Assembly (NCBI GenBank): GCA_045641145.1
Contig: JAZUGJ010000073.1
Location: 12,846 to 76,845 of the forward strand
Length of the DNA stretch: 64,000 bases
Direction: 5' to 3'
DNA from: Paludibacteraceae bacterium
GTDB lineage: Bacteria; Bacteroidota; Bacteroidia; Bacteroidales; Paludibacteraceae
Positions 1 to 64,000 of the stretch are shown piece by piece. The stretch's first letter is position 1. The number at the start of each line of letters is the position of its first letter. A program made the translations under genes and the position numbers. The notes under the pieces are model-generated. The model did no database searches and was not told the origin of the DNA. It saw nothing but the letters and a program-made list of their open reading frames with translations.

Positions 1-146
1 TCCGTTATACTGCGGTCAGCATCGTGGACTTCGTTGTAACCGCCGCAGTCATCATCGGCTCTTGCTCCGCATTTGCCGTGCTTGCCAACGCCATCGTCAA
101 CATGGTTGTGGGATAAGCCACACGCCCCGCAAGGGGCGGGAAAGGA

Positions 147-587
147 ATGATAATGGTTATTGACACAGAAAACGCAGAGCTTCGCCGCCAGTGCTATGAG
201 CGTGGACTTACTTCTGGTGAAGCCTCCGTTGTGTGCGGGTGTTCCGTCCCCGCATATCGCAAGTGGGTGCATAAGCACATAACAAACGCCAGTCCCGTTC
301 GCAAAAACAGCAGGAATGCGGAGTTCGTGGAACAGGTCAGAAAGCTGTCTGCACAGTTTTTCTGCGATACCGAGATAGCAGAGATGCTTGACTGCACCAA
401 GGACGAGATATACAATATCAGGGCTTGCAAGGGCATCAAAGCCGTATCCATCGGGAGTAAAAGGTTATCGCCCGTCCGTGAAACGATAAAGCACCGTGGA
501 GAAACGGCTGTGACCGATTTTGATAAAGGCTTTGTACAGGGAATGAGATACGCTCTTGAGCTTATCGCCACCTGTCCTACGAGGTGA
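147..587 (+). CDS. hypothetical early protein with two HTH-like segments
   Basis: 146-aa ORF after a GC hairpin at 121-137, with a GAAAGGA RBS. The start could be ATG 147 or 153. Segments GEASVVCGCSVPAYRKW and DTEIAEMLDCTKDEIYNI look like helix-turn-helix. Confidence 0.45.
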   Translation: MIMVIDTENAELRRQCYERGLTSGEASVVCGCSVPAYRKWVHKHITNASPVRKNSRNAEFVEQVRKLSAQFFCDTEIAEMLDCTKDEIYNIRACKGIKAVSIGSKRLSPVRETIKHRGETAVTDFDKGFVQGMRYALELIATCPTR

Positions 588-880
588 GTATGGTTTTCTA
601 TACACTATACGAAACGGAGATACATTGCAATCTGACAACCACAAAGCGTGAGATAGTGGATAAGATAGACGATGCCCTGTTCCACATGGTAGGGACATAC
701 AGTTCAGACGAACAGGCAATCGCCTATCTCAACTCCTTGCCTGAAAGGGCATTATCAAGAATCGTCCCAGAAACAGGAAGCCTGTTTGTCAAAGCGTTTC
801 GGTTAGACCGCACGATACAGGATGATGAATATTTCACCGAAGAGCCTATCCTGTGGACTGTCGGACAGTATCCATTGTAA
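584..880 (+). CDS. hypothetical protein
   Basis: 98-aa ORF overlapping the previous stop. The likely ATG is at 590, after GAGGTGAG. No recognisable motif. Confidence 0.4.
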   Translation: MSMVFYTLYETEIHCNLTTTKREIVDKIDDALFHMVGTYSSDEQAIAYLNSLPERALSRIVPETGSLFVKAFRLDRTIQDDEYFTEEPILWTVGQYPL

Positions 881-928
881 CGGAGCGCAACAAAAATGGG
901 ATGCGCCGTTAAGCGCACCCCGTAATAA

Positions 929-1192
929 TCATCTGTGCTTTTCGCCTCTGCAAAACTGGCTGTAAGTCGCACCAACAAAATGCCCAACCGATAAACGGGC
1001 TATATCACGGATAAGGGCTTCGTCTACCCGTCCCAGCCCGTCCGCCTCATAAGTCTTACCGTACCAGTTTCTGCCGCCGTCTGGTGTTTCCCAGAGCGTG
1101 TAGCTACTGTAATAGTACTCTTCAAAACAATCTTCACGCTCGATATAATACATTCTCCACGGTGTGGTGACTTTTCTTTTCTCGTATGCCAT
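929..1192 (-). CDS. hypothetical protein
   Basis: Minus ORF. ATG at 1192 is preceded by GAAAGGGGG. Begins MAYEKRKVTTPW. Has its own promoter at 1233-1261. Confidence 0.45.
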   Translation of the reverse strand: MAYEKRKVTTPWRMYYIEREDCFEEYYYSSYTLWETPDGGRNWYGKTYEADGLGRVDEALIRDIARLSVGHFVGATYSQFCRGEKHR

Positions 1193-1232
1193 GCTATACA
1201 CCCCCTTTCCTGTGGTATCCGGGTACTCTTAA

Positions 1233-1261
1233 ATTATACCAGTCAAATGTCACTCTGTCAA
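1233..1261 (-). promoter_or_regulatory. sigma70-type promoter with extended -10
   Basis: The minus strand reads TTGACA-17 nt-(TGG)TATAAT, about 40 nt upstream of ATG 1192. Confidence 0.6.
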
Positions 1262-1325
1262 TATTTAATTTGCAATTCTGCAAATATTTTTACAAGAGCT
1301 ATTTGGGGGATTTTGCAAAAAAGAG

Positions 1326-1354
1326 TTGACGGGCGAAACTGCAAGGGCTATACT
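1326..1354 (+). promoter_or_regulatory. sigma70-type promoter
   Basis: TTGACG (1326-1331), 17-nt spacer, TATACT (1349-1354). Lies upstream of CDS 1397 and is divergent from the 1233-1261 promoter. Confidence 0.55.
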
Positions 1355-1396
1355 ACCAGATAGGATGAAGAGATTACTTCTGAAAAAGGGAGAACT

Positions 1397-2269
1397 ATGT
1401 TTTACGAAAACTTATGCGAGTATAATCCCAACTCTTGGGAAGACCTTGATAACGCCGTAGCTCGTGTTATATGGCTTCTGGAGCGGAACTTCTGTTTGTG
1501 CAAAGCTATCCGACACGCTACAGGCAGAAAGATGTACAGTATATACAGTCGTACCGACCTTGAGAAACTGCTTGCCAATAACGACATCATCAAGACCATT
1601 GATGCCGTCCGAAGATTTAATGAAAATGACGTGGTTGTGTGTTCCGACTCAAGGCTGTTTGGCGAGTCATATCTGTACGCTATGGACTTCCTGTACTCTG
1701 CCGCCAGAAGAGACTTTGTGTATTTTCAATCTGCTGTGGGCGTGGTGAACGAGGAACTTGAACTGCCGACCTTGGCAGTGTTCTGCGATAAGAGGTGGAC
1801 TGCTGATGCCATTGCGGGCTTCGCAAAAAACGGGCATGGCATAGCCAGTCGGCTGAACGGCACAAAGCCATCAACCCAAGACCCCGCTTCAAAGCCAGAT
1901 TTTCATGATGCCACTTTCTGTATCCTGCGTCTGCTCGAACAGAAATCGTGCGCTTGCCGCCTGTACAGATGGATGACAGGCGAGGGATGGTACGACCTAA
2001 CAAACGAGGACGATATCAGAGCATTGCTGACCTACTATCCACCTATAGAGGTAATCAACACCCTGCGAGCAGAGCGCAACCCGTATTATAATATTATTGT
2101 AGCTACGCCAGATGCCAGTTTCCGACCGGAGTCCTCTGTGGTATACCACCTGTACAAAGCTATATATAAAGACTTTGATAAGTTTCGTACGGAACTTGGA
2201 TACCTCAATCTGGACTTAAACGAAACATATATAACGGACTATCTGGCTATATGGAAAGCTATCCCGTAA
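1397..2269 (+). CDS. hypothetical protein with an internally duplicated Cys-x-Cys module
   Basis: 290-aa ORF with a GGGAGAA RBS. Two similar segments are present: LLERNFCLCKAIRHATGRKMYSIYSRTDLEKLL and LLEQKSCACRLYRWMTGEGWYDLTNEDDIRALL. Confidence 0.55.
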   Translation: MFYENLCEYNPNSWEDLDNAVARVIWLLERNFCLCKAIRHATGRKMYSIYSRTDLEKLLANNDIIKTIDAVRRFNENDVVVCSDSRLFGESYLYAMDFLYSAARRDFVYFQSAVGVVNEELELPTLAVFCDKRWTADAIAGFAKNGHGIASRLNGTKPSTQDPASKPDFHDATFCILRLLEQKSCACRLYRWMTGEGWYDLTNEDDIRALLTYYPPIEVINTLRAERNPYYNIIVATPDASFRPESSVVYHLYKAIYKDFDKFRTELGYLNLDLNETYITDYLAIWKAIP

Positions 2270-2353
2270 GCTGTACCCTCTCCGCATAGAGAGGGTACAC
2301 TTTTCATGTCGTTTTGTTTGTTGTAAAAAAATTATATTTTTTAAAATTAGTAC

Positions 2354-2382
2354 TTGACATATGGGGGATATGGTGGTACTAT
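2354..2382 (+). promoter_or_regulatory. sigma70-type promoter with extended -10
   Basis: TTGACA (2354-2359), 17 nt, TGGTACTAT (-10 at 2377-2382). The ORF-track start at 2354 is inside this promoter. Confidence 0.7.
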
Positions 2383-2434
2383 GTACCTGTACCCGATAAC
2401 ACCTTATCTTCTGATTATAGAAAGGAACTTACCT

Positions 2435-2905
2435 ATGAACACTTACAACCTGTCTGACCTGAACCCCAACCTGACCACCGTCAACCCCACCTCTGCCGAA
2501 GACCTGAATGTGGTGGTGAGCGAAATCTCCCACTTCATGGAACGGAACGGCATTACCTGCCGCTTCCTGCGTGAGAAGTACAGCCTCGAGGTGTACGATA
2601 TCCACAATGGGTTGGATATGCGTGTGGCGATGGAAGCCCACGGCTACGCCGATACTTGCCTGTGGATTGCCCGTATCTGTAGCGAGTACAACCCCGCCAA
2701 TTTGGAACGCAAGGGCAGAGTCTTCACCAAGTTCACCGATGACGATGCAGAGGACGCTCTGTGGGACTTCGCCCGCACCGACTGGCGCAAGTTCGCCCAC
2801 AAGCTGAGCCAGTTCGCCACGGATAATGACCTGCCCGAACTGGTGGAAACCCTCGCCGTTGAGTGGACGGCTGAAGCCATTGCGGAGTACGAGTACGCCG
2901 AGTAA
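2435..2905 (+). CDS. uncharacterized early protein, paralog family 1, copy A
   Basis: ATG 2435 after an AAAGGA RBS. 156 aa. Shares the layout SxEDLxxVVSEI...CRFLRxxY...YDI...DW.KF...W..EAIAEY with ORFs 3481, 17783(-) and, in shorter form, 3063. Confidence 0.6.
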   Translation: MNTYNLSDLNPNLTTVNPTSAEDLNVVVSEISHFMERNGITCRFLREKYSLEVYDIHNGLDMRVAMEAHGYADTCLWIARICSEYNPANLERKGRVFTKFTDDDAEDALWDFARTDWRKFAHKLSQFATDNDLPELVETLAVEWTAEAIAEYEYAE

Positions 2906-2988
2906 CTGTACTCCCCTCCCCCGTCTGTACGATGTATGGGCGGGGGAATTTATCCCGCAAAAAAGTTTTACATTTTTCTAAAAAACTC

Positions 2989-3017
2989 TTGACATATAGA
3001 AGAACCTGTGTTATTAT
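2989..3017 (+). promoter_or_regulatory. sigma70-type promoter with extended -10
   Basis: AAAAAACTC-TTGACA (2989-2994), 17 nt, TGTTATTAT (-10 at 3012-3017). The same upstream AAAAAACTCTTGACATA string occurs at 33583-33599. Confidence 0.7.
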
Positions 3018-3062
3018 ACACTTGTACCTTAAATAAATCGACTCACAAAGGAGAGCTTAACT

Positions 3063-3416
3063 ATGTATCTGTTTAACAACCCGTCCGCCGCCAACCTCGC
3101 ATCCGTCTCCGACCTCGAAGAGGTCGTGAGGGAAGCCGCCGCCGTCATGTCCGCCTTGGGCGTGAGCAAGCCCTTTCTGCAGGAGTGCTACGGCATCACC
3201 CTTTCCCCCTACGCTTTCTACTCCGACATCGCACAGGCGGTGGTCGATGCCGCCCGTTCCACCAACTACGACAGGTTCGCATTGAACCTGTACGGCTTCC
3301 TCTGCCGCTGTGCAGAAGAAGAAACCATCGGCTGGAGAATTGTCTCTGGCATCATGGACGGCGTGAACCTCAGATGGCACATGGATGTCATTGTCGAGTT
3401 CTGCGGCGGTCTGTGA
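3063..3416 (+). CDS. uncharacterized early protein, paralog family 1, copy B (short)
   Basis: 117-aa ORF with an AAAGGAGAG RBS. The N-terminus MYLFNNPSAANLASVSDLEEVV parallels MYLLNNLKAIDTTSVEDLEEVV of the next gene. Confidence 0.55.
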   Translation: MYLFNNPSAANLASVSDLEEVVREAAAVMSALGVSKPFLQECYGITLSPYAFYSDIAQAVVDAARSTNYDRFALNLYGFLCRCAEEETIGWRIVSGIMDGVNLRWHMDVIVEFCGGL

Positions 3417-3419
3417 GCC

Positions 3420-3461
3420 GTGCGCCCCGTCCGTACAATGTATGGGCGTGTGGATTAAAAC
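3420..3461 (+). repeat. solitary type I-C-like CRISPR repeat, degenerate with an enlarged loop, sense to the operon
   Basis: GTGCGCCCC-gtccgtacaatgtat-GGGCGTGTGGATTAAAAC. The 3' 18 nt match the array repeats at 17/18. Ends 19 nt before ATG 3481. Confidence 0.6.
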
Positions 3462-3480
3462 AAACAAAAAAGGAGAAGCC

Positions 3481-3954
3481 ATGTATCTGCTGAACAACTT
3501 AAAAGCAATCGACACCACTTCTGTCGAAGACCTTGAAGAGGTTGTGTCCGAGATTGCGGAGTGCATGAACCAGAACCACCTCGCTTGCCGTTTCCTGCGT
3601 GGTTGGTACGGTATCTCTGCGTTTGATATCGACCACGACCCCGATGTCATTGCTCTTATGAGCATAGGCGGTTACGGCAAGAGTGCAAGAGCAATCGCCG
3701 CCCTCTGCGACTGCTTCGGTCATCACGCTATGTGGTATGACGGAGATTTTCGCCGTGCTACCAATGACGAAATCGAAAGAGAAGTGTACGACATCGCCCG
3801 TTCTGATTGGGACAAGTTCTACCAGAATGTCTTCTCTTTCTTTGATGCCGTCATGCAACAGACCGAGATGGACTTTTCCACCATTTCCGCTATTCTGGAA
3901 GCCATCAGCCTTGATTGGACGGTGGAAGTGCTTGCCAAATTCTGCGGCAAGTAA
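3481..3954 (+). CDS. uncharacterized early protein, paralog family 1, copy C
   Basis: ATG 3481 after AAAGGAGAAG. 157 aa. Family motifs present: VEDLEEVVSEIAECM, CRFLRGWYGISAFDI, DWDKF, WTVEVLAKFCG. Confidence 0.6.
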   Translation: MYLLNNLKAIDTTSVEDLEEVVSEIAECMNQNHLACRFLRGWYGISAFDIDHDPDVIALMSIGGYGKSARAIAALCDCFGHHAMWYDGDFRRATNDEIEREVYDIARSDWDKFYQNVFSFFDAVMQQTEMDFSTISAILEAISLDWTVEVLAKFCGK

Positions 3955-3971
3955 TATTGTACAAGGTCTTC

Positions 3972-4004
3972 GTCACACCCCACATGGGGTGCGTAGATTA
4001 AAAT
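3972..4004 (+). repeat. solitary type I-C-like CRISPR repeat, sense to the operon
   Basis: GTCACACCCCACATGGGGTGCGTAGATTAAAAT (33 nt). Near-identical to array repeat 24609-24641 read on the minus strand. Ends 20 nt before ATG 4025. Confidence 0.8.
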
Positions 4005-4024
4005 ATACGGAGAGGAGAAAGCGT

Positions 4025-4309
4025 ATGCTGATTATTCCTGAATGGGTGCTGACCGTCCTGCCCGAACACGAACTTGTGGAGCGTACCGTGTTCTGCGGTC
4101 TGTACGAAGTAACGCACGGCGGCAATTGGGCAGACCCCGCCGACCTCACCGAGACCAGAAAGTGGACTCGCCTTACCGCCTACGGCATCCGTGATGTCGC
4201 ACAGGAGCTGGTGGAAACTGGTCTTGTGGAGAAATTTCCGCACCCCGAAACCAAGTACAGGGTTAATGTGCAAGCCGTCACAGAAGCCCTCGATAGAAAG
4301 GAGCAGTAA
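4025..4309 (+). CDS. small winged-helix-like DNA-binding protein (hypothetical)
   Basis: ATG 4025 after GGAGAGGAGAAA. 94 aa. The segment TAYGIRDVAQELVETGLVEKF is HTH-like. Confidence 0.5.
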   Translation: MLIIPEWVLTVLPEHELVERTVFCGLYEVTHGGNWADPADLTETRKWTRLTAYGIRDVAQELVETGLVEKFPHPETKYRVNVQAVTEALDRKEQ

Positions 4310-5088
4310 TGGTAGGAGTTAATTCAGCGGACGGGTTACGGCTCGACCTTGCGGTAAAAGACTCACGGAGCGACTTCCTGTGCGCTCTGGATGCGGTTCT
4401 GGACGGATTGTGGCAATCGAAAAACCTGTGCAAGGCATACCGCTTTGTGTTTTCGGAAAGTCGCACACAGTATTACGAACCTCGACTTTGGGAAGATATG
4501 GTAGTACTGTGCGAAAGGGTATATGCCCCGTGGTTACTGCACGACTTGCGGAACTATGACCCGAAAACCTGCTCTTTGATTTCTGTGAAAAGAAATTCAG
4601 AGACCAACAGCACTTACAGATGTGTTTCCGTAGATGATGTAAAACACGCTTTTGCAAACAATCTTCTGGTCAGCTACGATGCTTACAAGACTTTTTTACG
4701 GACTATCCAAAGAGATGATATGCATAATCCAGATGCTGTTGCGTTTGCAAATTTCGGATGGGACTATCATGTCATAGTGAACAATCAAGACTTTCTGGAT
4801 GCGTCCAAGGTTCTTTTTATTCCGAACTGGGCAAACAAGCTATCTCTTGACCCCGTGCAGAATATCGTGTTAGCTTACATCTACGATATAACAGTTGACG
4901 GCGGTTCTGTCTGCAACGATGACTATAGCTATATTCTGGACTGGTTCAGCGATAAAACAGAAGCCGATATCGGCAAAGCAGTAGAACAGCTTGCGGAGCG
5001 CAATCTCGTCACCGTTGTGGAGCGTGGTGACAGAACGGCGTATATTGCTCACAAGACGGAAATCAATCGGAAGTTAGGCGAGGGATAA
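4309..5088 (+). CDS. hypothetical protein with an N-terminal Cys module related to ORF 1397 and a C-terminal wHTH-like region
   Basis: TAATG overlap with the previous gene. LWQSKNLCKAYRFVFSESRTQYY resembles the duplicated module of 1397-2269. The C-terminal KAVEQLAERNLVTVVERGDR is wHTH-like. Confidence 0.5.
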   Translation: MVGVNSADGLRLDLAVKDSRSDFLCALDAVLDGLWQSKNLCKAYRFVFSESRTQYYEPRLWEDMVVLCERVYAPWLLHDLRNYDPKTCSLISVKRNSETNSTYRCVSVDDVKHAFANNLLVSYDAYKTFLRTIQRDDMHNPDAVAFANFGWDYHVIVNNQDFLDASKVLFIPNWANKLSLDPVQNIVLAYIYDITVDGGSVCNDDYSYILDWFSDKTEADIGKAVEQLAERNLVTVVERGDRTAYIAHKTEINRKLGEG

Positions 5089-5089
5089 G

Positions 5090-5971
5090 ATGCTACAGAT
5101 TTCGTACCAGATAAAAACCGCCCTCGGTCTGACCTTGCAAGAAGCGATTGTATTTTCCATAATCCACCAGTCGTGTGAAGCTGGTGATGACTACAAAATC
5201 GGAGAAGACCTTACCCGATGGTTTGACGGAGCAGACCTCACGGATACCTTTTCAGCCCTCGTAAACCACGGGCATATACGGAAGATTAAAAAGGATGTAT
5301 ACCGCTCCACACGCCACGCCAGAACCCTTATAAATAGGGTATTAGAAGAACAGGCAAAGGCACAGAACCCGCCCCCTAAAGTTGCTGTGAAAGCAAGAAA
5401 AAGCCGCACCTTAGAAGACGAAATTTCTGAAGACTTCAAAAAATGGTGGGATGCATATCCCCGCAAGGTATCAAAGCGAGAAGCGTGGAACAGGTACAAG
5501 ACCATCGTGAAGAACAAAGAAATGTCCGAGGGCGACCTGTTACTTGCGGCAAAGATGTATGCCTATGAGTGCGAGAAGAAACACACAGAAGAAGACTTCA
5601 TAAAGCACCCCGCAACTTTCCTGTCAGCAAAGGATAGATACTTTGAAGAGTATCTTGAAATGTACCGCCGCATAAAGAGCAAGACAAAAAAAGCACCGTC
5701 AGCACCAAGTGCCAACGGCGACCACCCTGCATATAACGGCGGCAGATTGCTCACAAGTGACGGTGGGCAAATATCCCACTTCCGTATCACGGCAAACGAC
5801 ATCGTTATCCCCATTCTGGTAAGCGGAGTTGAAAGTTCTGAACACTATACCGCTCACAACGGCATTTTCCAAACCCCAGACGGATTTGTCTGGTATCGTT
5901 CTCCCTCTTTCGGGAAAACGATAAAAGCCAGAAGCGTGGAAGAAGCAAAGGCAATAGCAGACCAATACTAA
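5090..5971 (+). CDS. putative replication-organizer / DNA-binding protein
   Basis: N-terminal wHTH-like region (LTLQEAIVFSIIHQ...LVNHGHIRK). The central motif DFKKWWDAYPRKVSKREAWNRY is common in phage replication-associated proteins. This is recalled from memory, not searched. Confidence 0.4.
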   Translation: MLQISYQIKTALGLTLQEAIVFSIIHQSCEAGDDYKIGEDLTRWFDGADLTDTFSALVNHGHIRKIKKDVYRSTRHARTLINRVLEEQAKAQNPPPKVAVKARKSRTLEDEISEDFKKWWDAYPRKVSKREAWNRYKTIVKNKEMSEGDLLLAAKMYAYECEKKHTEEDFIKHPATFLSAKDRYFEEYLEMYRRIKSKTKKAPSAPSANGDHPAYNGGRLLTSDGGQISHFRITANDIVIPILVSGVESSEHYTAHNGIFQTPDGFVWYRSPSFGKTIKARSVEEAKAIADQY

Positions 5972-6075
5972 AGCCCCAATATAGCGCACACAGCGGCTTG
6001 TAAGAGCGTTTTATCCAAAGGGTATACTGATATACCCAAACAGGGAAAACCTCTCACAGAGCCGCTGTGCGTTTG

Positions 6076-7080
6076 TTAGGCGTATTTAATTGTGTTATCC
6101 AAAGTATTCTTGTACTTCAGAACATTTTTCCACGGAGTAGGAATACCCCTAAAGCCGTAATATATCCCTGCGATACTTCCTGCGACTGCACATCGCACGG
6201 TAGTAGTTTCGCCGAGATTAGCCAACTTCAGCATGGTTTCATCATATTCCTTACCGTTGCACAAGCCCCACATGATGGAAGCCATCATATCCACAACGCC
6301 GCCGCCATTTGGAATATGGGACATAGGCTTATGGGACAGAACATCCAAGTCGTTCTGGAAACGCCGACTTGCGTTGCGGAGCGCAATATCCGTAGCAGAT
6401 TGATAATAGCGGATAGCGTTATCCAGCCCCTCTTGCAGTAGCTTGTTCATAGGAACGGAAACTCTGTCATTCAGAGTGGCATCCCTTGCGAACACGACCT
6501 CTTTGATGCAGAAGTAGATTATCCCGCAAGCCACCTTTGTTTCCGGGGTATCGTTCGTGAGGGAAGCAACGCTGTGTACAAGCTCTATTGCATCCTTATC
6601 GTATGCTCCCGTTTCAATGGCGTACATACACACAGGTACAATTCTTGATAATGCGCCGCCGTCATCGAGCTTTGTTCCGCAATACTTTGCGTTCTTTCTG
6701 CCGTAACGATAGTCGTCAATCGACTTGTCGCAGGACTTCGGAAGTTCCACGACCTTGCCGTTGATAGCATACTTCCCGAAAGTCATAAAATTAACATAGC
6801 ACGACATGACATGGTCAAGGTTGACCTCGTGCTTTGTTACGATACTATCCGTAGTTGCCAGAGCAAGGCTGGTAGCCGATGACCAAGTACCCTCTGGAAA
6901 GCGGTTGTATGTTCCGTACCCGCTCATGGTAAGAATGGGACGGCGCATCAAATCGCCCCGTCTGTAACGGCTGGCAGGAAGTGCGAGTGCATCTCCGACT
7001 GCCATGCCATAGATAGCGTCACGCCACAGTACTCTAAAGCCAATCCTGTCCCTCTGGGTTTCAAAAGCGTGTGGTTTCAT
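6076..7080 (-). CDS. ADP-ribosylglycohydrolase family protein
   Basis: ATG 7080 after AAGAGG. N-terminal motif IYGMAVGDALALPAS. C-terminal motif LGETTTVRCAVAGSIAGIYYGFRGIPTPW, where the usual GGDTDT is replaced by GETTTV. Confidence 0.75.
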   Translation of the reverse strand: MKPHAFETQRDRIGFRVLWRDAIYGMAVGDALALPASRYRRGDLMRRPILTMSGYGTYNRFPEGTWSSATSLALATTDSIVTKHEVNLDHVMSCYVNFMTFGKYAINGKVVELPKSCDKSIDDYRYGRKNAKYCGTKLDDGGALSRIVPVCMYAIETGAYDKDAIELVHSVASLTNDTPETKVACGIIYFCIKEVVFARDATLNDRVSVPMNKLLQEGLDNAIRYYQSATDIALRNASRRFQNDLDVLSHKPMSHIPNGGGVVDMMASIMWGLCNGKEYDETMLKLANLGETTTVRCAVAGSIAGIYYGFRGIPTPWKNVLKYKNTLDNTIKYA

Positions 7081-7090
7081 AGTATACCTC

Positions 7091-7492
7091 TTACTTCCTG
7101 CCGCACCCGCCGTGAGGGTCACGATAACAACAGCAAGCACACTTGTCGCTATCATCCACTTCACCGTTATCGCCGTTCACATCATACTCCAACGGCTCTG
7201 GCATCGGCATCCAAGACATCACTTCATCTGGTGATATTCCAAGACTGTATGTACCCTCGGTTTCGTGGCAACAACGGATGCAGTAGGTATATACCCCACA
7301 ACAGAATGTGTGGTCATTATCACTCTCCGCCGCCTTGAAGCCGTAAAACTTTCCGGGCATCACGATAAATTTCCCCGCCCTCTTGAGCGTGAACAAAACC
7401 CACTCATCGGACGGCGGCTGACTTTCTGTAATCAAAGTCCAAGAAAGTGTCCTTTCCCGAACCAGTTCAGATAACTCTGGCATTTGCCGCAT
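7091..7492 (-). CDS. DUF551-like phage protein with a Cys-rich insert
   Basis: 133 aa. Contains ...SWMPMPEPLE, the hallmark W-M-P-x-P-E-P of DUF551-type proteins, plus several CC/CxxC clusters. Confidence 0.5.
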   Translation of the reverse strand: MRQMPELSELVRERTLSWTLITESQPPSDEWVLFTLKRAGKFIVMPGKFYGFKAAESDNDHTFCCGVYTYCIRCCHETEGTYSLGISPDEVMSWMPMPEPLEYDVNGDNGEVDDSDKCACCCYRDPHGGCGRK

Positions 7493-7499
7493 CCCCTTT

Positions 7500-7889
7500 T
7501 TATTCTTCTTCTGTATCCGTTATGATATGGAAGTCACACTCATCTGTGTGACACAAAACAATAAACGGGCATTTATCGGGACAGGTATCCATAACTTCTT
7601 CATTATCAAAGTCCTCTGGAAACTCTGCGCCATCCTGCTCTTTCTTCTCAAGGTATTCCGTGTAGTACTCACAGCACACCTCTTGAAACATCTCTTTTGC
7701 GCACCGCAGACCGAGATAAAAGCCTCGTGCCTCTACAATATCCTCATCGTTAAGTGTATTGTTTGTATATTGTTCTAATAAAGAAAGCACCCGCCGTGCG
7801 GTTTTTTCTTCTTTGATTGTTTCAGATAGTCTACGGGAAAATTCCAATGCGGTAATTCCGTAGGCATCATCGAGATATATATATCCCAC
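7500..7889 (-). CDS. hypothetical acidic protein
   Basis: 129-aa ORF tightly packed in the operon. No recognised motif. Confidence 0.5.
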   Translation of the reverse strand: MGYIYLDDAYGITALEFSRRLSETIKEEKTARRVLSLLEQYTNNTLNDEDIVEARGFYLGLRCAKEMFQEVCCEYYTEYLEKKEQDGAEFPEDFDNEEVMDTCPDKCPFIVLCHTDECDFHIITDTEEE

Positions 7890-7891
7890 GG

Positions 7892-8107
7892 TCAGAAGTC
7901 CTCGTCAGTATAACTATCCTCTGGTATTTCGTATGCCACAGGCATCTCTTTCAGTATCTGCATGGAACGCAGAAGACCGATAGCTTTTCCGATACTTTCG
8001 GCACAGCTTTCCGCATCTTCTATGTTTTCGCTGGCATCGCAGAGATTACCAACGCATTCCTCTTTAATAGCGTCCAAGCAATCGTATAGTTCGACCATTC
8101 TACTCAT
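7892..8107 (-). CDS. hypothetical protein
   Basis: 71-aa ORF packed 2 nt from the next gene. Confidence 0.45.
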   Translation of the reverse strand: MSRMVELYDCLDAIKEECVGNLCDASENIEDAESCAESIGKAIGLLRSMQILKEMPVAYEIPEDSYTDEDF

Positions 8108-8292
8108 CGCCTTTCGTCAATAATGTCTTGTACTATGTCCAAAGCCGAGTCATAGCCAGACAACTCCCCATCTCGAATTGACGCAGTAATAAAATCGCCG
8201 TCATCGTACCTTTTCTTGATGTCCAAGTCCTCACATTGCTCGATTTCGCCCTTGATAATATCCACGAAATCATCAACATTTATCATAGGCAT
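8104..8292 (-). CDS. hypothetical small protein, tandem paralog set
   Basis: 62 aa with an ATGA overlap. Shares an overall pattern (....GY..A.D.I) with 8299-8508 and 8539-8712. Confidence 0.45.
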   Translation of the reverse strand: MPMINVDDFVDIIKGEIEQCEDLDIKKRYDDGDFITASIRDGELSGYDSALDIVQDIIDERR

Positions 8293-8298
8293 TGGCTG

Positions 8299-8508
8299 TC
8301 ACCGTCCTTTTCCTTTGTCTTTGGTGTCTATAAACTCGTTATAACCCTGTGCCTGTCGTATTGCGAGAATAGCATCGGAAATGCCACGCTCTCTCCCCAG
8401 CGCATAATAAGCATCTTCGTTGTAAGGTTTTTTTATATTATCAAAAATCTCGTGCCATTTCTCACTTAATGAAGCGACAAGCTCCTCCGCATTGATGTAT
8501 TCTTTCAT
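8299..8508 (-). CDS. hypothetical small protein, tandem paralog set
   Basis: 69-aa ORF similar in length and pattern to its neighbours. Confidence 0.45.
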   Translation of the reverse strand: MKEYINAEELVASLSEKWHEIFDNIKKPYNEDAYYALGRERGISDAILAIRQAQGYNEFIDTKDKGKGR

Positions 8509-8538
8509 ACTGACCTCCGAAATGCGGAAACAGTTCAG

Positions 8539-8712
8539 TTATTCGTTGCGAACCTCGATGGGTATCATACCCTTTATGACATCAATCGCTTTCTGGTATC
8601 CTACCATTTCAATTGCGAATAGGAATTTCCCCCCGCCGTCAACGGTATCTTTAGCATCAAGCAGTTCTTTCAAAATCAATCTAATAGCTTCTTCCTTGTC
8701 GATAAGTTCCAT
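8539..8712 (-). CDS. hypothetical small protein (57 aa, below the ORF-track cutoff)
   Basis: Hand-translated: ATG 8712 after AGGGAG gives MELIDKEEAIRLILKELLDAKDTVDGGGKFLFAIEMVGYQKAIDVIKGMIPIEVRNE, with the stop at 8539. It fills an otherwise empty gap. Confidence 0.4.
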   Translation of the reverse strand: MELIDKEEAIRLILKELLDAKDTVDGGGKFLFAIEMVGYQKAIDVIKGMIPIEVRNE

Positions 8713-8748
8713 ACAAATTCTCCCTGTTTCCAGTTCTTACACATAAGG

Positions 8749-9210
8749 TTATTTTTTGGACTTTCTTCTGTCACGGATAATCTTATTCACCATGTCCGAT
8801 GTCTTTTTCTCGGCTTCAGACTGGTTCGCCGGGGTTTGTGGTTCGGCAAAAGCGGTCTGACCTTGCTTCTTCATCTTCCCACCAAGTGGGGGCAAGGGTT
8901 TCAGACCGCCGTAGTCTTTTGGTTTTCCATTTTTTCTTTGAGCGAGTTCCTTTTTGCGAAGCCCAAGTTTCTCCGCTTCACGCTCTTTCTGATATTCTGC
9001 CATGCTGAACGGAATAGGATATTCAACTGGCATCCATGCAATCATGTGCTTACTGCTATAGATATGCCCCTTGCCGTCATTCCACGGATACGATTCGTTC
9101 TGCTGGGGGTCATATCGCATCATCCAGACCACGCCTGTCTGCTCACGGGTAACGAAATACATACCCTCTGTAGCTGGCATACGCTCATTGGTCAATGTCC
9201 ATTTAGCCAT
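8749..9210 (-). CDS. DUF551-like phage protein with a basic C-terminal tail
   Basis: N-terminal MAKWTLTNERMPATEG...IAWMPVEYPIPF fits the DUF551 pattern. Confidence 0.55.
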   Translation of the reverse strand: MAKWTLTNERMPATEGMYFVTREQTGVVWMMRYDPQQNESYPWNDGKGHIYSSKHMIAWMPVEYPIPFSMAEYQKEREAEKLGLRKKELAQRKNGKPKDYGGLKPLPPLGGKMKKQGQTAFAEPQTPANQSEAEKKTSDMVNKIIRDRRKSKK

Positions 9211-9229
9211 TCATGCAACTCCTTTCATG

Positions 9230-9559
9230 TTATTTTAGATTATAAAAGGCTTTGTACATCGCTTCTGCATTCTCAATCGTCTTGTCTTTCTCGAATGCGA
9301 TAGCGGCTTCTTCCATCCTGTACCATACCCCAGCACATCTGGTGATAAGCCCAAGGCTGTCGTTCAACTGATTGTGAGTGCGAACGATGTTGGCTCTCAA
9401 CTCATCAAAAGCCGCATCGTCAATCCCGCCTTTTCTTTTAAGGAAATATAAATTCCGCAAAGAGATGTAGGTACACAAGTTCGCCGCATCCAAGCCATCG
9501 GGTGGGTTATGGTTGTATTCCGCTTCTTCTTCATACGGGAATTTTTCAGCAACAGTCAT
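9230..9559 (-). CDS. hypothetical protein
   Basis: Start moved to ATG 9559 (MTVAEKF), which gives an ATGA overlap with the upstream stop at 9556. Confidence 0.5.
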   Translation of the reverse strand: MTVAEKFPYEEEAEYNHNPPDGLDAANLCTYISLRNLYFLKRKGGIDDAAFDELRANIVRTHNQLNDSLGLITRCAGVWYRMEEAAIAFEKDKTIENAEAMYKAFYNLK

Positions 9560-9849
9560 CTTCGTACAGCCCCTCCAGCATCTGGCGTTTTTGGTAATGG
9601 CATCCAGTACAGGATATCGAACTCGAACGGTGGTGTAGGTGTGTTGGCGAACCAACTCTCCTGCTCCCAATCATAGAACACACGGATGATAACTTCCTTG
9701 TTTCTATCCTTGTATACCCCCAAGACGAAATCACTTTTCTTTCTGTCGCTTGCACGGGGAAGATACAAAGAGGACGGAATCCACTCATTCGGGAAAGCGT
9801 TCCGCACAAATTCTGGCACAATGCTTCTTTTCAGATAATCCATTATCAA
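9556..9849 (-). CDS. DUF551-like phage protein
   Basis: 97 aa, ending ...ILYWMPLPKTPDAG. Confidence 0.5.
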   Translation of the reverse strand: MIMDYLKRSIVPEFVRNAFPNEWIPSSLYLPRASDRKKSDFVLGVYKDRNKEVIIRVFYDWEQESWFANTPTPPFEFDILYWMPLPKTPDAGGAVRR

Positions 9850-9897
9850 TCACCACCGCCAACATTATCCACAATCGGTACACACGATTCAATGTGA

Positions 9898-10143
9898 TTA
9901 ACTTTTTTTAAGAAGTTCCAGCCCGTCATACTTACTGTATGAGCGTCTGCGCTTGCGTTTTATTTCGGGAGAAACATAAGCATCGGGCAAATCAGCCCAT
10001 GCGATGATGGTCATGTTGCTATTGGAAAGCCACCCCTTATCCTCATCGTATGTTCTCACCAGAACTGCTTCCCGTTCCGTGGAAACAAGGTACTTGCCAG
10101 TAAAACGAGGATTCTTCTCCTTGACGGGAGTCCACTTAAACAT
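9898..10143 (-). CDS. DUF551-like phage protein
   Basis: Start moved to ATG 10143 (MFKWTPVKEKNP), overlapping the upstream stop at 10136. Contains IIAWADLPDAY. Confidence 0.5.
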   Translation of the reverse strand: MFKWTPVKEKNPRFTGKYLVSTEREAVLVRTYDEDKGWLSNSNMTIIAWADLPDAYVSPEIKRKRRRSYSKYDGLELLKKS

Positions 10144-10747
10144 AGTCTTCCTCCATTGTATCATAAACTTTTCCAACATCCGCTTCCGAAAAATTAGCAC
10201 GCTCCGTGTATTTCGGACATCCGATGACGAAAAAGCTCTGCACTTTTTTCTTACCCATAGAAACCGTGGTTTCTTTTGCGTTCCACCCATCAACAGGTTT
10301 CCCGCAGTTCTCCCAGCTACAGGTGCTGGTATTACAGTCGCCGCAGATGGTGAACGGCTGTCCCGTATACTTTCTTGTATACGGTTTGCCTTGCTCATAG
10401 TTAAGACCGCAGACTTTCAGCAATGCATCTGTCGGGTTTCTTCTCCGATGAACCATACGGGATACATGACCAGCGTGCATACCCAAGACACGAGCCAAAT
10501 CCTTAATCTGCATACAGCGGCGGGTAAGCCATTCCATCATATCCAGTTCAAGTCCCTCTGGGATACTGTCCATGCACTTTGCACGATGGGATACCTCATA
10601 ACTATAGCAAAGTTCCCTCGGCGGTTTTGACCGTTTGTATTTCCCCTCTGCCTTTCGCCGTGCAATATACGCTCTCTTATCCCTGCGGCGTTTCTCCGTC
10701 TTGTACTCAAGGATAGCCCGCTCGACATCAACCGTATTATCATTCAT
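10136..10747 (-). CDS. HTH protein with a C-terminal Cys-rich domain, tandem paralog 1
   Basis: XRE-like HTH (IKDLARVLGMHAGHVSRMVHRRRNP) plus ICGDCNTSTCSW...GW...IGCPKY. Confidence 0.55.
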   Translation of the reverse strand: MNDNTVDVERAILEYKTEKRRRDKRAYIARRKAEGKYKRSKPPRELCYSYEVSHRAKCMDSIPEGLELDMMEWLTRRCMQIKDLARVLGMHAGHVSRMVHRRRNPTDALLKVCGLNYEQGKPYTRKYTGQPFTICGDCNTSTCSWENCGKPVDGWNAKETTVSMGKKKVQSFFVIGCPKYTERANFSEADVGKVYDTMEEDYV

Positions 10748-11288
10748 CTTCCATACCTCTTATTCTGAACTTCGGACACCGTTCGACATAAATGTACTTG
10801 TTTGGATTTCTCCCCCGCAGTCTTGCTTTCCACTTCGGGATTGCTACTTCATCGGTCATCCACGAACATCCATAATTATCGCAGTACTCGCATAACTGAT
10901 GTTTCGTTGTATCTACACCAGCGTAAACACTCCTGTAGGTATCCTTGTCATTTTCAAAATCCCACTTGATGCCAACCGCTTCGAGTATCCATTCCGGGAT
11001 AGGGACATGACCGTACAGTATGTGGTTTACATAGTAGTAAGACAAACCAAGATGTTCCGCAAAGCCCTTGACAGAGAAGTTGTGAAGTATTCTCCATCTC
11101 TGAATATCATGACAAAGTTCTTTTGGAATATGGCTGACCTTTCGCTTCAGCCATGCTTTCCGTATCTCTTTATTCTCCTGCCTGTGCGCCTGTATCTTTT
11201 CCTTGTACTCTCGATACTTGATGCGATTGTACTCCCGCCGCTTTTCCAGTTTATAGGCGGCGATTGCTTCTTCAAGTGTAGGTTTCAT
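10740..11288 (-). CDS. HTH protein with a C-terminal Cys-rich domain, tandem paralog 2
   Basis: Same architecture as 10136-10747: VKGFAEHLGLSYYYVNHILYGHVP plus LCEYCDNYGCSW...VERCPKF. Both start with a basic coiled N-terminus (AIxxYKxEKRR). Confidence 0.55.
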   Translation of the reverse strand: MKPTLEEAIAAYKLEKRREYNRIKYREYKEKIQAHRQENKEIRKAWLKRKVSHIPKELCHDIQRWRILHNFSVKGFAEHLGLSYYYVNHILYGHVPIPEWILEAVGIKWDFENDKDTYRSVYAGVDTTKHQLCEYCDNYGCSWMTDEVAIPKWKARLRGRNPNKYIYVERCPKFRIRGMEDE

Positions 11289-11509
11289 CAGTTCTTTTCC
11301 TTTGCTTTTTTATACGGTTGAGGAAGTTCCATCCAAGCTACAACTTCCTGTGTTTCCGTTCCGTCAGTCCGTACCCAGACACGCTCATCTGTGAAGTAAT
11401 ACACAAACTGCAAACTGCCATCGCTCATAGTAGCAAGGACTTTGTCAGAAAAACCAATGTTATCATCATCACTCGGAACACCGTTGGAAACACTCACCCA
11501 TGCAAACAT
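11288..11509 (-). CDS. DUF551-like phage protein
   Basis: 73 aa: MFAWVSVSNGVPSDDD...VVAWMELPQPYKK. Confidence 0.5.
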   Translation of the reverse strand: MFAWVSVSNGVPSDDDNIGFSDKVLATMSDGSLQFVYYFTDERVWVRTDGTETQEVVAWMELPQPYKKAKEKN

Positions 11510-11560
11510 AGTTCCACCCCCTTATTATACACAGAATCAGCCCTTTTGTAAATAATTTTG

Positions 11561-11650
11561 TCATAGGTTAAACAAGTTTACGATGCCTAAAACCCATACC
11601 AGAACCACCGTTACCGTAAAAAGGAAATATCCGAAATCGTTAGAGTCCAT
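11561..11650 (-). CDS. possible 29-aa hydrophobic peptide
   Basis: Hand-translated: ATG 11650 after AAGGGGG gives MDSNDFGYFLFTVTVVLVWVLGIVNLFNL. The short length makes this call weak. Confidence 0.3.
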   Translation of the reverse strand: MDSNDFGYFLFTVTVVLVWVLGIVNLFNL

Positions 11651-11655
11651 AGCTG

Positions 11656-12399
11656 TCACCCCCTTGATAAAGACTTAAAGAAACTATAGCCATGTCCGTT
11701 CCAATTAACGAAGTACACCTTGCCGCCGAGCCGTTCGAGAAACTGTCTTTTTATAACAAGGTTTATCGGCTTTTCCGCAACGCCAGTCGATAGTTTCATG
11801 TTGAGGGGATTGTATATCCCGTCAAGTAAATTGTCATTGATTTTTATCCTAAATTCTCCGCTTTTGTCTAACCTCAAAAACTCGCTCGTGTCTGCGGAAT
11901 AAATACCCCTCATGTGCTTCGCTTGCTCAAGCAAAAACTCGTCTGTTACCCCATGCCCGCACAGGAAATCCTTGATGCTTTTTTTGTGAACGACAAGGTA
12001 GCACATGGTGTTTATCCCATTATCAACCGTTCCCCTTGTTACTACCGCATCAGGCGAAATGCGCTTATAGTTGTCGTCAAAATAAGTCGGGTAGCACAGG
12101 ACATAGGTATCCGTGAGATTATGTGTTACGAACCATCCGGGAATGACCGCCCCTTTTTGAATTGAGTCTACCTCAAAAGCAAAGGTCGGAAGTATCGTGT
12201 TGCTTGCGGTAATCGCCGCCTTTTCATCTATGTGGCTTTCTCCACGGTTCGTTATAGCAGTAAGGTCTACTCCGTTATACTGCATCTCCAAACTGTTCTC
12301 CCTGCGGAACTGGATGCCGAAGTGCGGATAAAAATGCTTGTCGTTAAACTCCGCTATCAGTCCCTCTGCTTTGTGGTCGCGACTTCTAAAATTTACCAT
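11656..12399 (-). CDS. hypothetical protein, possible PD-(D/E)xK-type nuclease fold
   Basis: 247 aa with an AAGAGG RBS. GVDLTAITNRGESHIDEKAA could be a D...(D/E)xK motif. This assignment is weak and made by eye only. Confidence 0.45.
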   Translation of the reverse strand: MVNFRSRDHKAEGLIAEFNDKHFYPHFGIQFRRENSLEMQYNGVDLTAITNRGESHIDEKAAITASNTILPTFAFEVDSIQKGAVIPGWFVTHNLTDTYVLCYPTYFDDNYKRISPDAVVTRGTVDNGINTMCYLVVHKKSIKDFLCGHGVTDEFLLEQAKHMRGIYSADTSEFLRLDKSGEFRIKINDNLLDGIYNPLNMKLSTGVAEKPINLVIKRQFLERLGGKVYFVNWNGHGYSFFKSLSRG

Positions 12400-12409
12400 T
12401 TTTTACCTC

Positions 12410-12438
12410 TTGACTTTTTCAGAAGATGGTTGTATAAT
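12410..12438 (+). promoter_or_regulatory. orphan near-consensus promoter on the non-coding strand
   Basis: TTGACT (12410-12415), 17 nt, TATAAT (12433-12438). There is no plus-strand ORF downstream, and a terminator follows about 30 nt later. Confidence 0.45.
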
Positions 12439-12466
12439 ATAAGTGAATTAAAATAGGACTTACTAT

Positions 12467-12507
12467 AAAAAGAGAAGTGCCGCCGAAACGACACTTCTCT
12501 TTTTTTA
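12467..12507. terminator. bidirectional intrinsic terminator
   Basis: AAAAGAGAAGTG-loop-CACTTCTCTTTTTTT. A 9-bp stem flanked by an A-run and a T-run. Confidence 0.6.
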
Positions 12508-12816
12508 TTCTCCGAAGCCGAGCCGTTTTGCCCAGCGTTCCCATTTGTAGCATTCCTTAATCTCGTTTTCCGCAGGAACAGGGATATTGAGAATGGTCAG
12601 GCACATCATAACATCGGTGAGTTCTTCTCGAAAAATCTCAACCGATTGTTGCGATGTCGTGGTTGTATTGTTGCCGCTCAGTCCCTTTGCCCGTATCAGT
12701 TTCAGAGCGGCTTGTATCAGTTCTGCAAGTTCTTCTGCCAGCCCCTCAAGTTTCTCACGCTCGGTAAGATGCGAGGCAACATACTCGATGTACTCGGCGG
12801 GCAGAAAGTTACTCAT
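12505..12816 (-). CDS. MazG-like nucleotide pyrophosphohydrolase (putative)
   Basis: Start at ATG 12816 (MSNFLPAEY), overlapping the dcd stop. LAEELAELIQAALK and REELTDVMMCLTIL resemble the EExxE / ExxD helices of small MazG-family proteins. Confidence 0.5.
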   Translation of the reverse strand: MSNFLPAEYIEYVASHLTEREKLEGLAEELAELIQAALKLIRAKGLSGNNTTTTSQQSVEIFREELTDVMMCLTILNIPVPAENEIKECYKWERWAKRLGFGE

Positions 12817-13339
12817 TATCAAATTCCTGCCACAGCATGGACGGCTGGATGCCCTCGTTGTTCTGATACTTGCCGCCATCATACAGTTCACCACGAAGCC
12901 CAGTATAGGTGTGGAAATAAATCTGGCAAATCTCGACTTCGGGATAGATGCGGATGGGCTGGATGCAGGAAAGTTCCAATGTCCAGTATCCAGAGAAACC
13001 GATGTCGCCGAAGCCAGCCGTGATATGCACGAACAGACCAAGTCTACCGATAGATGACCGTCCCTCAATCATGGGGATATACTCATTGGTAGAAGTTCTC
13101 TCCATCGTCTGTGCGAGGTACAGCTTTCCGGGCTGAAGAACATAGCCCTCTTTCGGAATGGTAATAATTTCCACATCATTGGGCTTTGCCATGTCCAGTT
13201 CGTTGTTCTTGTACACCATCAGCTTATCGCCGATGCGGAGATTGTAGCTATTGGGATTTACCCGCTTTTCGTCAAAAGGCTCGATGGTGATAATTCCATA
13301 CTTCACATTATCTCTGATTGCCTGTCCTGTTAAAACCAT
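12809..13339 (-). CDS. dcd: dCTP deaminase
   Basis: 176 aa, with NPNSYNLRIGD, MIEGRSSIGRLGLFVH and GFSGYWTLEL. This is the classic Dcd signature. Confidence 0.9.
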   Translation of the reverse strand: MVLTGQAIRDNVKYGIITIEPFDEKRVNPNSYNLRIGDKLMVYKNNELDMAKPNDVEIITIPKEGYVLQPGKLYLAQTMERTSTNEYIPMIEGRSSIGRLGLFVHITAGFGDIGFSGYWTLELSCIQPIRIYPEVEICQIYFHTYTGLRGELYDGGKYQNNEGIQPSMLWQEFDNE

Positions 13340-13341
13340 TG

Positions 13342-13668
13342 TTACTTCTCCTTATACATAGCGTGAATTTCGGCATCGTGTTTTTTCTTTGCGGCGAAAA
13401 CTCCGTCCTTGTACGCCTTTGATTTTTCCTGTTCGGAAACACCCTTAATGTATCGGCACACTTCTTCTGCATCCATAAGGGTATACAGAACGCCGTTCAG
13501 TTCATCTTCCAGTTCAAAGAAACCTGTATGGCGTTTGCTTTCCGTTACGGAAATCGTATACGAACGGAGTGCGATATACACGATGGAGCGGTTTCGCTTC
13601 TTGATTGATAATCCCATGTCCCGAAGACGGTCGGACAGCGAAACCATAGCTGGTGTGAATTTATCCAT
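13342..13668 (-). CDS. hypothetical protein
   Basis: 108-aa ORF packed in the operon. Confidence 0.5.
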   Translation of the reverse strand: MDKFTPAMVSLSDRLRDMGLSIKKRNRSIVYIALRSYTISVTESKRHTGFFELEDELNGVLYTLMDAEEVCRYIKGVSEQEKSKAYKDGVFAAKKKHDAEIHAMYKEK

Positions 13669-13939
13669 GTGTTTCTCCTATGAGTTCTGCCCATTCCACC
13701 CATTTTCCGCTATCGTGCATCGCTTGGTAGTCAGGGAATATGTTTACAAGTAACAGACACATCGCCAGTTCGAGTGCCAGTTCCCGCAGTTCTTCATGTT
13801 GACCCTCTCGTGGAGTATACGCCATAGCGTATGCCATCTCGTACAGTTCCAACGCCTTGTCGCCGATGGCGCACATTTTTTGCTTCTTCGTAAGTACCCG
13901 ATTGAGATACTGTATACTTTCCTTGTTGGTCATTATCAA
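13661..13939 (-). CDS. hypothetical protein
   Basis: 92-aa ORF overlapping both neighbours. Confidence 0.5.
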   Translation of the reverse strand: MIMTNKESIQYLNRVLTKKQKMCAIGDKALELYEMAYAMAYTPREGQHEELRELALELAMCLLLVNIFPDYQAMHDSGKWVEWAELIGETHG

Positions 13940-14289
13940 TCACCTGTGCTGTTGTGCAGAACCAGAACATCATCCAGTCTTGATACGAATACATCGTTCT
14001 CTCGGACAAAGATATACGGAACGCCTTGTTCATTGTACTTCAGTTTGGGGCGGCATCCTGTTGTCTTTTCCATCAGCATAGCCTGTCCCATTGCGCTTGA
14101 GAGAACTCTTGCGTATTCTCGGAACTGCTTAACAATCTTTCGGTCAGCCATTTCCGTCTTTTCAAGTTTTGCTATCTCCTGCTCCATCTTCTCGGCTTCT
14201 GCGTTCAATCTTTTTGTCACCGCATTGAACCGCATAGCCTCGTAAGGATAGGTCAAAACATATCGCACCTTATCAAGAAACATTATCAT
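13936..14289 (-). CDS. hypothetical coiled-coil protein
   Basis: Start moved to ATG 14289, giving an ATGA overlap with the upstream stop at 14286. Confidence 0.5.
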   Translation of the reverse strand: MIMFLDKVRYVLTYPYEAMRFNAVTKRLNAEAEKMEQEIAKLEKTEMADRKIVKQFREYARVLSSAMGQAMLMEKTTGCRPKLKYNEQGVPYIFVRENDVFVSRLDDVLVLHNSTGD

Positions 14290-14510
14290 TCCCCCTTGCA
14301 AGGGTCGGGTAGCAACGCCCATGCGACCACCCGTCCCGACACGCTCCACACACCGTTCTCGGTGTGACACGGGATAACCGTTCTCGTTCCATCCAACTCG
14401 ACTGTTGCAAGAACGGTTTTGTTATCTTCTGGCAGTCCGTCATCTGGGGAAAGCCAGCAAACCATCTCTGTGTCTATCCACCGCCGAAAACGAATATCTA
14501 CATTACCCAT
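14286..14510 (-). CDS. DUF551-like phage protein
   Basis: Start at ATG 14510 after GAGGAG. Contains WLSPDDGLPEDNK...VVAWALLPDPCKGE. Confidence 0.5.
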   Translation of the reverse strand: MGNVDIRFRRWIDTEMVCWLSPDDGLPEDNKTVLATVELDGTRTVIPCHTENGVWSVSGRVVAWALLPDPCKGE

Positions 14511-14826
14511 TCTCGCACTCCTCGATGTCATTTTCAATGTTCCTGTCACGGATTACGAAATAGAGCCTATACCCCTTTACCTGCGCATCGTACTCCACAG
14601 ACATAAAAACGGCATCATGCTTTTCCCGCAAACGGAAAGAGCCGTTCTCTTCCAGACCGTGTATGAAATACATCTCATACAAAGAAAACACGAATTGCTG
14701 AACTGCGTCTCCGAACTCGTGAATATCCTGCGACAAACCCTCAAGGAGTTTCAGCCGTTTACTTGCCCGTGTGTGTCTGGTAACTGCATCGTACCACTTC
14801 TTTTCATAGTCAAGAAAAGAGAACAA
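14503..14826 (-). CDS. hypothetical protein
   Basis: 107-aa ORF. Confidence 0.5.
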   Translation of the reverse strand: MFSFLDYEKKWYDAVTRHTRASKRLKLLEGLSQDIHEFGDAVQQFVFSLYEMYFIHGLEENGSFRLREKHDAVFMSVEYDAQVKGYRLYFVIRDRNIENDIEECENG

Positions 14827-14832
14827 CGCCTA

Positions 14833-15525
14833 TCACTCCTCTCGCTTGTACACTTCTGCCAGCTTCGGAGAAAGACCACAGCACTTACTCTCGGTGCAGA
14901 ATGGGTAGTTATCGTTCACCATACATTGCGGACGCATATATCCTGCCACGATAGGGGATACCTTTTCAACCTCACGCTTAAAGGCTTTGAACATATCCCG
15001 TATCTCTTTCTGCGCTCTGGTACACAACCGCTTGCCGCTCATCTCAATCAACGCACGGGCGTTGCAGGAAATGTACAGAGTGGTCGCACAGGCATTCGGC
15101 AGTACGGAACGGGCATCCTCTGGCTCTGCGCCATTTTCAATCAGTTCATCGTAGGAGTCGGCAATCTGGTCGATGGTGCGCTGAAAAATCTCGTTGCCGT
15201 TCAGCTTGTGAGGGACTACCGTGGACTGCCGCAAATCCTCAACGCAATACCGCTGACTGCGGACAGAAAGACCAATGTGGCGATGTCTGGATAACTGCGC
15301 CAGCAGGGAGCGGGAAACGCCCTCGACTTTGAAAACAAACGAGATATGCTCAAACACGCTATAATGTCCAGACTTCATGCAGGATTTGGCGATGCGGTAA
15401 TCGTTTGTCGGCTCACTATCGTAGCAGACGCTTGCGGCTTCCTCTACGATGCTCACAGGCTCTACTGCAACGGCTAACCCATCTTCTCGTATCGGTTGTG
15501 TACACGCTATCAGTTTTACAATCAT
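14833..15525 (-). CDS. thyX: FAD-dependent thymidylate synthase
   Basis: Start at ATG 15525 after GAGGTG. Carries the ThyX signature LSRHRHIGLSVRSQRY (RHRxxSxxxxSxRY). Confidence 0.9.
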   Translation of the reverse strand: MIVKLIACTQPIREDGLAVAVEPVSIVEEAASVCYDSEPTNDYRIAKSCMKSGHYSVFEHISFVFKVEGVSRSLLAQLSRHRHIGLSVRSQRYCVEDLRQSTVVPHKLNGNEIFQRTIDQIADSYDELIENGAEPEDARSVLPNACATTLYISCNARALIEMSGKRLCTRAQKEIRDMFKAFKREVEKVSPIVAGYMRPQCMVNDNYPFCTESKCCGLSPKLAEVYKREE

Positions 15526-15563
15526 ATTACACCTCGGTTTTTTAATGTGCGCCGCATAGGGCA

Positions 15564-15606
15564 ACAAAAAAATAAGACCGCACACCACCAGATGCACGGT
15601 CTTATT
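15564..15606 (-). terminator. intrinsic terminator after the MazF-like gene
   Basis: On the minus strand: ATAAGACCG-16 nt loop-CGGTCTTAT followed by TTTTTTT. Confidence 0.6.
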
Positions 15607-15611
15607 TAGGA

Positions 15612-15959
15612 TTACAGATTTAAGGATACTCGGAGTGCCTGTTTCACCTTGAGCATATCCAACTCGGTAAGAGTGTCGATGTACTTGCCCACACGGTCAA
15701 TCGAAACGCTATGCACCTGCTCACACAGAACACGCCCGTTCACTTTTTCGGTCTTCACATCGGCATGAGTCGGCATCTGCTTGCGCAGGTTCTGTGTGAA
15801 GTAGCAAATTTCCAGAACAGAACCAGTTTCGTTCAGAACATCGTTGCTGACTACCACGGCAGGGCGACCGCCTCTGCACTCGTTGCCGACTTCTACATCA
15901 CGGGGGAAAATATAGTACACCTCTCCGTAACGATAGGTGCGGTTCTTTTCTTTATCCAC
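15612..15959 (-). CDS. MazF/PemK-family endoribonuclease toxin-like protein
   Basis: GTG start 8 nt after AAGGAG. GEVYYIFPRDVEVGNECRGGRPAVVVSND...CYFTQN...PTHADV...EQVHSVSIDRV follows the PemK/MazF pattern. Confidence 0.75.
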   Translation of the reverse strand: MDKEKNRTYRYGEVYYIFPRDVEVGNECRGGRPAVVVSNDVLNETGSVLEICYFTQNLRKQMPTHADVKTEKVNGRVLCEQVHSVSIDRVGKYIDTLTELDMLKVKQALRVSLNL

Positions 15960-16102
15960 TTTTCATTCTCCTTTTCTTATATAAACCGTTGTTATTTCCT
16001 GTGCGGTGTAACTCCGCACCCATTAAAGTATATCACGGTGCGGCATACGATGTACATACACCGCACCGATTTATGCCTCGTTTCTGCTATTAGACAGCCG
16101 TA

Positions 16103-16543
16103 TCAGTCATCCCAGATATCGTCATCTTCTTCGTCCCAGTCGTCATCATCGTTGCCGAAGCCCTGATTGGGGTCAGAGGGAGAGAACGAGAAATCATCGT
16201 AGTCGATACGCTCGTCATGCGTGACCTTGATGGGATAGGGCAGAGCGGCGTTGTCGTTATCGTAGCAAGCGATGTCGATACCCACGGTGCGGTATTCTTC
16301 ATCGGCGAGGATTTCGCCGTTGCGGTAACGCTCCCACAGGTCATCGGACGCCAGATTGCACCCGTGCTTCACATCGAGTTTCTGATGCCACTTTGCGACC
16401 TCAATGTAAACATCGCACCCGCCAAAGCGACCGTACCCGTCATAGGACGGCTCGTGGACTTTCCCGAACGGCGTGAGCAGATAGCACTCGTCTCCGATAT
16501 TGATTGCCTTGCCGTTTTCGTCTAACCAAGAGAAACAACCCAT
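16103..16543 (-). CDS. hypothetical protein with a poly-acidic C-terminal tail
   Basis: Start at ATG 16543 after AAGGAG. The C-terminus is GNDDDDWDEEDDDIWDD. Confidence 0.55.
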   Translation of the reverse strand: MGCFSWLDENGKAINIGDECYLLTPFGKVHEPSYDGYGRFGGCDVYIEVAKWHQKLDVKHGCNLASDDLWERYRNGEILADEEYRTVGIDIACYDNDNAALPYPIKVTHDERIDYDDFSFSPSDPNQGFGNDDDDWDEEDDDIWDD

Positions 16544-16567
16544 ATTTATTCTCCTTTTCATTCATTC

Positions 16568-16598
16568 ATTTGTTCCACACACCTCGTGGGGGTGCTAC
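16568..16598 (-). repeat. degenerate solitary I-C-like repeat in the 5' UTR of gene 16543
   Basis: The minus strand reads GTAGCACCCCCACGAGGTGTGTGGAACAAAT. About 22 of 31 positions match the array repeat consensus (GT.GCACCC....GGTGTGTGGA..AAAT). Ends 24 nt before the ATG. Confidence 0.45.
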
Positions 16599-16639
16599 CG
16601 TTAAGCGGTGGGGCGGTTGCCCGCCCCCTGTCGGATGGT

Positions 16640-17038
16640 TCAGTTGAAGCAAGCGTTCCAGTATGCTTCGGACACGCTCCGTGCCACATACTGCCCGTTC
16701 GGCATCTTGACTACCACCTGCGGCATACGGTACTGGTGCAGATACTTCTCAATCTGCTCGGTGGTCAGACTTACGCACTCGCCGCTGTTGATGTCCGTAC
16801 CCACGATGAGGCAGTCACCATTGATGGTGTCGTAAGCCTCACCGTTGTGGGTGAGAACCACGCTGTACTTCTTGCCGTACAGCTTGCCCTCATCGTCACA
16901 GACGATGGCGGCGTTATCCTCGAACGGATACGCAAAGCTGATAAGCTCACAGGCGATGGCTTCCCGCATCTTGCGGTAGTCATCTTCGATGTCGATGACC
17001 ACGGCTGGCTTTCCCACTCTGATGTAAATAGCTTTCAT
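16640..17038 (-). CDS. DUF3846-like protein
   Basis: 132 aa. MKAIYIRVGKPAVVIDIED...IVCDDEGKLYG...INGDCLIVGTD...SL fits the DUF3846 pattern as recalled from memory. Confidence 0.55.
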   Translation of the reverse strand: MKAIYIRVGKPAVVIDIEDDYRKMREAIACELISFAYPFEDNAAIVCDDEGKLYGKKYSVVLTHNGEAYDTINGDCLIVGTDINSGECVSLTTEQIEKYLHQYRMPQVVVKMPNGQYVARSVSEAYWNACFN

Positions 17039-17327
17039 TTTGTCCTCCTATTTAAGCTGATGTATGGCTTGTCCTTACATTAAGCATTATACCAGTTCAT
17101 CTATGGTCTGTCAAGTACTTTTTGAAAGTTTTTAGATTTTTTTATTATTTGTATATCGGTTAGAATATTGTATCGGCAATCAGCCGCACAGGATGCCCGT
17201 GTGCCGCCGCAGAACGCTCTGTGAGGGCTTTGACGGCATTGGTAGTGTAGTTGTATACCCGTGGTTCAAAACGGTTCACAGGCAAAAGAAAAGCCCCGCC
17301 CCGTGTGGCGGGGCAGGGAGTGTGAGG

Positions 17328-17783
17328 TTATGCAGAAACGGAATAGCCGTCACAGTACTCGGCAACCGCTTCGGCAATCCAGCCGTGCCGAACGACAGCC
17401 AGTACGGGGGACATCGCCGGGTTGGTAGCGGCGTACTCCTCGACCTTGCGGCAGAAGAGACTCCAGTCGGAGCGGACGACTTCGGAGAAGTCATCCTCTG
17501 CGTTGTTCTGGGAGTACCGCTCGTACCCATACTCGGTGTACAGCAGGTTGTCACCGTACAGGTGAGAAATTTCCGCACAGGTGGATGCGTAGCCGTGAGC
17601 GTCCATTGCCTCTCTCATATCCTCTTCGTTGAGGATATCATAGGCTTCGATGTGGTACATCTTGCGCAGGAAGTTGCACATGATGTTCTCGGAGCGCAGG
17701 TAGTCAGATGCACCACCCATCACGGTGAACAGGTCTTCGTAGTCGGCGGGGTTCATGTTGGGCAGATTGTAGATAGCGTTCAT
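17328..17783 (-). CDS. uncharacterized early protein, paralog family 1, copy D
   Basis: 151 aa: MNAIYNLPNMNPADYEDL...CNFLRKMYHIEAYDI...AMDAHGYASTC...DWSLF...WIAEAVAEYC. Clearly paralogous to 2435-2905. Confidence 0.6.
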   Translation of the reverse strand: MNAIYNLPNMNPADYEDLFTVMGGASDYLRSENIMCNFLRKMYHIEAYDILNEEDMREAMDAHGYASTCAEISHLYGDNLLYTEYGYERYSQNNAEDDFSEVVRSDWSLFCRKVEEYAATNPAMSPVLAVVRHGWIAEAVAEYCDGYSVSA

Positions 17784-17798
17784 AAAAAAACCTCCGTT

Positions 17799-17830
17799 AT
17801 TTTAATCCACGCACCCCGTGCGGGTGCGAC
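17799..17830 (-). repeat. solitary type I-C-like CRISPR repeat in the 5' UTR of gene 17783
   Basis: The minus strand reads GTCGCACCCGCACGGGGTGCGTGGATTAAAAT. It lies between promoter 17871-17899 and the RBS, and ends 15 nt before the ATG. Confidence 0.85.
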
Positions 17831-17870
17831 CGTTGAAGTATTATTGATGTCATCCGCTTGGGACAAGTAT

Positions 17871-17899
17871 ATAATACCACACGGTCAAGATAGTGTCAA
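17871..17899 (-). promoter_or_regulatory. sigma70-type promoter with extended -10
   Basis: Minus strand: TTGACA-17 nt-(TGG)TATTAT. A TTTTGCAATTTTGCAG motif sits just upstream at 17905-17920. Confidence 0.7.
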
Positions 17900-17938
17900 T
17901 AGTTTTTTGCAATTTTGCAGGGAATTTTTCGGGACAGT

Positions 17939-20146
17939 TCAGAGCATGGAAAGCCGTTTTGCGAGGTTGGTGTTTCGTTTCGATATGGTAACATTTCGGA
18001 CAGCTATGCTGACTGCTTTCTTATTACCCACGATAACGAGGTTCTTCTTTGCTCTTGTGATACCAGTATAGATAAGGTTGCGCTGTAGCATCACGAAGTG
18101 GGACGGCATAAGCGGCATGACCACGACAGGGTATTCAGAACCTTGTGACTTGTGGATAGTAGTGGCATAGGAAAGAACAATCTCGTCCAGTTCATTCATA
18201 TCGTACTGTACAATGCCGATATCAAACCAGATGCCGATGCCGACTATCTTTCCATCCTCATCCCGCTCACAGGTCTTAATCATTCCTATGTCGCCGTTAA
18301 AAACACCCTTGTTATAGTTGTTCCGTATCTGCATCACCTTATCAAACATACGGAATGTTCTGGTAGGGGATTTGTATACGATAGGGTTCTTGTTCAGAGC
18401 TTCCTGCAACATGGAGTTCAGCACGATTGTACCTACATCGCCGTTCCGCATCGGAGAAAGCACCTGTACCTGTAACGGGTTCACACCGCACAGGCTCGGC
18501 AGGATGTCGGAAACAAGGTTTACCACATCCTGTGCCGCCTGTTGTGCATCATCCTGCCGTACCATGACGAAATCGGACTCGTCAAAGGAAATGTCGCCGA
18601 CCGTCTGTATCGGGCAATCTGGCATTTTACCTTTATTCACCAGATGGGCATTGGTGACGATTTTGCTTGTCTGTGCCTGTCGGAAAATCTTTGTGAGAGC
18701 AACAACGCAGAACTCACGGCTGTCGATGATGTCACGGAGAACATTACCCGCACCGACAGACGGCAACTGGTCTATATCGCCGACAAGGATAATCTTCATG
18801 TGGTCTGGGATAGCTTTCAGCAGAGAATACATCAGACGGCAGTCAATCATAGAGGACTCATCGACTATGATAGCATCGCCCTCAAGAGGATTATGCTCAT
18901 TGCGGAGAAAGCCCTCTTTCGGATTGAACTCAAGAAGCCGATGTATCGTCTTTGCCTCTTTGCCCGTGGACTCCGTCATCCGCTTTGCGGCTCTGCCTGT
19001 CGGAGCGGCGAGGAGAACCCGCTTCCGCAGTTTGTCCGCCAGTATCTTGATAATGCCGTTCGTAGTGGTCGTCTTACCTGTACCCGGCCCGCCAGTCAGA
19101 ACCATGACCTTTTGATTGACACCGTCCTGTATTGCTTTCCTCTGCATTTCGTCATACTGCATCTTCGTTTCCTGTTCAAGTATCTCGAAGTCTACAGTAT
19201 GCTTGATGCTACCCTCGGAACTGTCGGCTATGTGCTTCAGCAAGCGGGCTATTCCGTTCTCGGCGGTGAACATATTCGGCTGGTACACGCATCCCAGATT
19301 AAGAACAAGCTCTTGAGCGTTAATCATGTGATTGATTATATCCAGAACTCTGTTCTCTGGCACACCGAGGATTTCGCAAGCCTTTTCCGTAAGGTCTTTC
19401 GGATAAGCGCAGACATTGCCAGCAGACTCCAATTCCTTGAGTGCGTACATGATACCGCTACTCACACGCATCTCGCTATCACGCTCGATACCGATGCTCA
19501 TAGCAATCCTGTCTGCAGTCTTGAAACCGACACCCCACAGGGCATCAGAAAGACGGTACGGGTTCTCACGAAGTCGCTCCACGGACTTATCCCCGTATAT
19601 CTTGAAAATCTTGACTGCAAGATTGGTGGATACGCCGTTCTGTTGCAGGAACATCATAACATCCTTGATGCCCTTTTGCTGTTCCCAGCTTTCCTTGATG
19701 TCAGCCAGCTTTTTCTTGCCGATACCCTTGATGGTCAGCAATTCATCTGGGAAGTTCTCGATAACATCTATCGACCTCGCTCCGAATTTGGCAACGATTA
19801 TCTTCGCCGTGGACTTACCGATACCCTTGAACAAGCCACTGCACAGATATGCTTCGACACCCTCTTTTGTGTCGGGAATAATCTCGTGCCAATGGCTGAC
19901 GGTGAAGTTCTTGCCGTACTTCTTGTGTTCTGTCCACTTGCCTTTTGCTTTGATTGTCATTCCTGCCTTAACACCCAGAAGAGTGCCAACGATAGTCACA
20001 GGGGTGTTCCCGCTTACCTCGTTCGTGCGGATAACACAGAACCCGTTTTCATCGTTCTGGTATGTTATCAGATTGGCTTTGAGTTGTAACTCGTCCTTTG
20101 CGGTAACACCGAAAAGCGACTGTTGGTTCGCAAGTGCAAACGCCAT
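17939..20146 (-). CDS. recD2: RecD2-type SF1 DNA helicase
   Basis: 735 aa with GGPGTGKTT (Walker A), IIVDESSMID, LVGDIDQLPSVGAGNVL, TIHKSQGSEYPVVV and TGITRAKKNLVIVG, plus an N-terminal HhH-like region. Confidence 0.9.
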   Translation of the reverse strand: MAFALANQQSLFGVTAKDELQLKANLITYQNDENGFCVIRTNEVSGNTPVTIVGTLLGVKAGMTIKAKGKWTEHKKYGKNFTVSHWHEIIPDTKEGVEAYLCSGLFKGIGKSTAKIIVAKFGARSIDVIENFPDELLTIKGIGKKKLADIKESWEQQKGIKDVMMFLQQNGVSTNLAVKIFKIYGDKSVERLRENPYRLSDALWGVGFKTADRIAMSIGIERDSEMRVSSGIMYALKELESAGNVCAYPKDLTEKACEILGVPENRVLDIINHMINAQELVLNLGCVYQPNMFTAENGIARLLKHIADSSEGSIKHTVDFEILEQETKMQYDEMQRKAIQDGVNQKVMVLTGGPGTGKTTTTNGIIKILADKLRKRVLLAAPTGRAAKRMTESTGKEAKTIHRLLEFNPKEGFLRNEHNPLEGDAIIVDESSMIDCRLMYSLLKAIPDHMKIILVGDIDQLPSVGAGNVLRDIIDSREFCVVALTKIFRQAQTSKIVTNAHLVNKGKMPDCPIQTVGDISFDESDFVMVRQDDAQQAAQDVVNLVSDILPSLCGVNPLQVQVLSPMRNGDVGTIVLNSMLQEALNKNPIVYKSPTRTFRMFDKVMQIRNNYNKGVFNGDIGMIKTCERDEDGKIVGIGIWFDIGIVQYDMNELDEIVLSYATTIHKSQGSEYPVVVMPLMPSHFVMLQRNLIYTGITRAKKNLVIVGNKKAVSIAVRNVTISKRNTNLAKRLSML

Positions 20147-20187
20147 ATCATTTCTCCTTTTCTGCGGCAGTCTATTTATTCTGTATA

Positions 20188-20216
20188 ATTATACCACCGT
20201 GTCAAGAAAAAGTCAA
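20188..20216 (-). promoter_or_regulatory. sigma70-type promoter with extended -10
   Basis: Minus strand: TTGACT-17 nt-(TGG)TATAAT, upstream of recD2. Confidence 0.6.
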
Positions 20217-20252
20217 GAAAAAATCAGGGAATGACCGTAGCCACTCCCTGAT
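20217..20252 (-). terminator. intrinsic terminator
   Basis: Minus strand: ATCAGGGA-loop-TCCCTGAT followed by TTTTTT, directly after the stop at 20262. Confidence 0.55.
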
Positions 20253-20261
20253 TATCAATCG

Positions 20262-20681
20262 TCATTTCTTGGTTTTTTCCATCGACACCAGCGGTTCTTC
20301 CGACATTTGGGCAAATACCGTTTCGTGGTAAGTGCCGTCTTCGTCATTGTCGGAGAACACACGGGAAATGATTGTTCTCCACATATCATACGCCACCCTG
20401 CTTTCCTCTGTCCATCCCGCTACATGAAAGCCTTTGGATACACCGTCATCGGTGGCAATCTTATATGCGGCATCGAAAACAAGTTTCGCATGGGTGCGCC
20501 GTGTGATGAAGTCGTTAAACTCTTTTTTCTGGGCAGGATTCTTGCTCGACAAGTCCACACCGATTGTAGCAATATCATTAGCAAGGTCATGGAACTGCCC
20601 CATCCGCACACGGTAGTATTCCTCAAGTGCGGCGACAAGCACTTTTGTCTGCCTGTCGGTAAGCTCCACCCTGTAGCCCAT
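20262..20681 (-). CDS. hypothetical protein
   Basis: 139-aa ORF sharing 1 nt with the stop codon of the upstream HU gene. Confidence 0.5.
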   Translation of the reverse strand: MGYRVELTDRQTKVLVAALEEYYRVRMGQFHDLANDIATIGVDLSSKNPAQKKEFNDFITRRTHAKLVFDAAYKIATDDGVSKGFHVAGWTEESRVAYDMWRTIISRVFSDNDEDGTYHETVFAQMSEEPLVSMEKTKK

Positions 20682-20950
20682 TACATCATCGACTCTTTCA
20701 GATGCTTACCAGCCTTAAAGGTAGGAACACGCTTGGACGGGATAATCATCTCCTCGCCAGTCTGGGGGTTGCGTGCGGTACGCTGATTGCGGACGGAAGA
20801 GCCGAAAGTGCCGAAGCCGACAAAGGTGATAGGCTCGGTCTTGATGGTATTGGTAATGACATCAAAGACCTTGTTCACGATGGTCTCAACATCTTTCTGT
20901 GAGAACTCTGTACCCTCGGCAACTGCCTTGACAAAATCTGCTTTATTCAT
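20681..20950 (-). CDS. hup: HU/IHF-family DNA-binding protein
   Basis: Start at ATG 20950 after AAAGGAG. Contains FVGFGTFGSSVRNQRTARNPQTGEEMIIPSKRVPTFKAGK. Confidence 0.85.
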   Translation of the reverse strand: MNKADFVKAVAEGTEFSQKDVETIVNKVFDVITNTIKTEPITFVGFGTFGSSVRNQRTARNPQTGEEMIIPSKRVPTFKAGKHLKESMM

Positions 20951-20970
20951 AGTGTTACTCCTTTGTTGGC

Positions 20971-21477
20971 TCAAAACTTGAGCTTTTTACTGTAGTCAAT
21001 ATACCACTTTGACTTTTCAATGTCTTCTTCTGCATCGCCCTTTTTCCCTGTTCTCCACAGGTACTTAAAGGTGTTAAGCTGACAGAAATGATACACCGCT
21101 TCATCCCCGAACAGTATCCGCATGGCTTCGATGCACTCGATGCCGCCTTGATAATGGGATGGATGGTTCACCGCATCGTTTTCCCGTGCGGAACTTTCGG
21201 GAGTTTCCACAGCAGTGGGCTTCTTCGTATCGTTCATAATTGTACCCGTTCCAAGATAGCTTTTAGGTTGCTTCGAGATGTCGTTGGAGCAGTTATCTCC
21301 GCAACGGAATGCACGAACTTTCTCATTCTCGACCCGTTCTTCAACCCAATGGATTTCGCTCGGACAATACTTGTAAAGATAAGTCGCCTTAACCTGTGCT
21401 TCATCTTCCGTTTCAGCCACGACATTCACCGTGCCACGCTCCGTCTTGATGATTGTGACCGTGTACTTGTTAAACAT
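20971..21477 (-). CDS. DUF3310-domain phage protein
   Basis: The C-terminal HPSHYQGGIECIEAM...NTFKYLWRTGKKG...DIEKSKWYI matches the DUF3310 pattern as recalled from memory. Confidence 0.6.
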   Translation of the reverse strand: MFNKYTVTIIKTERGTVNVVAETEDEAQVKATYLYKYCPSEIHWVEERVENEKVRAFRCGDNCSNDISKQPKSYLGTGTIMNDTKKPTAVETPESSARENDAVNHPSHYQGGIECIEAMRILFGDEAVYHFCQLNTFKYLWRTGKKGDAEEDIEKSKWYIDYSKKLKF

Positions 21478-21565
21478 CGCCGTTCTCCTTTCGTGTAGTA
21501 TCGTATGTATTACAAGTATACACTAAACAAATTATAAGTGTCAAGTAAAAAACAAATTTACTTCA

Positions 21566-21594
21566 TTGACCGTTGTTTCGGATAGTGTTATAGT
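21566..21594 (+). promoter_or_regulatory. sigma70-type promoter with extended -10
   Basis: TTGACC (21566-21571), 17 nt, TGTTATAGT (-10 at 21589-21594). Confidence 0.6.
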
Positions 21595-21620
21595 TTGAAA
21601 AAACAACAAGGGGGACAGCT

Positions 21621-21917
21621 ATGCTTTTATTCTCTACTGATAGCGGTATCGTATTTTCCGTTACACTTGCCAATGTTGATGGCGATTATATAAAGGATAA
21701 AGAAAAGGATAATTTCCCAGAAACAACAACCGCCTATAACAACGAGTGCTTCTCCGCAACCGACCAGATGATTGACGACCTTATCAGCCGCTGGGCAAAG
21801 AAGTGTTCCGACAAGAACAGCGACCTGCCAAAAGGTGCGGAACTGTCCTGCTCCGCTTATGTCCAAGCAGAGGGTATGGACGCTCCTGTCTGGGTAGTTG
21901 TTATGCCAACCGTATGA
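21621..21917 (+). CDS. hypothetical protein (plus-strand island)
   Basis: 98-aa ORF after a GGGGGA RBS. Confidence 0.5.
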   Translation: MLLFSTDSGIVFSVTLANVDGDYIKDKEKDNFPETTTAYNNECFSATDQMIDDLISRWAKKCSDKNSDLPKGAELSCSAYVQAEGMDAPVWVVVMPTV

Positions 21918-21927
21918 GGTGTTGATA

Positions 21928-22230
21928 ATGAATGTTCTGAACATCGAAACAAGCGAGATATTTACAGTCAACTTATTCGTCAAGGAAAAAGGCGTGCAAA
22001 AAGCCGTACCTGAAAGCACCCTTTCCGCTATGGTATCCAAATGGCTGAACCAATGGGAGCGGGACGACAAGTACGGCTTCTATAAAACTTTCTGTGACGG
22101 GTTCGACGACATGGTCTACTGGCTCGAAGTGAACGCCGCAAAGAAACTTGGCATCCAAGAAGATGACCTGCATATTCAATGCTACTGCGCCGCCTACTGG
22201 TCGCCTACCCGTGGCATATACAACTTATGA
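21928..22230 (+). CDS. hypothetical protein (plus-strand island)
   Basis: ATG 21928 after GAGGTG. Resembles the previous ORF in layout (....VNL/VTLANV..., SRWAKK/SKWLNQ). Its 3' end overlaps the nrdG 3' end by 6 nt. Confidence 0.5.
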   Translation: MNVLNIETSEIFTVNLFVKEKGVQKAVPESTLSAMVSKWLNQWERDDKYGFYKTFCDGFDDMVYWLEVNAAKKLGIQEDDLHIQCYCAAYWSPTRGIYNL

Positions 22231-22755
22231 TTGCGGCTTTGTGAACTTGGACAGACCGTCATCTTCTTCTTTCCAGAGGATTACCCTGCCAGCATCCAAA
22301 GACTTCTGGACATCAATAAGCCTTTGATTGGAACTGCCCCTAAAGTGCAACTCATAGGATTTTAAGTGTTCCACAAACCGCCCGTCCACAAGCACATCTA
22401 TTGCTCGCAGAAACGCTTTCCATTCTGGGTTATACTCATTCATAATCTCGTCCCATGTGTATCCTGTGTACACCCAGACGGTCTTGCCCTTGTTCTTACA
22501 GGCTCTTGCAAATTTGGCACAATCTACCGCTTGCAGAAAAGGCTCGCCGCCAGAAATGGTAACGCCGTCAAGAAGTGGGTTCAAAGCCATCTTTTCCACA
22601 AGGTCATACGGATTGACTTCCCGACCATCAAGCGTGTTGTGCGTTTCGGGATTATGGCATCCCTTGCAATGGTGGTGGCATCCCTGTACAAAGACCACAT
22701 ACCGCAGTCCGTACCCATCGACAATACTGTCGTTTACCGTGTTAGCTATACGCAT
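22225..22755 (-). CDS. nrdG: anaerobic ribonucleotide reductase activating protein (radical SAM)
   Basis: 176 aa with DSIVDGYGLRYVVFVQGCHHHCKGCHNPETH and TISGGEPF. Confidence 0.9.
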   Translation of the reverse strand: MRIANTVNDSIVDGYGLRYVVFVQGCHHHCKGCHNPETHNTLDGREVNPYDLVEKMALNPLLDGVTISGGEPFLQAVDCAKFARACKNKGKTVWVYTGYTWDEIMNEYNPEWKAFLRAIDVLVDGRFVEHLKSYELHFRGSSNQRLIDVQKSLDAGRVILWKEEDDGLSKFTKPQS

Positions 22756-22788
22756 ATTATCAATCTCCTGTTCTATCCCCGTTCTCGT

Positions 22789-22821
22789 GTTTTAATCCAC
22801 ACACCCCGCACGAGGTGTGAC
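22789..22821 (-). repeat. solitary type I-C-like CRISPR repeat upstream of nrdG
   Basis: The minus strand reads GTCACACCTCGTGCGGGGTGTGTGGATTAAAAC. Ends 33 nt before the nrdG ATG, with the RBS AGGAG in between. Confidence 0.85.
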
Positions 22822-22826
22822 GCTAT

Positions 22827-22865
22827 CTAAAAAGAAAACGCTGTAGCATAGCAACTACAGCGTTT
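22827..22865 (-). terminator. intrinsic terminator between two repeats
   Basis: Minus strand: AAACGCTGTAG-8 nt loop-CTACAGCGTTT followed by TCTTTTT. Confidence 0.6.
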
Positions 22866-22901
22866 CTCCTCGTCCGCCAAAGACATTTTATCCGCATACC
22901 T

Positions 22902-22933
22902 GTTTTAATCCACGCACCCCGTTGGGGTGTGAC
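22902..22933 (-). repeat. solitary type I-C-like CRISPR repeat
   Basis: The minus strand reads GTCACACCCCAACGGGGTGCGTGGATTAAAAC. It is followed by about 35 nt and then the terminator at 22827-22865. Confidence 0.85.
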
Positions 22934-23025
22934 GACAAGGTATGCACCGTCCCACCTGCATGAAACGGCATCCCACATCCAAGAAAGAATATAACACATT
23001 CCAGACGACTTGTCAACGCCCTTTT

Positions 23026-23271
23026 TCAACTTCTTCGTGCATCCACGCTGATGCGGCTCAGACGGCGAAGTTTCTTCAAGAACTCCTCGTATACCTTGTC
23101 CGCTTCTTCTTCTGTCCTCGCATCATTTGCATCGCACATGGAAATCCACGCTTCTGCGGTAAGATACCTCGCATCATCATAGATTGCTCTTATCGTATCG
23201 TAAGTCATGGTGTCATCGGTACTCTCTGGTGTTGTATCGACCAGCTTACCGTCTTTGCTCATCACCACCAT
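23026..23271 (-). CDS. hypothetical protein
   Basis: Start is ATG 23271 or 23262, at the upstream stop. Confidence 0.45.
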   Translation of the reverse strand: MVVMSKDGKLVDTTPESTDDTMTYDTIRAIYDDARYLTAEAWISMCDANDARTEEEADKVYEEFLKKLRRLSRISVDARRS

Positions 23272-23687
23272 CGTATCACCCACCTGTTCTTCACGGATTC
23301 GTCTACCAATTTTTGGAAATGAGCGAAGCAGAAACAATCGCCCTGCCCGATATACCCGTACTTGCCATACAACCGCAAGTCCTTTATGAGGTTTCGGATG
23401 CGGCGGCACATCGGCACAGGTATTTTGCCCTCGGTATCTGGCATGAACAGAAACTCGATAACAGGAGCATCGTTCTCGGTCAGAACGCCATTTTCAAACA
23501 TCTTCGACAGGCGGTCGTTTCCCTCGGTGTCGGATATCGGCGAAACAAGCGATGTCCACTCCTCGTAAAGAATGCCAAACTCTTTGTTTATCAGATAGGC
23601 AATATCCCGCCGAAGCCGATAGAAACCGCTGTAACTCAAATCGTATGAGTGCTGTTTGTTTCTGATGGTTATCCCAATTTTACTCAC
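23262..23687 (-). CDS. hypothetical protein
   Basis: 141-aa ORF. Confidence 0.5.
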   Translation of the reverse strand: MSKIGITIRNKQHSYDLSYSGFYRLRRDIAYLINKEFGILYEEWTSLVSPISDTEGNDRLSKMFENGVLTENDAPVIEFLFMPDTEGKIPVPMCRRIRNLIKDLRLYGKYGYIGQGDCFCFAHFQKLVDESVKNRWVIRWW

Positions 23688-23871
23688 ATCCCCTTAACTC
23701 TTTTCCGCACATTGGGCAGAAGTTTATTCGCACACCTATGCCGTTTCTGCCGCTTCCGTGAATGTCATACCCGTATGCAAACAAGGTGTTTGGAAAACTC
23801 AATGCAATTCCTTTATCGTTTGTTTCTCCAATTACTAATGCTTTTGCTTTGTCACAATATTCGCACATCAT
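23680..23871 (-). CDS. small zinc-ribbon protein
   Basis: 63 aa with CEYC ... CPMC pairs. Confidence 0.45.
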   Translation of the reverse strand: MMCEYCDKAKALVIGETNDKGIALSFPNTLFAYGYDIHGSGRNGIGVRINFCPMCGKELRGCE

Positions 23872-23916
23872 TTCTTCTCATTTCCTTTCTTATTTTTTGG
23901 AGTCTCGGTTTTGTTT

Positions 23917-24108
23917 TCAAATTGTTGAGATTTTATTTGTGTGGTATCTGTTCCAGTCTTTAATTGCAACTTCAAAGCCATGCACTTCGTGAGTTGATGA
24001 ACCTCTCCCGCAAATAGGGCAGGTGAAGCTGATATACTTTTTCTGATAAAGAATATCTGGAAACACACCGCAGGTTTTGCATTTCTCTAATCCCTCAATA
24101 TCGAACAT
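23917..24108 (-). CDS. Lar-like restriction-alleviation family protein (putative)
   Basis: Start at ATG 24108. LEKCKTCG...FTCPICG...FEVAIKDWNRY matches the CxxCG...CxxCG...Ai..WN pattern of Lar-type proteins. Confidence 0.5.
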   Translation of the reverse strand: MFDIEGLEKCKTCGVFPDILYQKKYISFTCPICGRGSSTHEVHGFEVAIKDWNRYHTNKISTI

Positions 24109-24222
24109 AAAGCACCTTTTTTCAGATTGTTGATACATCGTAATCACAGCCGAAATATGTGCCACCGTCATCTCTGAATTTCACTGCAACCTGTGCATCC
24201 TGTGGCATCTTTTTCAGTTCAC

Positions 24223-24252
24223 TTTTTAATCCACTCCTGCATAAAGCGTGAC
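24223..24252 (-). repeat. decayed repeat remnant
   Basis: The minus strand reads GTCACGCTTTATGCAGGAGTGGATTAAAAA. The ends are conserved (GTCAC...GTGGATTAAAA) but the stem is lost. Confidence 0.3.
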
Positions 24253-24409
24253 CAGTTGTCTACATTTTGCGGACAACTGGTTGTTTTTTCAAAAATTGGA
24301 TAATTGGATTCTTAAAATAGTGTTTTACCTCTCGGCTTTTAACCCCAAAACTAACCGCCCCTATTACGGGACAGTAGGTGAGTCGAACACCTGTCTCTAT
24401 TTTTTAATC

Positions 24410-24775
24410 CTTTTAATTCACGCACCCACATGGGGGGACGCAAGAAGACCGCAACAGTCTTGCGACTACATTACTTTTAATCCACGCACCCCATACAGGG
24501 TGTGACCCACGATTCCGGGCGCAGAGGTTGCATTGGCGTTGATTTTTTAATCCACACACCCAGCACGGAGTGTGACTAAAGGACGTGTAACGGCTAATGT
24601 CTGCCGCCATTTTAATCCACACACCCCATGTGGGGTGTGACTTTGTTTCTGGCCGACCACCACACGGTTTCCCGATATTTTAATCCACGCACCCCACGCA
24701 GGGTGCGACTATCGGACGCACCTACTACCCAACCAAGACGAGGTTTTAATCCACACATCCCGTGTGGGATGCGAC
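24410..24775 (-). CRISPR. CRISPR array with type I-C-like repeats: 6 repeats, 5 spacers
   Basis: Repeats lie at 24743-24775, 24677-24709, 24609-24641, 24544-24576, 24474-24506 and 24410-24442, the last being degenerate. Spacers are 33, 35, 32, 37 and 31 nt. The minus-strand repeat reads GTCGCAYCCC..GGG.TG.GTGGATTAAAAY. The degenerate repeat is distal to the cas8c-like gene. Confidence 0.9.
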
Positions 24776-24922
24776 AGCAAACATCAACAAAGCGGGTAGC
24801 ATTGTTTCCCTGTGATTACTGCATGATGCACAGATTTTGCCGAGGGAACGGTCACAATTTACGGTTTCTGTGCGAGAACCGCCGAAAGGTGTAATTTTTC
24901 TTGTGCGAACCTACTGGAGTTT

Positions 24923-26362
24923 TTATGCACACTTGGGGTTCGCATCGAGAACATCCGTGCCGTATCTGTCGTAATTGTACTTACGGAGAACGGCGCAAGC
25001 GACAAACATCATATGCTCACGGACGCTTGTTTTGTCGTAGTCAATCGTGCCGAACTTTGCGAGATTGTGCTGAAGAGCGTTGACCACATCGAACGGGATA
25101 GTACCGCCGTTGACCATAGCACTCATAAGGCGGATGAACACTCGGTTCGTTGCGTGTTTATCGACAACAAACGAGCCGTCCCGATAAGTGCCGTAGGCGT
25201 ACTTTATGATGTCGCTGATGGACGGGGAATCGAAAGTGGTAACATATGTTTCCTTTTTCTTATCCCACACCGCACGATACCAACTGCACTTCTCTTTCCA
25301 GTCACAGACTTTCTTTAAGAAGTCGTATTTCGGAGTTTCAGCGAGGGCGATGATAGAGTCTCTGCCAGTGTTTGCTCTGTAGGAAATGTAGGTCACATTG
25401 TCCTCAATCGTGTTGCGGCGGCAACCGTTAAGGATTTCCCCCAGTTCCCGTCTGTAGTCGGGGAGCGTAGCGCAATGGCTTTCCACAAACTCGCCGGGCA
25501 GACCGATGTTGATGTGTTCGCCGTTGTAGTCCCAAACAAGGGTAACGACATCGTCATAAGTCTTTGCGTAGTTGGTTACTGCCCACTTCAGCAGATTAGC
25601 TGACTTGGATACCGCAACAACGCCAAAGGCGGCATCATCGGCGTTAGGGACACGCATATTGAGCTTTTTGGTAGACTCATTCGAGAACATCGACACGAAA
25701 GAGGGATATTCTCCGTTTTTCGGAAAACCATCGGATGCGATATCCAGTTCCCCAGTGACCTCACAGATGGTCATACGGGATGCAGGGTCGTTTTCGAGCA
25801 GATTTCTGTAATACCGCTCATACACCCGCATAAAGTCCCTATCTTTGTGGGGAAGCGTGTTGCCGATTCTCCAACGGACTAACGACTTGTCGTTGTACAG
25901 TTTGACAGTGTTGCCATCCTTTACCGTGTGAAGTGCGGTAACACCGTCAAGGTCGGAGAGACAAGTGCCGCCCATGACATACTTGTATACCGCATCAACA
26001 ATGGGCGTGGTATATTCCGAATCGTGCCATGCGGAAAGTTTTCCGATATAATCCGCATGGTGAGCAGTTCCCATATCAGCGACACAACGCAACTGGTCTG
26101 CAAAGCCCTTGGCACACACATTACTGGTAACTCGTTCAGAATCACAGGTACAAGGCACGATTGTGTACCTGTCCCAGTTGCCTCTGACATCGGGGACGTG
26201 GACAGCGTTCACAAAATGCCCATCCCAGTCGATTTCGATTTCCAGACTTGCGTGAACCGTAGCGTGGTACACAGGGGCAAGCGGCGACATACCATCGTAG
26301 TACTCGCCGACAATGGATTCCAACTTGTCATAGGAACGGACTGCCTTGCCGATGATGTCCAT
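24923..26362 (-). CDS. cas8c: Cas8c (Csd1)-like large subunit lacking the C-terminal small-subunit domain
   Basis: Start at ATG 26362 after AAAGGAAG. 479 aa. The layout follows Csd1: MDIIGKAVRSYDKL, RYTIVPCTCDSERVTSNV, SFVSMFSNES..NADDAAFGVVAVSKSANLL, NVTYISYRANTGRDSI, RLMSAMVNGGTIPFDVV, ACAVLRKYNYDRYGTDVLDAN-stop. Similarity was judged from the remembered family consensus. Confidence 0.65.
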   Translation of the reverse strand: MDIIGKAVRSYDKLESIVGEYYDGMSPLAPVYHATVHASLEIEIDWDGHFVNAVHVPDVRGNWDRYTIVPCTCDSERVTSNVCAKGFADQLRCVADMGTAHHADYIGKLSAWHDSEYTTPIVDAVYKYVMGGTCLSDLDGVTALHTVKDGNTVKLYNDKSLVRWRIGNTLPHKDRDFMRVYERYYRNLLENDPASRMTICEVTGELDIASDGFPKNGEYPSFVSMFSNESTKKLNMRVPNADDAAFGVVAVSKSANLLKWAVTNYAKTYDDVVTLVWDYNGEHINIGLPGEFVESHCATLPDYRRELGEILNGCRRNTIEDNVTYISYRANTGRDSIIALAETPKYDFLKKVCDWKEKCSWYRAVWDKKKETYVTTFDSPSISDIIKYAYGTYRDGSFVVDKHATNRVFIRLMSAMVNGGTIPFDVVNALQHNLAKFGTIDYDKTSVREHMMFVACAVLRKYNYDRYGTDVLDANPKCA

Positions 26363-26366
26363 GCAG

Positions 26367-26618
26367 TCACTTCCTTTCGCAGTCCAGCCCAAGGGCACGG
26401 AGTTCGTCCACCACGGAGTTATATCCGTCACGCCACTCGGAAGTGGGGATGTCAGCCGCAGAATAGCCGTTTGCGTTTGCGGTGAACAGTGCGTCCATAA
26501 GGATGTTTCCCGCAAGAGCAACCACATCCTCATCCTGTACGCCATAGGTCAGCTTCATGACCGCAAGTACCCGTCCTACTTGATACGAGTTACGGGCGAT
26601 ACGCTCTTTTTCTGTCAT
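26367..26618 (-). CDS. small protein, possible detached Cas11c-like small subunit
   Basis: ATG 26618 after AAAGGAG. 83 aa. It lies 4 nt upstream of the cas8c-like start. The N-terminus ...ARNSYQVGRVLAVMKL resembles the AYxLGRLFAxLE segment that opens the Cas11-like C-terminal domain of canonical Cas8c. Confidence 0.35.
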   Translation of the reverse strand: MTEKERIARNSYQVGRVLAVMKLTYGVQDEDVVALAGNILMDALFTANANGYSAADIPTSEWRDGYNSVVDELRALGLDCERK

Positions 26619-26671
26619 TGTTATTCTCCTTTCATTGTCGGAACACTCGGCACAACGCCTTGTTCTCTTAA

Positions 26672-26700
26672 AGTATACCACCGCCAAAGTGTTGTGTCAA
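26672..26700 (-). promoter_or_regulatory. sigma70-type promoter with extended -10 for the cas operon
   Basis: Minus strand: TTGACA-17 nt-(TGG)TATACT, with an A/T-rich tract upstream. Confidence 0.65.
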
Positions 26701-26720
26701 GTGTTTTTTTTGAAAAGTTT

Positions 26721-27062
26721 TTATTCTGCCACTCTGTAGCTTGTAGCGAGCATATCAATGATTTCGGCAAGGCAATCAATCTGCCCATCCGACATACGCC
26801 CGATAGTAGCAAGGATGCGGACACGCTTTTCCTTTGTGGACTCTCTGCGGAAACTGACCTCGGTCTTTTCATCCTCGGCAAAGTAATCCATGCCGATGCC
26901 GATAAACTCGCAGTACTTTGCAAGGGTGTTGTAACTGGGGTTGCGTTTGCCGTTTTCCAGAAGCGAGATGCCGTTCTGGTGGATACCAAGTTCCCTCATG
27001 ATATCGTACTGGGAAAGCCCTCTGTCGATGCGCAGTTTACGCAGTTTCTCGTTCACGGTCAT
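26721..27062 (-). CDS. XRE-family HTH transcriptional regulator
   Basis: MTVNEKLRKLRIDRGLSQYDIMRELGIHQNGISLLENGKRNPSYNTLAKY is a canonical Cro/CI-type HTH. Confidence 0.8.
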   Translation of the reverse strand: MTVNEKLRKLRIDRGLSQYDIMRELGIHQNGISLLENGKRNPSYNTLAKYCEFIGIGMDYFAEDEKTEVSFRRESTKEKRVRILATIGRMSDGQIDCLAEIIDMLATSYRVAE

Positions 27063-27403
27063 CAGCAGTCACCTCTCTCGATTAAATCAGACGGGCTTTC
27101 CACCTTGTCCTCGCACAGAGTAACCATCTCGAAATCCTCGATGGGCAGGTTGACTTCCTTTTTCAGCTTGCCAGAGAAGCCGTCCAAGTTGAATTCTTTC
27201 TCGATAACGGTGGTTACATAGTTGTCGGGAAACCGCTTGTACCATCCCAGAAAATCGTCATTGGTTATTACGCTTCTGATGGCGGCTAAAACATCTGGGG
27301 TAACGGCATAAAACGGAGAGGTATGGTTGCCGCCGCAGACAGGGGTGCGGACAAGGTATAAATCCTTGTATTCCTTGTGGCGGAAAAACTTGAGTGGCTT
27401 CAT
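27062..27403 (-). CDS. hypothetical protein
   Basis: 113-aa ORF that overlaps both flanking genes by 1 nt. Confidence 0.5.
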   Translation of the reverse strand: MKPLKFFRHKEYKDLYLVRTPVCGGNHTSPFYAVTPDVLAAIRSVITNDDFLGWYKRFPDNYVTTVIEKEFNLDGFSGKLKKEVNLPIEDFEMVTLCEDKVESPSDLIERGDC

Positions 27404-27906
27404 CAGCGGTCACCCCCCACGATAAACGGCTCGCCGCCCTTTCTGCGGATGCGGTAGTCCACCTCGACAAGGAAGTGGATGGGACTGGCAGGGACTGTTG
27501 CGCCGTGCAGGTCGGTGAAGTCATCGTCCATGTAGGCGAGGATGTCCTTGCAGTCGGCTTCGTCCAGAACGGACATACCGTCCAAGAGCTTGCCGAAGCG
27601 GAAAGCCTCTGGGTTCACCACCTCGTAAGAGGCGGCGTTGATGGCGTAGCAAGCCATGAAGAAAACCTTTTCCTTGTTCATAGTATCATTCTCCTTTTTA
27701 GTTTCGGGCATCTCTCTGTTGTACTCTTCGGGTATCTTTCTGTCCCAACACTCTTTGCAGTATAAGCCGCCTAACCAACACAGAGCGAAGTCACAATCGT
27801 GAAACTGCTCGTACCTGTAAATATGGGGACAGGCGAAACATCCACCCACATATTTATCATCCACATACTCTGGGCGTTCCCGTTTCAGTTTTTCTCTAAA
27901 GGTCAT
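27403..27906 (-). CDS. Cys-rich MTFREKLK-family protein, copy D, fused to an extra C-terminal domain
   Basis: Start at ATG 27906 (MTFREKLKRERPEYV...GGCFACP...CKECWDRKIPEE). The reading frame continues about 90 aa further. An internal start at MNKEK is possible. Confidence 0.5.
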   Translation of the reverse strand: MTFREKLKRERPEYVDDKYVGGCFACPHIYRYEQFHDCDFALCWLGGLYCKECWDRKIPEEYNREMPETKKENDTMNKEKVFFMACYAINAASYEVVNPEAFRFGKLLDGMSVLDEADCKDILAYMDDDFTDLHGATVPASPIHFLVEVDYRIRRKGGEPFIVGGDR

Positions 27907-28124
27907 TTCTTTTCCCCTGCCTTTTCGGGCATCTCTCTGTCCCAACATTCTTTACACTTTATCCCAATTGACCAACACATGATGCAGTCGTGTGTGCAAT
28001 TAGGAAGTGTCAGCGGTGCGGAAGACTCGTATCCGTAATCATGCGGGCATAAGTTGCATCCACCCACATATTTACTGCCAACGCACTCTGGGTGTTCCTG
28101 CTTCAGCTTCTCTCTAAAGGTCAT
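27903..28124 (-). CDS. Cys-rich MTFREKLK-family protein, copy C
   Basis: ATG 28124 with an ATGA overlap. MTFREKLKQEHPECV..GGCNLCP..CKECWDREMPE. Confidence 0.55.
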   Translation of the reverse strand: MTFREKLKQEHPECVGSKYVGGCNLCPHDYGYESSAPLTLPNCTHDCIMCWSIGIKCKECWDREMPEKAGEKK

Positions 28125-28333
28125 CTTCTGGCATCCTCTTCTGGCACTTCCCTGTCCCAACAAGCTCTGCACAGCAACCCATCGTTGATTCCGTAATCCC
28201 CTTTCACATCAAGGCAGTGCGCAGGGTAATCAGCCTCGAAACCAAAGGTGACGGGACAGCCGTAGCACCCGCCCATGAACTCGTCACCGACCTCTGCGGG
28301 ATACTTCAGCTTCAGTTTTTCTCTAAAGGTCAT
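28121..28333 (-). CDS. Cys-rich MTFREKLK-family protein, copy B
   Basis: MTFREKLKLKYPAEV..GGCYGCP..CRACWDREVPE. Confidence 0.55.
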   Translation of the reverse strand: MTFREKLKLKYPAEVGDEFMGGCYGCPVTFGFEADYPAHCLDVKGDYGINDGLLCRACWDREVPEEDARR

Positions 28334-28785
28334 TCTTTTTCCCCCTTGTATGGTTCAGGCATCGGCATCCATGCCATACCGTCCACGATTTCACCGTAGC
28401 TCTCAAGGTAACACATACTACCGTCCATTCCAAAAACATCTGACGAAACAAACCCGTTATAGGAAACGAGAATCTCCTGACCGTCATCGGGGAGCTTGCC
28501 GTCAATAATCTCACGGGCTTCGTTCAGTTCCCGCTCCTCATAAGAAGAAGCTTCCCACTCTTCATCGGTCATCTTTCTTATGCGCCACACGTTCCACCCC
28601 ATTACGGTTGGAGCGGCTTCCAGAGCCTTTTCTGCGGCTTCGATGCCGTAGTCTTCCGGGTCTTCCCATACCCATTTGCCAAGTCCGTAGCAGGTTTCTG
28701 CACAGTACATATTGGCTTCATAGTCACCACGCCCATGTAAGGCAACCAGTGCCTCCTTGAGAGCATCTGCATCAATTAGTCTCAT
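28330..28785 (-). CDS. DUF551-like phage protein
   Basis: Start at ATG 28785 (MRLIDADALKEAL). The C-terminus is GMAWMPMPEPYKGE. Confidence 0.5.
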   Translation of the reverse strand: MRLIDADALKEALVALHGRGDYEANMYCAETCYGLGKWVWEDPEDYGIEAAEKALEAAPTVMGWNVWRIRKMTDEEWEASSYEERELNEAREIIDGKLPDDGQEILVSYNGFVSSDVFGMDGSMCYLESYGEIVDGMAWMPMPEPYKGEKE

Positions 28786-28969
28786 CGTCATCCCCCTTTT
28801 CGGGCATCTCCCTGCTCCAGCATTCATGACAGGTGATTGCGTCATTGTCGCATTCGGTGGGTCTTGCGGCTTCGTATCCGAAAACACTCGGACAGCTAAG
28901 ACAGCCACCTCCGAAAACATCGCCAACATATTGAGGATGTTCCTTTGCGAGTCGTTCTCTAAATGTCAT
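28772..28969 (-). CDS. Cys-rich MTFREKLK-family protein, copy A
   Basis: ATG 28969 after GAGGGAG. MTFRERLAKEHPQYV..GGCLSCP..CHECWSREMPE. Confidence 0.55.
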   Translation of the reverse strand: MTFRERLAKEHPQYVGDVFGGGCLSCPSVFGYEAARPTECDNDAITCHECWSREMPEKGDDDETN

Positions 28970-29027
28970 AACACTCCCTCTTACATTCCGGGCATCCATC
29001 AGATGCACTTTTCGTTGCCTGTGCTAT

Positions 29028-29056
29028 TATACTACCACGGGCATTTTCTCTTGTCA
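29028..29056 (-). promoter_or_regulatory. sigma70-type promoter with extended -10
   Basis: Minus strand: TTGACA-17 nt-(TGG)TAGTAT. A TTTCGCAATTTTGCAAAA motif sits just upstream at 29064-29081. Confidence 0.65.
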
Positions 29057-29125
29057 ACCCCCGATTTCGCAATTTTGCAAAATTTTTTTGCGGCAAACTT
29101 TTTTATATGAATTGCAATAAAATTC

Positions 29126-29153
29126 TTGACACATAGAAAAGAAGTGCTATAAT
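29126..29153 (+). promoter_or_regulatory. sigma70-type promoter with extended -10 driving a solitary repeat
   Basis: TTGACA (29126-29131), 16 nt, TGCTATAAT (-10 at 29148-29153). The repeat starts about 13 nt after the predicted TSS. Confidence 0.7.
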
Positions 29154-29172
29154 GTATGTATACCAGTTAAAG

Positions 29173-29204
29173 GTCGCATCCCATGCTGGTGCGTGGATTA
29201 ATAT
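29173..29204 (+). repeat. solitary type I-C-like repeat, plus orientation, with a variant 3' end
   Basis: GTCGCATCCCATGCTGGTGCGTGGATTAATAT. No credible ORF lies downstream, and the terminator at 29257-29300 follows. Confidence 0.75.
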
Positions 29205-29256
29205 GAGGAAGCCCGTGCCTCTCTCGCACAGTACAAGCCGTACAAGACCGTATTGT

Positions 29257-29300
29257 AAAATGCCGCTCTGCAAGGTCAGTTCCCTGCAGGGCGGCATTTT
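29257..29300. terminator. bidirectional intrinsic terminator
   Basis: AAAATGCCGCTCTGCAAGG-loop-CCCTGCAGGGCGGCATTTT. A long imperfect palindrome flanked by A and T runs. A second small hairpin lies at 29306-29325. Confidence 0.65.
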
Positions 29301-29405
29301 ACATTTGTAACACATTTTGTGTTACATCTTTAATTTCCCGACCTCGTCATCGTAGATTGATAATGGCTTGTTGGCTTTCAGTTTTTCCATGCTCTGTTTC
29401 TTGGT

Positions 29406-29438
29406 CTTTTAATCCACACATCCCGTGTGGGATGTGAC
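29406..29438 (-). repeat. solitary type I-C-like CRISPR repeat
   Basis: The minus strand reads GTCACATCCCACACGGGATGTGTGGATTAAAAG. It differs from the leader-proximal array repeat (24743-24775) at 2 positions. Confidence 0.85.
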
Positions 29439-29528
29439 TTCCCGTGTGGAAGTATATCCAACATTTTCACACCATATACACACCGTCCACGAAAAATACT
29501 ACAGACGCTATCTCATACAATGTCATTT

Positions 29529-29711
29529 TCAATCTCCGTTTCTGTCCGTGAGGCTTCGCACTAACTGTACCACACAAAGCACAAGCGAAGCTACGCCCGC
29601 AACCAGAAATGCTACGAGCGCAGTTGCCGACAGTGCCGCCGTAAACGCAATTGCAATCGGGACAAGAAGTACCAAGCCTATGATGCCAAAAAGTATATCC
29701 AGCACTTCCAC
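29529..29711 (-). CDS. small membrane protein
   Basis: 60 aa, GTG start after AGGTGA. Two hydrophobic helices (ILFGIIGLVLLVPIAIAF..LVAFLVAGVASLVLCVV). Confidence 0.45.
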   Translation of the reverse strand: MEVLDILFGIIGLVLLVPIAIAFTAALSATALVAFLVAGVASLVLCVVQLVRSLTDRNGD

Positions 29712-29714
29712 ACT

Positions 29715-29918
29715 TCACCTGCCGTTTTTGATTTGCTCAAGTCTGGGACGGCACACAGCGAGAATGGTCTCCGCAACCTCAATCGCCGTCTTTAGGTCAA
29801 GGTCAATCTCCGCCACAGAACACCCATCTTTCACGACCAGCGATAATTCATCGCCAGTCATCACCACTTCAATAGCCTCGCCGTCATCGTAGTCCCATCT
29901 GTCAGAACGAACCATCAT
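29715..29918 (-). CDS. hypothetical protein
   Basis: 67 aa, with a strong RBS AAAGGAG before ATGATG. Confidence 0.5.
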   Translation of the reverse strand: MMVRSDRWDYDDGEAIEVVMTGDELSLVVKDGCSVAEIDLDLKTAIEVAETILAVCRPRLEQIKNGR

Positions 29919-29953
29919 AACACTCCTTTCATTGTGCCTTGCTTATATGCCCT

Positions 29954-30041
29954 CTGTACGCCCTCTGTGCGCCGTTTTCCAGTTAGCAATATAAAATTAC
30001 ACTCCATGTGCTACAAAACGCCTGTACGCCCTCTGTGCGCC
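29954..30041. repeat. pair of 20-nt perfect direct repeats flanking a weak promoter
   Basis: CTGTACGCCCTCTGTGCGCC occurs at 29954-29973 and at 30022-30041. Between them, the minus strand reads TTGTAG-17 nt-TATATT (30016..29988). Confidence 0.5.
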
Positions 30042-30087
30042 CTGTATGAGCGTTTTAGTGTAACGGCACACCTAACACGCTGTTTCA

Positions 30088-30119
30088 GAAAAAAGAACAG
30101 GGCGGCATTTCTGCCGCCC
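30088..30119 (-). terminator. intrinsic terminator
   Basis: Minus strand: GGGCGGCA-GAAA-TGCCGCCC followed by TGTTCTTTTTT, 10 nt after the stop at 30130. Confidence 0.65.
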
Positions 30120-30129
30120 ACCCTGCGCT

Positions 30130-30690
30130 TTAGAACTCAAAGGGGAACAGGGACTCGCCGTCCTCGTTGAGGCACTTGTAGGTGCGCAGGATAGTGCCAA
30201 TCCGCTGGTCGTAGGACTTCACGGAAACCTTGTCGTAAGCCCAAGAACCGACAAGGTGGCGGTTTCCCTTGCCCATGTAGTCGCCACCGCCCAGACCGTT
30301 ACCGACAGCGGTCAGCATAACGAGGGGGGAGTAGCCGCCGCAGGTAAGGAAAACATATTCCTTGCGGTCATGGTTGACAGCAATCTCGGCAAAGGGCATG
30401 CCAGTCTTGACGGTCACGATTTCCGTTGCGTTCTTGCAGAAAGAACGAGCTACGGGAGTACCCATCTTCTCGGCGGCAGAACCGCCGCTCTCCGGGTGGG
30501 CGTAATCGCCGATGGTGGCGATGCGGACAGGCTTGCCAGCCTCGTGTACGAAGTTCGTGAGAGCGTTCGAGAACTGGAGGTTGGTGGCTATCTCGCACAG
30601 CTTGAGGCCAACCCAGTCACCGTTGATGACATCAGGCATGGTGTAGCGGGTAGTGCCGTTCTTGACGATAGTGAAGTAATACTGTCCCAT
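30130..30690 (-). CDS. hypothetical protein
   Basis: 186-aa ORF with a strong RBS AAAGGAG and its own promoter. Confidence 0.55.
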   Translation of the reverse strand: MGQYYFTIVKNGTTRYTMPDVINGDWVGLKLCEIATNLQFSNALTNFVHEAGKPVRIATIGDYAHPESGGSAAEKMGTPVARSFCKNATEIVTVKTGMPFAEIAVNHDRKEYVFLTCGGYSPLVMLTAVGNGLGGGDYMGKGNRHLVGSWAYDKVSVKSYDQRIGTILRTYKCLNEDGESLFPFEF

Positions 30691-30753
30691 GGTTATTCTC
30701 CTTTAAGTAAACAGATTTAATTTGGTATCGAGCCACTTGCTCGGTACAAGTAT

Positions 30754-30782
30754 AATATACCATGCCATGTACCGCTTGTCAA
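30754..30782 (-). promoter_or_regulatory. sigma70-type promoter with extended -10
   Basis: Minus strand: TTGACA-17 nt-(TGG)TATATT. Confidence 0.65.
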
Positions 30783-30833
30783 CACTTTTTGTAAAAAAAT
30801 TTATTTCTTAATTGTTCCTATATTTTGAGCAAA

Positions 30834-30878
30834 CAAAAAAATCCGTTCCTACTCTCGCATATAAGAACGGATTTTTTT
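30834..30878. terminator. bidirectional intrinsic terminator
   Basis: AAAAAAA-TCCGTTC-loop-GAACGGA-TTTTTTT. Confidence 0.65.
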
Positions 30879-31006
30879 GTCAATAAGGCTTCCAGCCTGC
30901 TACCGATACGGCTGGCATGGTCGAGTTCTACCCTCTAACCACGGCTAATATATCATATAAAGCGTTTGATGTCAAGATGGATTCTGTTAGCGGGCGAGGG
31001 ATGTTT

Positions 31007-31747
31007 TTAATAGTCAAATTCTTCTGGATGTTCCTGTTCGTAACGGCGTTCGAGATACCCATCCATCTCTTCGTCAAGTAGATTCAATCTTTTCCACTCA
31101 TCGTTGCGGGCTTTCACGACACCAATGGCATCTCGATAGTCTTTTGCAACGGCTTTAAGCTCTGGGTGAGTTTCACTTTTTTCTTCTATCAGAGAAGTCA
31201 ATTTTGCGAAGTCGTCAACGGTATATGTTCTTTTTACACCTAAATCACTCACTCGTATCCCATACGACTTTGAAAGAGTATCAAGTATTTCATTGACTCT
31301 ACTATTCGCAGTGCTACCAGCTTTAATTTTAGTATCTTTCACTTGTCTAATGCAACGGAGAACTGGTTCGATTGCCCCTGTGGAGTGCAAGGAATCATAA
31401 AATGAGTCTCTTTCTTTGTACGCATTTCTCACATCATCCAAACTGCCATTTCGTGCCACCTGACCAACTGGCTCTAAATAAAGTGCTTTTTTTGCAATAT
31501 CCCTTAGTTCTGACGGAACATTTCTTTTGATTGCATCGCCAATAGCTTTCTTATAAGTCGCTTTTACCTCTGCAATATCACGAGCCGCCCCACGGCTCAC
31601 TCCGATTTCTCCACCAGATTTCTTCTTCTCGCCAGCCTTGCGCTTGCCGTTAGCAACACCTTTGTTATATCCCCACTTGCCGCCGTCCTGACGAGCGTCC
31701 AAACGCAGTTGGCGGCGGACATAGTAATTGATAATACTCTGTTTCAT
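31007..31747 (-). CDS. hypothetical protein
   Basis: 246-aa ORF directly downstream of the endolysin, with a basic N-terminus. Confidence 0.5.
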   Translation of the reverse strand: MKQSIINYYVRRQLRLDARQDGGKWGYNKGVANGKRKAGEKKKSGGEIGVSRGAARDIAEVKATYKKAIGDAIKRNVPSELRDIAKKALYLEPVGQVARNGSLDDVRNAYKERDSFYDSLHSTGAIEPVLRCIRQVKDTKIKAGSTANSRVNEILDTLSKSYGIRVSDLGVKRTYTVDDFAKLTSLIEEKSETHPELKAVAKDYRDAIGVVKARNDEWKRLNLLDEEMDGYLERRYEQEHPEEFDY

Positions 31748-31759
31748 GTTTGCACCTCT

Positions 31760-33547
31760 TTACTTTTCTAACATACCCAATCTTCCGAGTACGGTTATAA
31801 ATTCTTCTCTGGTCATAACATCGTGGGGGCGTGTGCCATCAACAACACCGAGAGAAGTTGCTTTATCCCAACTGGGCTTTGCCCATGTGCTGGCTTCTTT
31901 AGTTTCGTTTAAGAAAGCACGATACTTGTTCCCGATTGTAGCAGATTGTTTATTATCAATCTTCTCGGTAAGTTCGTCAATCGTCATGTCCAGTTCCTCC
32001 TTGCTGTTTGTCACAACCTCGTTTTTCGGCTCGACTTTCGGCTCGGTCTTCCCGCTCTGTCTTAACATCTCGGCGGCGACACGAATTTTGAACTTTGCCC
32101 ATTCGCCGTCACTTCCGCTATCGCCGTTCCAGCCGATAATTCCGGGGCAGTTGCCCGTGATGAAAGTTTGTCCGTTCTGGCGCATCATGAACATACCAGT
32201 CGGGACGGTAACGCAGGTAACATCGGTTTTCCGTTCCGTCATCTCTGTATCGTAACGAACGGAGTAGTTACTGCCAGAGTAACGGACGGTATCATAGCTC
32301 CTGTCCGCACTTCCTGTAGCTCCAAGACGGCATCTTTTTCCACGAGTGGCAAATAATGCCTGTACGAAGTCAAGATTGTCCTGCTCACTACTGAAATACA
32401 TACTGCCCTCGACACTTCCGTCAGCAAGGAAAATCTCATCGAAAAACGCATTGAACTGCTCCTCGTTCATCTCGAACAGATTCCAAGAAAAGCGTTTGTC
32501 GGTAAGCCACTTCTCGCATTCTTGACAATGGCGAACTCCCCAGACACGGATAAAGGTACTGCCGTCCTTTTCGTAAGGAACGACATCGTACTTCAACTCA
32601 AGTGCTTTCAGTATCTCGATAACACGGTCTATCTTGCGTTGCTTCTTGAAGTGGAACTCAATACCTGTAGGGTTCTTTGCATCTTTAGAGCCGATGTAGT
32701 GACCGTCAGCTTGCACCCACACCAGAAAACGCAGATAGTCGATTGATAATGGCAATCCAGCCCCGTCATAGTCGCCAGTTACTTTGAGTTCGTAACTGGT
32801 TTTCTTTCCGAGCATATCGCCCCAATCCTTTATTTTCCACGGGGCGTTTGAGCCATCGGTAGCACGGTACAGAGTTCGATGGTCTTTGGTAGCCTCGTAT
32901 CCCCGCCGTGCGATTACAGTATCCACCCACGGAGTGAGCTTGTCAATGACACGCCCCCATACCACTCTGTCTTTGTCATAATCATAGGTCATAACCTCGT
33001 CCCCGATGCGGATTGCACCGAGGTTTTTCCAGCCGTTTCTGGTCAGCAATTCCGTCTTGTCAATCGGCAACGGCAACTTGCCCGTCACATCGTAATGCCG
33101 ATACAGTTTGTCGATACCAAGATTGTGCTTCAGCAGAAGATGCGCCGCAAGTTCAACAGCGTTCTGGATAACCGCATTTGTGAAGTAGTAGCTACTATCA
33201 TTCGGAGCGGTCATCTTGTGGATAAGATTGCTACTGCACATCTCAACGCTGATGCTGTTGTTGTTCTTGATAACTCCGTACATAGAACCGCCACGGGTAT
33301 AGTACTTCGAGCCGCCAACCGCACCTGTGTACACATTATCATTAGGCGAGTACCGCCAGATACTGCCGTCATCCACTACATAATCAGCAGATGCTTTTTC
33401 CTTTGAGGCGTTCCACATAGCACAGACATTATACGCCACGCCCTTTTTGGACTGCGTTCCTGCTGTGTAGTGCATCACAACATATTTGATGTTGCCGCTT
33501 CGATTCCATATTTTGTTTGCACCAGAAAATTGGTTAATCGGCAACAT
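31760..33547 (-). CDS. endolysin: N-acetylmuramoyl-L-alanine amidase (Amidase_2/PGRP type) interrupted by an intein, with a C-terminal SLH-like wall-binding repeat
   Basis: N-terminal amidase motifs (YVVMHYTAG, SVEMC, RHYDVTGK) resume at CPGIIGW after about 309 aa. The C-terminal WAKPSWDKATSLGVVDG..MTREEFITVLGRL is SLH-like. Confidence 0.85.
   Translation of the reverse strand: MLPINQFSGANKIWNRSGNIKYVVMHYTAGTQSKKGVAYNVCAMWNASKEKASADYVVDDGSIWRYSPNDNVYTGAVGGSKYYTRGGSMYGVIKNNNSISVEMCSSNLIHKMTAPNDSSYYFTNAVIQNAVELAAHLLLKHNLGIDKLYRHYDVTGKLPLPIDKTELLTRNGWKNLGAIRIGDEVMTYDYDKDRVVWGRVIDKLTPWVDTVIARRGYEATKDHRTLYRATDGSNAPWKIKDWGDMLGKKTSYELKVTGDYDGAGLPLSIDYLRFLVWVQADGHYIGSKDAKNPTGIEFHFKKQRKIDRVIEILKALELKYDVVPYEKDGSTFIRVWGVRHCQECEKWLTDKRFSWNLFEMNEEQFNAFFDEIFLADGSVEGSMYFSSEQDNLDFVQALFATRGKRCRLGATGSADRSYDTVRYSGSNYSVRYDTEMTERKTDVTCVTVPTGMFMMRQNGQTFITGNCPGIIGWNGDSGSDGEWAKFKIRVAAEMLRQSGKTEPKVEPKNEVVTNSKEELDMTIDELTEKIDNKQSATIGNKYRAFLNETKEASTWAKPSWDKATSLGVVDGTRPHDVMTREEFITVLGRLGMLEK
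32150..33076 (-). mobile_element. intein with a LAGLIDADG homing-endonuclease domain inside the endolysin
   Basis: Spans residues about 158-466. Block A-like IDKTELLTRNGWKNLGAIRIGDEV, block B TKDH, two LAGLIDADG-type motifs (LVWVQADGHY and IFLADGSVEG), block F/G DVTCVTVPTGMFMMRQNGQTFITGN, then extein CPG. The boundaries are approximate. Confidence 0.7.
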
Positions 33548-33591
33548 AAAACCACCCCCTATAAATAAATTTACTTTTTTCTAAAAAACTC

Positions 33592-33620
33592 TTGACATAA
33601 TAACAACCATATGGTACTAT
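33592..33620 (+). promoter_or_regulatory. sigma70-type promoter with extended -10 driving a solitary repeat
   Basis: AAAAAACTC-TTGACA (33592-33597), 17 nt, TGGTACTAT (-10 at 33615-33620). It lies on the strand opposite the flanking late genes. Confidence 0.7.
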
Positions 33621-33658
33621 GTATGTACCGCAAAAAACCACACGGTTTTTCTAATCGT

Positions 33659-33691
33659 GTCGCACCCCGCATAGGGTGCGTGGATTAAAAC
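33659..33691 (+). repeat. solitary type I-C-like CRISPR repeat, plus orientation
   Basis: GTCGCACCCCGCATAGGGTGCGTGGATTAAAAC. A full-consensus repeat about 32 nt after the predicted TSS. Confidence 0.9.
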
Positions 33692-33699
33692 TGTGAGCC

Positions 33700-33724
33700 T
33701 TGTGCGGGGCGTGTGGCTTAAAAG
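33700..33724 (+). repeat. partial second repeat (3' half only)
   Basis: TTGTGCGGGGCGTGTGGCTTAAAAG lies 8 nt after the full repeat and resembles ...GGGTGCGTGGATTAAAAC. Confidence 0.4.
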
Positions 33725-33730
33725 AAAAAA

Positions 33731-33765
33731 GCGAGGGGAACGGTGAACCCCTCGCTTTTCTTTTC
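33731..33765 (+). terminator. intrinsic terminator
   Basis: GCGAGGGG-loop-CCCCTCGC followed by TTTTCTTTTCT. Confidence 0.7.
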
Positions 33766-33786
33766 TCAACTAACGATTACCAGAAA

Positions 33787-33990
33787 TTAAGAGAACAGGT
33801 CAGCCAGAGTCTTTTTCTTGTCCAACTGATAACCACGCATGATTTTACGCCACTCGTTGTATTCTTTGGAGTAGTCCTGCCAACCGTTCTGGATAGCGAA
33901 CTGCAAAGAAGCGGAATCGGCATCAATACCCAGCTTGTTGCCCAGAGCGGCGATACCTTTTCTGTTCTGATAGAAACGATTCTCGGTCAT
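33787..33990 (-). CDS. hypothetical protein
   Basis: 67-aa ORF between the holin and the endolysin. Confidence 0.45.
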   Translation of the reverse strand: MTENRFYQNRKGIAALGNKLGIDADSASLQFAIQNGWQDYSKEYNEWRKIMRGYQLDKKKTLADLFS

Positions 33991-34074
33991 AACAAAGCCC
34001 CTTTCCCGCCAGATGGCGTATTTTTATAAATCATACACAAAGCGGTAAAGCCATGTAATGAAAATAAATGATTT

Positions 34075-34275
34075 TTATTTTTCGGCACTCTCAACCTCTG
34101 GCAGACCGCCGAGGGAAGTGAGGAGTGACAGAACCGCCGCAAGGGCGGCAGAGCCAACGACCACTTGCCAATCGACTGCGGTGATGGTAACGCCCGCAGG
34201 AAGCAGAGCCGCCGCAGTCTGACAGAAAGTCTTGACGGCACGGATAAGAGCCGCCTTAAACCAAATCATCGTCAT
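34075..34275 (-). CDS. putative holin
   Basis: 66 aa. RAVKTFCQTAAALLPAG plus a second hydrophobic helix and a charged C-terminus. It lies next to the endolysin. Confidence 0.55.
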   Translation of the reverse strand: MTMIWFKAALIRAVKTFCQTAAALLPAGVTITAVDWQVVVGSAALAAVLSLLTSLGGLPEVESAEK

Positions 34276-35212
34276 CTAACACCATTCCTTTCCTTTGCAT
34301 GAAGTATGTAGCTTTTTCACGAGGGATATAATGCCATCTGCATTGCCAGTACTTATCCCCGCTCTCAAGAGCGTCCTTTATCCCCATTACGGATACCTTG
34401 TTTGTGGCAATGCGTTCTGGGGAACTGCAAACAACACAGATGATATGCGTGTCCTCGTCCACGCCCACTATCCATTCCGACCTATCGCAGGGGGCATAAA
34501 AATTGCGGAATGTATCATCATCAAACCCGAAGATTATCCATCGGCACAGACTTGGGAACATATTGACAAGGAACTCGAAATCGGTGCTGGTCATAATCAT
34601 ATAGTCCTTTTTGTTATCATCTTTCTTGAAGTTGCTTTTCGCAAGAACTTCTTTCGTGATGTTTCGCCCGATTGCTTTACTCGCTTCTTCTTGCGTTCTG
34701 TACGCTCCAAAGAACCGCATATTCTCGTCAAGTGCTATTATCGAGTCCGTTACCTTTCGATGTTTATCAAACAGGTCTGACATCTCCAAGTACTGCTTTC
34801 TCCATTCTTCATGGAATGCAACGAAGTCAAAATTCTCAAGCATCGTGAATGCAAGGAAACGATTCTTGGAAGTTATCTTTCTGCATCCAATTTTTTCCAA
34901 AGCCTCTGGGTAAGAACGGAAAAATGAGATGAACCCGTTCCCGTGCAACACAATCGGTTTCAGCTTCGGGTACTTCGGCGGTTTGCCAATATCTTCCAGT
35001 TTGAATGCCTGTTTGAAAATCAGCATCCCCTCGAAGTCTACCGTTCCGCACCGCTCAAGTTGAGAAGCAAGGCGATACTTCATGCTAACCTTTTCTGGAA
35101 AGCACTCGGAAAGAAAGTCATGCAAGTTCTCATATAGTTTCGGCTTGCGAGAACCATCTCTCGGAACGGCGATAACCTGTGTATTGAAACGGGAACATCT
35201 CACTTTTTCCAT
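34256..35212 (-). CDS. hypothetical protein with repeated NUMOD-like DNA-binding modules
   Basis: The start is uncertain (ATG 35212 or 35257). Three similar modules recur: FFRSYPEALEKIGCRKI, FGAYRTQEEASKAIGRNI and VVCSSPERIATNKVSV. They are reminiscent of homing-endonuclease DNA-binding repeats. No catalytic motif was seen. Confidence 0.4.
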   Translation of the reverse strand: MEKVRCSRFNTQVIAVPRDGSRKPKLYENLHDFLSECFPEKVSMKYRLASQLERCGTVDFEGMLIFKQAFKLEDIGKPPKYPKLKPIVLHGNGFISFFRSYPEALEKIGCRKITSKNRFLAFTMLENFDFVAFHEEWRKQYLEMSDLFDKHRKVTDSIIALDENMRFFGAYRTQEEASKAIGRNITKEVLAKSNFKKDDNKKDYMIMTSTDFEFLVNMFPSLCRWIIFGFDDDTFRNFYAPCDRSEWIVGVDEDTHIICVVCSSPERIATNKVSVMGIKDALESGDKYWQCRWHYIPREKATYFMQRKGMVLDDDDLV

Positions 35213-35216
35213 AACT

Positions 35217-35516
35217 TTAGTCTGCCTTTTCCAAATCTCCGATACGGTTGTTAGCAACCTTTATCTTCTCTGAATGAAGTTCAATCTCCTGCTCCACTCT
35301 GTACATTCTTTCCACGAGATTGTTATGCTTTTCAACACGCTTTGACAGTTCCTCAATCTTGTAAGACATCATGTCCGTTGCGTTTTTCATTGAGTTGACA
35401 ACGCTATCGTTCTGTGCTTTTGCCTGTATCTGGCAAACAACAAGTGCAACAACAGCACTAATGATGGAACAGAAGATAGTAGTGCCGTTGTCAAGAATAG
35501 CTACCAGAGTTTCCAT
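35217..35516 (-). CDS. membrane-anchored coiled-coil protein (lysis-cassette associated)
   Basis: 99 aa with an N-terminal TM helix (FCSIISAVVALVVC) followed by a coiled coil. Confidence 0.5.
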   Translation of the reverse strand: METLVAILDNGTTIFCSIISAVVALVVCQIQAKAQNDSVVNSMKNATDMMSYKIEELSKRVEKHNNLVERMYRVEQEIELHSEKIKVANNRIGDLEKAD

Positions 35517-35554
35517 TCAGCAGTCCCCCTTATATGAAGCCGTTTTCTTTTGTC

Positions 35555-36151
35555 TTATTCAGCGATGGGTTGCATTGAAAGCGTATAGAAGCCATCGTCC
35601 TCGCTGTTCACGCTGACGCTTGCCTTGTACGCTTCCTGCTTTGTTGCCAGCCCGCTTGTGTCCGTACCAGAGTAAGAACCGCCCAGAGCGTCCCATGCGC
35701 TTCCGTCCCAAGCATAGTTCATGCCATCGGAAAGCAGATTGATAATGTCGCCTGTGCGCAGAGCTTTGAAGCCTGTTCCGCTTGTGGTCTGCGCCTCGAC
35801 AGTACCGTCATCTCCGATTTTGTAATACTTGTCAGTTGCGGTAATCTTATCCAGTTCGTCCTTGTCCTTGACAGAACCAACAAACTGATACGCAGAAGCA
35901 AGGCGACCAGCGACATTCATAGCTTCCTCGGCATTGTGCTGTGCCATTGAAACCGTGGCGGTCAAACCAGAAACAGTATCCTCGATACTGCCCAAGCTAT
36001 ATGCCACATCTGCCATGTCGGTGGTCAGAGCGTTTCTCAAAGCATAGTCAACAACATCATAAGAAGTGCCGTTGATAGTCAGTTGAGAAACCTTTTTGAA
36101 CTCCTGCCCTTTGTTTGCGGGTTCTGTCATCTGTGTGAATTTCTTTGCCAT
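35555..36151 (-). CDS. fibre-family protein, tandem paralog 1
   Basis: N-terminal VSQLTINGTSYDVVDYALR. The core is YQFVGSVKDKDELDKITATDKYYKI ... DGMNYAWDGSAWDALG. Confidence 0.6.
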   Translation of the reverse strand: MAKKFTQMTEPANKGQEFKKVSQLTINGTSYDVVDYALRNALTTDMADVAYSLGSIEDTVSGLTATVSMAQHNAEEAMNVAGRLASAYQFVGSVKDKDELDKITATDKYYKIGDDGTVEAQTTSGTGFKALRTGDIINLLSDGMNYAWDGSAWDALGGSYSGTDTSGLATKQEAYKASVSVNSEDDGFYTLSMQPIAE

Positions 36152-36213
36152 ATCTATCTTCCCCTTTTTTGTATTTAATAACAGTTACCTGTTATCAGCA
36201 AAATTTATTAAGA

Positions 36214-37251
36214 TTAGGCAAGGGTGGTCAGTTTCAGAGTGCCGGGTTCAGTAGCGGTAGAATTGGCGACAAACTCCGCCTTGTAAGCGGCAGTAGTTCT
36301 TGCCACGGTGGAATCAACGGAAACGCCAGCAGTACCAGCCGTAATGCCGCCATTTGTCGCAGGCTTAACATGAATACCATTAGTGTCAACGGTAATGCCA
36401 TTGCCAGCCTTTGCTCCAACGCCGTTGCTATCAACGGTGATACCGTTGTAAGCCTTGACAGCAATGGTGTCGGTGCTTGTGCCACCCATCTCAACACCAT
36501 TACCAATCTTAACTCCGCCCAGAGTAGAAGCAGTAGCCTTTGGCAGAGAGAATGAAACGCCCAGAGCGTCCCAGCTTGAACCGTTCCATGCGTAGTTCAT
36601 TCCGTCTGACTCAGAAGAAGTACTCTTCCAAACATTGACCACAGCACCGACTTTCAGTGCGTTGCCAGAACCAGAAGTAACAACACCAGAGGCGATTGAA
36701 TACTTTGTGCCTGTGGTGGTCATCTTGTTCATTTCGGTTGTGGACTTAACAGAACCGAAGTAGTAGTAGAACTCTGCCATCTCGCCACGGAGTGTGGTAG
36801 CAATTCCATCCACGGAGTCCTTAACCAGTTTGGGAGTGGCGGCGGTGGTTTCGGAAGTGCCAGCGGTGCTTGACAGTTGGACAACGCCCTTTGCGGTTTT
36901 AGAACCCTCGGCAATGGTAGCCACGCCGTTTGACAGAACGGAAGTAGTGCCAACCTTGACATCCGTAACAGCATTGACTTCAGCAGTACCAGAAGCGTTC
37001 ACAACGGAAGTGCCGTTGACAGTAACATCCTTAACAGGAATAGACGGGATAGCGGCATTCAGACTTGACAGGTCGTCCTTAATCTTACCGAGGTCTGTAT
37101 TAACAGCGGTACGCAGGGCGGCGTCAACGATTTCGTAGTTGTTTGAGCCGATAGTAACCTGTGAGATACGACCAGCAACACCAGTTCCCAGAGCGGTCTG
37201 GGTAGTGCTTGTCTTGGGAGTAGTAACGCTTGAGTAAGTAATAGTAGCCAT
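36214..37251 (-). CDS. fibre-family protein, tandem paralog 2
   Basis: ISQVTIGSNNYEIVDAALR; FYYYFGSVKSTTEMNKMTTTGTKYSI; DGMNYAWNGSSWDALG. Confidence 0.6.
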   Translation of the reverse strand: MATITYSSVTTPKTSTTQTALGTGVAGRISQVTIGSNNYEIVDAALRTAVNTDLGKIKDDLSSLNAAIPSIPVKDVTVNGTSVVNASGTAEVNAVTDVKVGTTSVLSNGVATIAEGSKTAKGVVQLSSTAGTSETTAATPKLVKDSVDGIATTLRGEMAEFYYYFGSVKSTTEMNKMTTTGTKYSIASGVVTSGSGNALKVGAVVNVWKSTSSESDGMNYAWNGSSWDALGVSFSLPKATASTLGGVKIGNGVEMGGTSTDTIAVKAYNGITVDSNGVGAKAGNGITVDTNGIHVKPATNGGITAGTAGVSVDSTVARTTAAYKAEFVANSTATEPGTLKLTTLA

Positions 37252-37325
37252 AGTAATCGCTCCTTTGATAATAAATTAAGCAGAGCAGGATTGCTCCCGC
37301 CCTGCTTTAATTAACCGGGTTAAAA

Positions 37326-38213
37326 TTAAGCGGTAGTAACCAGTTGCAGGTTCAGAGCCAGATTAGAGGCATCGTAAGAAGCCTTGTAAGCACTTTCCAG
37401 TTCAGAAACCTGTGTGCTGGTCATGAAGCCGTTGTTGGCGTTGGTGGCGGCGGCAATGGTAGTACCCAGAGCATCCCACTTTGCGCCGTTCCAGACATAG
37501 TTCATACCATCGGCAGTACCGTCAATGTTGTTTTTGACATTGATAACATTGCCGACAGCCAGCTTTTCAGAACCACTTCCGAAAGTCAGGGTATCGCCAG
37601 ACTTGGAGTAGGCTTGGTCAGTAGCAGAGCCAGTGGGCAGAGTCTCGACAGAGCCGATGTAGATGAAAGCGGCAGAAGTAGCAGTCTTCAGATTGGCAAT
37701 AGCATCGCTATTAGCCTTGATAGCACCGTACACAGTATCCTGTGTTGCGGCATCGCCCTTTGTACCGATAGCGGTGTTGATGCTGGTGATACCATTAGCG
37801 TTGGTAGCAATAGCACCGTAAACGGTAGCAGTACCAGCGGTATCAGCAGAAGTACCGATGGCATCGGTATTAGCCTTGATAGCACCATAGACGGTATCGC
37901 CAGCAGTACCCTTTGTACCAATAGCGGTGTTCACATCCTCGGTATGCTTCTTGATAGCACCATAGACGGTAGAAGCAGAAGATGCATCAGCGGCAGTACC
38001 GATAGCGGCGGTGTTAGCGGCGGTCTCGGTGTTGATAGCAGTCAAGTCTGAAGCGACCTCACCCAGATAGGTGTTGATGGCAGTGACGCTTTCACGAGCG
38101 GTAGCATCGTTGATGGCATAGGTATTAGCACCAATCTTAACATTGGAAACTGTACCTGTGGCATCCTTTGCGGCGGCAACCAGAGATGTGCGTGTTGTGG
38201 TAATTGTAGCCAT
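37326..38213 (-). CDS. fibre-family protein, tandem paralog 3
   Basis: VSNVKIGANTYAINDATAR. Four tandem TVYGAIKANTDAIGT-like repeats. DGMNYVWNGAKWDALG. Confidence 0.6.
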   Translation of the reverse strand: MATITTTRTSLVAAAKDATGTVSNVKIGANTYAINDATARESVTAINTYLGEVASDLTAINTETAANTAAIGTAADASSASTVYGAIKKHTEDVNTAIGTKGTAGDTVYGAIKANTDAIGTSADTAGTATVYGAIATNANGITSINTAIGTKGDAATQDTVYGAIKANSDAIANLKTATSAAFIYIGSVETLPTGSATDQAYSKSGDTLTFGSGSEKLAVGNVINVKNNIDGTADGMNYVWNGAKWDALGTTIAAATNANNGFMTSTQVSELESAYKASYDASNLALNLQLVTTA

Positions 38214-38265
38214 TAGACAATCATCCTTTCAAAGTATTTATATTATAAAGGCATTGCCTTTATTT

Positions 38266-38571
38266 TCAAAATTCACCAATCGCTGTCAGAGTAAGACAAA
38301 GATTGCTGGCTTCGTAAGTCGCCTCATACGCATTAGCGACCTTTTCCTTTATCGTTGTGATAGAAGATGTATTTGTCGATGTCTCCGTGTTGATAGCACC
38401 AATATCATTCGTTACCTCGCCGAGATAAGTATTGATAGCGGTGATGCTCGTTCTGGAAACAGCATCGTTCACATCGTAGTCAACAGTACCTACTCTGATT
38501 TTTTTGACGGTGTTCTCTGCGGCTACAGGAGCATCCGTCAAAACCGTTCTTGTTTCTGTTGTTTCTGCCAT
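38266..38571 (-). CDS. short fibre-family protein (N-terminal module only)
   Basis: Start at ATG 38571. VKKIRVGTVDYDVNDAVSR is followed by a short coiled region, and the DGMNY module is absent. Confidence 0.5.
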   Translation of the reverse strand: MAETTETRTVLTDAPVAAENTVKKIRVGTVDYDVNDAVSRTSITAINTYLGEVTNDIGAINTETSTNTSSITTIKEKVANAYEATYEASNLCLTLTAIGEF

Positions 38572-38728
38572 AAGAAAAACCGCCCTTTCTTCAAGATTTA
38601 ACCCTACAATAACATTTGCGTATATGTGTTTCAATGCCGTTTACTTCATTCAGTTATTGTGTTTTTGACAATAAAAAAACGGAGGGAGGAAGTTTCCCTC
38701 CCCCCTCCGTTAAGTCAGGTTCTCTTAA

Positions 38729-39622
38729 TTACAGAGTAGCGTAGTCACCAGAAATCAGGTTGGTGGCGGTGAAAATCAGAGTCTCGGAAGTAACCTCGGC
38801 GGTCACATTGTAAGCATTCTTCAGCTCGGTCAGGTCGCTCTTGTCCTCGGCGGTCATCAGACCATTAACGCCGCCATTGTCATACTCGACATCAGAGCTA
38901 AGACCCTCATCCAGCTCGGACAGAGAACAATCGTTATCGAGATTGGTCTTTGTTCCACCAGCGGCCATAGCACTTGCAAAGACAGCACCCAGAGCATCCC
39001 AGCTTGAGCCAGTCCAAGCATAGTTCATGCCAAACTTATCTTCCTCGCCGCTTTCAACGGTCTCGGAAGTCACATTGACAACAGTGCCGGGTTCGAGTTT
39101 GAACACGCCACCAACGCCAGCTTCAGCACCCTCGTCAGCGGGAATGAAGCCGATGTAACCATCAACACCGCCCTCACCCTCGATTTCGCCGATGGTGTAC
39201 AGTGCGCCGTCTTCCAGTTCATCAGCGATACCCTGCTCATCGACAGTACCACGGAAAACATAAGCACCAGAGATGCTCTCGTTAATCTTGGTCTCCAGAG
39301 CATTGATAGCTTCCTCGGCGATGTGCAGGTCTTCGCCCATGTTGTTCAGTTCGCTATCAATGGCATCCATAACGGAAGAGGACAGAACGCCAGACTCCTC
39401 GTCCTCTTCGATGCCCATGAAGTTGCGGATTTGAGCGTCAACCAGCTCGTAGTCCAGACCGTTGGCACGAATCTTGGAAATGACCTGTCCTTGGACAACC
39501 TGTGCAACATCGTTAGGAGTGCTGTCGAAAGCACCAGAGGGGTCTCCATCTTCAGGACGGTTGATGGTAGCGGTGAACTCTTCGTTCCATTCAGTAGGAT
39601 TAAAAGCCATAATCACATCCAA
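38729..39622 (-). CDS. fibre-family protein, tandem paralog 5 (acidic)
   Basis: ISKIRANGLDYELVDAQIR; YVFRGTVDEQ...; FGMNYAWTGSSWDALG. The start is ATG 39622 or 39610. Confidence 0.6.
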   Translation of the reverse strand: MDVIMAFNPTEWNEEFTATINRPEDGDPSGAFDSTPNDVAQVVQGQVISKIRANGLDYELVDAQIRNFMGIEEDEESGVLSSSVMDAIDSELNNMGEDLHIAEEAINALETKINESISGAYVFRGTVDEQGIADELEDGALYTIGEIEGEGGVDGYIGFIPADEGAEAGVGGVFKLEPGTVVNVTSETVESGEEDKFGMNYAWTGSSWDALGAVFASAMAAGGTKTNLDNDCSLSELDEGLSSDVEYDNGGVNGLMTAEDKSDLTELKNAYNVTAEVTSETLIFTATNLISGDYATL

Positions 39623-39739
39623 CCTTTCTTAATGAATGATAATGCAACAATTGTAGGGTTGTCGCTTTCCCTTTCCGTTACTGGCCAGTAACTATATTAA
39701 ACCGCACAGCGGCTTAATAATCCTTTTGTCTTTGGGGGA

Positions 39740-40489
39740 TTACAGGATAAGAACATCCCCGTCAACGGAGTGTTCATCAATGTATCCAACCCACTTGCTC
39801 CACTCGCCATCCTTGTTTGTTCTGCCGTACTCAACACCGTTCAAATCGGTGAATGTCTGGTAGATAACATTATCAACGATGGTGACAAGCAACTTGCCGT
39901 TGATTGTTCCGGGAGCATTCTTAATCCCTGTGATTGTTTCTGGGAAGTTGAAGTATCCCTCTTCGATGTACAGGTTGAGGTCGTAATTTCCCTCTTCGTC
40001 TTTTTTCTGTGCGCTCTCATCCTGTGTTACATCCACAAGCGGCATATCGGCAACTTTCTCAAGTTCCTCTATATCGCTCATAGCTTTCTCCAACTGCTCT
40101 TGAAGTGCCGCTATCTGGTCTGATTGTTCTTTGTCAATCGCCGCCTGTTCAGCAGAAGAAGTTCCGCCACCGCCGCCGCCACCAGCACAACAACACGGAG
40201 CGTAAACTCTATTGATGTCGTACATGGTCAGCTTCATCGCTTCCGCAGTAGCAACTGCTTCTTCATCTCCGCTTTCCATAACCAGTTCGCACCACCCAAG
40301 TTTTACCATCGCCTTTACCTCATCGGTAGCGGCGTATTGCGGCAAAATCCTGCCAGAGGTTTTCGGGGGAATGGCGTTGCGCCCCACAGTAACAATACGC
40401 TCACTTTTGTTAATCAGTATCACTTGTGTTTCACCGCCTTGTACTAATATCTTCTCCCTTTTTCCACAATGTGGGTAAAAGAATACCAC
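39740..40489 (-). CDS. structural protein with a poly-Gly linker, coiled coil and C-terminal knob-like domain
   Basis: CCCAGGGGGGGTSS linker. The C-terminal LNLYIEEGYFNF...GKLLVTIV...QTF...EWSKW resembles a pyocin-knob-type domain. The start is uncertain. Confidence 0.5.
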   Translation of the reverse strand: MVFFYPHCGKREKILVQGGETQVILINKSERIVTVGRNAIPPKTSGRILPQYAATDEVKAMVKLGWCELVMESGDEEAVATAEAMKLTMYDINRVYAPCCCAGGGGGGGTSSAEQAAIDKEQSDQIAALQEQLEKAMSDIEELEKVADMPLVDVTQDESAQKKDEEGNYDLNLYIEEGYFNFPETITGIKNAPGTINGKLLVTIVDNVIYQTFTDLNGVEYGRTNKDGEWSKWVGYIDEHSVDGDVLIL

Positions 40490-40654
40490 AAAACCGAAAA
40501 GCGTTAGATTGTCTTTACTGTCTTGTGGAAAAAGTTTGAATTTTGATATTTAATTATCCCCCGTAACCTGTTGGTCTCCCATCCAGATTACGGGGCTAAT
40601 TATACCACAAAATCTCGATTTTATCAATGAACTAATCTGAACATTACATTCCGT

Positions 40655-43600
40655 TCAGAACACCACGCTCATTGTATTCAAATCGCTTCCGTTCTTATAG
40701 AAGAACAGGCACTTATACGGCTTGCCCTTTTCGTTAAGTGCAGGCTCAAGACCGTACAAATCGCCAGCCTGTCCTTGTGCGCCGCCGAGCAGAACATCTG
40801 TATGACGGCGTTCAGCAAATTTAACAGGACGCAGTATTTTCAATCTGTAGTTTATCTCGTTGCTCTTGTTCTTGTACTTCTCCCACACATAGTAGTAAGT
40901 ACCAGTTGAGCAAGTCCACTTGGATGCGTAGATACCCGTTGCGGACTGGATGTTCCAATCACAGGTAGCATAGATTTCCTCATCGGTGGTTGCAATGCCG
41001 CTTGAGTTCTCCAGTCCTGTGATGATGGCAAAAACTGGCATCAGCTTACCGAACTCAAGGGTTGTTCCAGAGGATTTGTTTGCATCTGGTGCTTTACTAT
41101 ACAGGGTACTGCCAGACACGCCGTTCTGAACCTTTCCAGCCCCGTCATAGACATTATCAAAAGTAAATTGTCCATAGTATCCAGAAGCGGAAGTAGCAGA
41201 GGAGCTTATAACGCCGAGGGACTTCAGTTCACGGAATGCGCTATCGGTCATCAAACGGTAGTCCGTGGACACCTCTACCGAGGACTCGGCATTGTTATGC
41301 ACATCGCCAACATACGATGTGCCAGAAAGCGGAGTTGCGCTTCCGTTCCACTTGAACGCCTGTATCTGGGTTATATCAGCGATGTCGTTTCCGATAACGC
41401 CGTTAAAGTACTCCTTTACCTTTGCCTCAAGTATAGCATCGGTAAGGCTATAGCCATACGAACCGACAAGTGTCTGCACGGATTTGTTCAGACCGCCATT
41501 ACCATTCGCACCATAGATAGCGGTGTTGAGAGCGGCAATCTTGTCTTGAAGTTCCTTGTCGTCAAACTTTATCTCGTCCGCATTCGTTATGTATCCGTTC
41601 TCCAAGAGGAAAGCAGAAACCTGTGCCATAGTAGCATAGCCGCCAGTAGAAGAATGGGCAGGGGACGCATCAGACCAGTCACTCCATCTGGACGCATCAT
41701 CCGCACGGTTGTAATAGTACAGTCTTGTATAGACATCGCCGTATGCGGTATACAGGCTCTGGCTGATATACTCTGCGCTTCCTACATTACCGATTGCGGT
41801 ATTGACAATGCGCACAGAACCAGAAGCGGTTATATTTGTCGGCAACCTTTCCGCAAGCAGGGTAGTGTATCCTTTCTCTTTTCGGATAAAAGTGCCTGTG
41901 AGTCGGAAACTGTTCAAGTCGAAGTTCGTTACCTTTTTATCCTCTGTTGCCCCAGATACGAAGTCGAGGTTCACACCGCCGTTCAGCATCGCCACATTGA
42001 CAGAACCCTTTGTGAGGTCGCCACCATAGGAGTCGTGCATAGCCGTTCCGTTGTATCCAACGCTGATACCGTGCGGGGCTTTGATAATGGAGCTATCGGT
42101 GAAGTCGTACTTGTAAGTGCCGAGGTTCTTATAAGTCCATCTTACCCCTGCTTTCTGCAAGTCCATCACTATCTGGCTCAATTGCTGTTTCGTATAGTAG
42201 GTCGCCGCATCGAGGTAATCGTCACCCGCCGCTGTCTTTGCCCCTGCATTGGTAGTGGCGGCAGTTACGCCGTACCAATCCTTACTGTAAGTATACGGAG
42301 TGTTCGCTGGCACTTTATCCACCACCACATCACGGAGACCAGAGTCGTTACTCGCATCCCCTGTAGTATACGCCTCTACATAAGTGGCAAAGTGCATAGC
42401 GGTTGCAAACTCGCTTGCCGCACCCAGCGCAAGGGAATTGTTCAGAACGCCGCCGTACAATCCGAGGTTTCTTATCGTGAAGTGCGGGTTCTCGTGGATA
42501 ACCTTACCGCCATAGCACAGTCTGCGGATATAGTCGCCGTACAGAGCGTTCATCGTAACCGTTGTGTTCTGTGCGGAGTTGCATCTTACTATATCGCTAT
42601 AGCCTGTCATTCGGCATCCAGATATATTGACAATGGCGTTGTTGCCCAGAACCGTCACGAAGTGCTTGATTTCCGTATACAACAGGTTGTTGCTGTTGTC
42701 AAGTCCTGTTTGCTTATTGTACCGATACAGTACCTTTCCAACTTCTCCGACATCCGTACCAGCCAGTTCCGCTCCCGACAGTTCTGCTTCTTTATCCTCT
42801 GGCTCATCGAAGTTTTTCTCCTCAGAAGAGTTCTCTGGTATCTCCACAGAACCGTCCATTTCGGGCAGATTATCATGGTTTTGAGTCTCATCCACACCAC
42901 TATATGTAGTGTCCTCAGAACTCTCGTTACCAGATGTAGATGTAAAGGAAGAATACTTTACACCGTAAAACTTGATGTCTTTGAAATTCAGAACAGAGTA
43001 CAAATTGTCCCATTTTATGGACAGTTCAGTTTCTCCGCACTTGCAAGAAGCGTATGTTGCGCTCTTGTAGGTAACGGTGAAAGTCTTACCTTTGTATGCC
43101 CCTACCTTACCGATAGCGACTCTGTACGGCTTCTCTCCGCTCGACAGGGTATGGTTAAGTGCATCTTTCAAGTTACTGTACTTGGTCACGACACCGCCAT
43201 CGTCTATCTGGCAGTACTCGGCGAAGTTCAGTTCGTAGTTGGTTCTGCGGAATGATAATCCAGCATCGCTAACGGTAGTGGCTTTATACTCATCGTAATC
43301 GTCACTTCCGTTCGTATGCACGGTATCGGCTATACAGTTCTGGATATCGACCACGGCGTTATCACGAACGGAGATGTTACTTGCAGAGGATGAATGGATT
43401 GCGGCTTTAGAAAGCCAGAAACCAGCGATACGGATTGTTTCATTCGGGTATACAGAAATGTGTGTCTGGATACGGTACAGTTTAATCCAATTTACCCAAT
43501 CGGCATTATACTTACCTGTTGCGGTTTGAGAGGGAGTGCCTTTGCGGTATATGTGTTCGGAAACGATATTTATCCGCTTTCCGAAACCGTAAGAGGATAT

Positions 43601-45859
43601 AAACTCGCTACTTGTTGTGGTTTTCGTTACCGCCCAATTGTCATTATTCTGAACCAGACCTGTATTAACCCGCTTGGAGTAACCGAAGTAGTTGTGTTGC
43701 AGGTAATTGCCTGTTCCGTTTTTAGCACGGCACTTGACCACGATATACGGTTCTGCGGCTGATATGGTATCCTTATGCCCGCCGAGGTAAGTTACCGCAT
43801 CGGAAATCCGTCTGAACGGTCTCCAGTAAGTACCATCACGCACAAGGGTATTATCAAGAGCTTTGCTTTCGTCTGGTTCTCCGAAGTCCACGAACAGAAC
43901 GAAGCGATTGTGCGGGTACGCTCTCTTGATAGGAGTTATATCCAAGTCGCTTCTTTTGCGGAAAAGCACCCCGCCGACACTAATGTATTTGACGGGCTTG
44001 TTATAAGCAAGCTGTGTAGGTGTATTCCCGTAGAACTCCAAGTCGGTTGCGAACGCTTTTGTGGAGTTGTTTATTCCGCAACAGACCACGATTTCTTTTG
44101 GTTTGATGTGGTACGCCCATTGCGGCATCGTAAGGGACTGGTCTTTATACTGCCAGTTTGCATCATGATGGTTATGCTTATACAGGTCTATTCCCGCAGG
44201 AACAAGCCCTGTACGCATGATATGCTCTTGAGCGGAGCGGGAAATATCGCCAGAAAAGAACACGGTCTTTCCCATGTGGTTTGCCAGCAGACACATGGAG
44301 TAGTCATTTTCAATATAACGGGTAGAGTAGCTTGATGAGCCTTTGCTGGCGAAGTCGTCTACCTCTTCCTGTATCTGCATAAGGTCTACATAGTATCTCG
44401 CTCTCTCTGTACGGTATATCTCCGCACTTCCAGAACTTACCAAATCATACAGATGGTTGAAGTCCTTGGTGTACTGGACATCGTTCTCGAAAAGTTTTTC
44501 TTGGGTACAAATCTCGTATCTATAGCCGTAGTAATCATTTGGAGCGTTGTATCTGCGCTTGTAGACATAGATATACTTCTTTGTGCCGTTATCGTCCACA
44601 GCGGCTATAACGGCTCTCTGCGGCGGTCTGGAAGTGCAATTCACGAAAGTGATTGAAAATTCATCCTCGCAGTAGGTCTTATCCGCAGTATCTTTCGGAG
44701 TTGAGGTAACATACTCCAAATCGTATGCCGTTTCGCCGTCCTTTTCCGTTTTGGTCAGAACGAGTTTATCGCCCTCGGACGGGAATGTGATATTTGCGAA
44801 CAGTTTGTTTGGAGTCATCGTCTTGGAGTATTCGAGAACGATACTATTCTCGTTATCCGTTTCCGGGGAACGGGATGCTCCGAACAGGTCGTTCTCCACT
44901 TCGTTTTCAAAGCGGGTAACAACGCTGTACACATCTGAAGTTTCTCTGTATGCTTCCAGTTCACTTTGCAAGGCGGGAGTTATATCCTTACCGTTATAGG
45001 TTGTCGCATTGACTCCCTTGCCGTAATAAGACGCTGGTGCGAATTCGATAGCGGACTTGTCGATAACGCCACAAGCGTCCATCCAGTCCATAAAGGTTAC
45101 TATGCCGCCGTAACGCATTCCGCTCCCAGATGGGCTTGTCGCTCCATTGGGATAATGCCCGATACAGGGTGAGCCATAAGGAAGATAGACTTTTGTATCC
45201 TTTGTGATAAGGCGGGTAGATGTCTTGGATGTTGATAATGGGAACACCAGCTTTGCTTTCCCGTCCACGGTACACTCGTAGTAACCGCCTACATTGGATG
45301 GGATAGCAGAGGGTTTCGTGATGAACAAGCCCTCGTAGACCGTTTTCCCGTTTGTACAGACAACACCGTTCTCGTATATCTTGTGGTAAACCGCAAGTCC
45401 GCCGTAATGGTCTTTGTGCCAATGGGAAATCGCTATGATATCGACATGGGTTATCTCATTCTCTGTCAGATTTTTCCAAAGCTGATAGGCATACTCGACA
45501 CCGCCGTTGTTGCCGATATCGACAAGGATAGTCTTACCGTACACTTTGATAGCAAGGCATTCTGTCGCTGAACCAGCAGTGGTTGCCTGTGCATTGAAAA
45601 TGTACTCCACCTTTTCGGTGATGGGCTTCAGACGCTCCTCAATGTTCTTATCGAACTCCTGTATCTTACCCTCTATGTCGCCCATCAGAGTGGTAAGGTA
45701 GTCTTTCGTGCCGTCAATCACAACGCCCTGTAGGTCGGACATCGCCATCCGCTTTACTTTGTTTACACCATCTTCTGGGTGTACTGCTACAACCGAAGTT
45801 TCAGCGGTAACTTCGGCTTGCTTTATTTTCGGTACTTCTGGGAGTTTAATCAAACTCAT
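40655..45859 (-). CDS. giant (1734 aa) virion fibre/tailspike-like protein with an N-terminal metallo-beta-lactamase-fold domain
   Basis: TILVDIGNNGG...DIIAISHWHKDHYGG (HxHxDH) and the later LYKHNHHDANW. The central region looks like a beta-helix. A C-terminal knob-like domain is present (DLNSFRLTGTF...RWSDW). Confidence 0.65.
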   Translation of the reverse strand: MSLIKLPEVPKIKQAEVTAETSVVAVHPEDGVNKVKRMAMSDLQGVVIDGTKDYLTTLMGDIEGKIQEFDKNIEERLKPITEKVEYIFNAQATTAGSATECLAIKVYGKTILVDIGNNGGVEYAYQLWKNLTENEITHVDIIAISHWHKDHYGGLAVYHKIYENGVVCTNGKTVYEGLFITKPSAIPSNVGGYYECTVDGKAKLVFPLSTSKTSTRLITKDTKVYLPYGSPCIGHYPNGATSPSGSGMRYGGIVTFMDWMDACGVIDKSAIEFAPASYYGKGVNATTYNGKDITPALQSELEAYRETSDVYSVVTRFENEVENDLFGASRSPETDNENSIVLEYSKTMTPNKLFANITFPSEGDKLVLTKTEKDGETAYDLEYVTSTPKDTADKTYCEDEFSITFVNCTSRPPQRAVIAAVDDNGTKKYIYVYKRRYNAPNDYYGYRYEICTQEKLFENDVQYTKDFNHLYDLVSSGSAEIYRTERARYYVDLMQIQEEVDDFASKGSSSYSTRYIENDYSMCLLANHMGKTVFFSGDISRSAQEHIMRTGLVPAGIDLYKHNHHDANWQYKDQSLTMPQWAYHIKPKEIVVCCGINNSTKAFATDLEFYGNTPTQLAYNKPVKYISVGGVLFRKRSDLDITPIKRAYPHNRFVLFVDFGEPDESKALDNTLVRDGTYWRPFRRISDAVTYLGGHKDTISAAEPYIVVKCRAKNGTGNYLQHNYFGYSKRVNTGLVQNNDNWAVTKTTTSSEFISSYGFGKRINIVSEHIYRKGTPSQTATGKYNADWVNWIKLYRIQTHISVYPNETIRIAGFWLSKAAIHSSSASNISVRDNAVVDIQNCIADTVHTNGSDDYDEYKATTVSDAGLSFRRTNYELNFAEYCQIDDGGVVTKYSNLKDALNHTLSSGEKPYRVAIGKVGAYKGKTFTVTYKSATYASCKCGETELSIKWDNLYSVLNFKDIKFYGVKYSSFTSTSGNESSEDTTYSGVDETQNHDNLPEMDGSVEIPENSSEEKNFDEPEDKEAELSGAELAGTDVGEVGKVLYRYNKQTGLDNSNNLLYTEIKHFVTVLGNNAIVNISGCRMTGYSDIVRCNSAQNTTVTMNALYGDYIRRLCYGGKVIHENPHFTIRNLGLYGGVLNNSLALGAASEFATAMHFATYVEAYTTGDASNDSGLRDVVVDKVPANTPYTYSKDWYGVTAATTNAGAKTAAGDDYLDAATYYTKQQLSQIVMDLQKAGVRWTYKNLGTYKYDFTDSSIIKAPHGISVGYNGTAMHDSYGGDLTKGSVNVAMLNGGVNLDFVSGATEDKKVTNFDLNSFRLTGTFIRKEKGYTTLLAERLPTNITASGSVRIVNTAIGNVGSAEYISQSLYTAYGDVYTRLYYYNRADDASRWSDWSDASPAHSSTGGYATMAQVSAFLLENGYITNADEIKFDDKELQDKIAALNTAIYGANGNGGLNKSVQTLVGSYGYSLTDAILEAKVKEYFNGVIGNDIADITQIQAFKWNGSATPLSGTSYVGDVHNNAESSVEVSTDYRLMTDSAFRELKSLGVISSSATSASGYYGQFTFDNVYDGAGKVQNGVSGSTLYSKAPDANKSSGTTLEFGKLMPVFAIITGLENSSGIATTDEEIYATCDWNIQSATGIYASKWTCSTGTYYYVWEKYKNKSNEINYRLKILRPVKFAERRHTDVLLGGAQGQAGDLYGLEPALNEKGKPYKCLFFYKNGSDLNTMSVVF

Positions 45860-45873
45860 TTTACCGCCCCCCT

Positions 45874-46347
45874 TTACATTCCGATAGCAGTCCAGTGGTA
45901 TGTTACGCCGTTTACATTAAGCTGTTCTGCATCGTTTACGCCGCTCCATGAAACGGTGGAACTGCTACCTGTATTAGTCCAGATAACTTGACTTGTTCTG
46001 AAGTATTCGGAAACAGTTGCCGTTATATGGTCTATCGGGTTCATCATAACTCCACCAGACTCATCTTTCTTTTGCGGATAGACAAACACAAGAAGCGGTT
46101 GAAAATTCCGAAATGAAAGCGTCTTGTTGATGCCGTACTCGCCGTTCCCGACATAACTTCCCTGCATAACACGGAGCATACCAGCGGATGAAACGGCAGA
46201 AGTGATTACACTTTGCAGAACGCTTTGCGTTGGCTTCGTTTTGGTTGAGCCTGTCAGAACTTCCCACACGGTTGTATCCCGCACCTTGTACTCTTCCCCG
46301 CTACCATCGGAGATTGTATCCACATATTTCTCAATTGCCATTATCAA
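45874..46347 (-). CDS. structural protein carrying the shared N-terminal fibre motif
   Basis: 157 aa. YVDTISDGSGEEYKVRDTTV resembles the I-x-V-x-G-x-x-Y-D-V-x-D motif of the other fibre genes. Confidence 0.5.
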   Translation of the reverse strand: MIMAIEKYVDTISDGSGEEYKVRDTTVWEVLTGSTKTKPTQSVLQSVITSAVSSAGMLRVMQGSYVGNGEYGINKTLSFRNFQPLLVFVYPQKKDESGGVMMNPIDHITATVSEYFRTSQVIWTNTGSSSTVSWSGVNDAEQLNVNGVTYHWTAIGM

Positions 46348-46353
46348 TACCTC

Positions 46354-47517
46354 TTATCTGAACTGCAGGTTGTATGTCTTAATCATGCTGGAACTTCTGT
46401 CAGCTTCAAGGATTGGCGTGAACGCACCTGTTGTTTCTGTTGACTCTTCCGAAATAACAAGCCGTGAACAATCCGTCCACGCAGTCCATACCACATCGTT
46501 CCCAGAAAGCACTCTATAGCGCACATACTCCTCGCCCGCTCTGTTTGAAAATGTCTGGCAGATGTAATCCGTGTTGATGCCGTCAATAGCCCTGTTCGTC
46601 AAGTTAAAGACGAGCTTGCGCTTCACAGGCGGCTTGTTTGTAAACAGGTAATACCCGCCCGTGTTGGATACTATGAAGTTTCCAATTTCTGTAAACTTGT
46701 TGAGGTCGATGCACGGGAACACACAATCCTTTGGTGTACTGCTATCAGCTTGACCTATGACAAGTTCGACCTGCATACCATTATCAAACTTCCAGAAGCC
46801 AGCCCCCTGTGTGGCACTACTCCTGATGGTGATACCGCAAGCCTTTGCCTGTTCCTTTGTGAGCATAATCCTATCGTTCGCTGGCACTTCAATCACGGTA
46901 TCCTTGCCTTTGATTGTAAAGGTCTTGCTCAAAGCTACATCGTTATCGTTTTTCAAAGAATAAACAAACCCGTCCTTATCGCTCTGGTACTTGTTCACGG
47001 TCTGGTACACGATGCCGCCGTTACTATCGTAGGTCGGGTTTCCATCCTCGTCCAGAACAGGGACTTTTTCGGTAGCATTATAGAAGTCGTTTATAACCAA
47101 GCCAGACTGCAACATCTCGAAGTGCTTCATCGCATAGTCGTGATACTCGCCCATAGCACCGCCGTAAGGGAACAGACCAGAACCTACCACTCCACGCTCT
47201 CCGCTCGGGCTTCCTGCTATGGCTTCGATTGTTTCGCTTATCTTGCCCATTTCCCCGCCTTTAGGGAACGATTTGGCATCGCCGCCTAATGTTGCTATAC
47301 TCTGGTTAATGCCGCTCACAACGCCCTCAAACGCCACCAGACGCTCGTTGTATTCATCGCTTATAGTGGACTTAATGAAATTAGCCATATCAGCCGCATT
47401 CACCCTGTTCACCGTCTTATACGGTTTCGTATCATGTGTCTGGACAACGATATAGTCTGCCTTGCTGTTCAGTTCCGTAAAGTCCACTTGCGGAATGTCA
47501 GTTATCTTTTTGACCAT
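46354..47517 (-). CDS. fibre/receptor-binding protein with a C-terminal knob-like domain
   Basis: 387 aa. The C-terminal DLNKFTEIGNFIV...YICQTF...VVWTAWTD is knob-like. Confidence 0.55.
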   Translation of the reverse strand: MVKKITDIPQVDFTELNSKADYIVVQTHDTKPYKTVNRVNAADMANFIKSTISDEYNERLVAFEGVVSGINQSIATLGGDAKSFPKGGEMGKISETIEAIAGSPSGERGVVGSGLFPYGGAMGEYHDYAMKHFEMLQSGLVINDFYNATEKVPVLDEDGNPTYDSNGGIVYQTVNKYQSDKDGFVYSLKNDNDVALSKTFTIKGKDTVIEVPANDRIMLTKEQAKACGITIRSSATQGAGFWKFDNGMQVELVIGQADSSTPKDCVFPCIDLNKFTEIGNFIVSNTGGYYLFTNKPPVKRKLVFNLTNRAIDGINTDYICQTFSNRAGEEYVRYRVLSGNDVVWTAWTDCSRLVISEESTETTGAFTPILEADRSSSMIKTYNLQFR

Positions 47518-47529
47518 CTTCTCACCCCC

Positions 47530-47727
47530 TTATCCAAGTACTTCCCAGTCTTTAGCTTTCCTGTCTTTTGCCTTTGGTTTCCAGTTCCTAATCGTGGTGT
47601 CCTTTGTCGTGTAGATGAGTTCTTCACCATTATCAACCACAAACGCATCGTCCTCCCAGCTTGTTCTTCTGAACGCCGCATACGGTCTGACATCCTCGTA
47701 AGTGAAGTATCCACCAAATGAGTTCAT
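47530..47727 (-). CDS. hypothetical protein
   Basis: 65-aa ORF at the head of the minus-strand fibre operon. Confidence 0.45.
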   Translation of the reverse strand: MNSFGGYFTYEDVRPYAAFRRTSWEDDAFVVDNGEELIYTTKDTTIRNWKPKAKDRKAKDWEVLG

Positions 47728-47852
47728 TACGGTATCCTCTCTGTTTTTATTATGCGTTGCCGCCTCTTTAATTTATTCCCCGCTCCCTCTCAAAAACAAT
47801 GAACGGACGGGATTTTTCCTTTAATCGGAAATAAAAAAACGCAAAAATATAC

Positions 47853-47881
47853 TTGACACACGGGAAGTGGGATGGTATAAT
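47853..47881 (+). promoter_or_regulatory. sigma70-type promoter with extended -10
   Basis: TTGACA (47853-47858), 17 nt, TGGTATAAT (-10 at 47876-47881). Confidence 0.7.
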
Positions 47882-47936
47882 TATAGTGCCAATTAAGATG
47901 GAAAGGAGTGGCACGCTCTGTGCGTGCGTAAACCAC

Positions 47937-48374
47937 ATGAAGCAGGATATTATGGCGGCGGTTGACCGTCTTGTCGCACTTCATGAGCGGCGCAAGGTCT
48001 GCGATGCGAGCGAGGTTGAGGGTATCAGAGAAGAAACCAACGATATCTACACGGGCATCATGGACGCATACGGCACGAAGTATTCCGTTATTCTGGATGT
48101 CCTTGCGGCACAGAAAACACGGGATAACAAGTACCCCGACATAGACACTCGGAATGTTGTCAGACTGGACGAGGATGACTATGTTGCCGCTTTCAAGTCA
48201 CTTGGTATCCACGAGTTCACGATGAGCGCACAGGTCACCGCATTTGCGGCGGTTCTGTATATGTTCTGCCAGTGCGGATGCACCATTGACGATGTTACCG
48301 TGGTGAACACCAGCGACTACTGGAAAGAGTGCGGCGGCAAGGTCGATGCGTTCGCCGTCAAGTTTAAACTGTAA
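47937..48374 (+). CDS. uncharacterized protein, paralog family 2, copy 1 (plus-strand island)
   Basis: Start chosen at ATG 47937 by alignment with its paralog (MKQDIMAAVDRLVAL versus MEQKIKEAVERIVAI). There is no SD. The 5' UTR of about 50 nt contains a hairpin. Confidence 0.55.
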   Translation: MKQDIMAAVDRLVALHERRKVCDASEVEGIREETNDIYTGIMDAYGTKYSVILDVLAAQKTRDNKYPDIDTRNVVRLDEDDYVAAFKSLGIHEFTMSAQVTAFAAVLYMFCQCGCTIDDVTVVNTSDYWKECGGKVDAFAVKFKL

Positions 48375-48385
48375 AGGAGAGTACA

Positions 48386-48811
48386 ATGGAACAGAAGATT
48401 AAAGAAGCAGTCGAGCGGATTGTCGCTATTGACGAGATGACCGCACACATGAGCCGCCATGAGCGCACGGATTTGGACAAGGAACGCCACGCTATCTGTG
48501 AGCGTATCACGGATGAGTACGGTACGCCCTATTACGGGCTTCTGCATATCCTTACCGCCCAGATTGCCCGTGACAACGAGTTCCCCGACCTTGACGGGCG
48601 GGCATTCGACCTCGGCAACAATTACGACTATGCAGAGCTGTTCGATACCCTCGGTATCACCACCTTTACCATCAGCGCACAAACTTCCGCTATCGTAGAG
48701 CATATCCGTGTGTTCATGGAAAGCGGCTTCTCCCTCACCGATGTGGTCAAGGTAAATATTCACCACAAAGAAGAGCCATACCTATTCTACGCGCTGAAGT
48801 TCCAGAAGTAA
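48386..48811 (+). CDS. uncharacterized protein, paralog family 2, copy 2
   Basis: AAAGGAGAG RBS. Shares DEYGTPYYGLLHILTAQIARDNEFPDLD with DAYGTKYSVILDVLAAQKTRDNKYPDID of copy 1. Confidence 0.6.
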   Translation: MEQKIKEAVERIVAIDEMTAHMSRHERTDLDKERHAICERITDEYGTPYYGLLHILTAQIARDNEFPDLDGRAFDLGNNYDYAELFDTLGITTFTISAQTSAIVEHIRVFMESGFSLTDVVKVNIHHKEEPYLFYALKFQK

Positions 48812-48859
48812 CACACAGGGATGCCCCTATATGGGGCGTCCCCCGAAAGGGGGTTGAAA

Positions 48860-49219
48860 ATGCGATTTGAATACTACATACTCCGACTTGACAGCGGCGG
48901 GTTAAAGGAGTACAACATCTTTGATTACCCACGGGTAAACGAAAAGGTCGAAAAAGAAGTACGCAAGTATCTCCGCAGTAAGGCACGGTACAGGTTTCCT
49001 GTGCTTGATGGCGGATACCTGTACGGGTTCGATGGGTTTTGCGAGTTCGTGAGAGTAATCCTCGCATCCGTTGCCATGTGCAGGTTCGAGTTCGAGTTCA
49101 ATGCGGAAAGCGTATCCACCCCTGTCTGCAAGGCACGGGTTGACGGATACATACAAGCCTTTCCGAACATCAAGACTATTGCACGGGATATTATTGCCCA
49201 GTATAAGGAGCAGAGATGA
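48860..49219 (+). CDS. hypothetical protein
   Basis: ATG 48860 after AAAGGGGG. 119 aa. Confidence 0.5.
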   Translation: MRFEYYILRLDSGGLKEYNIFDYPRVNEKVEKEVRKYLRSKARYRFPVLDGGYLYGFDGFCEFVRVILASVAMCRFEFEFNAESVSTPVCKARVDGYIQAFPNIKTIARDIIAQYKEQR

Positions 49220-49569
49220 CATTACGAGATAAAATTTTATCAATGCGGCACAACGAGTTCGGGCTTTCAAAGGTTGTCTTTTTCGGTTCAGACAAGGATG
49301 TGTTTCCGTACAGGATACATATCGTGAAGTGGGAAGAGTGCAAGCCGACCGAAACCTATTCCCTTACCGAACACAAGTACAAGACCGTCACTTCCTACTG
49401 TTTCGTGATTGGCGAACTGGAATGGGATACCAAAGAGCCGGGATGGGACTTCCATTCCCTCGGCACAAGGTATCTGGAATACGGAACGCAGGAACTGAAC
49501 AAGTGGATACTGGACTTCTGCCGAAAATACAGTGTTGTTGACGGCGAGATTGTCGAAACGCAGGAATAA
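49216..49569 (+). CDS. hypothetical protein
   Basis: 117 aa with an ATGA overlap. Confidence 0.5.
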   Translation: MTLRDKILSMRHNEFGLSKVVFFGSDKDVFPYRIHIVKWEECKPTETYSLTEHKYKTVTSYCFVIGELEWDTKEPGWDFHSLGTRYLEYGTQELNKWILDFCRKYSVVDGEIVETQE

Positions 49570-49570
49570 C

Positions 49571-49610
49571 AAAAAGCCGGGGTACGATTTCGCACCTCGG
49601 CTTTCATTTT
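49571..49610. terminator. intrinsic terminator between convergent units
   Basis: AAAGCCGGGG-loop-CCTCGGCTTT followed by CATTTT. Confidence 0.55.
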
Positions 49611-49619
49611 CAATATGCG

Positions 49620-49718
49620 TTATCGGAGAGCCTCTTCCACGGCACTACGCCATCTTTCGGGCACTTCCTCAATCGTCATAATCCCAGACTTAATTCTGCG
49701 CACATAAATAGCTACCAT
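49620..49718 (-). CDS. 32-aa small phage protein (CD1375/XkdX-like)
   Basis: Hand-translated: ATG 49718 after GAGGT gives MVAIYVRRIKSGIMTIEEVPERWRSAVEEALR. The pattern (I..G..T.E.VPE......V...L) is typical of small proteins next to tail fibres in Firmicutes phages. Confidence 0.5.
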   Translation of the reverse strand: MVAIYVRRIKSGIMTIEEVPERWRSAVEEALR

Positions 49719-49730
49719 AAGATTACCTCA

Positions 49731-50450
49731 TCATTTCTTAACTGTTATCTTATCCTTGTAGACCTCGAAAGCAGGGTTTTCCAGATACTTGAAATACGCA
49801 CTTTCGGGAACGAGGATTGATGCTATCGTGGACGGGAAAACCTTGCCAGAAATATACGGCACTTCTTCTCCCAACTCTACCTCACGCAAGCTATCGCAAT
49901 CGGCAAAAGCCCCTTGACCGATACTTGTGATAGAGGGCATATACACGCTCTCAAGGTTGGTGCAATTATCAAAAGCCGTATATCCGATGCTCTCGACTGC
50001 GGGCATATAAACGGACACAACGGATTTGCATCTCTGGAAAGCCTGTCCGCCTATGTCCTGTACACTCGGCATCGTTATATCCCGCAAAGAGATACACCGT
50101 GAAAAGGCATTAACGCCAATCTTGGTGACACTCGGCATATCAACCCGCTCAAGACTATCGCAGTAAGCAAACGCACTTTCGCCAATCTTGGTGACTCTCG
50201 GCATCGTAACGGAAGACAAGGTGTCGCAGTAATCGAAGCAATACGGGCGTATCTGTTCTACATTGCTTTTGATAATAAGCTCTTTGAACCCGCCCTCAAG
50301 TATCACCTTGTAGTCGTTATCCTCTGCTACACGAATACTCAAGATAACATCGTCCATATCCTCAACCGCTATGTCTCCCTCGAAGTTCGTCTTTGCACGG
50401 ATGGCATCCGCAATAGACTTTAAGGTTTCGCCGTTAATGATGTAGTACAT
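49731..50450 (-). CDS. BspA-type leucine-rich-repeat protein
   Basis: Six or more repeats of the form MPSVTKIGxxAFxxCxSLxxV. Confidence 0.75.
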   Translation of the reverse strand: MYYIINGETLKSIADAIRAKTNFEGDIAVEDMDDVILSIRVAEDNDYKVILEGGFKELIIKSNVEQIRPYCFDYCDTLSSVTMPRVTKIGESAFAYCDSLERVDMPSVTKIGVNAFSRCISLRDITMPSVQDIGGQAFQRCKSVVSVYMPAVESIGYTAFDNCTNLESVYMPSITSIGQGAFADCDSLREVELGEEVPYISGKVFPSTIASILVPESAYFKYLENPAFEVYKDKITVKK

Positions 50451-51673
50451 CAGAAACCTACCCCCTCTGCCATTCCGAGGGAAACGGATATTGTATTCGT
50501 TTCAGAGATTGTGATGCCGAAACCAGCTTTCAGTTTGCCCTGCATAGCGGAAAGGCTATTTTCAACATAGTCCTTGTCGGCTTTCTTGTCCAGTTCGGTA
50601 TCCACCGTCAGTTTGTCGGCTTTTGTGTGAAGAACACCGTCAACATAATCTTTATTTGCCTTTGTATTCAACGCATCGTTGACAGCACTTGCGTCTGCTT
50701 TTTCCAGCAACCTGCCAGCAATCGCATCCACCGTGGTCTGGTTCGCTTTCTTCTCGACCTCTTGCTGAACAGAATACAAGGCGGTACTGTCTGCTTTTTC
50801 GGACAGTTGCTCGACCACCTCGTCCAAGGTTTCTTTGTCAGCTTTCTTGTCGATTTCCTGTTCAAAAGTTTCGTTGCTGACTTTCTCATTGAGAGCCGCC
50901 TGTATAGCCGCTTTATCGGCTTTGTCAGCGAGTTTTTCGTCAAGGGTATCTTTACTTACCTTGTCATTCAAATCCGCTTGTACAGCCTCTGCATCGGCTT
51001 TCTTGGCGAGTTCTGCAATAACGGTGCTTGCATCTGCTTTTTTGAGCAGTTCTTCTGCCATCTCTTCCTTGTCCGCTTTTGAGGAAATCGCATTTTCAAC
51101 ATATTCCTTGTCGGCTATGTTCTCGATTTTGCCCTCGACCTCATCCAATGCGGCGAACACCTTGTTCAGAGTGTTCACCAAGTCATTGGACTCGTCCCCA
51201 GCGTCAAAGGTGAATATCTCGTCACGCAACTTCTTGCAGTCCTCGTAGAACTTTTGACAATCGGTGAAGTACTTCAGGGACTGTGCCGTGTTCTGCATCA
51301 TCATGCCCACCCATGTCTGCATAGCCACGGGAACATAGTCCTCCGAGTTCTCTACTGACATAGAAACATAAGTGGTATAGGTTGCGCTCTTTTGCAGGAT
51401 GTTATCGAAGTAAAAATTTATCTCGACAGCACCCTTGCCGGGCTTGCAGGTTTCCGCCGAACCGATAGACCATACAAAGAAGTGCTTGCCGTTCTTGACG
51501 ACGAACTCTCCCATGCAAGCGTAAGGGTATGTTTCGCCGCAACGCTTATTGAGAATGATAACGGTGCAGTCTGAAAGACCAGTAGCAGGGAAGTACACCT
51601 GCGTGTTGCCGTATTCGCCTTGTTTGCCGAGGTGAAGGACATCTACTGGATTTGTTGCATATATCGTTTTCAT
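50450..51673 (-). CDS. tail-fibre-like protein with KADK coiled-coil repeats
   Basis: 407 aa. N-terminal beta domain, then more than 12 repeats of the form xxxKADKxxV/L. Confidence 0.6.
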   Translation of the reverse strand: MKTIYATNPVDVLHLGKQGEYGNTQVYFPATGLSDCTVIILNKRCGETYPYACMGEFVVKNGKHFFVWSIGSAETCKPGKGAVEINFYFDNILQKSATYTTYVSMSVENSEDYVPVAMQTWVGMMMQNTAQSLKYFTDCQKFYEDCKKLRDEIFTFDAGDESNDLVNTLNKVFAALDEVEGKIENIADKEYVENAISSKADKEEMAEELLKKADASTVIAELAKKADAEAVQADLNDKVSKDTLDEKLADKADKAAIQAALNEKVSNETFEQEIDKKADKETLDEVVEQLSEKADSTALYSVQQEVEKKANQTTVDAIAGRLLEKADASAVNDALNTKANKDYVDGVLHTKADKLTVDTELDKKADKDYVENSLSAMQGKLKAGFGITISETNTISVSLGMAEGVGF

Positions 51674-51696
51674 GCCTTACCCCCCTTGTTTAGTTT

Positions 51697-51876
51697 TTAC
51701 AGAAGTGAAGCAAGCTCCACCAGAGCATCTTCCAATTGCTGGATTCGTTCTTCAACTGTAGGTTCTCTATTCAGTTCCTCTTGCTCAATTTCCTGTGCAA
51801 TGCGCTCATAGTCGGCTTCCTCTTCGGGAGTCATCTCACGCAGAACGCCATCTTCTTGGATGTATCTCATTTTCAT
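51697..51876 (-). CDS. hypothetical 59-aa acidic protein (below the ORF-track cutoff)
   Basis: Hand-translated: MKMRYIQEDGVLREMTPEEEADYERIAQEIEQEELNREPTVEERIQQLEDALVELASLL, with a GGAGG RBS. Confidence 0.45.
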   Translation of the reverse strand: MKMRYIQEDGVLREMTPEEEADYERIAQEIEQEELNREPTVEERIQQLEDALVELASLL

Positions 51877-51888
51877 TAACCTCCGGGG

Positions 51889-52755
51889 TTATTTTTTAAT
51901 ATCGTAATCCGTGTCGATATCAGCCCAGAACTCGACTACCATTCCGATAGCGGGCATTGACTCGGATGGGATATACAAGCCTTTGATTGTTTTTTGAGAG
52001 TTTACATAAATGTAAGAACTGCCATAATAGTCCTTGTAGTAATCCGTGAACGGTGAGCCGATAGCGTGATACTGTTGAACAGGAGCGTAATTCGTCACCA
52101 GCGAAGTGGTACTGCTGGAATGGGACTGGTTGAACTCGCTCACCTCTATATCCCAGTATGACATCTGTTCATTTAATGAAAATCGGAAAATCATACTGCG
52201 GGTATACACGCTGTTCATCGTTTGTTCTGGTATCCGTATCGGGAGTACGGTACTCGGGGAAGTGCTTGTTTCAGAACCGATAAGATACATCGTGGATGCA
52301 GGCTTCACAAGGTTCTTACCGCCAGCTTTCTTTCCGTTATACGAGATACGGATAACACCAGACTTGATACCCATATCCGCAAAGGATACAGGTTCTTCTC
52401 CGAAAAAGTCAGACTTGAAAATGTTCTTATAGAACTTACTTGAACTCTTTGCTGTGAAGTCATAAAGCCCATCGTTGTATGTGAATGTCCCATCGCCGTT
52501 GTCCGTGTATCCTGTCATGAAACGGTACTCTGGTGAACTGTCGGACGGATTTGCGTAATACAGAACCTCGTCCTTGCTGGTCTTTGTAATCAGAATACTC
52601 GGAACTGCTCCGTCAACAGACTCCGTTCCATCGGTTGATAGTGAACGACCTACTTCGTTTGCGGTGAACTGGTGCGTCCATATCTTTGCCATGCTTTTGT
52701 TGTCTTTCAGAAAGTGCTTTTTCCCGTTGTAGACAAGGGAGTTTATGTACTGCAA
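51889..52755 (-). CDS. fibre/receptor-binding paralog (YIDxxEVxG family), copy 4
   Basis: Start reassigned to TTG 52755, 7 nt after GGGGGG. The N-terminus QYINSLVYNGKKHFLKD then aligns with MAYLDKIEVYGNEYDIRD of its neighbours. Confidence 0.5.
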   Translation of the reverse strand: MQYINSLVYNGKKHFLKDNKSMAKIWTHQFTANEVGRSLSTDGTESVDGAVPSILITKTSKDEVLYYANPSDSSPEYRFMTGYTDNGDGTFTYNDGLYDFTAKSSSKFYKNIFKSDFFGEEPVSFADMGIKSGVIRISYNGKKAGGKNLVKPASTMYLIGSETSTSPSTVLPIRIPEQTMNSVYTRSMIFRFSLNEQMSYWDIEVSEFNQSHSSSTTSLVTNYAPVQQYHAIGSPFTDYYKDYYGSSYIYVNSQKTIKGLYIPSESMPAIGMVVEFWADIDTDYDIKK

Positions 52756-52771
52756 AATAAGCACCCCCCAA

Positions 52772-53227
52772 TTAGGCTTTTGTGCCGTAAATAGTAATAG
52801 TACCTGTTTGGTATCCTGTGACGGTAATCGTCTTACAGGTGTTTCCATTTGCGGTTGTGATGCCGCATCCGTTCGTGTTCATACTCTGGGAAACTGCGCT
52901 TGACGTGGTCTGAGTAGTATTGCAGAAATAGGTTCTGTAGAAATTAGAACCGATGCAGTCAAACACGCCGAACCAGTACCCACTTGACGCAGTCCCTTTC
53001 AAACTCATTGTACAAGTTTTTCCACCCGCAAGAGTCAGAGTGATTGTTGTAGTGTTAGTACCAAGAGTACCGCCGTTATAAGTAATGATAAGGTTTCTGT
53101 AACCCGCCGTATCAGTATATACCATAGTCCCAGATGAACTCGATATAGTGCCGATTGTTTCGTAATTCCCGCCGTCACGGATATCATACTCGTTTCCGTA
53201 GACTTCGATTTTGTCCAGATAAGCCAT
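52772..53227 (-). CDS. fibre/receptor-binding paralog (YIDxxEVxG family), copy 3
   Basis: MAYLDKIEVYGNEYDIRD... 151 aa. Confidence 0.55.
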   Translation of the reverse strand: MAYLDKIEVYGNEYDIRDGGNYETIGTISSSSGTMVYTDTAGYRNLIITYNGGTLGTNTTTITLTLAGGKTCTMSLKGTASSGYWFGVFDCIGSNFYRTYFCNTTQTTSSAVSQSMNTNGCGITTANGNTCKTITVTGYQTGTITIYGTKA

Positions 53228-53239
53228 GATTATCCTCCG

Positions 53240-53770
53240 TTAAACAGGCACTCCGTATACCTCAAGAGTGCCTTTAAAGTTGTAGCCAGATGTTGTTGGA
53301 TTGGTAATGTATAACCCAGTACATCCACCGTCATAATGGGTGGTCTGCATCATACCGCCGCTTGAGCCTCGAATATCATTATTTACCCCAAGCTCTGTCA
53401 TCCACGATTTCATGTACCCTTTTCCGAACTCCACATACCCGTGCCAGTCGAAACTTCCTGCAACCTTGTTATCCGCTGACGATAGCATAAAGATGCGTGG
53501 AACACTTGTGCTGTTGTTCTTTGCGGGGTCGTTTTGCAGGAATATGTACGAGTTCTTTCTCGGCCCGTGATTGCTGGAGTTGCAATCTATGTGGTAATGA
53601 AAATAAAGTTTTCGCCAATGCGTTATCGTTTGTTCTCCCTCTTGAAGTTTAAGGGATTGTATTACACTTGTACCGCCAGTAAGGTTTATATCCATGATGT
53701 GGACAAACTCTGCGTGGTCTACCAAGTCGTAATCAACCCCGAAAACTTCCATAGTGTCGATATACGCCAA
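53240..53770 (-). CDS. fibre/receptor-binding paralog (YIDxxEVxG family), copy 2
   Basis: MAYIDTMEVFGVDYDLVDHAEFVHI..., ending LEVYGVPV. Confidence 0.55.
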   Translation of the reverse strand: MAYIDTMEVFGVDYDLVDHAEFVHIMDINLTGGTSVIQSLKLQEGEQTITHWRKLYFHYHIDCNSSNHGPRKNSYIFLQNDPAKNNSTSVPRIFMLSSADNKVAGSFDWHGYVEFGKGYMKSWMTELGVNNDIRGSSGGMMQTTHYDGGCTGLYITNPTTSGYNFKGTLEVYGVPV

Positions 53771-54286
53771 TCAGTACGGAACGCCGTATACTGATAATGT
53801 CCCGTTACATCCGAGGCTTGATGACCAGTATATATACAGACCAGTTATGCCGCCAGAGTAATCCCTTGCAAGCCCTGTATTCGAGCTGTCCGTATATAAG
53901 TTCTCGTTCCCGAAGTTCGAGTTCCACGACAAAACCTTTGTCCCATTATCAAGTACACAACCCATGCCGTACCATTTCTTTCCTGTTGTCGCCTTTCCAG
54001 TCATATTAACACGGAACCCGTCCGTGTTCCCCATTGTTCCTGTCTTGAAGTATATTCTGTATCCGTTTGATTTTAGCGAACTATCAGCCGAGGTAAATTC
54101 GAGGTATACCATTCTCCACTTGTTCACCGTTTGTGTTTCGCCGTCAATAGTAACGCTTGCGGTAAGCGTTTTGCTTTGACCTGCCGAAACATCCTGTAAA
54201 ACATAGTCTGCTATATGGACAAACTCTGCTTTCTCGCTCAAAGCATAATCCGTACCGAACACTTCAATGCTATCTATATAAGGCAC
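53771..54286 (-). CDS. fibre/receptor-binding paralog (YIDxxEVxG family), copy 1
   Basis: GTG start. PYIDSIEVFGTDYALSEKAEFVHI..., ending LSVYGVPY. Confidence 0.55.
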   Translation of the reverse strand: MPYIDSIEVFGTDYALSEKAEFVHIADYVLQDVSAGQSKTLTASVTIDGETQTVNKWRMVYLEFTSADSSLKSNGYRIYFKTGTMGNTDGFRVNMTGKATTGKKWYGMGCVLDNGTKVLSWNSNFGNENLYTDSSNTGLARDYSGGITGLYIYWSSSLGCNGTLSVYGVPY

Positions 54287-54346
54287 AATCGCACCCCCGT
54301 TTCTATAACCGTGCGACAGGAGTTATTCCCTGCCGCACGGTTTATC

Positions 54347-54550
54347 TTATCGTTTGATAATGAACTCATTGCCGTTGATAGCGAGATAGGCAATGTTCTC
54401 TGCCATCACTTCTTTCGGCTCGAGGAACGCCCGATAGTAAATCAAAGATACCATCTTGTCGTGTTCATCGTTCTTAATTTTGCACCCTGTGCTTTCAATG
54501 AAATCCCAGACATATCCGTCCTGCGTTCTCTGTTTAAGAGCGATAACCAT
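54347..54550 (-). CDS. hypothetical protein
   Basis: 67-aa ORF. Confidence 0.45.
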   Translation of the reverse strand: MVIALKQRTQDGYVWDFIESTGCKIKNDEHDKMVSLIYYRAFLEPKEVMAENIAYLAINGNEFIIKR

Positions 54551-54575
54551 AGTTTCCCCTCCGAAAAGTAGCTTT

Positions 54576-57500
54576 TTACTTGATTATAAGTTTGTGATTT
54601 GCCGTGTCAATGTCGGTAACTGTTTCACGATTCCAAGCAGTCCAGCCAGTTGTATTGCCAATGTAGATACGCTTGTATGAAGTTGACAGCGGTAAAGAAG
54701 TAGTCGCTGAATATCCCGCCGTAAAGCGTTGCATAACTCTTGTAGGAGTGGAGTGCCAGTCGCCGGGGATAACTTCCAGATAACCAACAGGATGTCCGCC
54801 ACTATCTGTTGTGGGGAAGTTTGCAGAGGATGCAAACAATGTTGTAGTATCGAAGTAGTAGTGACCTGCGGTAGTGAAACTGTTGCAGTCCAGAACCTCT
54901 GTGGACTCGCACACGACTTCGATTTCGCTGTAGCTTGAGTTATCCGTAATCTGGGCAATCTTTGTCTTATTATCATTTCCGTACACAAGGAAACAACCGA
55001 AGCCATCTCTTGCCCGCTCTGCAATTCTTATCCACGGTTTCCATGCACCAGACGCATAGGAACGCATAAACATTGAAGTGCCAGAAACGGAAGTATCCAG
55101 AGAAGTGTAAATCTGGATTGAGCGTGAACCAGAAGCTTCAGCGGAGTACACTTGAAGTACGCCGTACTGGGCAGTTGCCTCGCTCGGCTTGTTTTCGGTT
55201 GAGGTATTGGAAATGTAGTAGATGCCCTGTGTCTTGTAGTTGTTCAAGTCCGTATCCACTTGCGTAATGGCATATTTTTCCAGACGAGAATCAGCCACAT
55301 CTTTGACTGCTTTCGGGGTTGCCGCAAGGTCAGTAGCAGTAGAAGAGGTACTGCTTGACAGCTTGGTAGCACCGTATACGGAAGTGGTAGCGACAGGGAT
55401 GGTTGCGGTATCGCCAGAAACAACAGAAGCCGTTCCGACCTTAACATCGGTAATGCCGCCGCCCCCGCTCACACTCTGATTATCAATACGAGTCCAAGCG
55501 TTATAGGAGTCGCCGTTTCTCGTTCTCATCCACATAGCATTTGATGCCAGACGGAACAGAATCTGAACCATGTACTTGTATGTGCTATCGTATGCGTACT
55601 GGCGCAGAGTGTAGTATGTCGCTGTGTTTGGTGCATCAGATGGTGTGGTGGCGGTATCGAAGTAAGCAGGAGCTTTGAGGTTGCCGTAGATACCGTACAC
55701 TCTGGTTGCCAACGGGAACTGGTCAAAAGAAACAACATCCACTTCAGCATCGTTGACCGTTGCTTTCTTGAACACATCGGGTGTAGAGTCTTTCGTTGTC
55801 TTACTGCTATAGTTATAGACCTTTGTGATATTGGAAATGCCCGCATCGAACATCTTCTTGTCGTTGGCAATTGCCAGTCCGTTGGCAGTAGAAGTTACCG
55901 CAGGAATGGTGGAGAAGTCAACGGAAATCTCGCCGTTGCTCACGGAGATGTTATCGCCGACCTTGACCAGACCGAGTGCGCCTGTAGTTGCGGCGTTATA
56001 AGCCGTTCCGAGCGCATCCCACTTTGAGCCTGTCCAAGCGTAACTCATACCATCGGACTCTGTCGTTCCGCTCCACACATTAACAATGTTTCCGGGATGG
56101 ATTTCTTTGTATCCAGTAGCAGTAGTGCTTCGTGCGGTAACTGTGCCAGAGGAGATGGAGTAGAACTTATTGGTAGCGGTAATCTTGTTCATTTCTGTCG
56201 TACTCTTGACAGAGCCGACATACTCGTATGCGCCGCTGATAGCGGTTGACACGGCAGAACTGATTGCGCTTTGAGTTGCCTTTGAGGACAGCACCGTATC
56301 GTCTGTATCGGTAGAAGAAGTAGTGGACAGCTTCACCAGACCAGCTTTAGTGCTGTTCGCATTGGTAATAGCGGAAGCAGTTGTGTTTGCGGCGGTCGCA
56401 AGGTCATACGCCGCCTTAACCGCCTTTGCGGATGCGATGGTGGTAGAGGATTCGGAGTTGGTGGCATCGGACATAAGGTTATCTGTAAGAACCGTATGCC
56501 AGCTTTGCCAGCCAGTATCCCCGACAACCTTGACTCTGTACCACTCTCTATCCGTTTTAGCGACATTGGAAATCTCATACAAACGCTGAACCAGTCGCCC
56601 GTTACTGTTTGCGTAAGAAATCACTTCGAGTGTGAAGTTAATAGCAGAGGCACTTGTAATCGGGAAGTTATTATCCGCTGTAACACTTCCTGCGGTTGCG
56701 GCGATGTAATAATTACCATCATCCGTATAGGAGTTGAGGTTCATATCCGTACCGCTCTTTGTGGCAACTGCGGCTGACGCAGAACTTGCCAAATCGTATG
56801 CGGCTTTAACGGCACTCGGCGTTGCGGCGGTAGTAGTGCTTGTGCTATCGGTTGCAGTTTCCAGTTGAACAGTACCGACTGAGCTTGTGGATGCGGCGGT
56901 AACGGAAGAACCAGAAATCTTACTTGTACCAGTAAGGGTAATGCCCTTTTCAAAGGTTGCGGCATCCTTAAAGGTAGAAGTTGAGGTCACTTGCAATGTG
57001 CCTCCGACAGAAGCGTTTCCAGTTGTTGACAATGAAGAGGCGGCAAGTGCGCCATCTGTCACAGTCACCTTGGAGCTACTATAAGTCTGCGGGTTTGCCG
57101 CTTGTGAGGTTGCACCGATAAGGTAAATGGCACTCGTGGTATTAGTTGAGCCTGCGGTATTCTTTGTGTTGGTATCGGAGTAGTAGAGGTCTGTAGATGT
57201 GCCGTCAATCGTGATGGTCGCAAGTTTCGTACCAGAAGTAACAGCCCGCTCGACAGAAACCTTTGAGGCATAATCCGTATCCAGAGAAACTGTTCCGTTT
57301 GCGGAAACATTGATACCTGTGCCAGCCTTTGTGGCAACGGGCATCCAGCTACCCCAAGAGCTACCATTGAAAATGCGGATAACGGCATCGTTCGCTGTAT
57401 CAGTCGGTGAGAACCACAACTGCACACAGTAAGAACTCGCCGCAGGAGTATCATTTGTGTTGCCATTGAACACATGAACGATACCCACGCCAGTAGATGG

Positions 57501-59615
57501 CTTGTTATGCGTGCTTGCGTTTGAGTCAGCATTCGCATAATAGCGTCCTGCCGCCTTGATGGTGTTCATGTCAGTTGCGGCAGTAATCGTGGCAACCGCT
57601 TCTCTGTTAACTGTCAATGCTCCGTTCGCATCAACCGCCATTCCGTTTCCGGGCTTCACAACGCCGAGAGCAGAGGCGGTGGCAGTATCGGCGGCGATTG
57701 AAAATGCGCCAGTAGCAGGTGTCAGGGTAATGGCACTTCCCGCCGTGATGGACAATGCGGAAGTTGAAGTGGCAGGATTAACTGCCGTTCCCGCAACTGT
57801 GAGTGAGGAGAAGTTGTTCGGAATATCTGGAATTGAATAGGTCAATCCAAGGGCATCCCAAGTAGAACCAGTCCAGACATAATTCATGCCATCTGATTCA
57901 GAAGAACCGCTCCACACATTCATCACATCGCCTGTGCGGATAAGAGAGTACCCAGAGGCAGTGGTGGTTCTTACGGCAACTGCACCGCTCGTAATCTTGT
58001 AGTATTTGTTTGTGGCAGTAATCTTATCCAGTTCCGTTTTAGTCTTAACAGAACCGACATAAGAGAACGCACTCTTAACACTATCGGGCAAGGCGGTGAT
58101 AGGGATGTTGGTCAATCCAGAACCATCGCCTGTGATTTTCTTTCCGCTTGCGATAGTGACATCGCCGTTAAAGGTTGTCGCCCCGCCAACAGTAAGGGAA
58201 TTAGTCACGGCAATATCCTTTGCGGACAGCTTGCCGCTACCGTCAATGGTAACTTGACTATCGGTAACTGCACCTGTCATAGCCGTTGTAGGTGTAGTTC
58301 CTGTAGCCAGAACAGGTGTAGCAGAAGACGCGGCGGTAACTGCCACAACGGTATCCGTCAATCCAGAACCAGAGGGAACATCGACCTCGGTCAGAAGTTT
58401 GTGCCAGCTTTGCCAGCCGTCCTTGTTCTTATAACGATACCAAGTCTTTCCCTCATTGCCGCCTGCGACCTTGTAGAGTTGCTGAACGGTTCTGCCGCCA
58501 TCTGCGTTATACACAGACAGAACATAACGACAATCCGTTGTGGAGGCTTCGGGGAAGTTATTTTCAAGAGTAACCAGACCGCTTGCATACTGGAAGTAGT
58601 AAGAACCAGCAGTCGTATAGTTATCGAGGTTATTGTCTGTCGCTCTTGTACCAACCCAGTCGGGAATGGTAATAGAAGTAGCTGTGCCGCTACTCGGGGT
58701 CATCGTGATGGTGTTGCCGCTTGCGGATACGGAGTAAGACAGAGAAGTCTGGCGTACCCAATCGGTAGCTTTATACAAATCACCACGGGAATAGTTTACC
58801 GTTTCGCCGTCCTTTGTGTAAGAACCATCGGCGGTGCAGATATACAAAGTTCTCGTAAATTCCTGCTCTGGAATGCTGATGTTCTGGGTAACGGTTCTGA
58901 ATGTCTGCTTGTAGATACGATAAGCAGGGTATGTTCCACCATTGGAAACGGTATAGGTTGTTCTCTCGACCTTGATAAGTGCGAGAACCTTTTCATAACC
59001 CGCTGGTGTATTTTCACTCGGACTTGATGCGTTGTAAGACAGCAGATAGTCCCCGACATAGGAGAAGTCTTTCTCGCCGTGCAGGTTGTTCAAGTTCGCA
59101 CCGACAAGTGTAGGGGCATCGCTGTCATCCAGTTTAACCCAAGCCGCAAACACGCCCGCCACCTTGAAGCGATACCAAGTATCACGGGCGTATCCGTTGA
59201 CCACACGGTACAGTTTCTGAACGCCGTACTGCTCCGCCCCCGTGCCGTATGAACGAACATCAATGATGTAATGTTCCTCAACGGTTGTGGAAGTCGCCGG
59301 GGAGTTCAGAAGTGGTGTGCCGCTCGGTTTGTGAATGTAATATGCGCCGTTAGTAATTGTCGCACTCGTATAATCGTCAAGATTATACGAAGTTCCCTCT
59401 CTTACGCCGACATCAAACAGCAGACCATCTGAAGCGGCATTAGGAACGATGTCCAATGCGCCGCCGCCCTCAATGGTAATGCTATCGGAGTTGGTATCGG
59501 CTTCGAGAGTAATGTCACCAACCACGACCTTGTCGAACTTCACAGAAGTGGTATCGACTACATCGTAGGTTGTCGAGTCAATCATGACTCTGTTAATCTT
59601 CTTGTTTTCAGCCAT
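54576..59615 (-). CDS. giant (about 1680 aa) multi-domain tail fibre with repeated knob-like and DGMNY modules
   Basis: ATG 59615. N-terminal INRVMIDSTTYDVVD. At least 7 knob-like units (xLNxYxxxGxYY...W.R......W..W). Two copies each of GSVK..EL/MDKITATNK.Y and DGM(N/S)Y(V/A)WTGS.WDALG. Confidence 0.7.
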   Translation of the reverse strand: MAENKKINRVMIDSTTYDVVDTTSVKFDKVVVGDITLEADTNSDSITIEGGGALDIVPNAASDGLLFDVGVREGTSYNLDDYTSATITNGAYYIHKPSGTPLLNSPATSTTVEEHYIIDVRSYGTGAEQYGVQKLYRVVNGYARDTWYRFKVAGVFAAWVKLDDSDAPTLVGANLNNLHGEKDFSYVGDYLLSYNASSPSENTPAGYEKVLALIKVERTTYTVSNGGTYPAYRIYKQTFRTVTQNISIPEQEFTRTLYICTADGSYTKDGETVNYSRGDLYKATDWVRQTSLSYSVSASGNTITMTPSSGTATSITIPDWVGTRATDNNLDNYTTAGSYYFQYASGLVTLENNFPEASTTDCRYVLSVYNADGGRTVQQLYKVAGGNEGKTWYRYKNKDGWQSWHKLLTEVDVPSGSGLTDTVVAVTAASSATPVLATGTTPTTAMTGAVTDSQVTIDGSGKLSAKDIAVTNSLTVGGATTFNGDVTIASGKKITGDGSGLTNIPITALPDSVKSAFSYVGSVKTKTELDKITATNKYYKITSGAVAVRTTTASGYSLIRTGDVMNVWSGSSESDGMNYVWTGSTWDALGLTYSIPDIPNNFSSLTVAGTAVNPATSTSALSITAGSAITLTPATGAFSIAADTATASALGVVKPGNGMAVDANGALTVNREAVATITAATDMNTIKAAGRYYANADSNASTHNKPSTGVGIVHVFNGNTNDTPAASSYCVQLWFSPTDTANDAVIRIFNGSSWGSWMPVATKAGTGINVSANGTVSLDTDYASKVSVERAVTSGTKLATITIDGTSTDLYYSDTNTKNTAGSTNTTSAIYLIGATSQAANPQTYSSSKVTVTDGALAASSLSTTGNASVGGTLQVTSTSTFKDAATFEKGITLTGTSKISGSSVTAASTSSVGTVQLETATDSTSTTTAATPSAVKAAYDLASSASAAVATKSGTDMNLNSYTDDGNYYIAATAGSVTADNNFPITSASAINFTLEVISYANSNGRLVQRLYEISNVAKTDREWYRVKVVGDTGWQSWHTVLTDNLMSDATNSESSTTIASAKAVKAAYDLATAANTTASAITNANSTKAGLVKLSTTSSTDTDDTVLSSKATQSAISSAVSTAISGAYEYVGSVKSTTEMNKITATNKFYSISSGTVTARSTTATGYKEIHPGNIVNVWSGTTESDGMSYAWTGSKWDALGTAYNAATTGALGLVKVGDNISVSNGEISVDFSTIPAVTSTANGLAIANDKKMFDAGISNITKVYNYSSKTTKDSTPDVFKKATVNDAEVDVVSFDQFPLATRVYGIYGNLKAPAYFDTATTPSDAPNTATYYTLRQYAYDSTYKYMVQILFRLASNAMWMRTRNGDSYNAWTRIDNQSVSGGGGITDVKVGTASVVSGDTATIPVATTSVYGATKLSSSTSSTATDLAATPKAVKDVADSRLEKYAITQVDTDLNNYKTQGIYYISNTSTENKPSEATAQYGVLQVYSAEASGSRSIQIYTSLDTSVSGTSMFMRSYASGAWKPWIRIAERARDGFGCFLVYGNDNKTKIAQITDNSSYSEIEVVCESTEVLDCNSFTTAGHYYFDTTTLFASSANFPTTDSGGHPVGYLEVIPGDWHSTPTRVMQRFTAGYSATTSLPLSTSYKRIYIGNTTGWTAWNRETVTDIDTANHKLIIK

Positions 59616-59634
59616 ACGCAATCACCCTTTCCTG

Positions 59635-60063
59635 TTATATTGTTTCAAAATCGGCACTCTTTGTATCTGTGTTAGAAACATCGGATACCTCGATTTTCAA
59701 ACTGGCAATATTTGTCAACTCAATCCAACTACCCCACGACACAGAGACTCCGTTCTGTTTGCCAGAACGCCGATACATACGACCGCCGTCTGTTTCGATG
59801 GTTTGAACGATAACGCTACCGTTACCGAGCAGGTCATCGTTGTTCACACGAAAAGCGTCATCCGCAAAACTCAACGGAAGATTTTTAGTCGTGGTTTGTT
59901 TAGAGCCAACAAACATCGCTGGACTTTCGGTGAACTCGTTCATATCCTCTTTTGCACTGACCACCAATTTGTCCATTATACCAGACAATTCTGCTTTTGT
60001 ATCTGACAATTCTGCTTTCAGTTTTCGATACAAGCTGTTCGCCGCATCTTCGACAGGTATCAT
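59635..60063 (-). CDS. structural protein (hypothetical)
   Basis: 142-aa ORF between the tail-fibre N-terminal-domain gene and the giant fibre. Confidence 0.5.
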   Translation of the reverse strand: MIPVEDAANSLYRKLKAELSDTKAELSGIMDKLVVSAKEDMNEFTESPAMFVGSKQTTTKNLPLSFADDAFRVNNDDLLGNGSVIVQTIETDGGRMYRRSGKQNGVSVSWGSWIELTNIASLKIEVSDVSNTDTKSADFETI

Positions 60064-60149
60064 CTTCTCACCACCCTACCGCACAACGGTTTTTGTTTAT
60101 TATACATATAGGTTTAAAAAATTCAATGAAAACCGCACATCGCCGATTG

Positions 60150-60929
60150 TTAGTCCTTGAGCCATTCCAGTTTGGTTTCATCCACAACATCCGTTCCTGC
60201 GGAAAGAGCGATAAGTTTTCTCTGCATCGCCGTTATGATGTCAAGCATCTCGGACGCACTCATGTCCTCAAGTTTAGTGTCGATATTAAGGGAATGATTT
60301 GACACGGAATGGGACACCTTATCCCCGACACCATCCTCTATTTTCAATCCCAACTGTTCGAGGGTTGTTCTGTGCGGGTTCTTGTAGTCGGTCAAGTGCT
60401 TTTCCAGTACCTTACCGTACTTCTGTGTGGATTCGGCGTACAATTCGTCACGAACGCTCTGTGTGACCTCTGCCGCCCCGCTTGCGTACACATGGTATCT
60501 GAACCGCAACTCAAACACTTCGTTTCCTGCTGACGGTATCTTTATGCTTACGCCGTCATCCTTTTCGTACTTGCAATGCCCGTATGCGTACAGGATGTCC
60601 TCGTTCGGCGGTGAGCTTATGTCAATATCATTCGACTGTCCGATACTGCAATAGATGCCGACCTCTGTCCACTCGAACTCTTTCTCCATGAACTCGTTGG
60701 TGAAGATGGCGTTTATCTGGGCGTAATCCTCGTGTTCATCAACAGTAACGGAATCGACAGGCACGCTCACCTCCCACTTTCTTAAAGAAGTCGCTTTTGT
60801 CGGGTCGGTTTTCGCCTTTGAAATCGGAGATGCACCAGAACCCATAGCTATCTTTGTGAACACAAGAGGAGTGCCTGCGAGTGCCTTGACCATTGCGTTA
60901 AAACCCGCCTCCGTCATTACTGGTTTCAT
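60150..60929 (-). CDS. tail fibre protein with a P2 gpH-like N-terminal (DUF3751-type) domain
   Basis: MKPVMTEAGFNAMVKALAGTPLVFTKIAMGSG...WTEVGIY matches the M..iT.aG...la.a.....l.it.ia.G.G...irEiGl pattern as recalled. Confidence 0.5.
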   Translation of the reverse strand: MKPVMTEAGFNAMVKALAGTPLVFTKIAMGSGASPISKAKTDPTKATSLRKWEVSVPVDSVTVDEHEDYAQINAIFTNEFMEKEFEWTEVGIYCSIGQSNDIDISSPPNEDILYAYGHCKYEKDDGVSIKIPSAGNEVFELRFRYHVYASGAAEVTQSVRDELYAESTQKYGKVLEKHLTDYKNPHRTTLEQLGLKIEDGVGDKVSHSVSNHSLNIDTKLEDMSASEMLDIITAMQRKLIALSAGTDVVDETKLEWLKD

Positions 60930-60961
60930 TACCCTGCCCCCTTTCTGTTATTGATAATGCA

Positions 60962-61969
60962 TCAGCACCAGACAGCGACCTTTCCGCTATCCGATACAAG
61001 TATGTCGCCACGCACAAGGTTCTTTGGTGACTTGATTGCCGCACTCTCGCCGCCTCTTGGCACAAGAGCATCGCCGTTAGAACCACCAGTATACACTTCC
61101 ATGCATTTGTCAAGTGTATACTTGTACAAAGTTTTATAGATTGAGTTACCGCTCGTATCCGTATACCCTGTGAACTTTGCTGTTGTTGTTGAGTAGGTAA
61201 ACGACTTCGCCCCATCCACGGAGTTTCGGATATGAACAACCTTTATCGTTTCGTCTTTCAGAGCCTCTGCTGTATCAGCATCCAGCGTGTAGATGTCGCT
61301 TACATCAACCTCTTCAAAGTAAGGTTGATAATCGCATCGAACACTCACACCACCGTACACGGAACGCACAGCCTCGCTCTCGCCCCCGTTATAGAAAGCG
61401 GAAAGGAATGTATCAAGCGTACCATCCGTTGTCTCTGGGATGCTTAACGAAGAGTCCATCGCTCTGTCTGCTACGACAACGCTCTTGCCCTTAAAACTGA
61501 ACTTGTGATACCATATCTGCGTTACCATAAGCAGGTTGGTGTATAACGCACTCATGGGGCTTACCGTGCTTCCGTCCTTTACGGCATACGGATTCCATTT
61601 TTCTGGTAAAATTTTACCTTGAGAATACCACTTGCCATCGCTGTAGTTAAAAGAATCGCCCGCCCATTTATCGTAGTCGATGCCACTCGCATTTGCGATA
61701 AGGCGGCGCATATAAGATTTTCTGCTGACAGGAGATGACTGTGCAAGGCTCGTGTCAGCAGAACCGATATTCCCGTTACATATCATGTCTTGGTACGCAT
61801 CAGCGAGTTTGTCGCCTACGCTTGCGTCCGTAAAACGGTACACAGTCGTCCAGTTTCCATCGTACCATGAACTGGCACGGACTTCTTTGCCTGTCTGGTC
61901 GCCAGCGAACTTGAACTGGTCGGGTTCGCCGACTTCGCACAGCAGGTACATTGTTTCTGACATTTTCAA
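60962..61969 (-). CDS. baseplate/tail-associated protein (hypothetical)
   Basis: 335-aa ORF in the baseplate operon. No secure motif. Confidence 0.45.
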   Translation of the reverse strand: MKMSETMYLLCEVGEPDQFKFAGDQTGKEVRASSWYDGNWTTVYRFTDASVGDKLADAYQDMICNGNIGSADTSLAQSSPVSRKSYMRRLIANASGIDYDKWAGDSFNYSDGKWYSQGKILPEKWNPYAVKDGSTVSPMSALYTNLLMVTQIWYHKFSFKGKSVVVADRAMDSSLSIPETTDGTLDTFLSAFYNGGESEAVRSVYGGVSVRCDYQPYFEEVDVSDIYTLDADTAEALKDETIKVVHIRNSVDGAKSFTYSTTTAKFTGYTDTSGNSIYKTLYKYTLDKCMEVYTGGSNGDALVPRGGESAAIKSPKNLVRGDILVSDSGKVAVWC

Positions 61970-61978
61970 TCCCCCTTG

Positions 61979-62875
61979 TTATATCTCAACGAGGTGTTCA
62001 TCGCCGATAATCACATCACGCTCCTGCTCGGATTTATCAGCAGTTAGGATATTGGATGCCTCATTCGCATAGTAATCGTGAACGAGGTGCTTGTGTTCGT
62101 ATACATACAGGTCTCCGTCTGCATCGGCGAGGATGTTCCCGTTCTCGTCCACCAGCCATATATGACTTGCATTATTTTCATTCCAGCTACCGAAAGGCTC
62201 AACGGCACACTCGATGTCAATCAAATTCTTCGTCAGCATCTTGAAATATGTGTTGAAGTCCTCTGCCGTCCATATCCTATAGCGGATACCGATACCGCCG
62301 CCACGGGGAATTTTTGTTTCCACCATAGCGTTGATTTCCTGCGAGGTCGGCAACGGGTTATCATCAGAAGTTCCATCGCCGCTTTCCACGATGATTGCGG
62401 CTGGATGCTGGACTTCTTCTGTGATATGGAAACCGAGAATATCCCTGTCGTTTCTTGGCACGAAGTCACTTTCTTCACCCACACGACTAAAATACAAGCG
62501 GAGATACTTCAAGATGTCGCCGTATGTACTGCTACTGAAGTTCAGCATGATTTTGTAGTACAAAGCACGGCGGTAGAACGCATCGGATAAGTCACCCGTT
62601 CTGTTGAACATCCGCTTTGCCTCTGCCCTTGTCATAGCAACGATACTGCCGATGTAGTCAAGTTGTATTCCGCTTGTTGTAGAAAGCGTCCTGTGTATCA
62701 TAACGCTACACAGGAACGCCTTTACATCGTCCAGTTGCTTACCTATCGCATCGAGAAGAAACGCCGTCTTTTCCCGATTCTGGTACTGGTGGGGCATATC
62801 ATCGTGCAGAAGTTTTCCGTACTCTGATTGAAAATCAATAATCATCGCTCTCACCGTCTTCTTCTGGCTCTTCAC
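61979..62875 (-). CDS. baseplate protein, gpI/XkdU-like (DUF2313-type, putative)
   Basis: Lies directly after the baseplate J-like gene. KTAFLLDAIGKQLDDVKAF...GIQLDYIGSIVAMTR resembles that family. Confidence 0.45.
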   Translation of the reverse strand: MKSQKKTVRAMIIDFQSEYGKLLHDDMPHQYQNREKTAFLLDAIGKQLDDVKAFLCSVMIHRTLSTTSGIQLDYIGSIVAMTRAEAKRMFNRTGDLSDAFYRRALYYKIMLNFSSSTYGDILKYLRLYFSRVGEESDFVPRNDRDILGFHITEEVQHPAAIIVESGDGTSDDNPLPTSQEINAMVETKIPRGGGIGIRYRIWTAEDFNTYFKMLTKNLIDIECAVEPFGSWNENNASHIWLVDENGNILADADGDLYVYEHKHLVHDYYANEASNILTADKSEQERDVIIGDEHLVEI

Positions 62876-63953
62876 CCTCGACCGTAATCTTTATGTTATC
62901 GTCCGAGGTCACCGCTATCTCGTTGTAGTCGAAGTACAGGTTCTTATGTGTGGTGTACTCACGGGAAGTAACCTCGCTTGTAAGGTTGCCATCCTCATCC
63001 GTATCATAGAACTCGATAACATCCCTGTCCGTCCACATACGAACCTTGATGTAGTCGATACCGCTGACATTCTTATAGATGTCTGTCATAAACAAATCCT
63101 GCGGGATAACGCTCTCGCCCGAAGCGAGAGAGTTTACCTTTTTGATAATGATTTGCTTAATGACACCCTGCCAGCCATTGAGAGAAGTATCATACTCCGC
63201 TGTATTTGCATCAATCGCCTGTGAGCCATCGTCCAAAGGCGAAACCTCAACATCGAAGTTTACAATAATCTTCTTTGGTCTGTTGAAACGAATGGGAACT
63301 TCCTGCCCGCCGTCTGTTACAAACAACTCCACATCGCCGTATGTATTGATACCAGCGGCTTTTGTGTTGAATATCTGTACTGCAATCTCGTCCTCGTTGC
63401 CGCCCTGTACCACTGCCTCAACGCTGTGAGGCGGTCTGCCGTAGCTATCATAGAAGTCGGTTATATTTTCAAAAACACGACAGGAGATAACATTCGGGAC
63501 ATTGTTGAGGATTGCGCTTCGGATACTGTCACACATACGGTTGGAGTGCGAGAAGATTCTGTCGATGTAGGATTTGCGGAACTCCGTATCCGTTTCGGCA
63601 ACACTTCCGGGAATGTAGTTGCCGACATTCACCACGCTTTCCAAGCCAGACTCGTTTCCGTGAATAGCAGTAACAGAGCCATTCGGAAGATATATGTCGC
63701 CGTAATCCTCGGTCATGAAAGTGCATATCGTAGACATACGCTCCGTTGTAAGCTCTTTTGATAATGCGACCTTGTGGTTGCCTGTCGCCGTTTTCGCCGT
63801 GAGCAACAGGTAGTGGATTGTTTCACTTCCGTTCACCCTCGACTCGTACTTTGCGGTGAAGTAATCAGAACCCACTCCGCTTGCGTTTATCTGCTTCTCA
63901 AACTCCTCGAAAACATACTTTGCATCGGGGATACGACTGCTTTCCGTAATCAC
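62835..63953 (-). CDS. baseplate J-like protein
   Basis: GSVAETDTEFRKSYIDRIF...IRSAILNNVPNVISCRVFEN...PPHSVEAVVQGGNEDEIAVQIF fits the Baseplate_J pattern. The GTG start at 63953 overlaps an upstream TGA, though the frame stays open to the window edge. Confidence 0.7.
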   Translation of the reverse strand: MITESSRIPDAKYVFEEFEKQINASGVGSDYFTAKYESRVNGSETIHYLLLTAKTATGNHKVALSKELTTERMSTICTFMTEDYGDIYLPNGSVTAIHGNESGLESVVNVGNYIPGSVAETDTEFRKSYIDRIFSHSNRMCDSIRSAILNNVPNVISCRVFENITDFYDSYGRPPHSVEAVVQGGNEDEIAVQIFNTKAAGINTYGDVELFVTDGGQEVPIRFNRPKKIIVNFDVEVSPLDDGSQAIDANTAEYDTSLNGWQGVIKQIIIKKVNSLASGESVIPQDLFMTDIYKNVSGIDYIKVRMWTDRDVIEFYDTDEDGNLTSEVTSREYTTHKNLYFDYNEIAVTSDDNIKITVEGEEPEEDGESDDY

Positions 63954-64000
63954 CTTTCGGTACTGGATACCATCTTTCTCGTATATCTCCGTTGTTGTGG
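63950..64000 (-). CDS. 3' end of an upstream baseplate-operon gene (partial)
   Basis: One minus frame ends ...RKMVSSTER-TGA, overlapping the GTG of the J-like gene. Too short to identify. Confidence 0.25.
   Translation of the reverse strand, partial: PQQRRYTRKMVSSTER

Follow-up and report, generated by a model that had tools for sequence, protein, structure and literature searches.

An intein with an N-terminal proline interrupts a phage endolysin amidase before its zinc-ligand cysteine

An intein normally begins with the residue that starts its own excision. How, then, could one that begins with proline leave its host protein, and what would this mean where the host protein is a phage lysis enzyme? 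This question is raised by a single gene in the window investigated here (the whole stretch of DNA analysed, 64,000 nucleotides), which belongs to a large phage.

An interrupted gene in a lysis cassette

The gene (31760 to 33547, minus strand; stop codon at 31760 to 31762) encodes a precursor of 595 aa and 67.5 kDa, laid out as an Amidase_2 N-extein, an intein and a C-extein with a C-terminal tail. The N-extein (aa 1-158; 33074 to 33547, minus strand) contains most of the Amidase_2 domain and ends in ...RHYDVTGKL, while the C-extein (aa 467-595; 31763 to 32149, minus strand) starts with CPGIIGWN... and completes the domain. In an AlphaFold2 model, the C-extein continues past its Amidase_2 part with a linker of low confidence and then a C-terminal helical tail, which has no match in Pfam. 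The residues H26, E102, H151 and K157 of the N-extein are invariant or nearly so in the family alignment, and from what is generally known of Amidase_2 enzymes (T7 lysozyme, PlyL) we take them to be zinc-ligand or catalytic residues. The open reading frame matches PHROG amidase and endolysin families, and a structure search with the model matched its exteins to the amidases XlyA, PlyL and PlyG. Upstream lies a gene for a 66-aa holin (34075 to 34275, minus strand; PHROG 443 holin, E=5e-17; Pfam Phage_r1t_holin, E=2.8e-14), and hence the interrupted gene is part of a lysis cassette; the same holin-endolysin order is found in L012, a closely related locus. The interrupted protein is thus an Amidase_2 phage endolysin. 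A megablast search with the 3.5 kb around the gene found no match among GenBank phages, indicating a phage without a close cultured relative.

Inteins typically occur in replication, repair and packaging genes. An earlier note on this DNA, made from the sequence alone, called an intein in a lysis enzyme unusual, and this holds for the described record: the searchable literature yielded no account of an endolysin with an intein, and a related intein is present in 156 GenBank phage records, in none of which an endolysin carries it. It does not hold for metagenomes, where inteins of this family carried by amidases form about 100 clusters at 50% identity.

That the insert is an intein with a HINT splicing domain, as the note had proposed, is established by its fold, its homology, the exact restoration of Amidase_2 on its excision and the existence of intein-less alleles. 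The intein-less homologs P0045, P0048 and P0060 read RHYDVTGK(L/H) directly followed by CPG, so Leu158 is an N-extein residue; the insertion site lies between Leu158 and the zinc-ligand Cys467, and the insert is Pro159-Asn466 (PLPIDKTELL...TFITGN). Together with the junctions of about 170 relatives, this gives an intein of 308 aa and 35.6 kDa (32150 to 33073, minus strand). The note had placed it correctly but made it one residue too long (309 aa), and of the two residues it offered for position 1, Leu and Pro, only Pro holds. An ungapped alignment of five distant relatives suggested Leu160 as position 1, a candidate ruled out by about 40 close relatives whose inteins start with CLP(I/L)D... 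between extein sequences GKx and CPG.

In the intact reading frame, the insert keeps RHYDVTGK (aa 150-157) and CPG (aa 467-469) apart, and the match to the Pfam Amidase_2 profile is confined to aa 18-154 (positions 3-122 of 131). Excising aa 159-466 in silico raises the score from 49.7 to 58.7 bits (E=9.6e-16) and extends the match to profile positions 3-130. In the AlphaFold2 model (mean pLDDT 81.6, insert mostly >90), the insert matches the TliVMA intein (Foldseek, E=1.7e-12), followed by PI-SceI, PI-PfuI and I-DmoI. A profile of the family also matches intein sequences in the PDB (AceL NrdHF, Mtu RecA, Spl DnaX). When 1.84 billion representative proteins were searched with the insert alone, 2726 matched at E<=1e-3, of which 99 reached E<=1e-30. 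Matches of this kind and number are not to be expected by chance. Curated models miss it because the family is too divergent for them (although 7 of 19 relatives do match LAGLIDADG_3): Pfam intein models gave sub-threshold matches only (Hint_2, E=0.076; LAGLIDADG_3, E=0.16), and no NCBIfam intein model exceeded its threshold on the whole protein or on the insert. A phmmer search of PDB sequences found no match for the insert or for the in-silico spliced amidase, and a 47-aa query spanning blocks F and G returned only repeat proteins, which we judged spurious.

The motifs that the note had quoted are all in place: IDKTELLTRNGW, TKDH (aa 220-223), VQADGHY (aa 278-284), FLADGSVEG (aa 373-381), DVTCVTV (aa 442-448) and FITGN-CPG (aa 462-469). 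All intein blocks lie on the minus strand and are numbered after PMC2807308. Block A (PLPIDKTELLTRNGW; 33029 to 33073) opens with Pro159 as position 1 (CCG, 33071 to 33073). Block B (RRGYEATKDHRTLY; 32867 to 32908) contains Thr220 (B:7), His223 (B:10), Arg224 (B:11) and Thr225 (B:12). Block F (DVTCVTVPTGMFMMRQ; 32177 to 32224) contains Cys445 (F:4; 32213 to 32215), the proposed initiating nucleophile. Block G with the residue after it (QTFITGN, then C; 32147 to 32170) provides Thr464 (G:5), Gly465 (G:6) and Asn466 (G:7), followed by Cys467 (+1), which is at once the +1 residue and the zinc-ligand Cys of the amidase. The Asn of this C-terminal junction is invariant in 146 relatives. Between blocks B and F lies a LAGLIDADG homing-endonuclease domain (about aa 262-430; 32258 to 32764, minus strand) with the motifs LRFLVWVQADGHY (32696 to 32734) and FDEIFLADGSVEG (32405 to 32443). 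It is of the two-motif type with an I-DmoI-like fold: Foldseek matched it in the model to I-DmoI (E of about 4e-6) and to PI-SceI, and the Asp-Gly of motif 1 (intein D123, G124) and the Asp of motif 2 (D218) are invariant in the family.

Proline at the first position

Inteins of this family start with Cys in about 165 of the roughly 170 members with a defined N-terminal junction; in the alignment of 146 relatives, 141 have Cys1 and five have Pro1. The carriers of Pro1 are the window, P0126/L012, P0007-P0009 and P0187. Class-1 inteins have Cys, Ser or Thr at position 1, and Pro159 is none of these. Could the window nevertheless hold an ordinary class-1 intein, with a Cys codon turned into Pro1 by faulty sequencing or assembly? 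Cys1 is present in nearly all relatives, and the junction DNA (TTGCCGTTGCCG) is a 6-base tandem repeat in which a slip can be imagined. However, Pro1 recurs in independent assemblies: the window contig, Logan SRR28408156, a JGI contig, and two ENA contigs each for P0008 and P0009. The independent assembly P0126/L012, with 99% aa identity to the window, retains GKL followed by PLPIDK. Where the DNA was compared, the codon is CCG in the window and CCA in P0007 and P0009, and these sequences differ greatly in GC content; turning Pro into Cys would require at least two base changes. As for the repeat, loss of a Cys codon through a slip was ruled out, as the L-P-L-P of relatives has unrelated codons.

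Other residues of the intein co-vary with Pro1, which also counts against a sequencing error. The clearest is the Trp at intein position 49 (Trp207 in the window; 32927 to 32929, minus strand), found in 5/5 Pro1 inteins and 0/141 Cys1 relatives, making it a candidate compensatory residue as judged from this pattern; Leu46 and Met28 (L46, M28) co-vary likewise. Thr at G:5 occurs in all five Pro1 inteins against 39 of 141 Cys1 relatives. A Pro1 clade of four members (bootstrap support 94 and 0.92) is nested among Cys1 inteins in trees calculated without canonical class-3 sequences. P0187 fell outside this clade in all 60 bootstraps, and no segment of it resembles the clade particularly closely. 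The error reading is effectively refuted: Pro1 is genuine, derived and heritable in a clade, bearing out the note's claim that the N-terminal nucleophile is missing.

Possible routes of splicing

With Pro as intein residue 1, the standard start of splicing is impossible in the 67.5-kDa precursor. From its sequence, we think it rather probable that the 308-aa insert before the zinc-ligand Cys is a LAGLIDADG-type intein that is both functional and mobile, spliced most likely by the class-3 mechanism; the occurrence of splicing and the identity of the initiating cysteine are inferred. By this mechanism, Cys445 of block F would attack the Leu158-Pro159 peptide bond to form an internal thioester branch, aided by Thr220 and by block-B His223, the latter held by block-G Thr464. 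The N-extein would then be transferred to Cys467 (+1), and cyclisation of Asn466, with Arg224 probably standing in for the absent penultimate His, would free the 35.6-kDa intein. An S-to-N shift would leave a mature amidase of 31.9 kDa with the junction ...GKL-CPG....

Hoffmann et al. 2020 (PMC7891396) define class 3 operationally by the lack of a position-1 nucleophile together with a Cys at F:4, a description that fits Pro159 and Cys445. The class-3 Cys-His-Thr triad is also present (Cys445, His223, Thr464). The class-3 Trp at B:12 is absent, replaced by Thr225 in the window, Met in P0007-P0009 and Val in P0187; B:12 deviates in 6.1% of class-3 inteins and likewise in AceL NrdHF, whose class is proven (Hoffmann et al. 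2020, PMC7891396). The note's likening of the intein to class 3 is thus borne out by Pro1 with Cys F:4, by the triad and by a nearest solved relative of class 3, but not at B:12. It had taken its hint from the block-F Cys, which is indeed present but is no class marker within this family, since 140/141 Cys1 relatives also have it; we therefore dropped it as a class-3 mark on its own. Seven Cys1 members of the family carry the full WCT triplet.

Several other features have precedents. The penultimate Gly to which the note had drawn attention is there, but 139/141 Cys1 relatives share it and hence it is no defect; two other inteins have it as well, the proven class-3 AceL NrdHF intein (G145; PMC7891396) and one from a mycobacteriophage (PMC5050341). 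The prototype class-3 intein starts with Pro (PMC2807308), and the Bvi IcmO intein combines class 3 with a Cys+1 that is unable to replace its block-F Cys (PMC5222942).

Searched against PDB sequences, the family profile scores best with 6zgq (E=1.6e-7), the AceL NrdHF intein, a proven class-3 split intein with Ala1, an SxxH-R-M block B, Cys F:4, Thr G:5 and a penultimate Gly (PMC7891396). In AceL NrdHF, the distance that corresponds to that between the Cys445 S-gamma and the Leu158 carbonyl carbon is about 3 Å. Like the AceL NrdHF intein, the window intein is of phage-like origin, lacks an N-terminal nucleophile, has Cys F:4 and Thr G:5 and ends in Gly-Asn; neither has a penultimate His, for which Arg B:11 could compensate in both. 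In block B, S/T-x-x-H-R precedes a residue other than Trp (HRMIY in AceL NrdHF, HRTLY in the window, HRMLY in P0007-P0009). B:12 is Met in AceL NrdHF and Thr in the window, and P0007-P0009 share the MCT triplet of AceL NrdHF. The AceL NrdHF intein is naturally split, has Ala1 and Ser+1, interrupts an RNR subunit and has a GIY-YIG endonuclease associated with it, whereas the window intein is contiguous, with Pro1, Cys+1, an internal LAGLIDADG endonuclease and an endolysin as host.

We also compared the window intein with the canonical (WCT) class-3 set of MP-Be DnaB, MchDnaB1, Msm DnaB-1 and Bvi IcmO (PMC2807308, PMC7664689, PMC5222942). It shares Pro1 with MP-Be DnaB, Cys+1 with Bvi IcmO, and the Cys(F:4)-His(B:10)-Thr(G:5) triad and phage association with the set. 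Unlike these, it lacks the B:12 Trp, has a class-1-like TxxH block B and interrupts a protein that is neither a helicase nor a P-loop ATPase. Its lineage is nested in a Cys1-bearing family outside the described class-3 group, and the Trp that co-varies with the loss of Cys1 in this family, at intein position 49, is a different one from that of WCT inteins.

Alternatively, splicing may follow the class-2 route of KlbA-like inteins, with Cys467 (+1) attacking the Leu158-Pro159 amide directly to give the standard block-G branch and Cys445 only assisting. This is chemically possible because Cys+1 is present, and with the N-terminal nucleophile absent the first two features of the class-2 definition fit. 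The intein also keeps a class-1/2-type TxxH motif in block B while missing the class-3 Trp, and a block-F Cys common to Cys1 relatives may well have a non-nucleophilic role. In the summary of Southworth et al. 2000 given in PMC2807308, KlbA inteins likewise lack an N-terminal nucleophile and have Cys+1 and a block-B TxxH. However, they have Ala1, Asp at F:4 and a penultimate His, and are archaeal and unrelated in sequence to the window intein. The third feature of class 2, defined as having no block-F Cys (PMC2807308), also fails here, as Cys445 and Thr464 are both present; Thr G:5 is a class-3 trait, with the skewed distribution among Pro1 inteins given above. Furthermore, AceL NrdHF, the nearest characterised relative, uses its block-F Cys, and Bvi IcmO is the only class-3 intein with Cys+1 to have been studied, its Cys+1 being no substitute (PMC5222942). 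We consider the class-2 route unlikely.

Perhaps the intein no longer splices at all, having decayed or been domesticated into a tolerated domain, a cleavage-only element or part of a dead lysin covered by a backup enzyme. Cys1 loss normally kills splicing in standard inteins (PMC2807308). The amidase could still fold around a retained insert because the HINT termini are adjacent, and in the AlphaFold2 model the two do fold together at high confidence. A backup enzyme is also conceivable: a gene with an SLT domain adjoins the P0007 homolog, and the window covers only about half of a roughly 134-kb phage contig. Within the 64-kb window, however, a tblastn search with 125 amidase, glucosaminidase and intein proteins revealed no second Amidase_2 gene, lysin or intein.

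The pattern of substitutions also argues against decay. Between the window and L012, the gene has 34 synonymous and 6 non-synonymous changes, of which 13 and 2 fall in the intein, showing that the window intein is under purifying selection. Silent changes include the codons of Cys445 (TGC in the window, TGT in L012) and Cys467; His223, Cys445, Asn466 and Cys467 are all kept through such changes and over about 45% aa divergence. In the family, Thr/Ser B:7, His B:10, Gly G:6 and Asn G:7 vary little or not at all, and 145/146 inteins have Cys F:4. The N-extein of the carriers is strongly constrained (dN/dS 0.05, P0008 vs P0009); comparisons of the window with P0007 or P0009 are uninformative, as dS is saturated. 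The Pro1 inteins of the sister phages P0008 and P0009 are 97-99% identical in DNA (dS 0.06), whereas the exteins and flanks are only 52-84% identical (N-extein dS 2.3), with a sharp drop at the intein boundaries. These Pro1 inteins, which are other copies than the window's, have therefore moved horizontally and recently between diverged alleles, suggesting that the endonuclease of Pro1 inteins works and supports homing. Given this, we regard a non-splicing intein as improbable, more so than class-2 splicing, and favour a functional class-3-type intein.

Possible evolution of the mechanism and control of lysis

Related inteins occur in other phage genes (RNR, primase/helicase, RtcB, methylase, DNA polymerase, ThyA and TerL). 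Cys1 phage inteins of the window's family include those in the RNR of Shivani and SHSML-45, the primase/helicase of KIL phages, the RtcB of BCP8-2, a mycobacteriophage DNA methylase and a Lak phage. They share 24-30% aa identity with the window intein over the full length, as well as the block layout, the F:4 Cys, the ...GN end and the LAGLIDADG domain. Unlike it, they all start with Cys and are all found in nucleic-acid metabolism genes.

Tentatively, the amidase-intein family may record a natural and recent switch from Cys1 to a nucleophile-less, class-3-type intein, made without the block-B Trp and with other co-varying residues, a reading we hold with less than even confidence. The loss of Cys1 would have occurred once or twice, in the window clade and separately in P0187, accompanied by Trp at intein position 49, Leu46, Met28 and Thr G:5. 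As to descent, the Pro1 clade lies among Cys1 inteins, in trees without canonical class-3 sequences, and among solved structures the class-3 AceL intein is its nearest relative. In the published view, class-3 inteins are a single lineage that is not directly derivable from class-1 inteins (PMC7664689), which such a switch, if real, would contradict. With closely related Cys1 and Pro1 forms and few co-varying residues to consider, the origin of class 3 from class 1 becomes directly testable. For protein engineering, robust class-3 inteins with Cys+1 are rare tools.

These findings also extend the host range of inteins to phage lysis enzymes, where a whole family sits at the zinc-ligand cysteine. 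Since one residue serves both as +1 nucleophile and as zinc ligand of the enzyme, lysis would, if the switch is real, be gated by splicing that is sensitive to cysteine and zinc. As the note had proposed, the timing of lysis may then depend on splicing. Should the unspliced precursor prove active, it would be a case of a tolerated intein. Should it be inactive, lysis would need a post-translational step and may respond to redox state or zinc, adding a new layer of lysis control.

The insert in the endolysin amidase

The 595-aa minus-strand ORF at 31760..33547 has a single Pfam domain, Amidase_2 (aa 18-154, the first 122 of 131 profile positions), and PHROGs labels this part as an amidase or endolysin. 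The ORF is closely preceded, in the same orientation, by a 66-aa holin gene (PHROG 443, E=5e-17; Pfam Phage_r1t_holin, E=2.8e-14), and tail-fibre and helicase/exonuclease genes are also present in the window, which identifies the locus as a large phage's lysis cassette. An identical protein (P0006) is encoded on a 134.6-kb contig. No close cultured relative of the phage was found.

RHYDVTGK (aa 150-157) and the motif that usually follows it, CPG (aa 467-469), are separated by ~309 residues, and all motifs of a LAGLIDADG intein listed by the earlier note lie within this interruption. We set its boundaries using ~40 amidases with an insert at the same site and many without one, gathered in two database searches. 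Homologs without the intein read RHYDVTGK(L/H)↓CPG(I/V)xGWN (arrows mark splice junctions), and hence the N-extein ends at Leu158. The insert runs from Pro159 to Asn466 (308 aa; 32150-33073, minus strand), with Cys467 as the +1 residue. The interval first proposed thus included an extra codon at its N-terminal end, and the first intein residue is Pro159 rather than Leu. With the 308 residues deleted in silico, Amidase_2 scored 58.7 bits instead of 49.7, and the match covered profile positions 3-130 of 131.

Curated sequence models (Pfam, NCBIfam) did not recognise the insert, and phmmer gave no match to it in the PDB. An AlphaFold2 model built on 34 relatives (mean pLDDT 81.6, insert mostly >90) matched three inteins that carry homing endonucleases, TliVMA (E=1.7e-12), PI-SceI and PI-PfuI, as well as the LAGLIDADG enzyme I-DmoI; its exteins matched the amidases XlyA, PlyL and PlyG. 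An exhaustive search returned 2726 relatives of the insert at E<=1e-3. Aligned over its full length, it shares 24-30% identity with inserts found elsewhere in phages, in the genes for RNR, primase/helicase, RtcB, DNA methylase, DNA polymerase, thymidylate synthase and terminase. Six of these inserts were inspected at their junctions: each has Cys1 and a Cys at F:4 (position 4 of block F) and closes with GN, the next residue being Cys, Ser or Thr. The structural matches, the full-length homology and the restoration of Amidase_2 on excision support its identification as an intein.

Several other features of these loci were observed. A 67-aa ORF without a Pfam match lies between holin and endolysin (33787-33990, minus), and one of the same length was called at the equivalent place (2309-2512) in L012, an independent assembly of this lineage (Logan run SRR28408156). 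The C-terminal tail of the endolysin (31763-32060, minus; aa 497-595) matches no Pfam family and is modelled with low confidence at aa 504-556; its last ~50 residues (W..WAKPSWDKATSLGVVDG...TREEFITVLGRLG) are also seen in relatives, including P0010 and P0027, and by eye resemble a putative SLH-like cell-wall-binding motif. A local GC peak (0.57-0.58 at 30050-30650, vs ~0.40-0.50 nearby) coincides with a 186-aa minus-strand ORF (30130-30690) lacking Pfam matches. Two minus-strand ORFs are very large: that of 1681 aa (54576-59621) matches tail-fibre PHROGs, and that of 1734 aa (40655-45859) matches none. On another homolog-bearing contig, L010, an IS605 OrfB/TnpB-type gene (Pfam OrfB_IS605, Cas12f1-like_TNB; 156-1418, minus) is found two genes upstream of P0008, the endolysin carrying the intein; this gene is missing at the corresponding place in contig L001.

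Proline at the first intein position

Of the ~170 relatives whose N junction is defined, all have Cys1 except five, which have Pro1: the window protein, P0007, P0008, P0009 and P0187. The first four group together (bootstrap 94 with 32 sequences, 0.92 with 146) as a clade that is nested among Cys1 inteins in both trees. Pro1 is encoded by CCG in the window and by CCA in P0007 and P0009, the GC content of the host genes ranges from 22% to 49%, and L012 (99% amino acid identity to the window protein) retains the junction. The suggested lack of an N-terminal nucleophile therefore holds, and Pro1 is genuine, derived and heritable. At the junction itself (33065-33076), a 6-base unit is repeated perfectly in tandem (TTGCCG TTGCCG, coding for Leu-Pro-Leu-Pro); this is probably incidental, since relatives use unrelated codons for these residues.

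P0187 (622 aa) belongs to another amidase subfamily, with its intein at ~aa 157-471 (HKDFAATA↓PLPIETTDLL...FITGN↓CPGQIY). It joined the window clade in 0/60 bootstraps, and none of its segments was particularly similar to that clade; as it falls outside this clade, Cys1 may have been lost twice, with P0187 as a possible second, convergent loss. Despite this, P0187 shares the four residues common to all five Pro1 inteins and rare or absent among 141 Cys1 relatives: Trp49 (ORF W207; 0/141), Leu46 (1%), Met28 (6%) and Thr at G:5 (39/141). The Fisher value for Trp49 (2e-9) is too optimistic, as the five sequences go back to one or two events.

Homing and distribution

Between the window and L012, the gene has 34 synonymous vs 6 non-synonymous differences (13 vs 2 in the intein part); the codons for Cys445 and Cys467 differ silently. 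Between P0008 and P0009, synonymous divergence of the N-exteins is saturated (dS 2.3, dN/dS 0.05), and the inteins have a dS of 0.06. A sliding comparison of these two loci gave 97-99% DNA identity within the intein vs 52-84% outside, with sharp edges at the borders. This pattern points to a Pro1 intein that recently homed into a diverged allele, and its carriers keep a constrained amidase. An insert that sits at a zinc ligand without splicing would be hard to reconcile with this.

A full-text literature search found no paper on an intein in an endolysin or amidase, none of the 156 GenBank phage records in which a related intein occurs carries it in a lysin gene, and 0/224 mycobacteriophage endolysins are interrupted by one. 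In early surveys, nucleophile-less inteins other than KlbA occurred only in helicase-like ATPases (PMC2807308). The proposal that inteins are unusual in lysis enzymes thus stands for the literature and phage records but not for metagenomes, where the architecture is common: Amidase_2-type hosts of several subfamilies make up most of the top 150 cluster representatives. In the viral structure library BFVD, at least two gut-virome proteins can be aligned to the full precursor model, across 491-570 columns. Among the matches A0A8S5RY88, A0A8S5P6X8 and A0A8S5NZS4, two are titled only 'Hint domain N-terminal region' and, given the span of the alignment, probably share the endolysin-plus-intein architecture; the third, a 'TIGR02594 family protein', has an intein-like insert. 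P0128 and P0201 carry related inteins at another junction (...DTAWH↓C...N↓CGN...), apparently the conserved AWH.G motif that comes earlier in amidases; if their hosts are amidases, this would be a second insertion site in lysis enzymes. [quoted passage not shown] Lysis timing may depend on its predicted splicing, as first proposed.

Splicing mechanism and class signatures

In the block numbering of Tori et al. 2010 (PMC2807308), the window intein has Pro1, Thr220 (B:7), His223 (B:10), Arg224 (B:11), Thr225 (B:12), Cys445 (F:4), Thr464 (G:5), Gly465 and Asn466, followed by Cys467 (+1). The Cys-His-Thr triad of class 3 (Beyer et al. 2020, PMC7664689) is complete, and the signature Trp at B:12 is absent. 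The best PDB match of the family profile is 6zgq (E=1.6e-7), the AceL NrdHF intein, a biochemically proven class-3 intein with Ala1, an MCT rather than WCT triplet, SxxH-R-M in block B, a penultimate Gly and an Arg at B:11 that aids the last step (PMC7891396). P0007-9 have exactly this MCT, whereas the window intein has TCT. It also falls within the operational definition of class 3, a position 1 other than Cys and a Cys at F:4 (Hoffmann et al. 2020, PMC7891396), and Bvi IcmO is a precedent for class 3 with Cys+1, its block-F Cys not being replaceable by Cys+1 (PMC5222942). These points favour Cys445 as the candidate residue predicted to initiate splicing, with the caveat that F:4 Cys is also found in 140/141 Cys1 relatives. 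Cys+1 makes a class-2 route possible. The intein is most likely class-3-type with a non-canonical signature; the earlier suggestion of this class gains from Pro1, F:4 Cys, the triad and AceL NrdHF, and is weakened by the missing B:12 Trp.

Ten Cys1 members (P0200, P0190, P0214, P0207, P0243, P0222, P0211, P0216, P0212 and P0219) do have Trp at B:12, with host junctions such as ...GKV↓C...N↓CPGD, and seven carry the full WCT triplet. With Cys1 inteins that have WCT in the same family, class-1 and class-3 signatures are not sharply separated within it. Direct evolution of class 3 from class 1 has been argued to be unlikely (Beyer et al. 2020, PMC7664689), a claim for which the amidase-intein family is a natural test bed.

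Follow-up and report, generated by a model that had tools for sequence, protein, structure and literature searches.

A phage-borne promoter-repeat-terminator unit with a type I-C CRISPR repeat, a candidate RNA anti-CRISPR

Solitary CRISPR repeats located behind promoters were found to inhibit type I-F, I-E, I-C and V-A systems, and one of these RNA anti-CRISPRs (Racrs), RacrIC1, is co-transcribed with acrIC5 (PMC10651486). Viral crRNA-like regulators known as Cracr have also been described, with type I-C examples, multiplexed arrays and synergy with co-encoded anti-CRISPR factors (Liu et al., 10.1101/2024.10.29.618823). The layout of the type I-C repeat (~32-33 nt, a 2-nt 5' overhang, a 7-bp stem, a 5-6-nt loop and an 11-nt 3' overhang starting with UGG) has been described together with the specificity of Cas5c, which was reported to depend on the base of the stem, on U-G-G 3' of the cut and on the overhang at the 3' end (PMC8524198).

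A locus with such a repeat was found in the phage DNA analyzed here (the window, the whole stretch of 64,000 nt). It occupies 33592-33766 of the plus strand, where a promoter is followed by a type I-C repeat of 33 nt, a weakly matching 3' half repeat and a strong terminator that reads on both strands (Table 1). The unit is intergenic, lying outside ORFs between 33547 and 33787, and is antisense, between the endolysin gene and the genes for a 67-aa protein and a holin. From its sequence elements we tentatively read it, with slightly less than even confidence, as a real and independently transcribed ncRNA gene (an 'RNA moron'), most likely a Racr-type repeat mimic or decoy for the Cas proteins of a host type I-C system.

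Table 1 Features of the unit, its neighbours, related elements in the window and structural differences from a relative
Feature	Position	Strand	Details
Upstream A/T-rich region	33563..33591	+	Precedes the -35 box; common to two other phage promoters
Sigma-70-type promoter	33592..33620	+	TTGACA, 17-nt spacer, TG-extended -10 (TGGTACTAT)
Leader, ~32 nt	33627..33658	+	Predicted transcription start to repeat; small hairpin
Intact type I-C CRISPR repeat	33659..33691	+	GTCGCACCCCGCATAGGGTGCGTGGATTAAAAC; 52.3 bits; local 7-bp hairpin
Relic of final codons and stop codon of deleted paralog gene	33691..33699	+	CTGTGAGCC
3' half repeat, relic of variant downstream repeat	33700..33724	+	5' arm and loop deleted
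Bidirectional intrinsic terminator	33725..33766	both	A-run, 8-bp G+C stem, 9-nt loop, U-run
Amidase_2 endolysin gene	31760-33547	-	
67-aa gene	33787-33990	-	
r1t-type holin gene	34075-34275	-	
Stand-alone unit U2	29126..29300	+	Promoter, repeat 29173-29204 (40.5 bits), ~54 nt, bidirectional terminator; antisense to local genes
Stand-alone unit U3	22840..23015	-	Promoter, repeat 22902-22933 (49.4 bits), 36 nt, terminator
Mini-array	24410..24775	-	5 full repeats and 1 degenerate; 5 spacers of 31-37 nt
Solitary Cas8c homologue, C-terminally truncated, 479 aa	24923..26362	-	Pfam Cas_Csd1 4e-30; PADLOC Cas8c 5e-41
Structural difference	4003/4010		Extra cassette in relative
Structural difference	16567-16600		Precise indel of a repeat
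Structural difference	22785/22790		162-nt duplication in relative
Structural difference	22902-22937		Precise indel of U3 repeat
Structural difference	23.2-24.6 kb		Array region rearranged
Structural difference	33691-33698		145-nt indel right after the unit's repeat

The promoter scored 10/12 with TG in the promoter scan, its TTGACA lying at 33592-33597 and its TG-extended TACTAT ending at 33620. It belongs to a family that is not a product of chance: the pattern TTGACA-N13-16-TGNTAHNAT occurs 8 times in the window against 0.05 expected, and 0 of 100 shuffled sequences reached this number. The promoter and the region upstream (33563-33620, direct-repeat family D9) are 76% identical to 2960-3017 and also related to 2325-2382, which both drive paralog protein genes. 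A motif 3' of the -10 box, GTATGTAC, is likewise present in unit U2 and in the paralog promoters. We infer from the -10 position that transcription would start at 33627, giving a predicted RNA of ~140 nt in which the leader hairpin has a folding energy of -7.7 kcal/mol; the repeat starts 38 nt past the promoter end. No ORF with a ribosome-binding site was found inside this transcript. A hidden small protein was rejected on this ground, and the sole ATG ORF (33611-33688) was rejected as a transcript-borne protein because it starts 5' of the inferred transcription start.

At the 3' end a G+C-rich stem-loop with a U-run forms a Rho-independent terminator (-19.9 kcal/mol, z = -4.1). Its 8-bp G+C stem, GCGAGGGG (33731-33738) with CCCCTCGC (33748-33755), is preceded by an A-run, lengthened by A-U pairs and followed by UUUUCUUUUCU, the U-run extending to 33766. 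The terminator scan, limited to loops of 8 nt, missed it for that reason only. On the minus strand the same stem is followed by TTTTTTCTTTT, downstream of the 67-aa gene. The first-pass annotation had described this order of promoter, repeat, half repeat and terminator, antisense by the lysis genes, and every part is present at the coordinates that it gave. The extended -10 promoter and the intrinsic terminator that it proposed hold, the latter acting in sequence terms on both strands, and its view that the RNA carries no ORF agrees with the lack of a credible ORF with a ribosome-binding site.

The positions of promoter and terminator raise the question of lysis-gene control. A minus-strand extended -10 element (TGTTATTAT, 33605-33597), from which the endolysin gene may be transcribed, overlaps the plus-strand promoter. 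In that case the terminator would shield this gene from the holin/67-aa operon, transcribing the unit early would occlude or counteract expression of the endolysin, and the repeat would simply be carried along. Consistent with this, TGTTATTAT lies within the spacer of the plus-strand promoter and shares one base, the last, with its -35 box, the scan detected no other minus-strand promoter between the 67-aa and endolysin genes, and these two genes are separated by a terminator on both strands. In addition, most substitutions relative to the close relative L001 fall at TGTTATTAT, leaving a -10-like TAATAT. The minus-strand element, however, is without a -35 box (CATACA) and falls below the scan threshold, and the transcript of the unit misses both the ribosome-binding site and the coding sequence of the endolysin gene. 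Lysis control would also leave the repeats behind promoters elsewhere in the genome unexplained, and it appears a very improbable role.

The repeat, on which the decoy reading depends, consists of GT, CGCACCC, CGCATA, GGGTGCG and TGGATTAAAAC, that is, a 2-nt overhang, a 7-bp stem, a 6-nt loop and an 11-nt tail starting with UGG, the published type I-C layout. Stem base, U-G-G and 3' overhang are all intact. Its bit score is partly so by construction, since the covariance model was built from window copies including 33659-33691. Compared with the array repeat of Lachnospiraceae type I-C loci (GTCGCACCCCGCATGGGGTGCGTGGATTGAAAT; L008, L009, L012 and L018), 30 of the 33 positions are identical (91%), which ties for best among the phage's own copies, and 31/33 match the terminal variant repeat of the same arrays. 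The L008 array adjoins cas5c-cas8c-cas7c-cas4-cas1c. Comparison with these nearest bacterial arrays, which lie beside a complete I-C operon, confirms both the full repeat and the type I-C assignment put forward in the first-pass annotation. The nearest matching repeats come from Lachnospiraceae and Clostridia MAGs. From the published specificity of Cas5c, a cut is predicted after G33680, leaving the 11-nt handle UGGAUUAAAAC (33681-33691) (PMC8524198). All full copies in the window carry ATTAAAA in this handle (U2: ATTAATA) versus ATTGAAA in bacterial arrays, and recognition by the Cas5c of the real host is therefore an assumption. In GTDB genomes and JGI metagenomes the phage-type handle ATTAAAA was found only as single variant repeats within arrays.

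Rfam searches, with gathering thresholds over the whole window and permissive thresholds over 33500-33850, revealed no CRISPR-DR and no credible family, only terminator-driven noise. A generic REP-like hairpin was rejected as an explanation; with bona fide I-C repeats the copy shares 91% identity, and the window contains a true array. Among 317 spacers from candidate host arrays, zero matched the phage or its relatives.

The segment behind the repeat retains traces of a protein gene. The sequence CTGTGAGCC aligns with ...GGTCTGTGAGCC, the end of the gene at 3063-3416, with a score of 35, while shuffled sequences scored 12.6 +/- 2.4 and 0/2000 reached 35. The half repeat (GTGTGGCTTAAAA), which is kept in relative L001, differs by one mismatch from the 3' end of the full repeat (12/13 positions) and aligns, once an internal deletion of 19 nt is allowed for, to positions 3439-3461 of the variant repeat at 3420-3461. 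Scored as a whole repeat it reaches 9.4 bits (E about 9), with 20/32 identity (62%) in register. An intact cassette is present in relative L027, where an extra paralog gene is driven by a promoter and start region (TGGTACTATGTATGTGTACC) almost the same as those of the unit, and other repeat copies in the window flank small acidic proteins (pI 4.3-4.5). The paralog protein family yielded no function in Pfam, PHROGs or the protein database. Taken from these alignments, the unit is shown to be a deletion derivative of a cassette of promoter, repeat, small acidic protein gene, repeat and terminator, in which the gene was lost and the RNA elements stayed. Because of this descent the half repeat is regarded as a relic and not as a designed feature. 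Tandem full repeats with zero spacer were rejected as a description of the unit; the likeness of the second element is homology to 3420-3461 with an internal deletion. Nor is the unit a CRISPR mini-array, for which at least 2 repeats and a spacer of ~30-40 nt are expected: the gap between repeat and half repeat is 8 nt and the second element is weak.

These results qualify parts of the first-pass annotation. The 3' half repeat that it reported is present at 33700-33724, as a weak relic. Its statement that there is no spacer-length insert is correct only when the half repeat is counted as a repeat; otherwise 39 nt separate the repeat from the terminator stem. Of the design logic that it saw, the Cas-type repeat remains, and the argument is weakened by the half repeat being a relic and the unit a deletion derivative.

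Relative L001, 97-98% identical, has 145 nt more than the window directly 3' of the unit's repeat. L001 retains promoter boxes, leader, repeat and terminator, with -35 and -10 identical, 6 positions of the promoter spacer changed and one substitution in the terminator loop. This retention around the indel fits a function needing only promoter and repeat; since L001 is the sole close relative covering the unit, its conservation carries no statistical weight. Exact-protein look-ups (endolysin, holin, P0001 and the 198-aa neighbour) gave no record, so that only L001 covers the unit. In the distant relatives L021-L023 (endolysins 40-46% identical) no repeat or comparable unit was found 5' of the endolysin gene. 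GenBank phages included no relative of the segment at 31-36 kb. In IMG/VR neither the endolysin nor the Cas8c homologue had a relative, and no phage-type repeat was found.

The same history could mean that the unit is in decay: a moron cassette would have lost its gene via deletions adjoining the repeat, the leftover would still be transcribed but functionless, and any Cas binding would be incidental and redundant with the 11 other copies. The alignment of the post-repeat segment with the stop codon and variant repeat of the paralog gene agrees with this, as do the 145 nt of decayed middle in L001, including the CTGTGAG also retained there, and the intact cassette in L027 with its almost identical promoter and start region. 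Repeat borders are moreover hot spots of structural change, 6/6 differences of at least 20 nt between the window and the relative being located at repeats or in the rearranged array region. However, two separate deletions took coding sequence and spared promoter boxes, repeat and terminator in both phages, the design recurs in two further units without a gene, and a strong constitutive promoter directed against late genes would impose a burden if it did nothing. We consider decay rather unlikely.

These six differences, found over the ~30 kb shared with the SRR28408156 relative (Table 1), would also fit a site acting in DNA, a cassette junction at which homologous recombination between the dispersed copies, or host Cas1-Cas2 acting on repeats, shuffles accessory cassettes and the RNA is a by-product. 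Dispersed repeats, however, rearrange passively, which needs no selected function, and an RNA-level role is indicated by the co-orientation of the copies with transcription, their siting and the retention of the hairpin. Every copy points in the direction of transcription and is placed after a promoter or before a ribosome-binding site, and 93.6% of cells in the hairpin are paired across copies, 2 pairs showing compensatory changes. We regard a selected recombination site as highly doubtful. One sister copy that is orthologous between relatives differs at 8/33 positions, against 1/60 in its upstream flank. Such turnover would be expected if the repeat sequence tracks host repeats; a recombination junction at that place explains it equally well.

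For the decoy reading the predicted structure of the RNA is of importance. Folded alone, the repeat is predicted to form its 7-bp hairpin with -13 kcal/mol. When the full RNA is folded, the predicted structure of lowest energy (-61.3 kcal/mol, z = -5.2) has, in place of this canonical hairpin, one of 24 bp (-32.6 kcal/mol), which pairs the 5' half of the repeat with the relic and places the handle in a loop. According to this model the long hairpin would hinder Cas5c unless binding occurs during transcription. In the predicted fold of the L001 variant the 24-bp pairing is absent and the canonical hairpin is kept.

The unit is one of several repeat-bearing elements in the window. Full repeat copies number 12, including the unit, two further promoter-repeat-terminator units (U2 and U3), the 5-spacer mini-array and 5'UTR or intergenic copies; at least six belong to acidic small-protein cassettes, where they lie in 5'UTRs or intergenically. 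U2 has a terminator stem and a whole-RNA fold with z = -5.7, and the U3 repeat is precisely absent in relative L024. No two repeats of the mini-array are alike, but the hairpin is preserved in them. The array adjoins the Cas8c homologue, at 24.4-26.4 kb, and no cas gene lies within 7 kb of the unit. This protein shares 25% identity with residues 1-466 of host-type Cas8c (604 residues); its nearest relatives are ~30% identical and mostly ~600 aa long, and only their first ~465 residues align. Cas5c, Cas7c and Cas3 were not detected among the 71 other ORFs of the window. The array spacers and all post-repeat segments gave only self-matches and repeat-derived matches against the window and host loci. 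A search of GenBank phages with the array region returned only an unrelated I-C array in a faecal contig, and two array spacers had no match in IMG/VR. Given the 11 other full copies, the mini-array and the truncated Cas8c, the protein partner of the RNA may be partly phage-encoded.

A crRNA-like role with this Cas8c was considered in this context. Cutting by Cas5c would leave a 3' product of the 11-nt handle, the following 39 nt and the terminator hairpin, the last taking the place of the 3' repeat hairpin. Host Cas5c and Cas7c and the phage Cas8c, which lacks the Cas11c-like domain, would take up this product in a hybrid complex, either as a dummy guide or as a Cracr-like regulator that binds DNA without recruiting Cas3. 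The truncated Cas8c and the mini-array lie 7-9 kb from the unit, and the absence of Cas5c, Cas7c and Cas3 from the other ORFs would suit a hybrid complex. The unit and U3 both consist of repeat, spacer-length stretch (39 and 36 nt) and terminator hairpin (U2 being longer, ~54 nt), the handle variant common to all full window copies could mark an orthogonal set, and viral crRNA-like regulators including I-C examples have been described (10.1101/2024.10.29.618823). However, the 39 nt are a repeat-derived relic plus A-run and are replaced by an indel in the 98% identical relative. No target for the unit was found in the window, host loci or GenBank phages, nor for the array spacers there (two of which were also compared with IMG/VR). 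The sole internal match, of 18 nt at 114-131, falls on a further repeat-like hairpin and misses the seed, and 8 nt between repeat and half repeat compares with ~19 nt in Cracr pseudo-spacers. Such a role seems improbable.

Side by side, the window holds a Cas8c without the C-terminal Cas11c-like domain, a 5-spacer array, three stand-alone repeat RNAs and at least six embedded repeats. A wider and rather speculative possibility, to which we give limited credence, is that these form a distributed, cas-poor kit with which the phage takes over the host I-C machinery and does not just block it, host Cas5c/Cas7c on phage RNAs together with phage Cas8c making inert or reprogrammed complexes. Cas5c might then also process phage mRNAs, and the repeats might serve as junctions for gaining, losing and shuffling accessory cassettes.

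For the unit itself a Racr-type decoy is the explanation that we prefer. The functional core would be one intact host-type I-C repeat, ~32 nt past a consensus early-type promoter. After recognising the 7-bp hairpin and the following UGG, host Cas5c would bind the RNA and probably cleave it 3' of G33680. Cas5c, together with Cas7c and Cas8c, would be held by the products in complexes without a useful guide, leaving less of the Cas pool for host crRNAs against the phage. The effect of the unit would probably be additive with the other repeat copies and the truncated Cas8c. We infer transcription of the unit, binding and cutting by Cas5c and inhibition of immunity from the sequence elements. The solitary-repeat criteria were taken from PMC10651486: identity to a known CRISPR repeat is not below 90% (30/33) over 90% or more of the length, and the repeat is intergenic with a promoter within 250 bp upstream. 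With regard to a second repeat within 100 bp in the flanks, an emulated criterion, the relic (62%) falls under the 70% cut, and its 3' end nonetheless matches at 12/13. The two other gene-less units of the same design in the genome (U2 and U3) count in favour of a decoy; the lowest-energy fold, which buries the repeat hairpin, and the resemblance to a decaying cassette count against it. The first-pass reading as an RNA anti-CRISPR is consistent with these in-silico criteria; it relied on a design logic that is now weakened by the cassette origin, it is qualified by the predicted fold, and it overlooked the wider context.

If active, the unit would be the second natural type I-C RNA anti-CRISPR and the first as a clean promoter-to-terminator RNA gene, and a compact part for switching off I-C tools. 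Its context outweighs the unit itself: in this phage numerous repeat mimics occur together with a truncated Cas8c that stands alone. Comparison of the window with its relative suggests that such RNA genes may arise via loss of the protein gene from a repeat-flanked cassette, and almost all structural differences between the two phages, which share 93-98% identity, coincide with repeat copies.

Phage morons are independent promoter-gene-terminator insertions in late operons. Like these, the unit has its own promoter and terminator, is oppositely oriented among late genes and varies in presence and content between close relatives. Unlike them, its cargo is an RNA element and not a protein gene, which was apparently deleted. 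With the viral CRISPR mini-arrays (Faure et al. 2019; Medvedeva et al. 2019; PMC11656645) the phage shares host-type repeats in a virus without a full cas set, including the array at 24410-24775. The unit, unlike the mini-arrays, has no spacer between repeats, and the repeats of the phage array differ mutually whereas the described ones are host-identical. As in Cracr, CreR and CreA (Liu et al., 10.1101/2024.10.29.618823), a repeat is followed by a degenerate second repeat in a phage-encoded element. The pseudo-spacers there are ~18-27 nt long with at least 9 PAM-proximal matches to the promoter of cas or creT (toxin); the gap of the unit is 8 nt, with no match in the host loci compared, a comparison that leaves aside host cas3 promoter regions.

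The closest likeness is with the Racrs, RacrIC1 in particular (Camara-Wilpert et al. 2023, PMC10651486). The unit, too, is a phage-borne intergenic single repeat of at least 90% host-type identity behind a strong promoter, and is of type I-C, the subtype in which Cas5c processes. Similar to RacrIC1 with acrIC5, the other copies in the phage are predicted to be co-transcribed with small acidic proteins. In contrast to the Racrs, the unit is a full promoter-to-terminator element without a protein gene. A relic half repeat follows its repeat after 8 nt, the repeat hairpin has a competitor in the predicted lowest-energy fold, and the handle is ATTAAAA and not ATTGAAA. The unit is, furthermore, one of 12 copies in a phage that also carries an array and a Cas8c homologue. 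Racrs have been described before, a validated I-C one among them, and the surrounding toolkit of repeats and Cas8c is the more novel part.

U1, the unit under study (33592-33766), was found to consist of a promoter, a full repeat, 8 nt, a half repeat and a terminator, all on the plus strand, as the first-pass annotation had described it (see table). A stricter promoter pattern (TTGACA-N13-16-TGNTAHNAT) has 8 matches in the window, where 0.05 would be expected, and the 30 nt 5' of the U1 -35 box are homologous to two protein-gene promoters (family D9). The terminator has a folding energy of -19.9 kcal/mol (z = -4.1) and is absent from the scan-tool output solely because its loop is 9 nt long. 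On the minus strand its stem is followed by TTTTTTCTTTT, and it is therefore bidirectional. No ORF with a ribosome-binding site was found within the predicted U1 transcript, which bears out the description of this RNA as lacking an ORF. An extended -10-like sequence of the minus strand (TGTTATTAT, 33605-33597) lies inside the promoter spacer, overlapping the last base of the -35 box, 50 nt before the start codon of the endolysin gene. It is here that most substitutions relative to L001, a contig of one relative (Logan SRR28408156), are located. This putative endolysin promoter may compete with the U1 promoter. That U1 controls the lysis genes through this overlapping element and the bidirectional terminator is considered very improbable.

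Features of U1, other repeat units, associated genes and structural differences from the relative
Feature	Position	Strand	Remarks
U1 -35 box, TTGACA	33592-33597	+	read from sequence
U1 promoter spacer (17 nt) and TG-extended -10	-10 ends 33620	+	10/12 with TG in promoter scan
U1 full repeat, 33 nt	33659-33691	+	GTCGCACCCCGCATAGGGTGCGTGGATTAAAAC; sequence
U1 gap, 8 nt	33692-33699	+	sequence
U1 half repeat, 3' repeat-like end	within 33700-33724	+	GTGTGGCTTAAAA; sequence
U1 terminator	33731-33766	+	stem-loop and U-run; sequence, folding
Amidase_2 endolysin gene	31760-33547	-	U1 flank
67-aa gene	33787-33990	-	U1 flank
r1t-type holin gene	34075-34275	-	U1 flank
U2	29126-29300	+	promoter, leader starting GTATGTA, repeat 29173-29204, ~54 nt, bidirectional terminator
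U3	23015-22840	-	promoter, repeat, 36 nt, terminator
Mini-array	24775-24410	-	5 full and 1 degenerate repeat; 5 spacers, 31-37 nt
Embedded full copy	3972-4004	+	covariance model
Embedded full copies	17799-17830, 22789-22821, 29406-29438	-	covariance model
Embedded weaker copy	3420-3461	+	
Embedded weaker copies	16568-16598, 24223-24252	-	
Small acidic paralogs	2435-2905, 3063-3416, 3481-3954	+	own consensus promoters
Small acidic paralog	17328-17783	-	own consensus promoter
Small acidic paralog in relative	L027 11063-11494		extra cassette
Cas8c (Csd1) homologue, solitary, 479 aa (P0110)	24923-26362	-	Pfam Cas_Csd1 4e-30, PADLOC Cas8c 5e-41
Extra 580-nt cassette in relative	4003/4010 (breakpoint)		after repeat 3972-4004
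Precise 34-nt indel	16567-16600		copy 16568-16598
162-nt duplication	22785/22790		after repeat 22789-22821
Precise 36-nt indel of U3 repeat	22902-22937		repeat absent in L024
Rearranged array region	23.2-24.6 kb		
U1 145-nt indel	33691-33698		

GTDB genomes and JGI metagenomes were searched with a degenerate pattern of the phage repeat, which gave 18 loci with exactly one match each, almost always within a long type I-C-style array whose normal repeat ends in ATTGAAA(T/C). The closest arrays were those of the Lachnospiraceae MAGs L008 and L009 and of contigs L012 and L018, with the repeat GTCGCACCCCGCATGGGGTGCGTGGATTGAAAT. The U1 repeat matches this repeat at 30 of 33 positions, joint best among the phage copies. 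The L008 array is adjoined by cas5c, cas8c, cas7c, cas4 and cas1c, which confirms the earlier I-C assignment. With its 2-nt overhang, 7-bp stem, 6-nt loop and 11-nt tail starting UGG, the U1 repeat has the layout reported for Cas5c substrates, in which the stem base, the cut site and the U-G-G after the cut are central to recognition (PMC8524198). The handle, the 3' tail of the repeat, reads ATTAAAA in all full window copies (ATTAATA in U2) compared to ATTGAAA in bacterial I-C arrays. In the GTDB and JGI loci the A-form handle was never present in more than one repeat per locus, usually the last of the array.

The reading tentatively favoured is that of a decoy of the RNA anti-CRISPR (Racr) type. 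U1 would be a strongly transcribed early small RNA, the intact host-type repeat of which would bind Cas5c. The RNA would probably be cut by Cas5c and would divert Cascade subunits, an effect additive with that of the other repeat copies. Transcription, Cas binding and inhibition are thereby extrapolated from RacrIF1 and RacrIC1 (PMC10651486). U1 itself is in our view a real feature, and its candidacy as an I-C RNA anti-CRISPR is credible, though unproven.

Among the elements of U1, the half repeat is the weakest. A repeat-like 3' end is present as claimed, but as a whole repeat it scores 9.4 bits (E ~9), with 20/32 identity in register. U1 was rejected as a mini-array, only 8 nt separating repeat and half repeat. 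The 7-bp hairpin expected of the U1 repeat is obtained when it is folded alone (-13 kcal/mol). In the lowest-energy fold of the predicted 146-nt transcript (-61.3 kcal/mol, z = -5.2) the 5' half and loop of the repeat are paired with the half repeat (GCCUUGUGCGGGG) in a 24-bp hairpin of -32.6 kcal/mol, the handle lying in the loop. The bases on which this pairing relies are peculiar to the window variant; L001 retains the canonical hairpin.

The comparison of U1 rests on one relative, L001, which is 97-98% identical in the flanks and has kept the -35, -10, leader, repeat, half repeat and terminator. It differs by six substitutions in the promoter spacer and by an additional 145 nt directly 3' of the repeat. 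Located at L001 2600-2744 on the minus strand of that locus, the segment includes the remnant of an ORF (18 codons, with CTGTGA at its end). It also includes a hairpin of 9 bp with a GAAA loop, after which comes GCCGTTAAAAC; this hairpin looks like a repeat of other sequence. The post-repeat segment of U1 aligns to the 3' end of the paralog gene at 3063-3416 and the variant repeat downstream of it (CTGTGAGCC-GTGCG-[19 nt missing]-GGGCGTGTGG(A/C)TTAAAA), with a score of 35 against 12.6 +/- 2.4 for shuffles (0/2000 as high). L027, a contig of the same relative, carries an extra paralog cassette with a promoter and start region (TTGACA...TGGTACTATGTATGTGTACC) nearly those of U1. Because of this alignment and this near-identical promoter, U1 is best read as a promoter-repeat-paralog gene-repeat-terminator cassette minus its deleted gene, of which L001 represents a less-deleted state. 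At the level of sequence, the features of U1 and its cassette origin are established. That U1 is a functionless remnant of such a decayed cassette is somewhat unlikely.

Over ~30 kb common to the window and contigs L001, L024 and L027 (identity 93-98%), each of the six structural differences of at least 20 nt falls either on the border of a repeat or within the array region; two of them are the precise presence or absence of one repeat. The L027 orthologue (10911-10943) of the copy at 3972-4004 reads ATTGAAAC and differs at 8/33 positions, compared to 1 position in the 60 nt upstream. A role of the U1 repeat as DNA-level cassette junction for recombination is given very little credence. In distant relatives (endolysins 40-46% identical) repeats near the endolysin are absent.

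With a covariance model derived from the window's own copies, 12 full copies (40-55 bits) and several degenerate ones were detected in the window. Besides U1 there are two stand-alone units of shared design, U2, which is likewise antisense to neighbouring genes, and U3, in which a hairpin (GCATACCT...AGGTATGC) holds the repeat in its loop. At 27700-29000 on the minus strand, four small paralogous genes in tandem (repeat families D3, D7 and D16) gave no family match. No two repeats of the mini-array are identical, and they agree with the consensus of the candidate host at 24-30 of 33 positions. Stem pairing is maintained despite this divergence (93.6% of cells paired, 2 pairs with compensatory changes). 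For none of the spacers was a target found in the window, host loci or GenBank phages, nor for two of them in IMG/VR.

The embedded copies lie directly 3' of promoters, or intergenically 4-33 nt before ribosome-binding sites, without exception in the orientation of transcription. Phage mRNAs with such co-oriented copies may conceivably be processed or regulated by Cas5c. Several flank a four-member family of small acidic paralogs (117-157 aa, pI 4.3-4.5), which varies in copy number between relatives and has no homologue outside this phage lineage in Pfam, PHROG and the protein database. These are possible anti-defence proteins. A hairpin between divergent small genes (110-140, minus strand; CGCCCC-TTGC-GGGGCG, then TGTGGCTTA) has 18 identical nt in common with the U1 half repeat and is probably a further variant copy. 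The early region also harbours genes for a MazF/PemK-like toxin (15612-15959, minus strand), an ADP-ribosylglycohydrolase (6076-7164, minus strand), a RecD2-like helicase, HU and NrdG.

The gene of the Cas8c homologue directly precedes the mini-array and follows an HTH regulator gene (26721-27062). The protein shows 25% identity to residues 1-466 of the L008 Cas8c (604 aa). An exhaustive search of 1.84 billion representative proteins revealed no close relative; the nearest are ~30% identical (best about 32%), mostly ~600 aa long and aligned over their first ~465 residues only. The phage protein therefore lacks the C-terminal ~130 aa. O'Brien and colleagues are said to have reported in 2020 that this region of Cas8c is also the source of Cas11c in I-C systems. 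According to a recent review, a solitary truncated Cas8c has essentially not been seen in phage so far. No Cas5c, Cas7c or Cas3 was found among the 71 other ORFs of the window, which is part of a 134.6-kb contig. The U1 RNA could act like a crRNA in a hybrid complex that combines phage Cas8c with the Cas5c and Cas7c of the host, but no target for it was found in the window, host loci or GenBank phages and its post-repeat segment is without conservation, and we consider this reading decidedly unlikely.

Among known kinds, U1 comes closest to the solitary repeat unit or Racr, of which a validated I-C member, RacrIC1, is co-transcribed with acrIC5 (PMC10651486). Viral crRNA-like regulatory RNAs (Cracrs) are defined by a pseudo-spacer of ~19 nt or more and a promoter target (10.1101/2024.10.29.618823). 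U1 was rejected as a Cracr, with 8 nt before the half repeat and no target found in the sequences searched. The RNA anti-CRISPR proposal of the first-pass annotation holds for the computable traits of repeat identity, intergenic position and promoter. Solitariness is borderline, given the downstream half repeat, and two further traits are ambiguous: the repeat alone folds canonically but meets a competing hairpin in the full transcript, and the absence of cas genes is set against a Cas8c homologue and mini-array in the same window. As a candidate, U1 would belong to a kind already known, and its surroundings are more surprising: a solitary truncated Cas8c, repeats with the variant handle, a dozen in number and many of them lying in mRNAs, an array in which no two repeats are alike, and repeats wherever the structure differs from that of a close relative.
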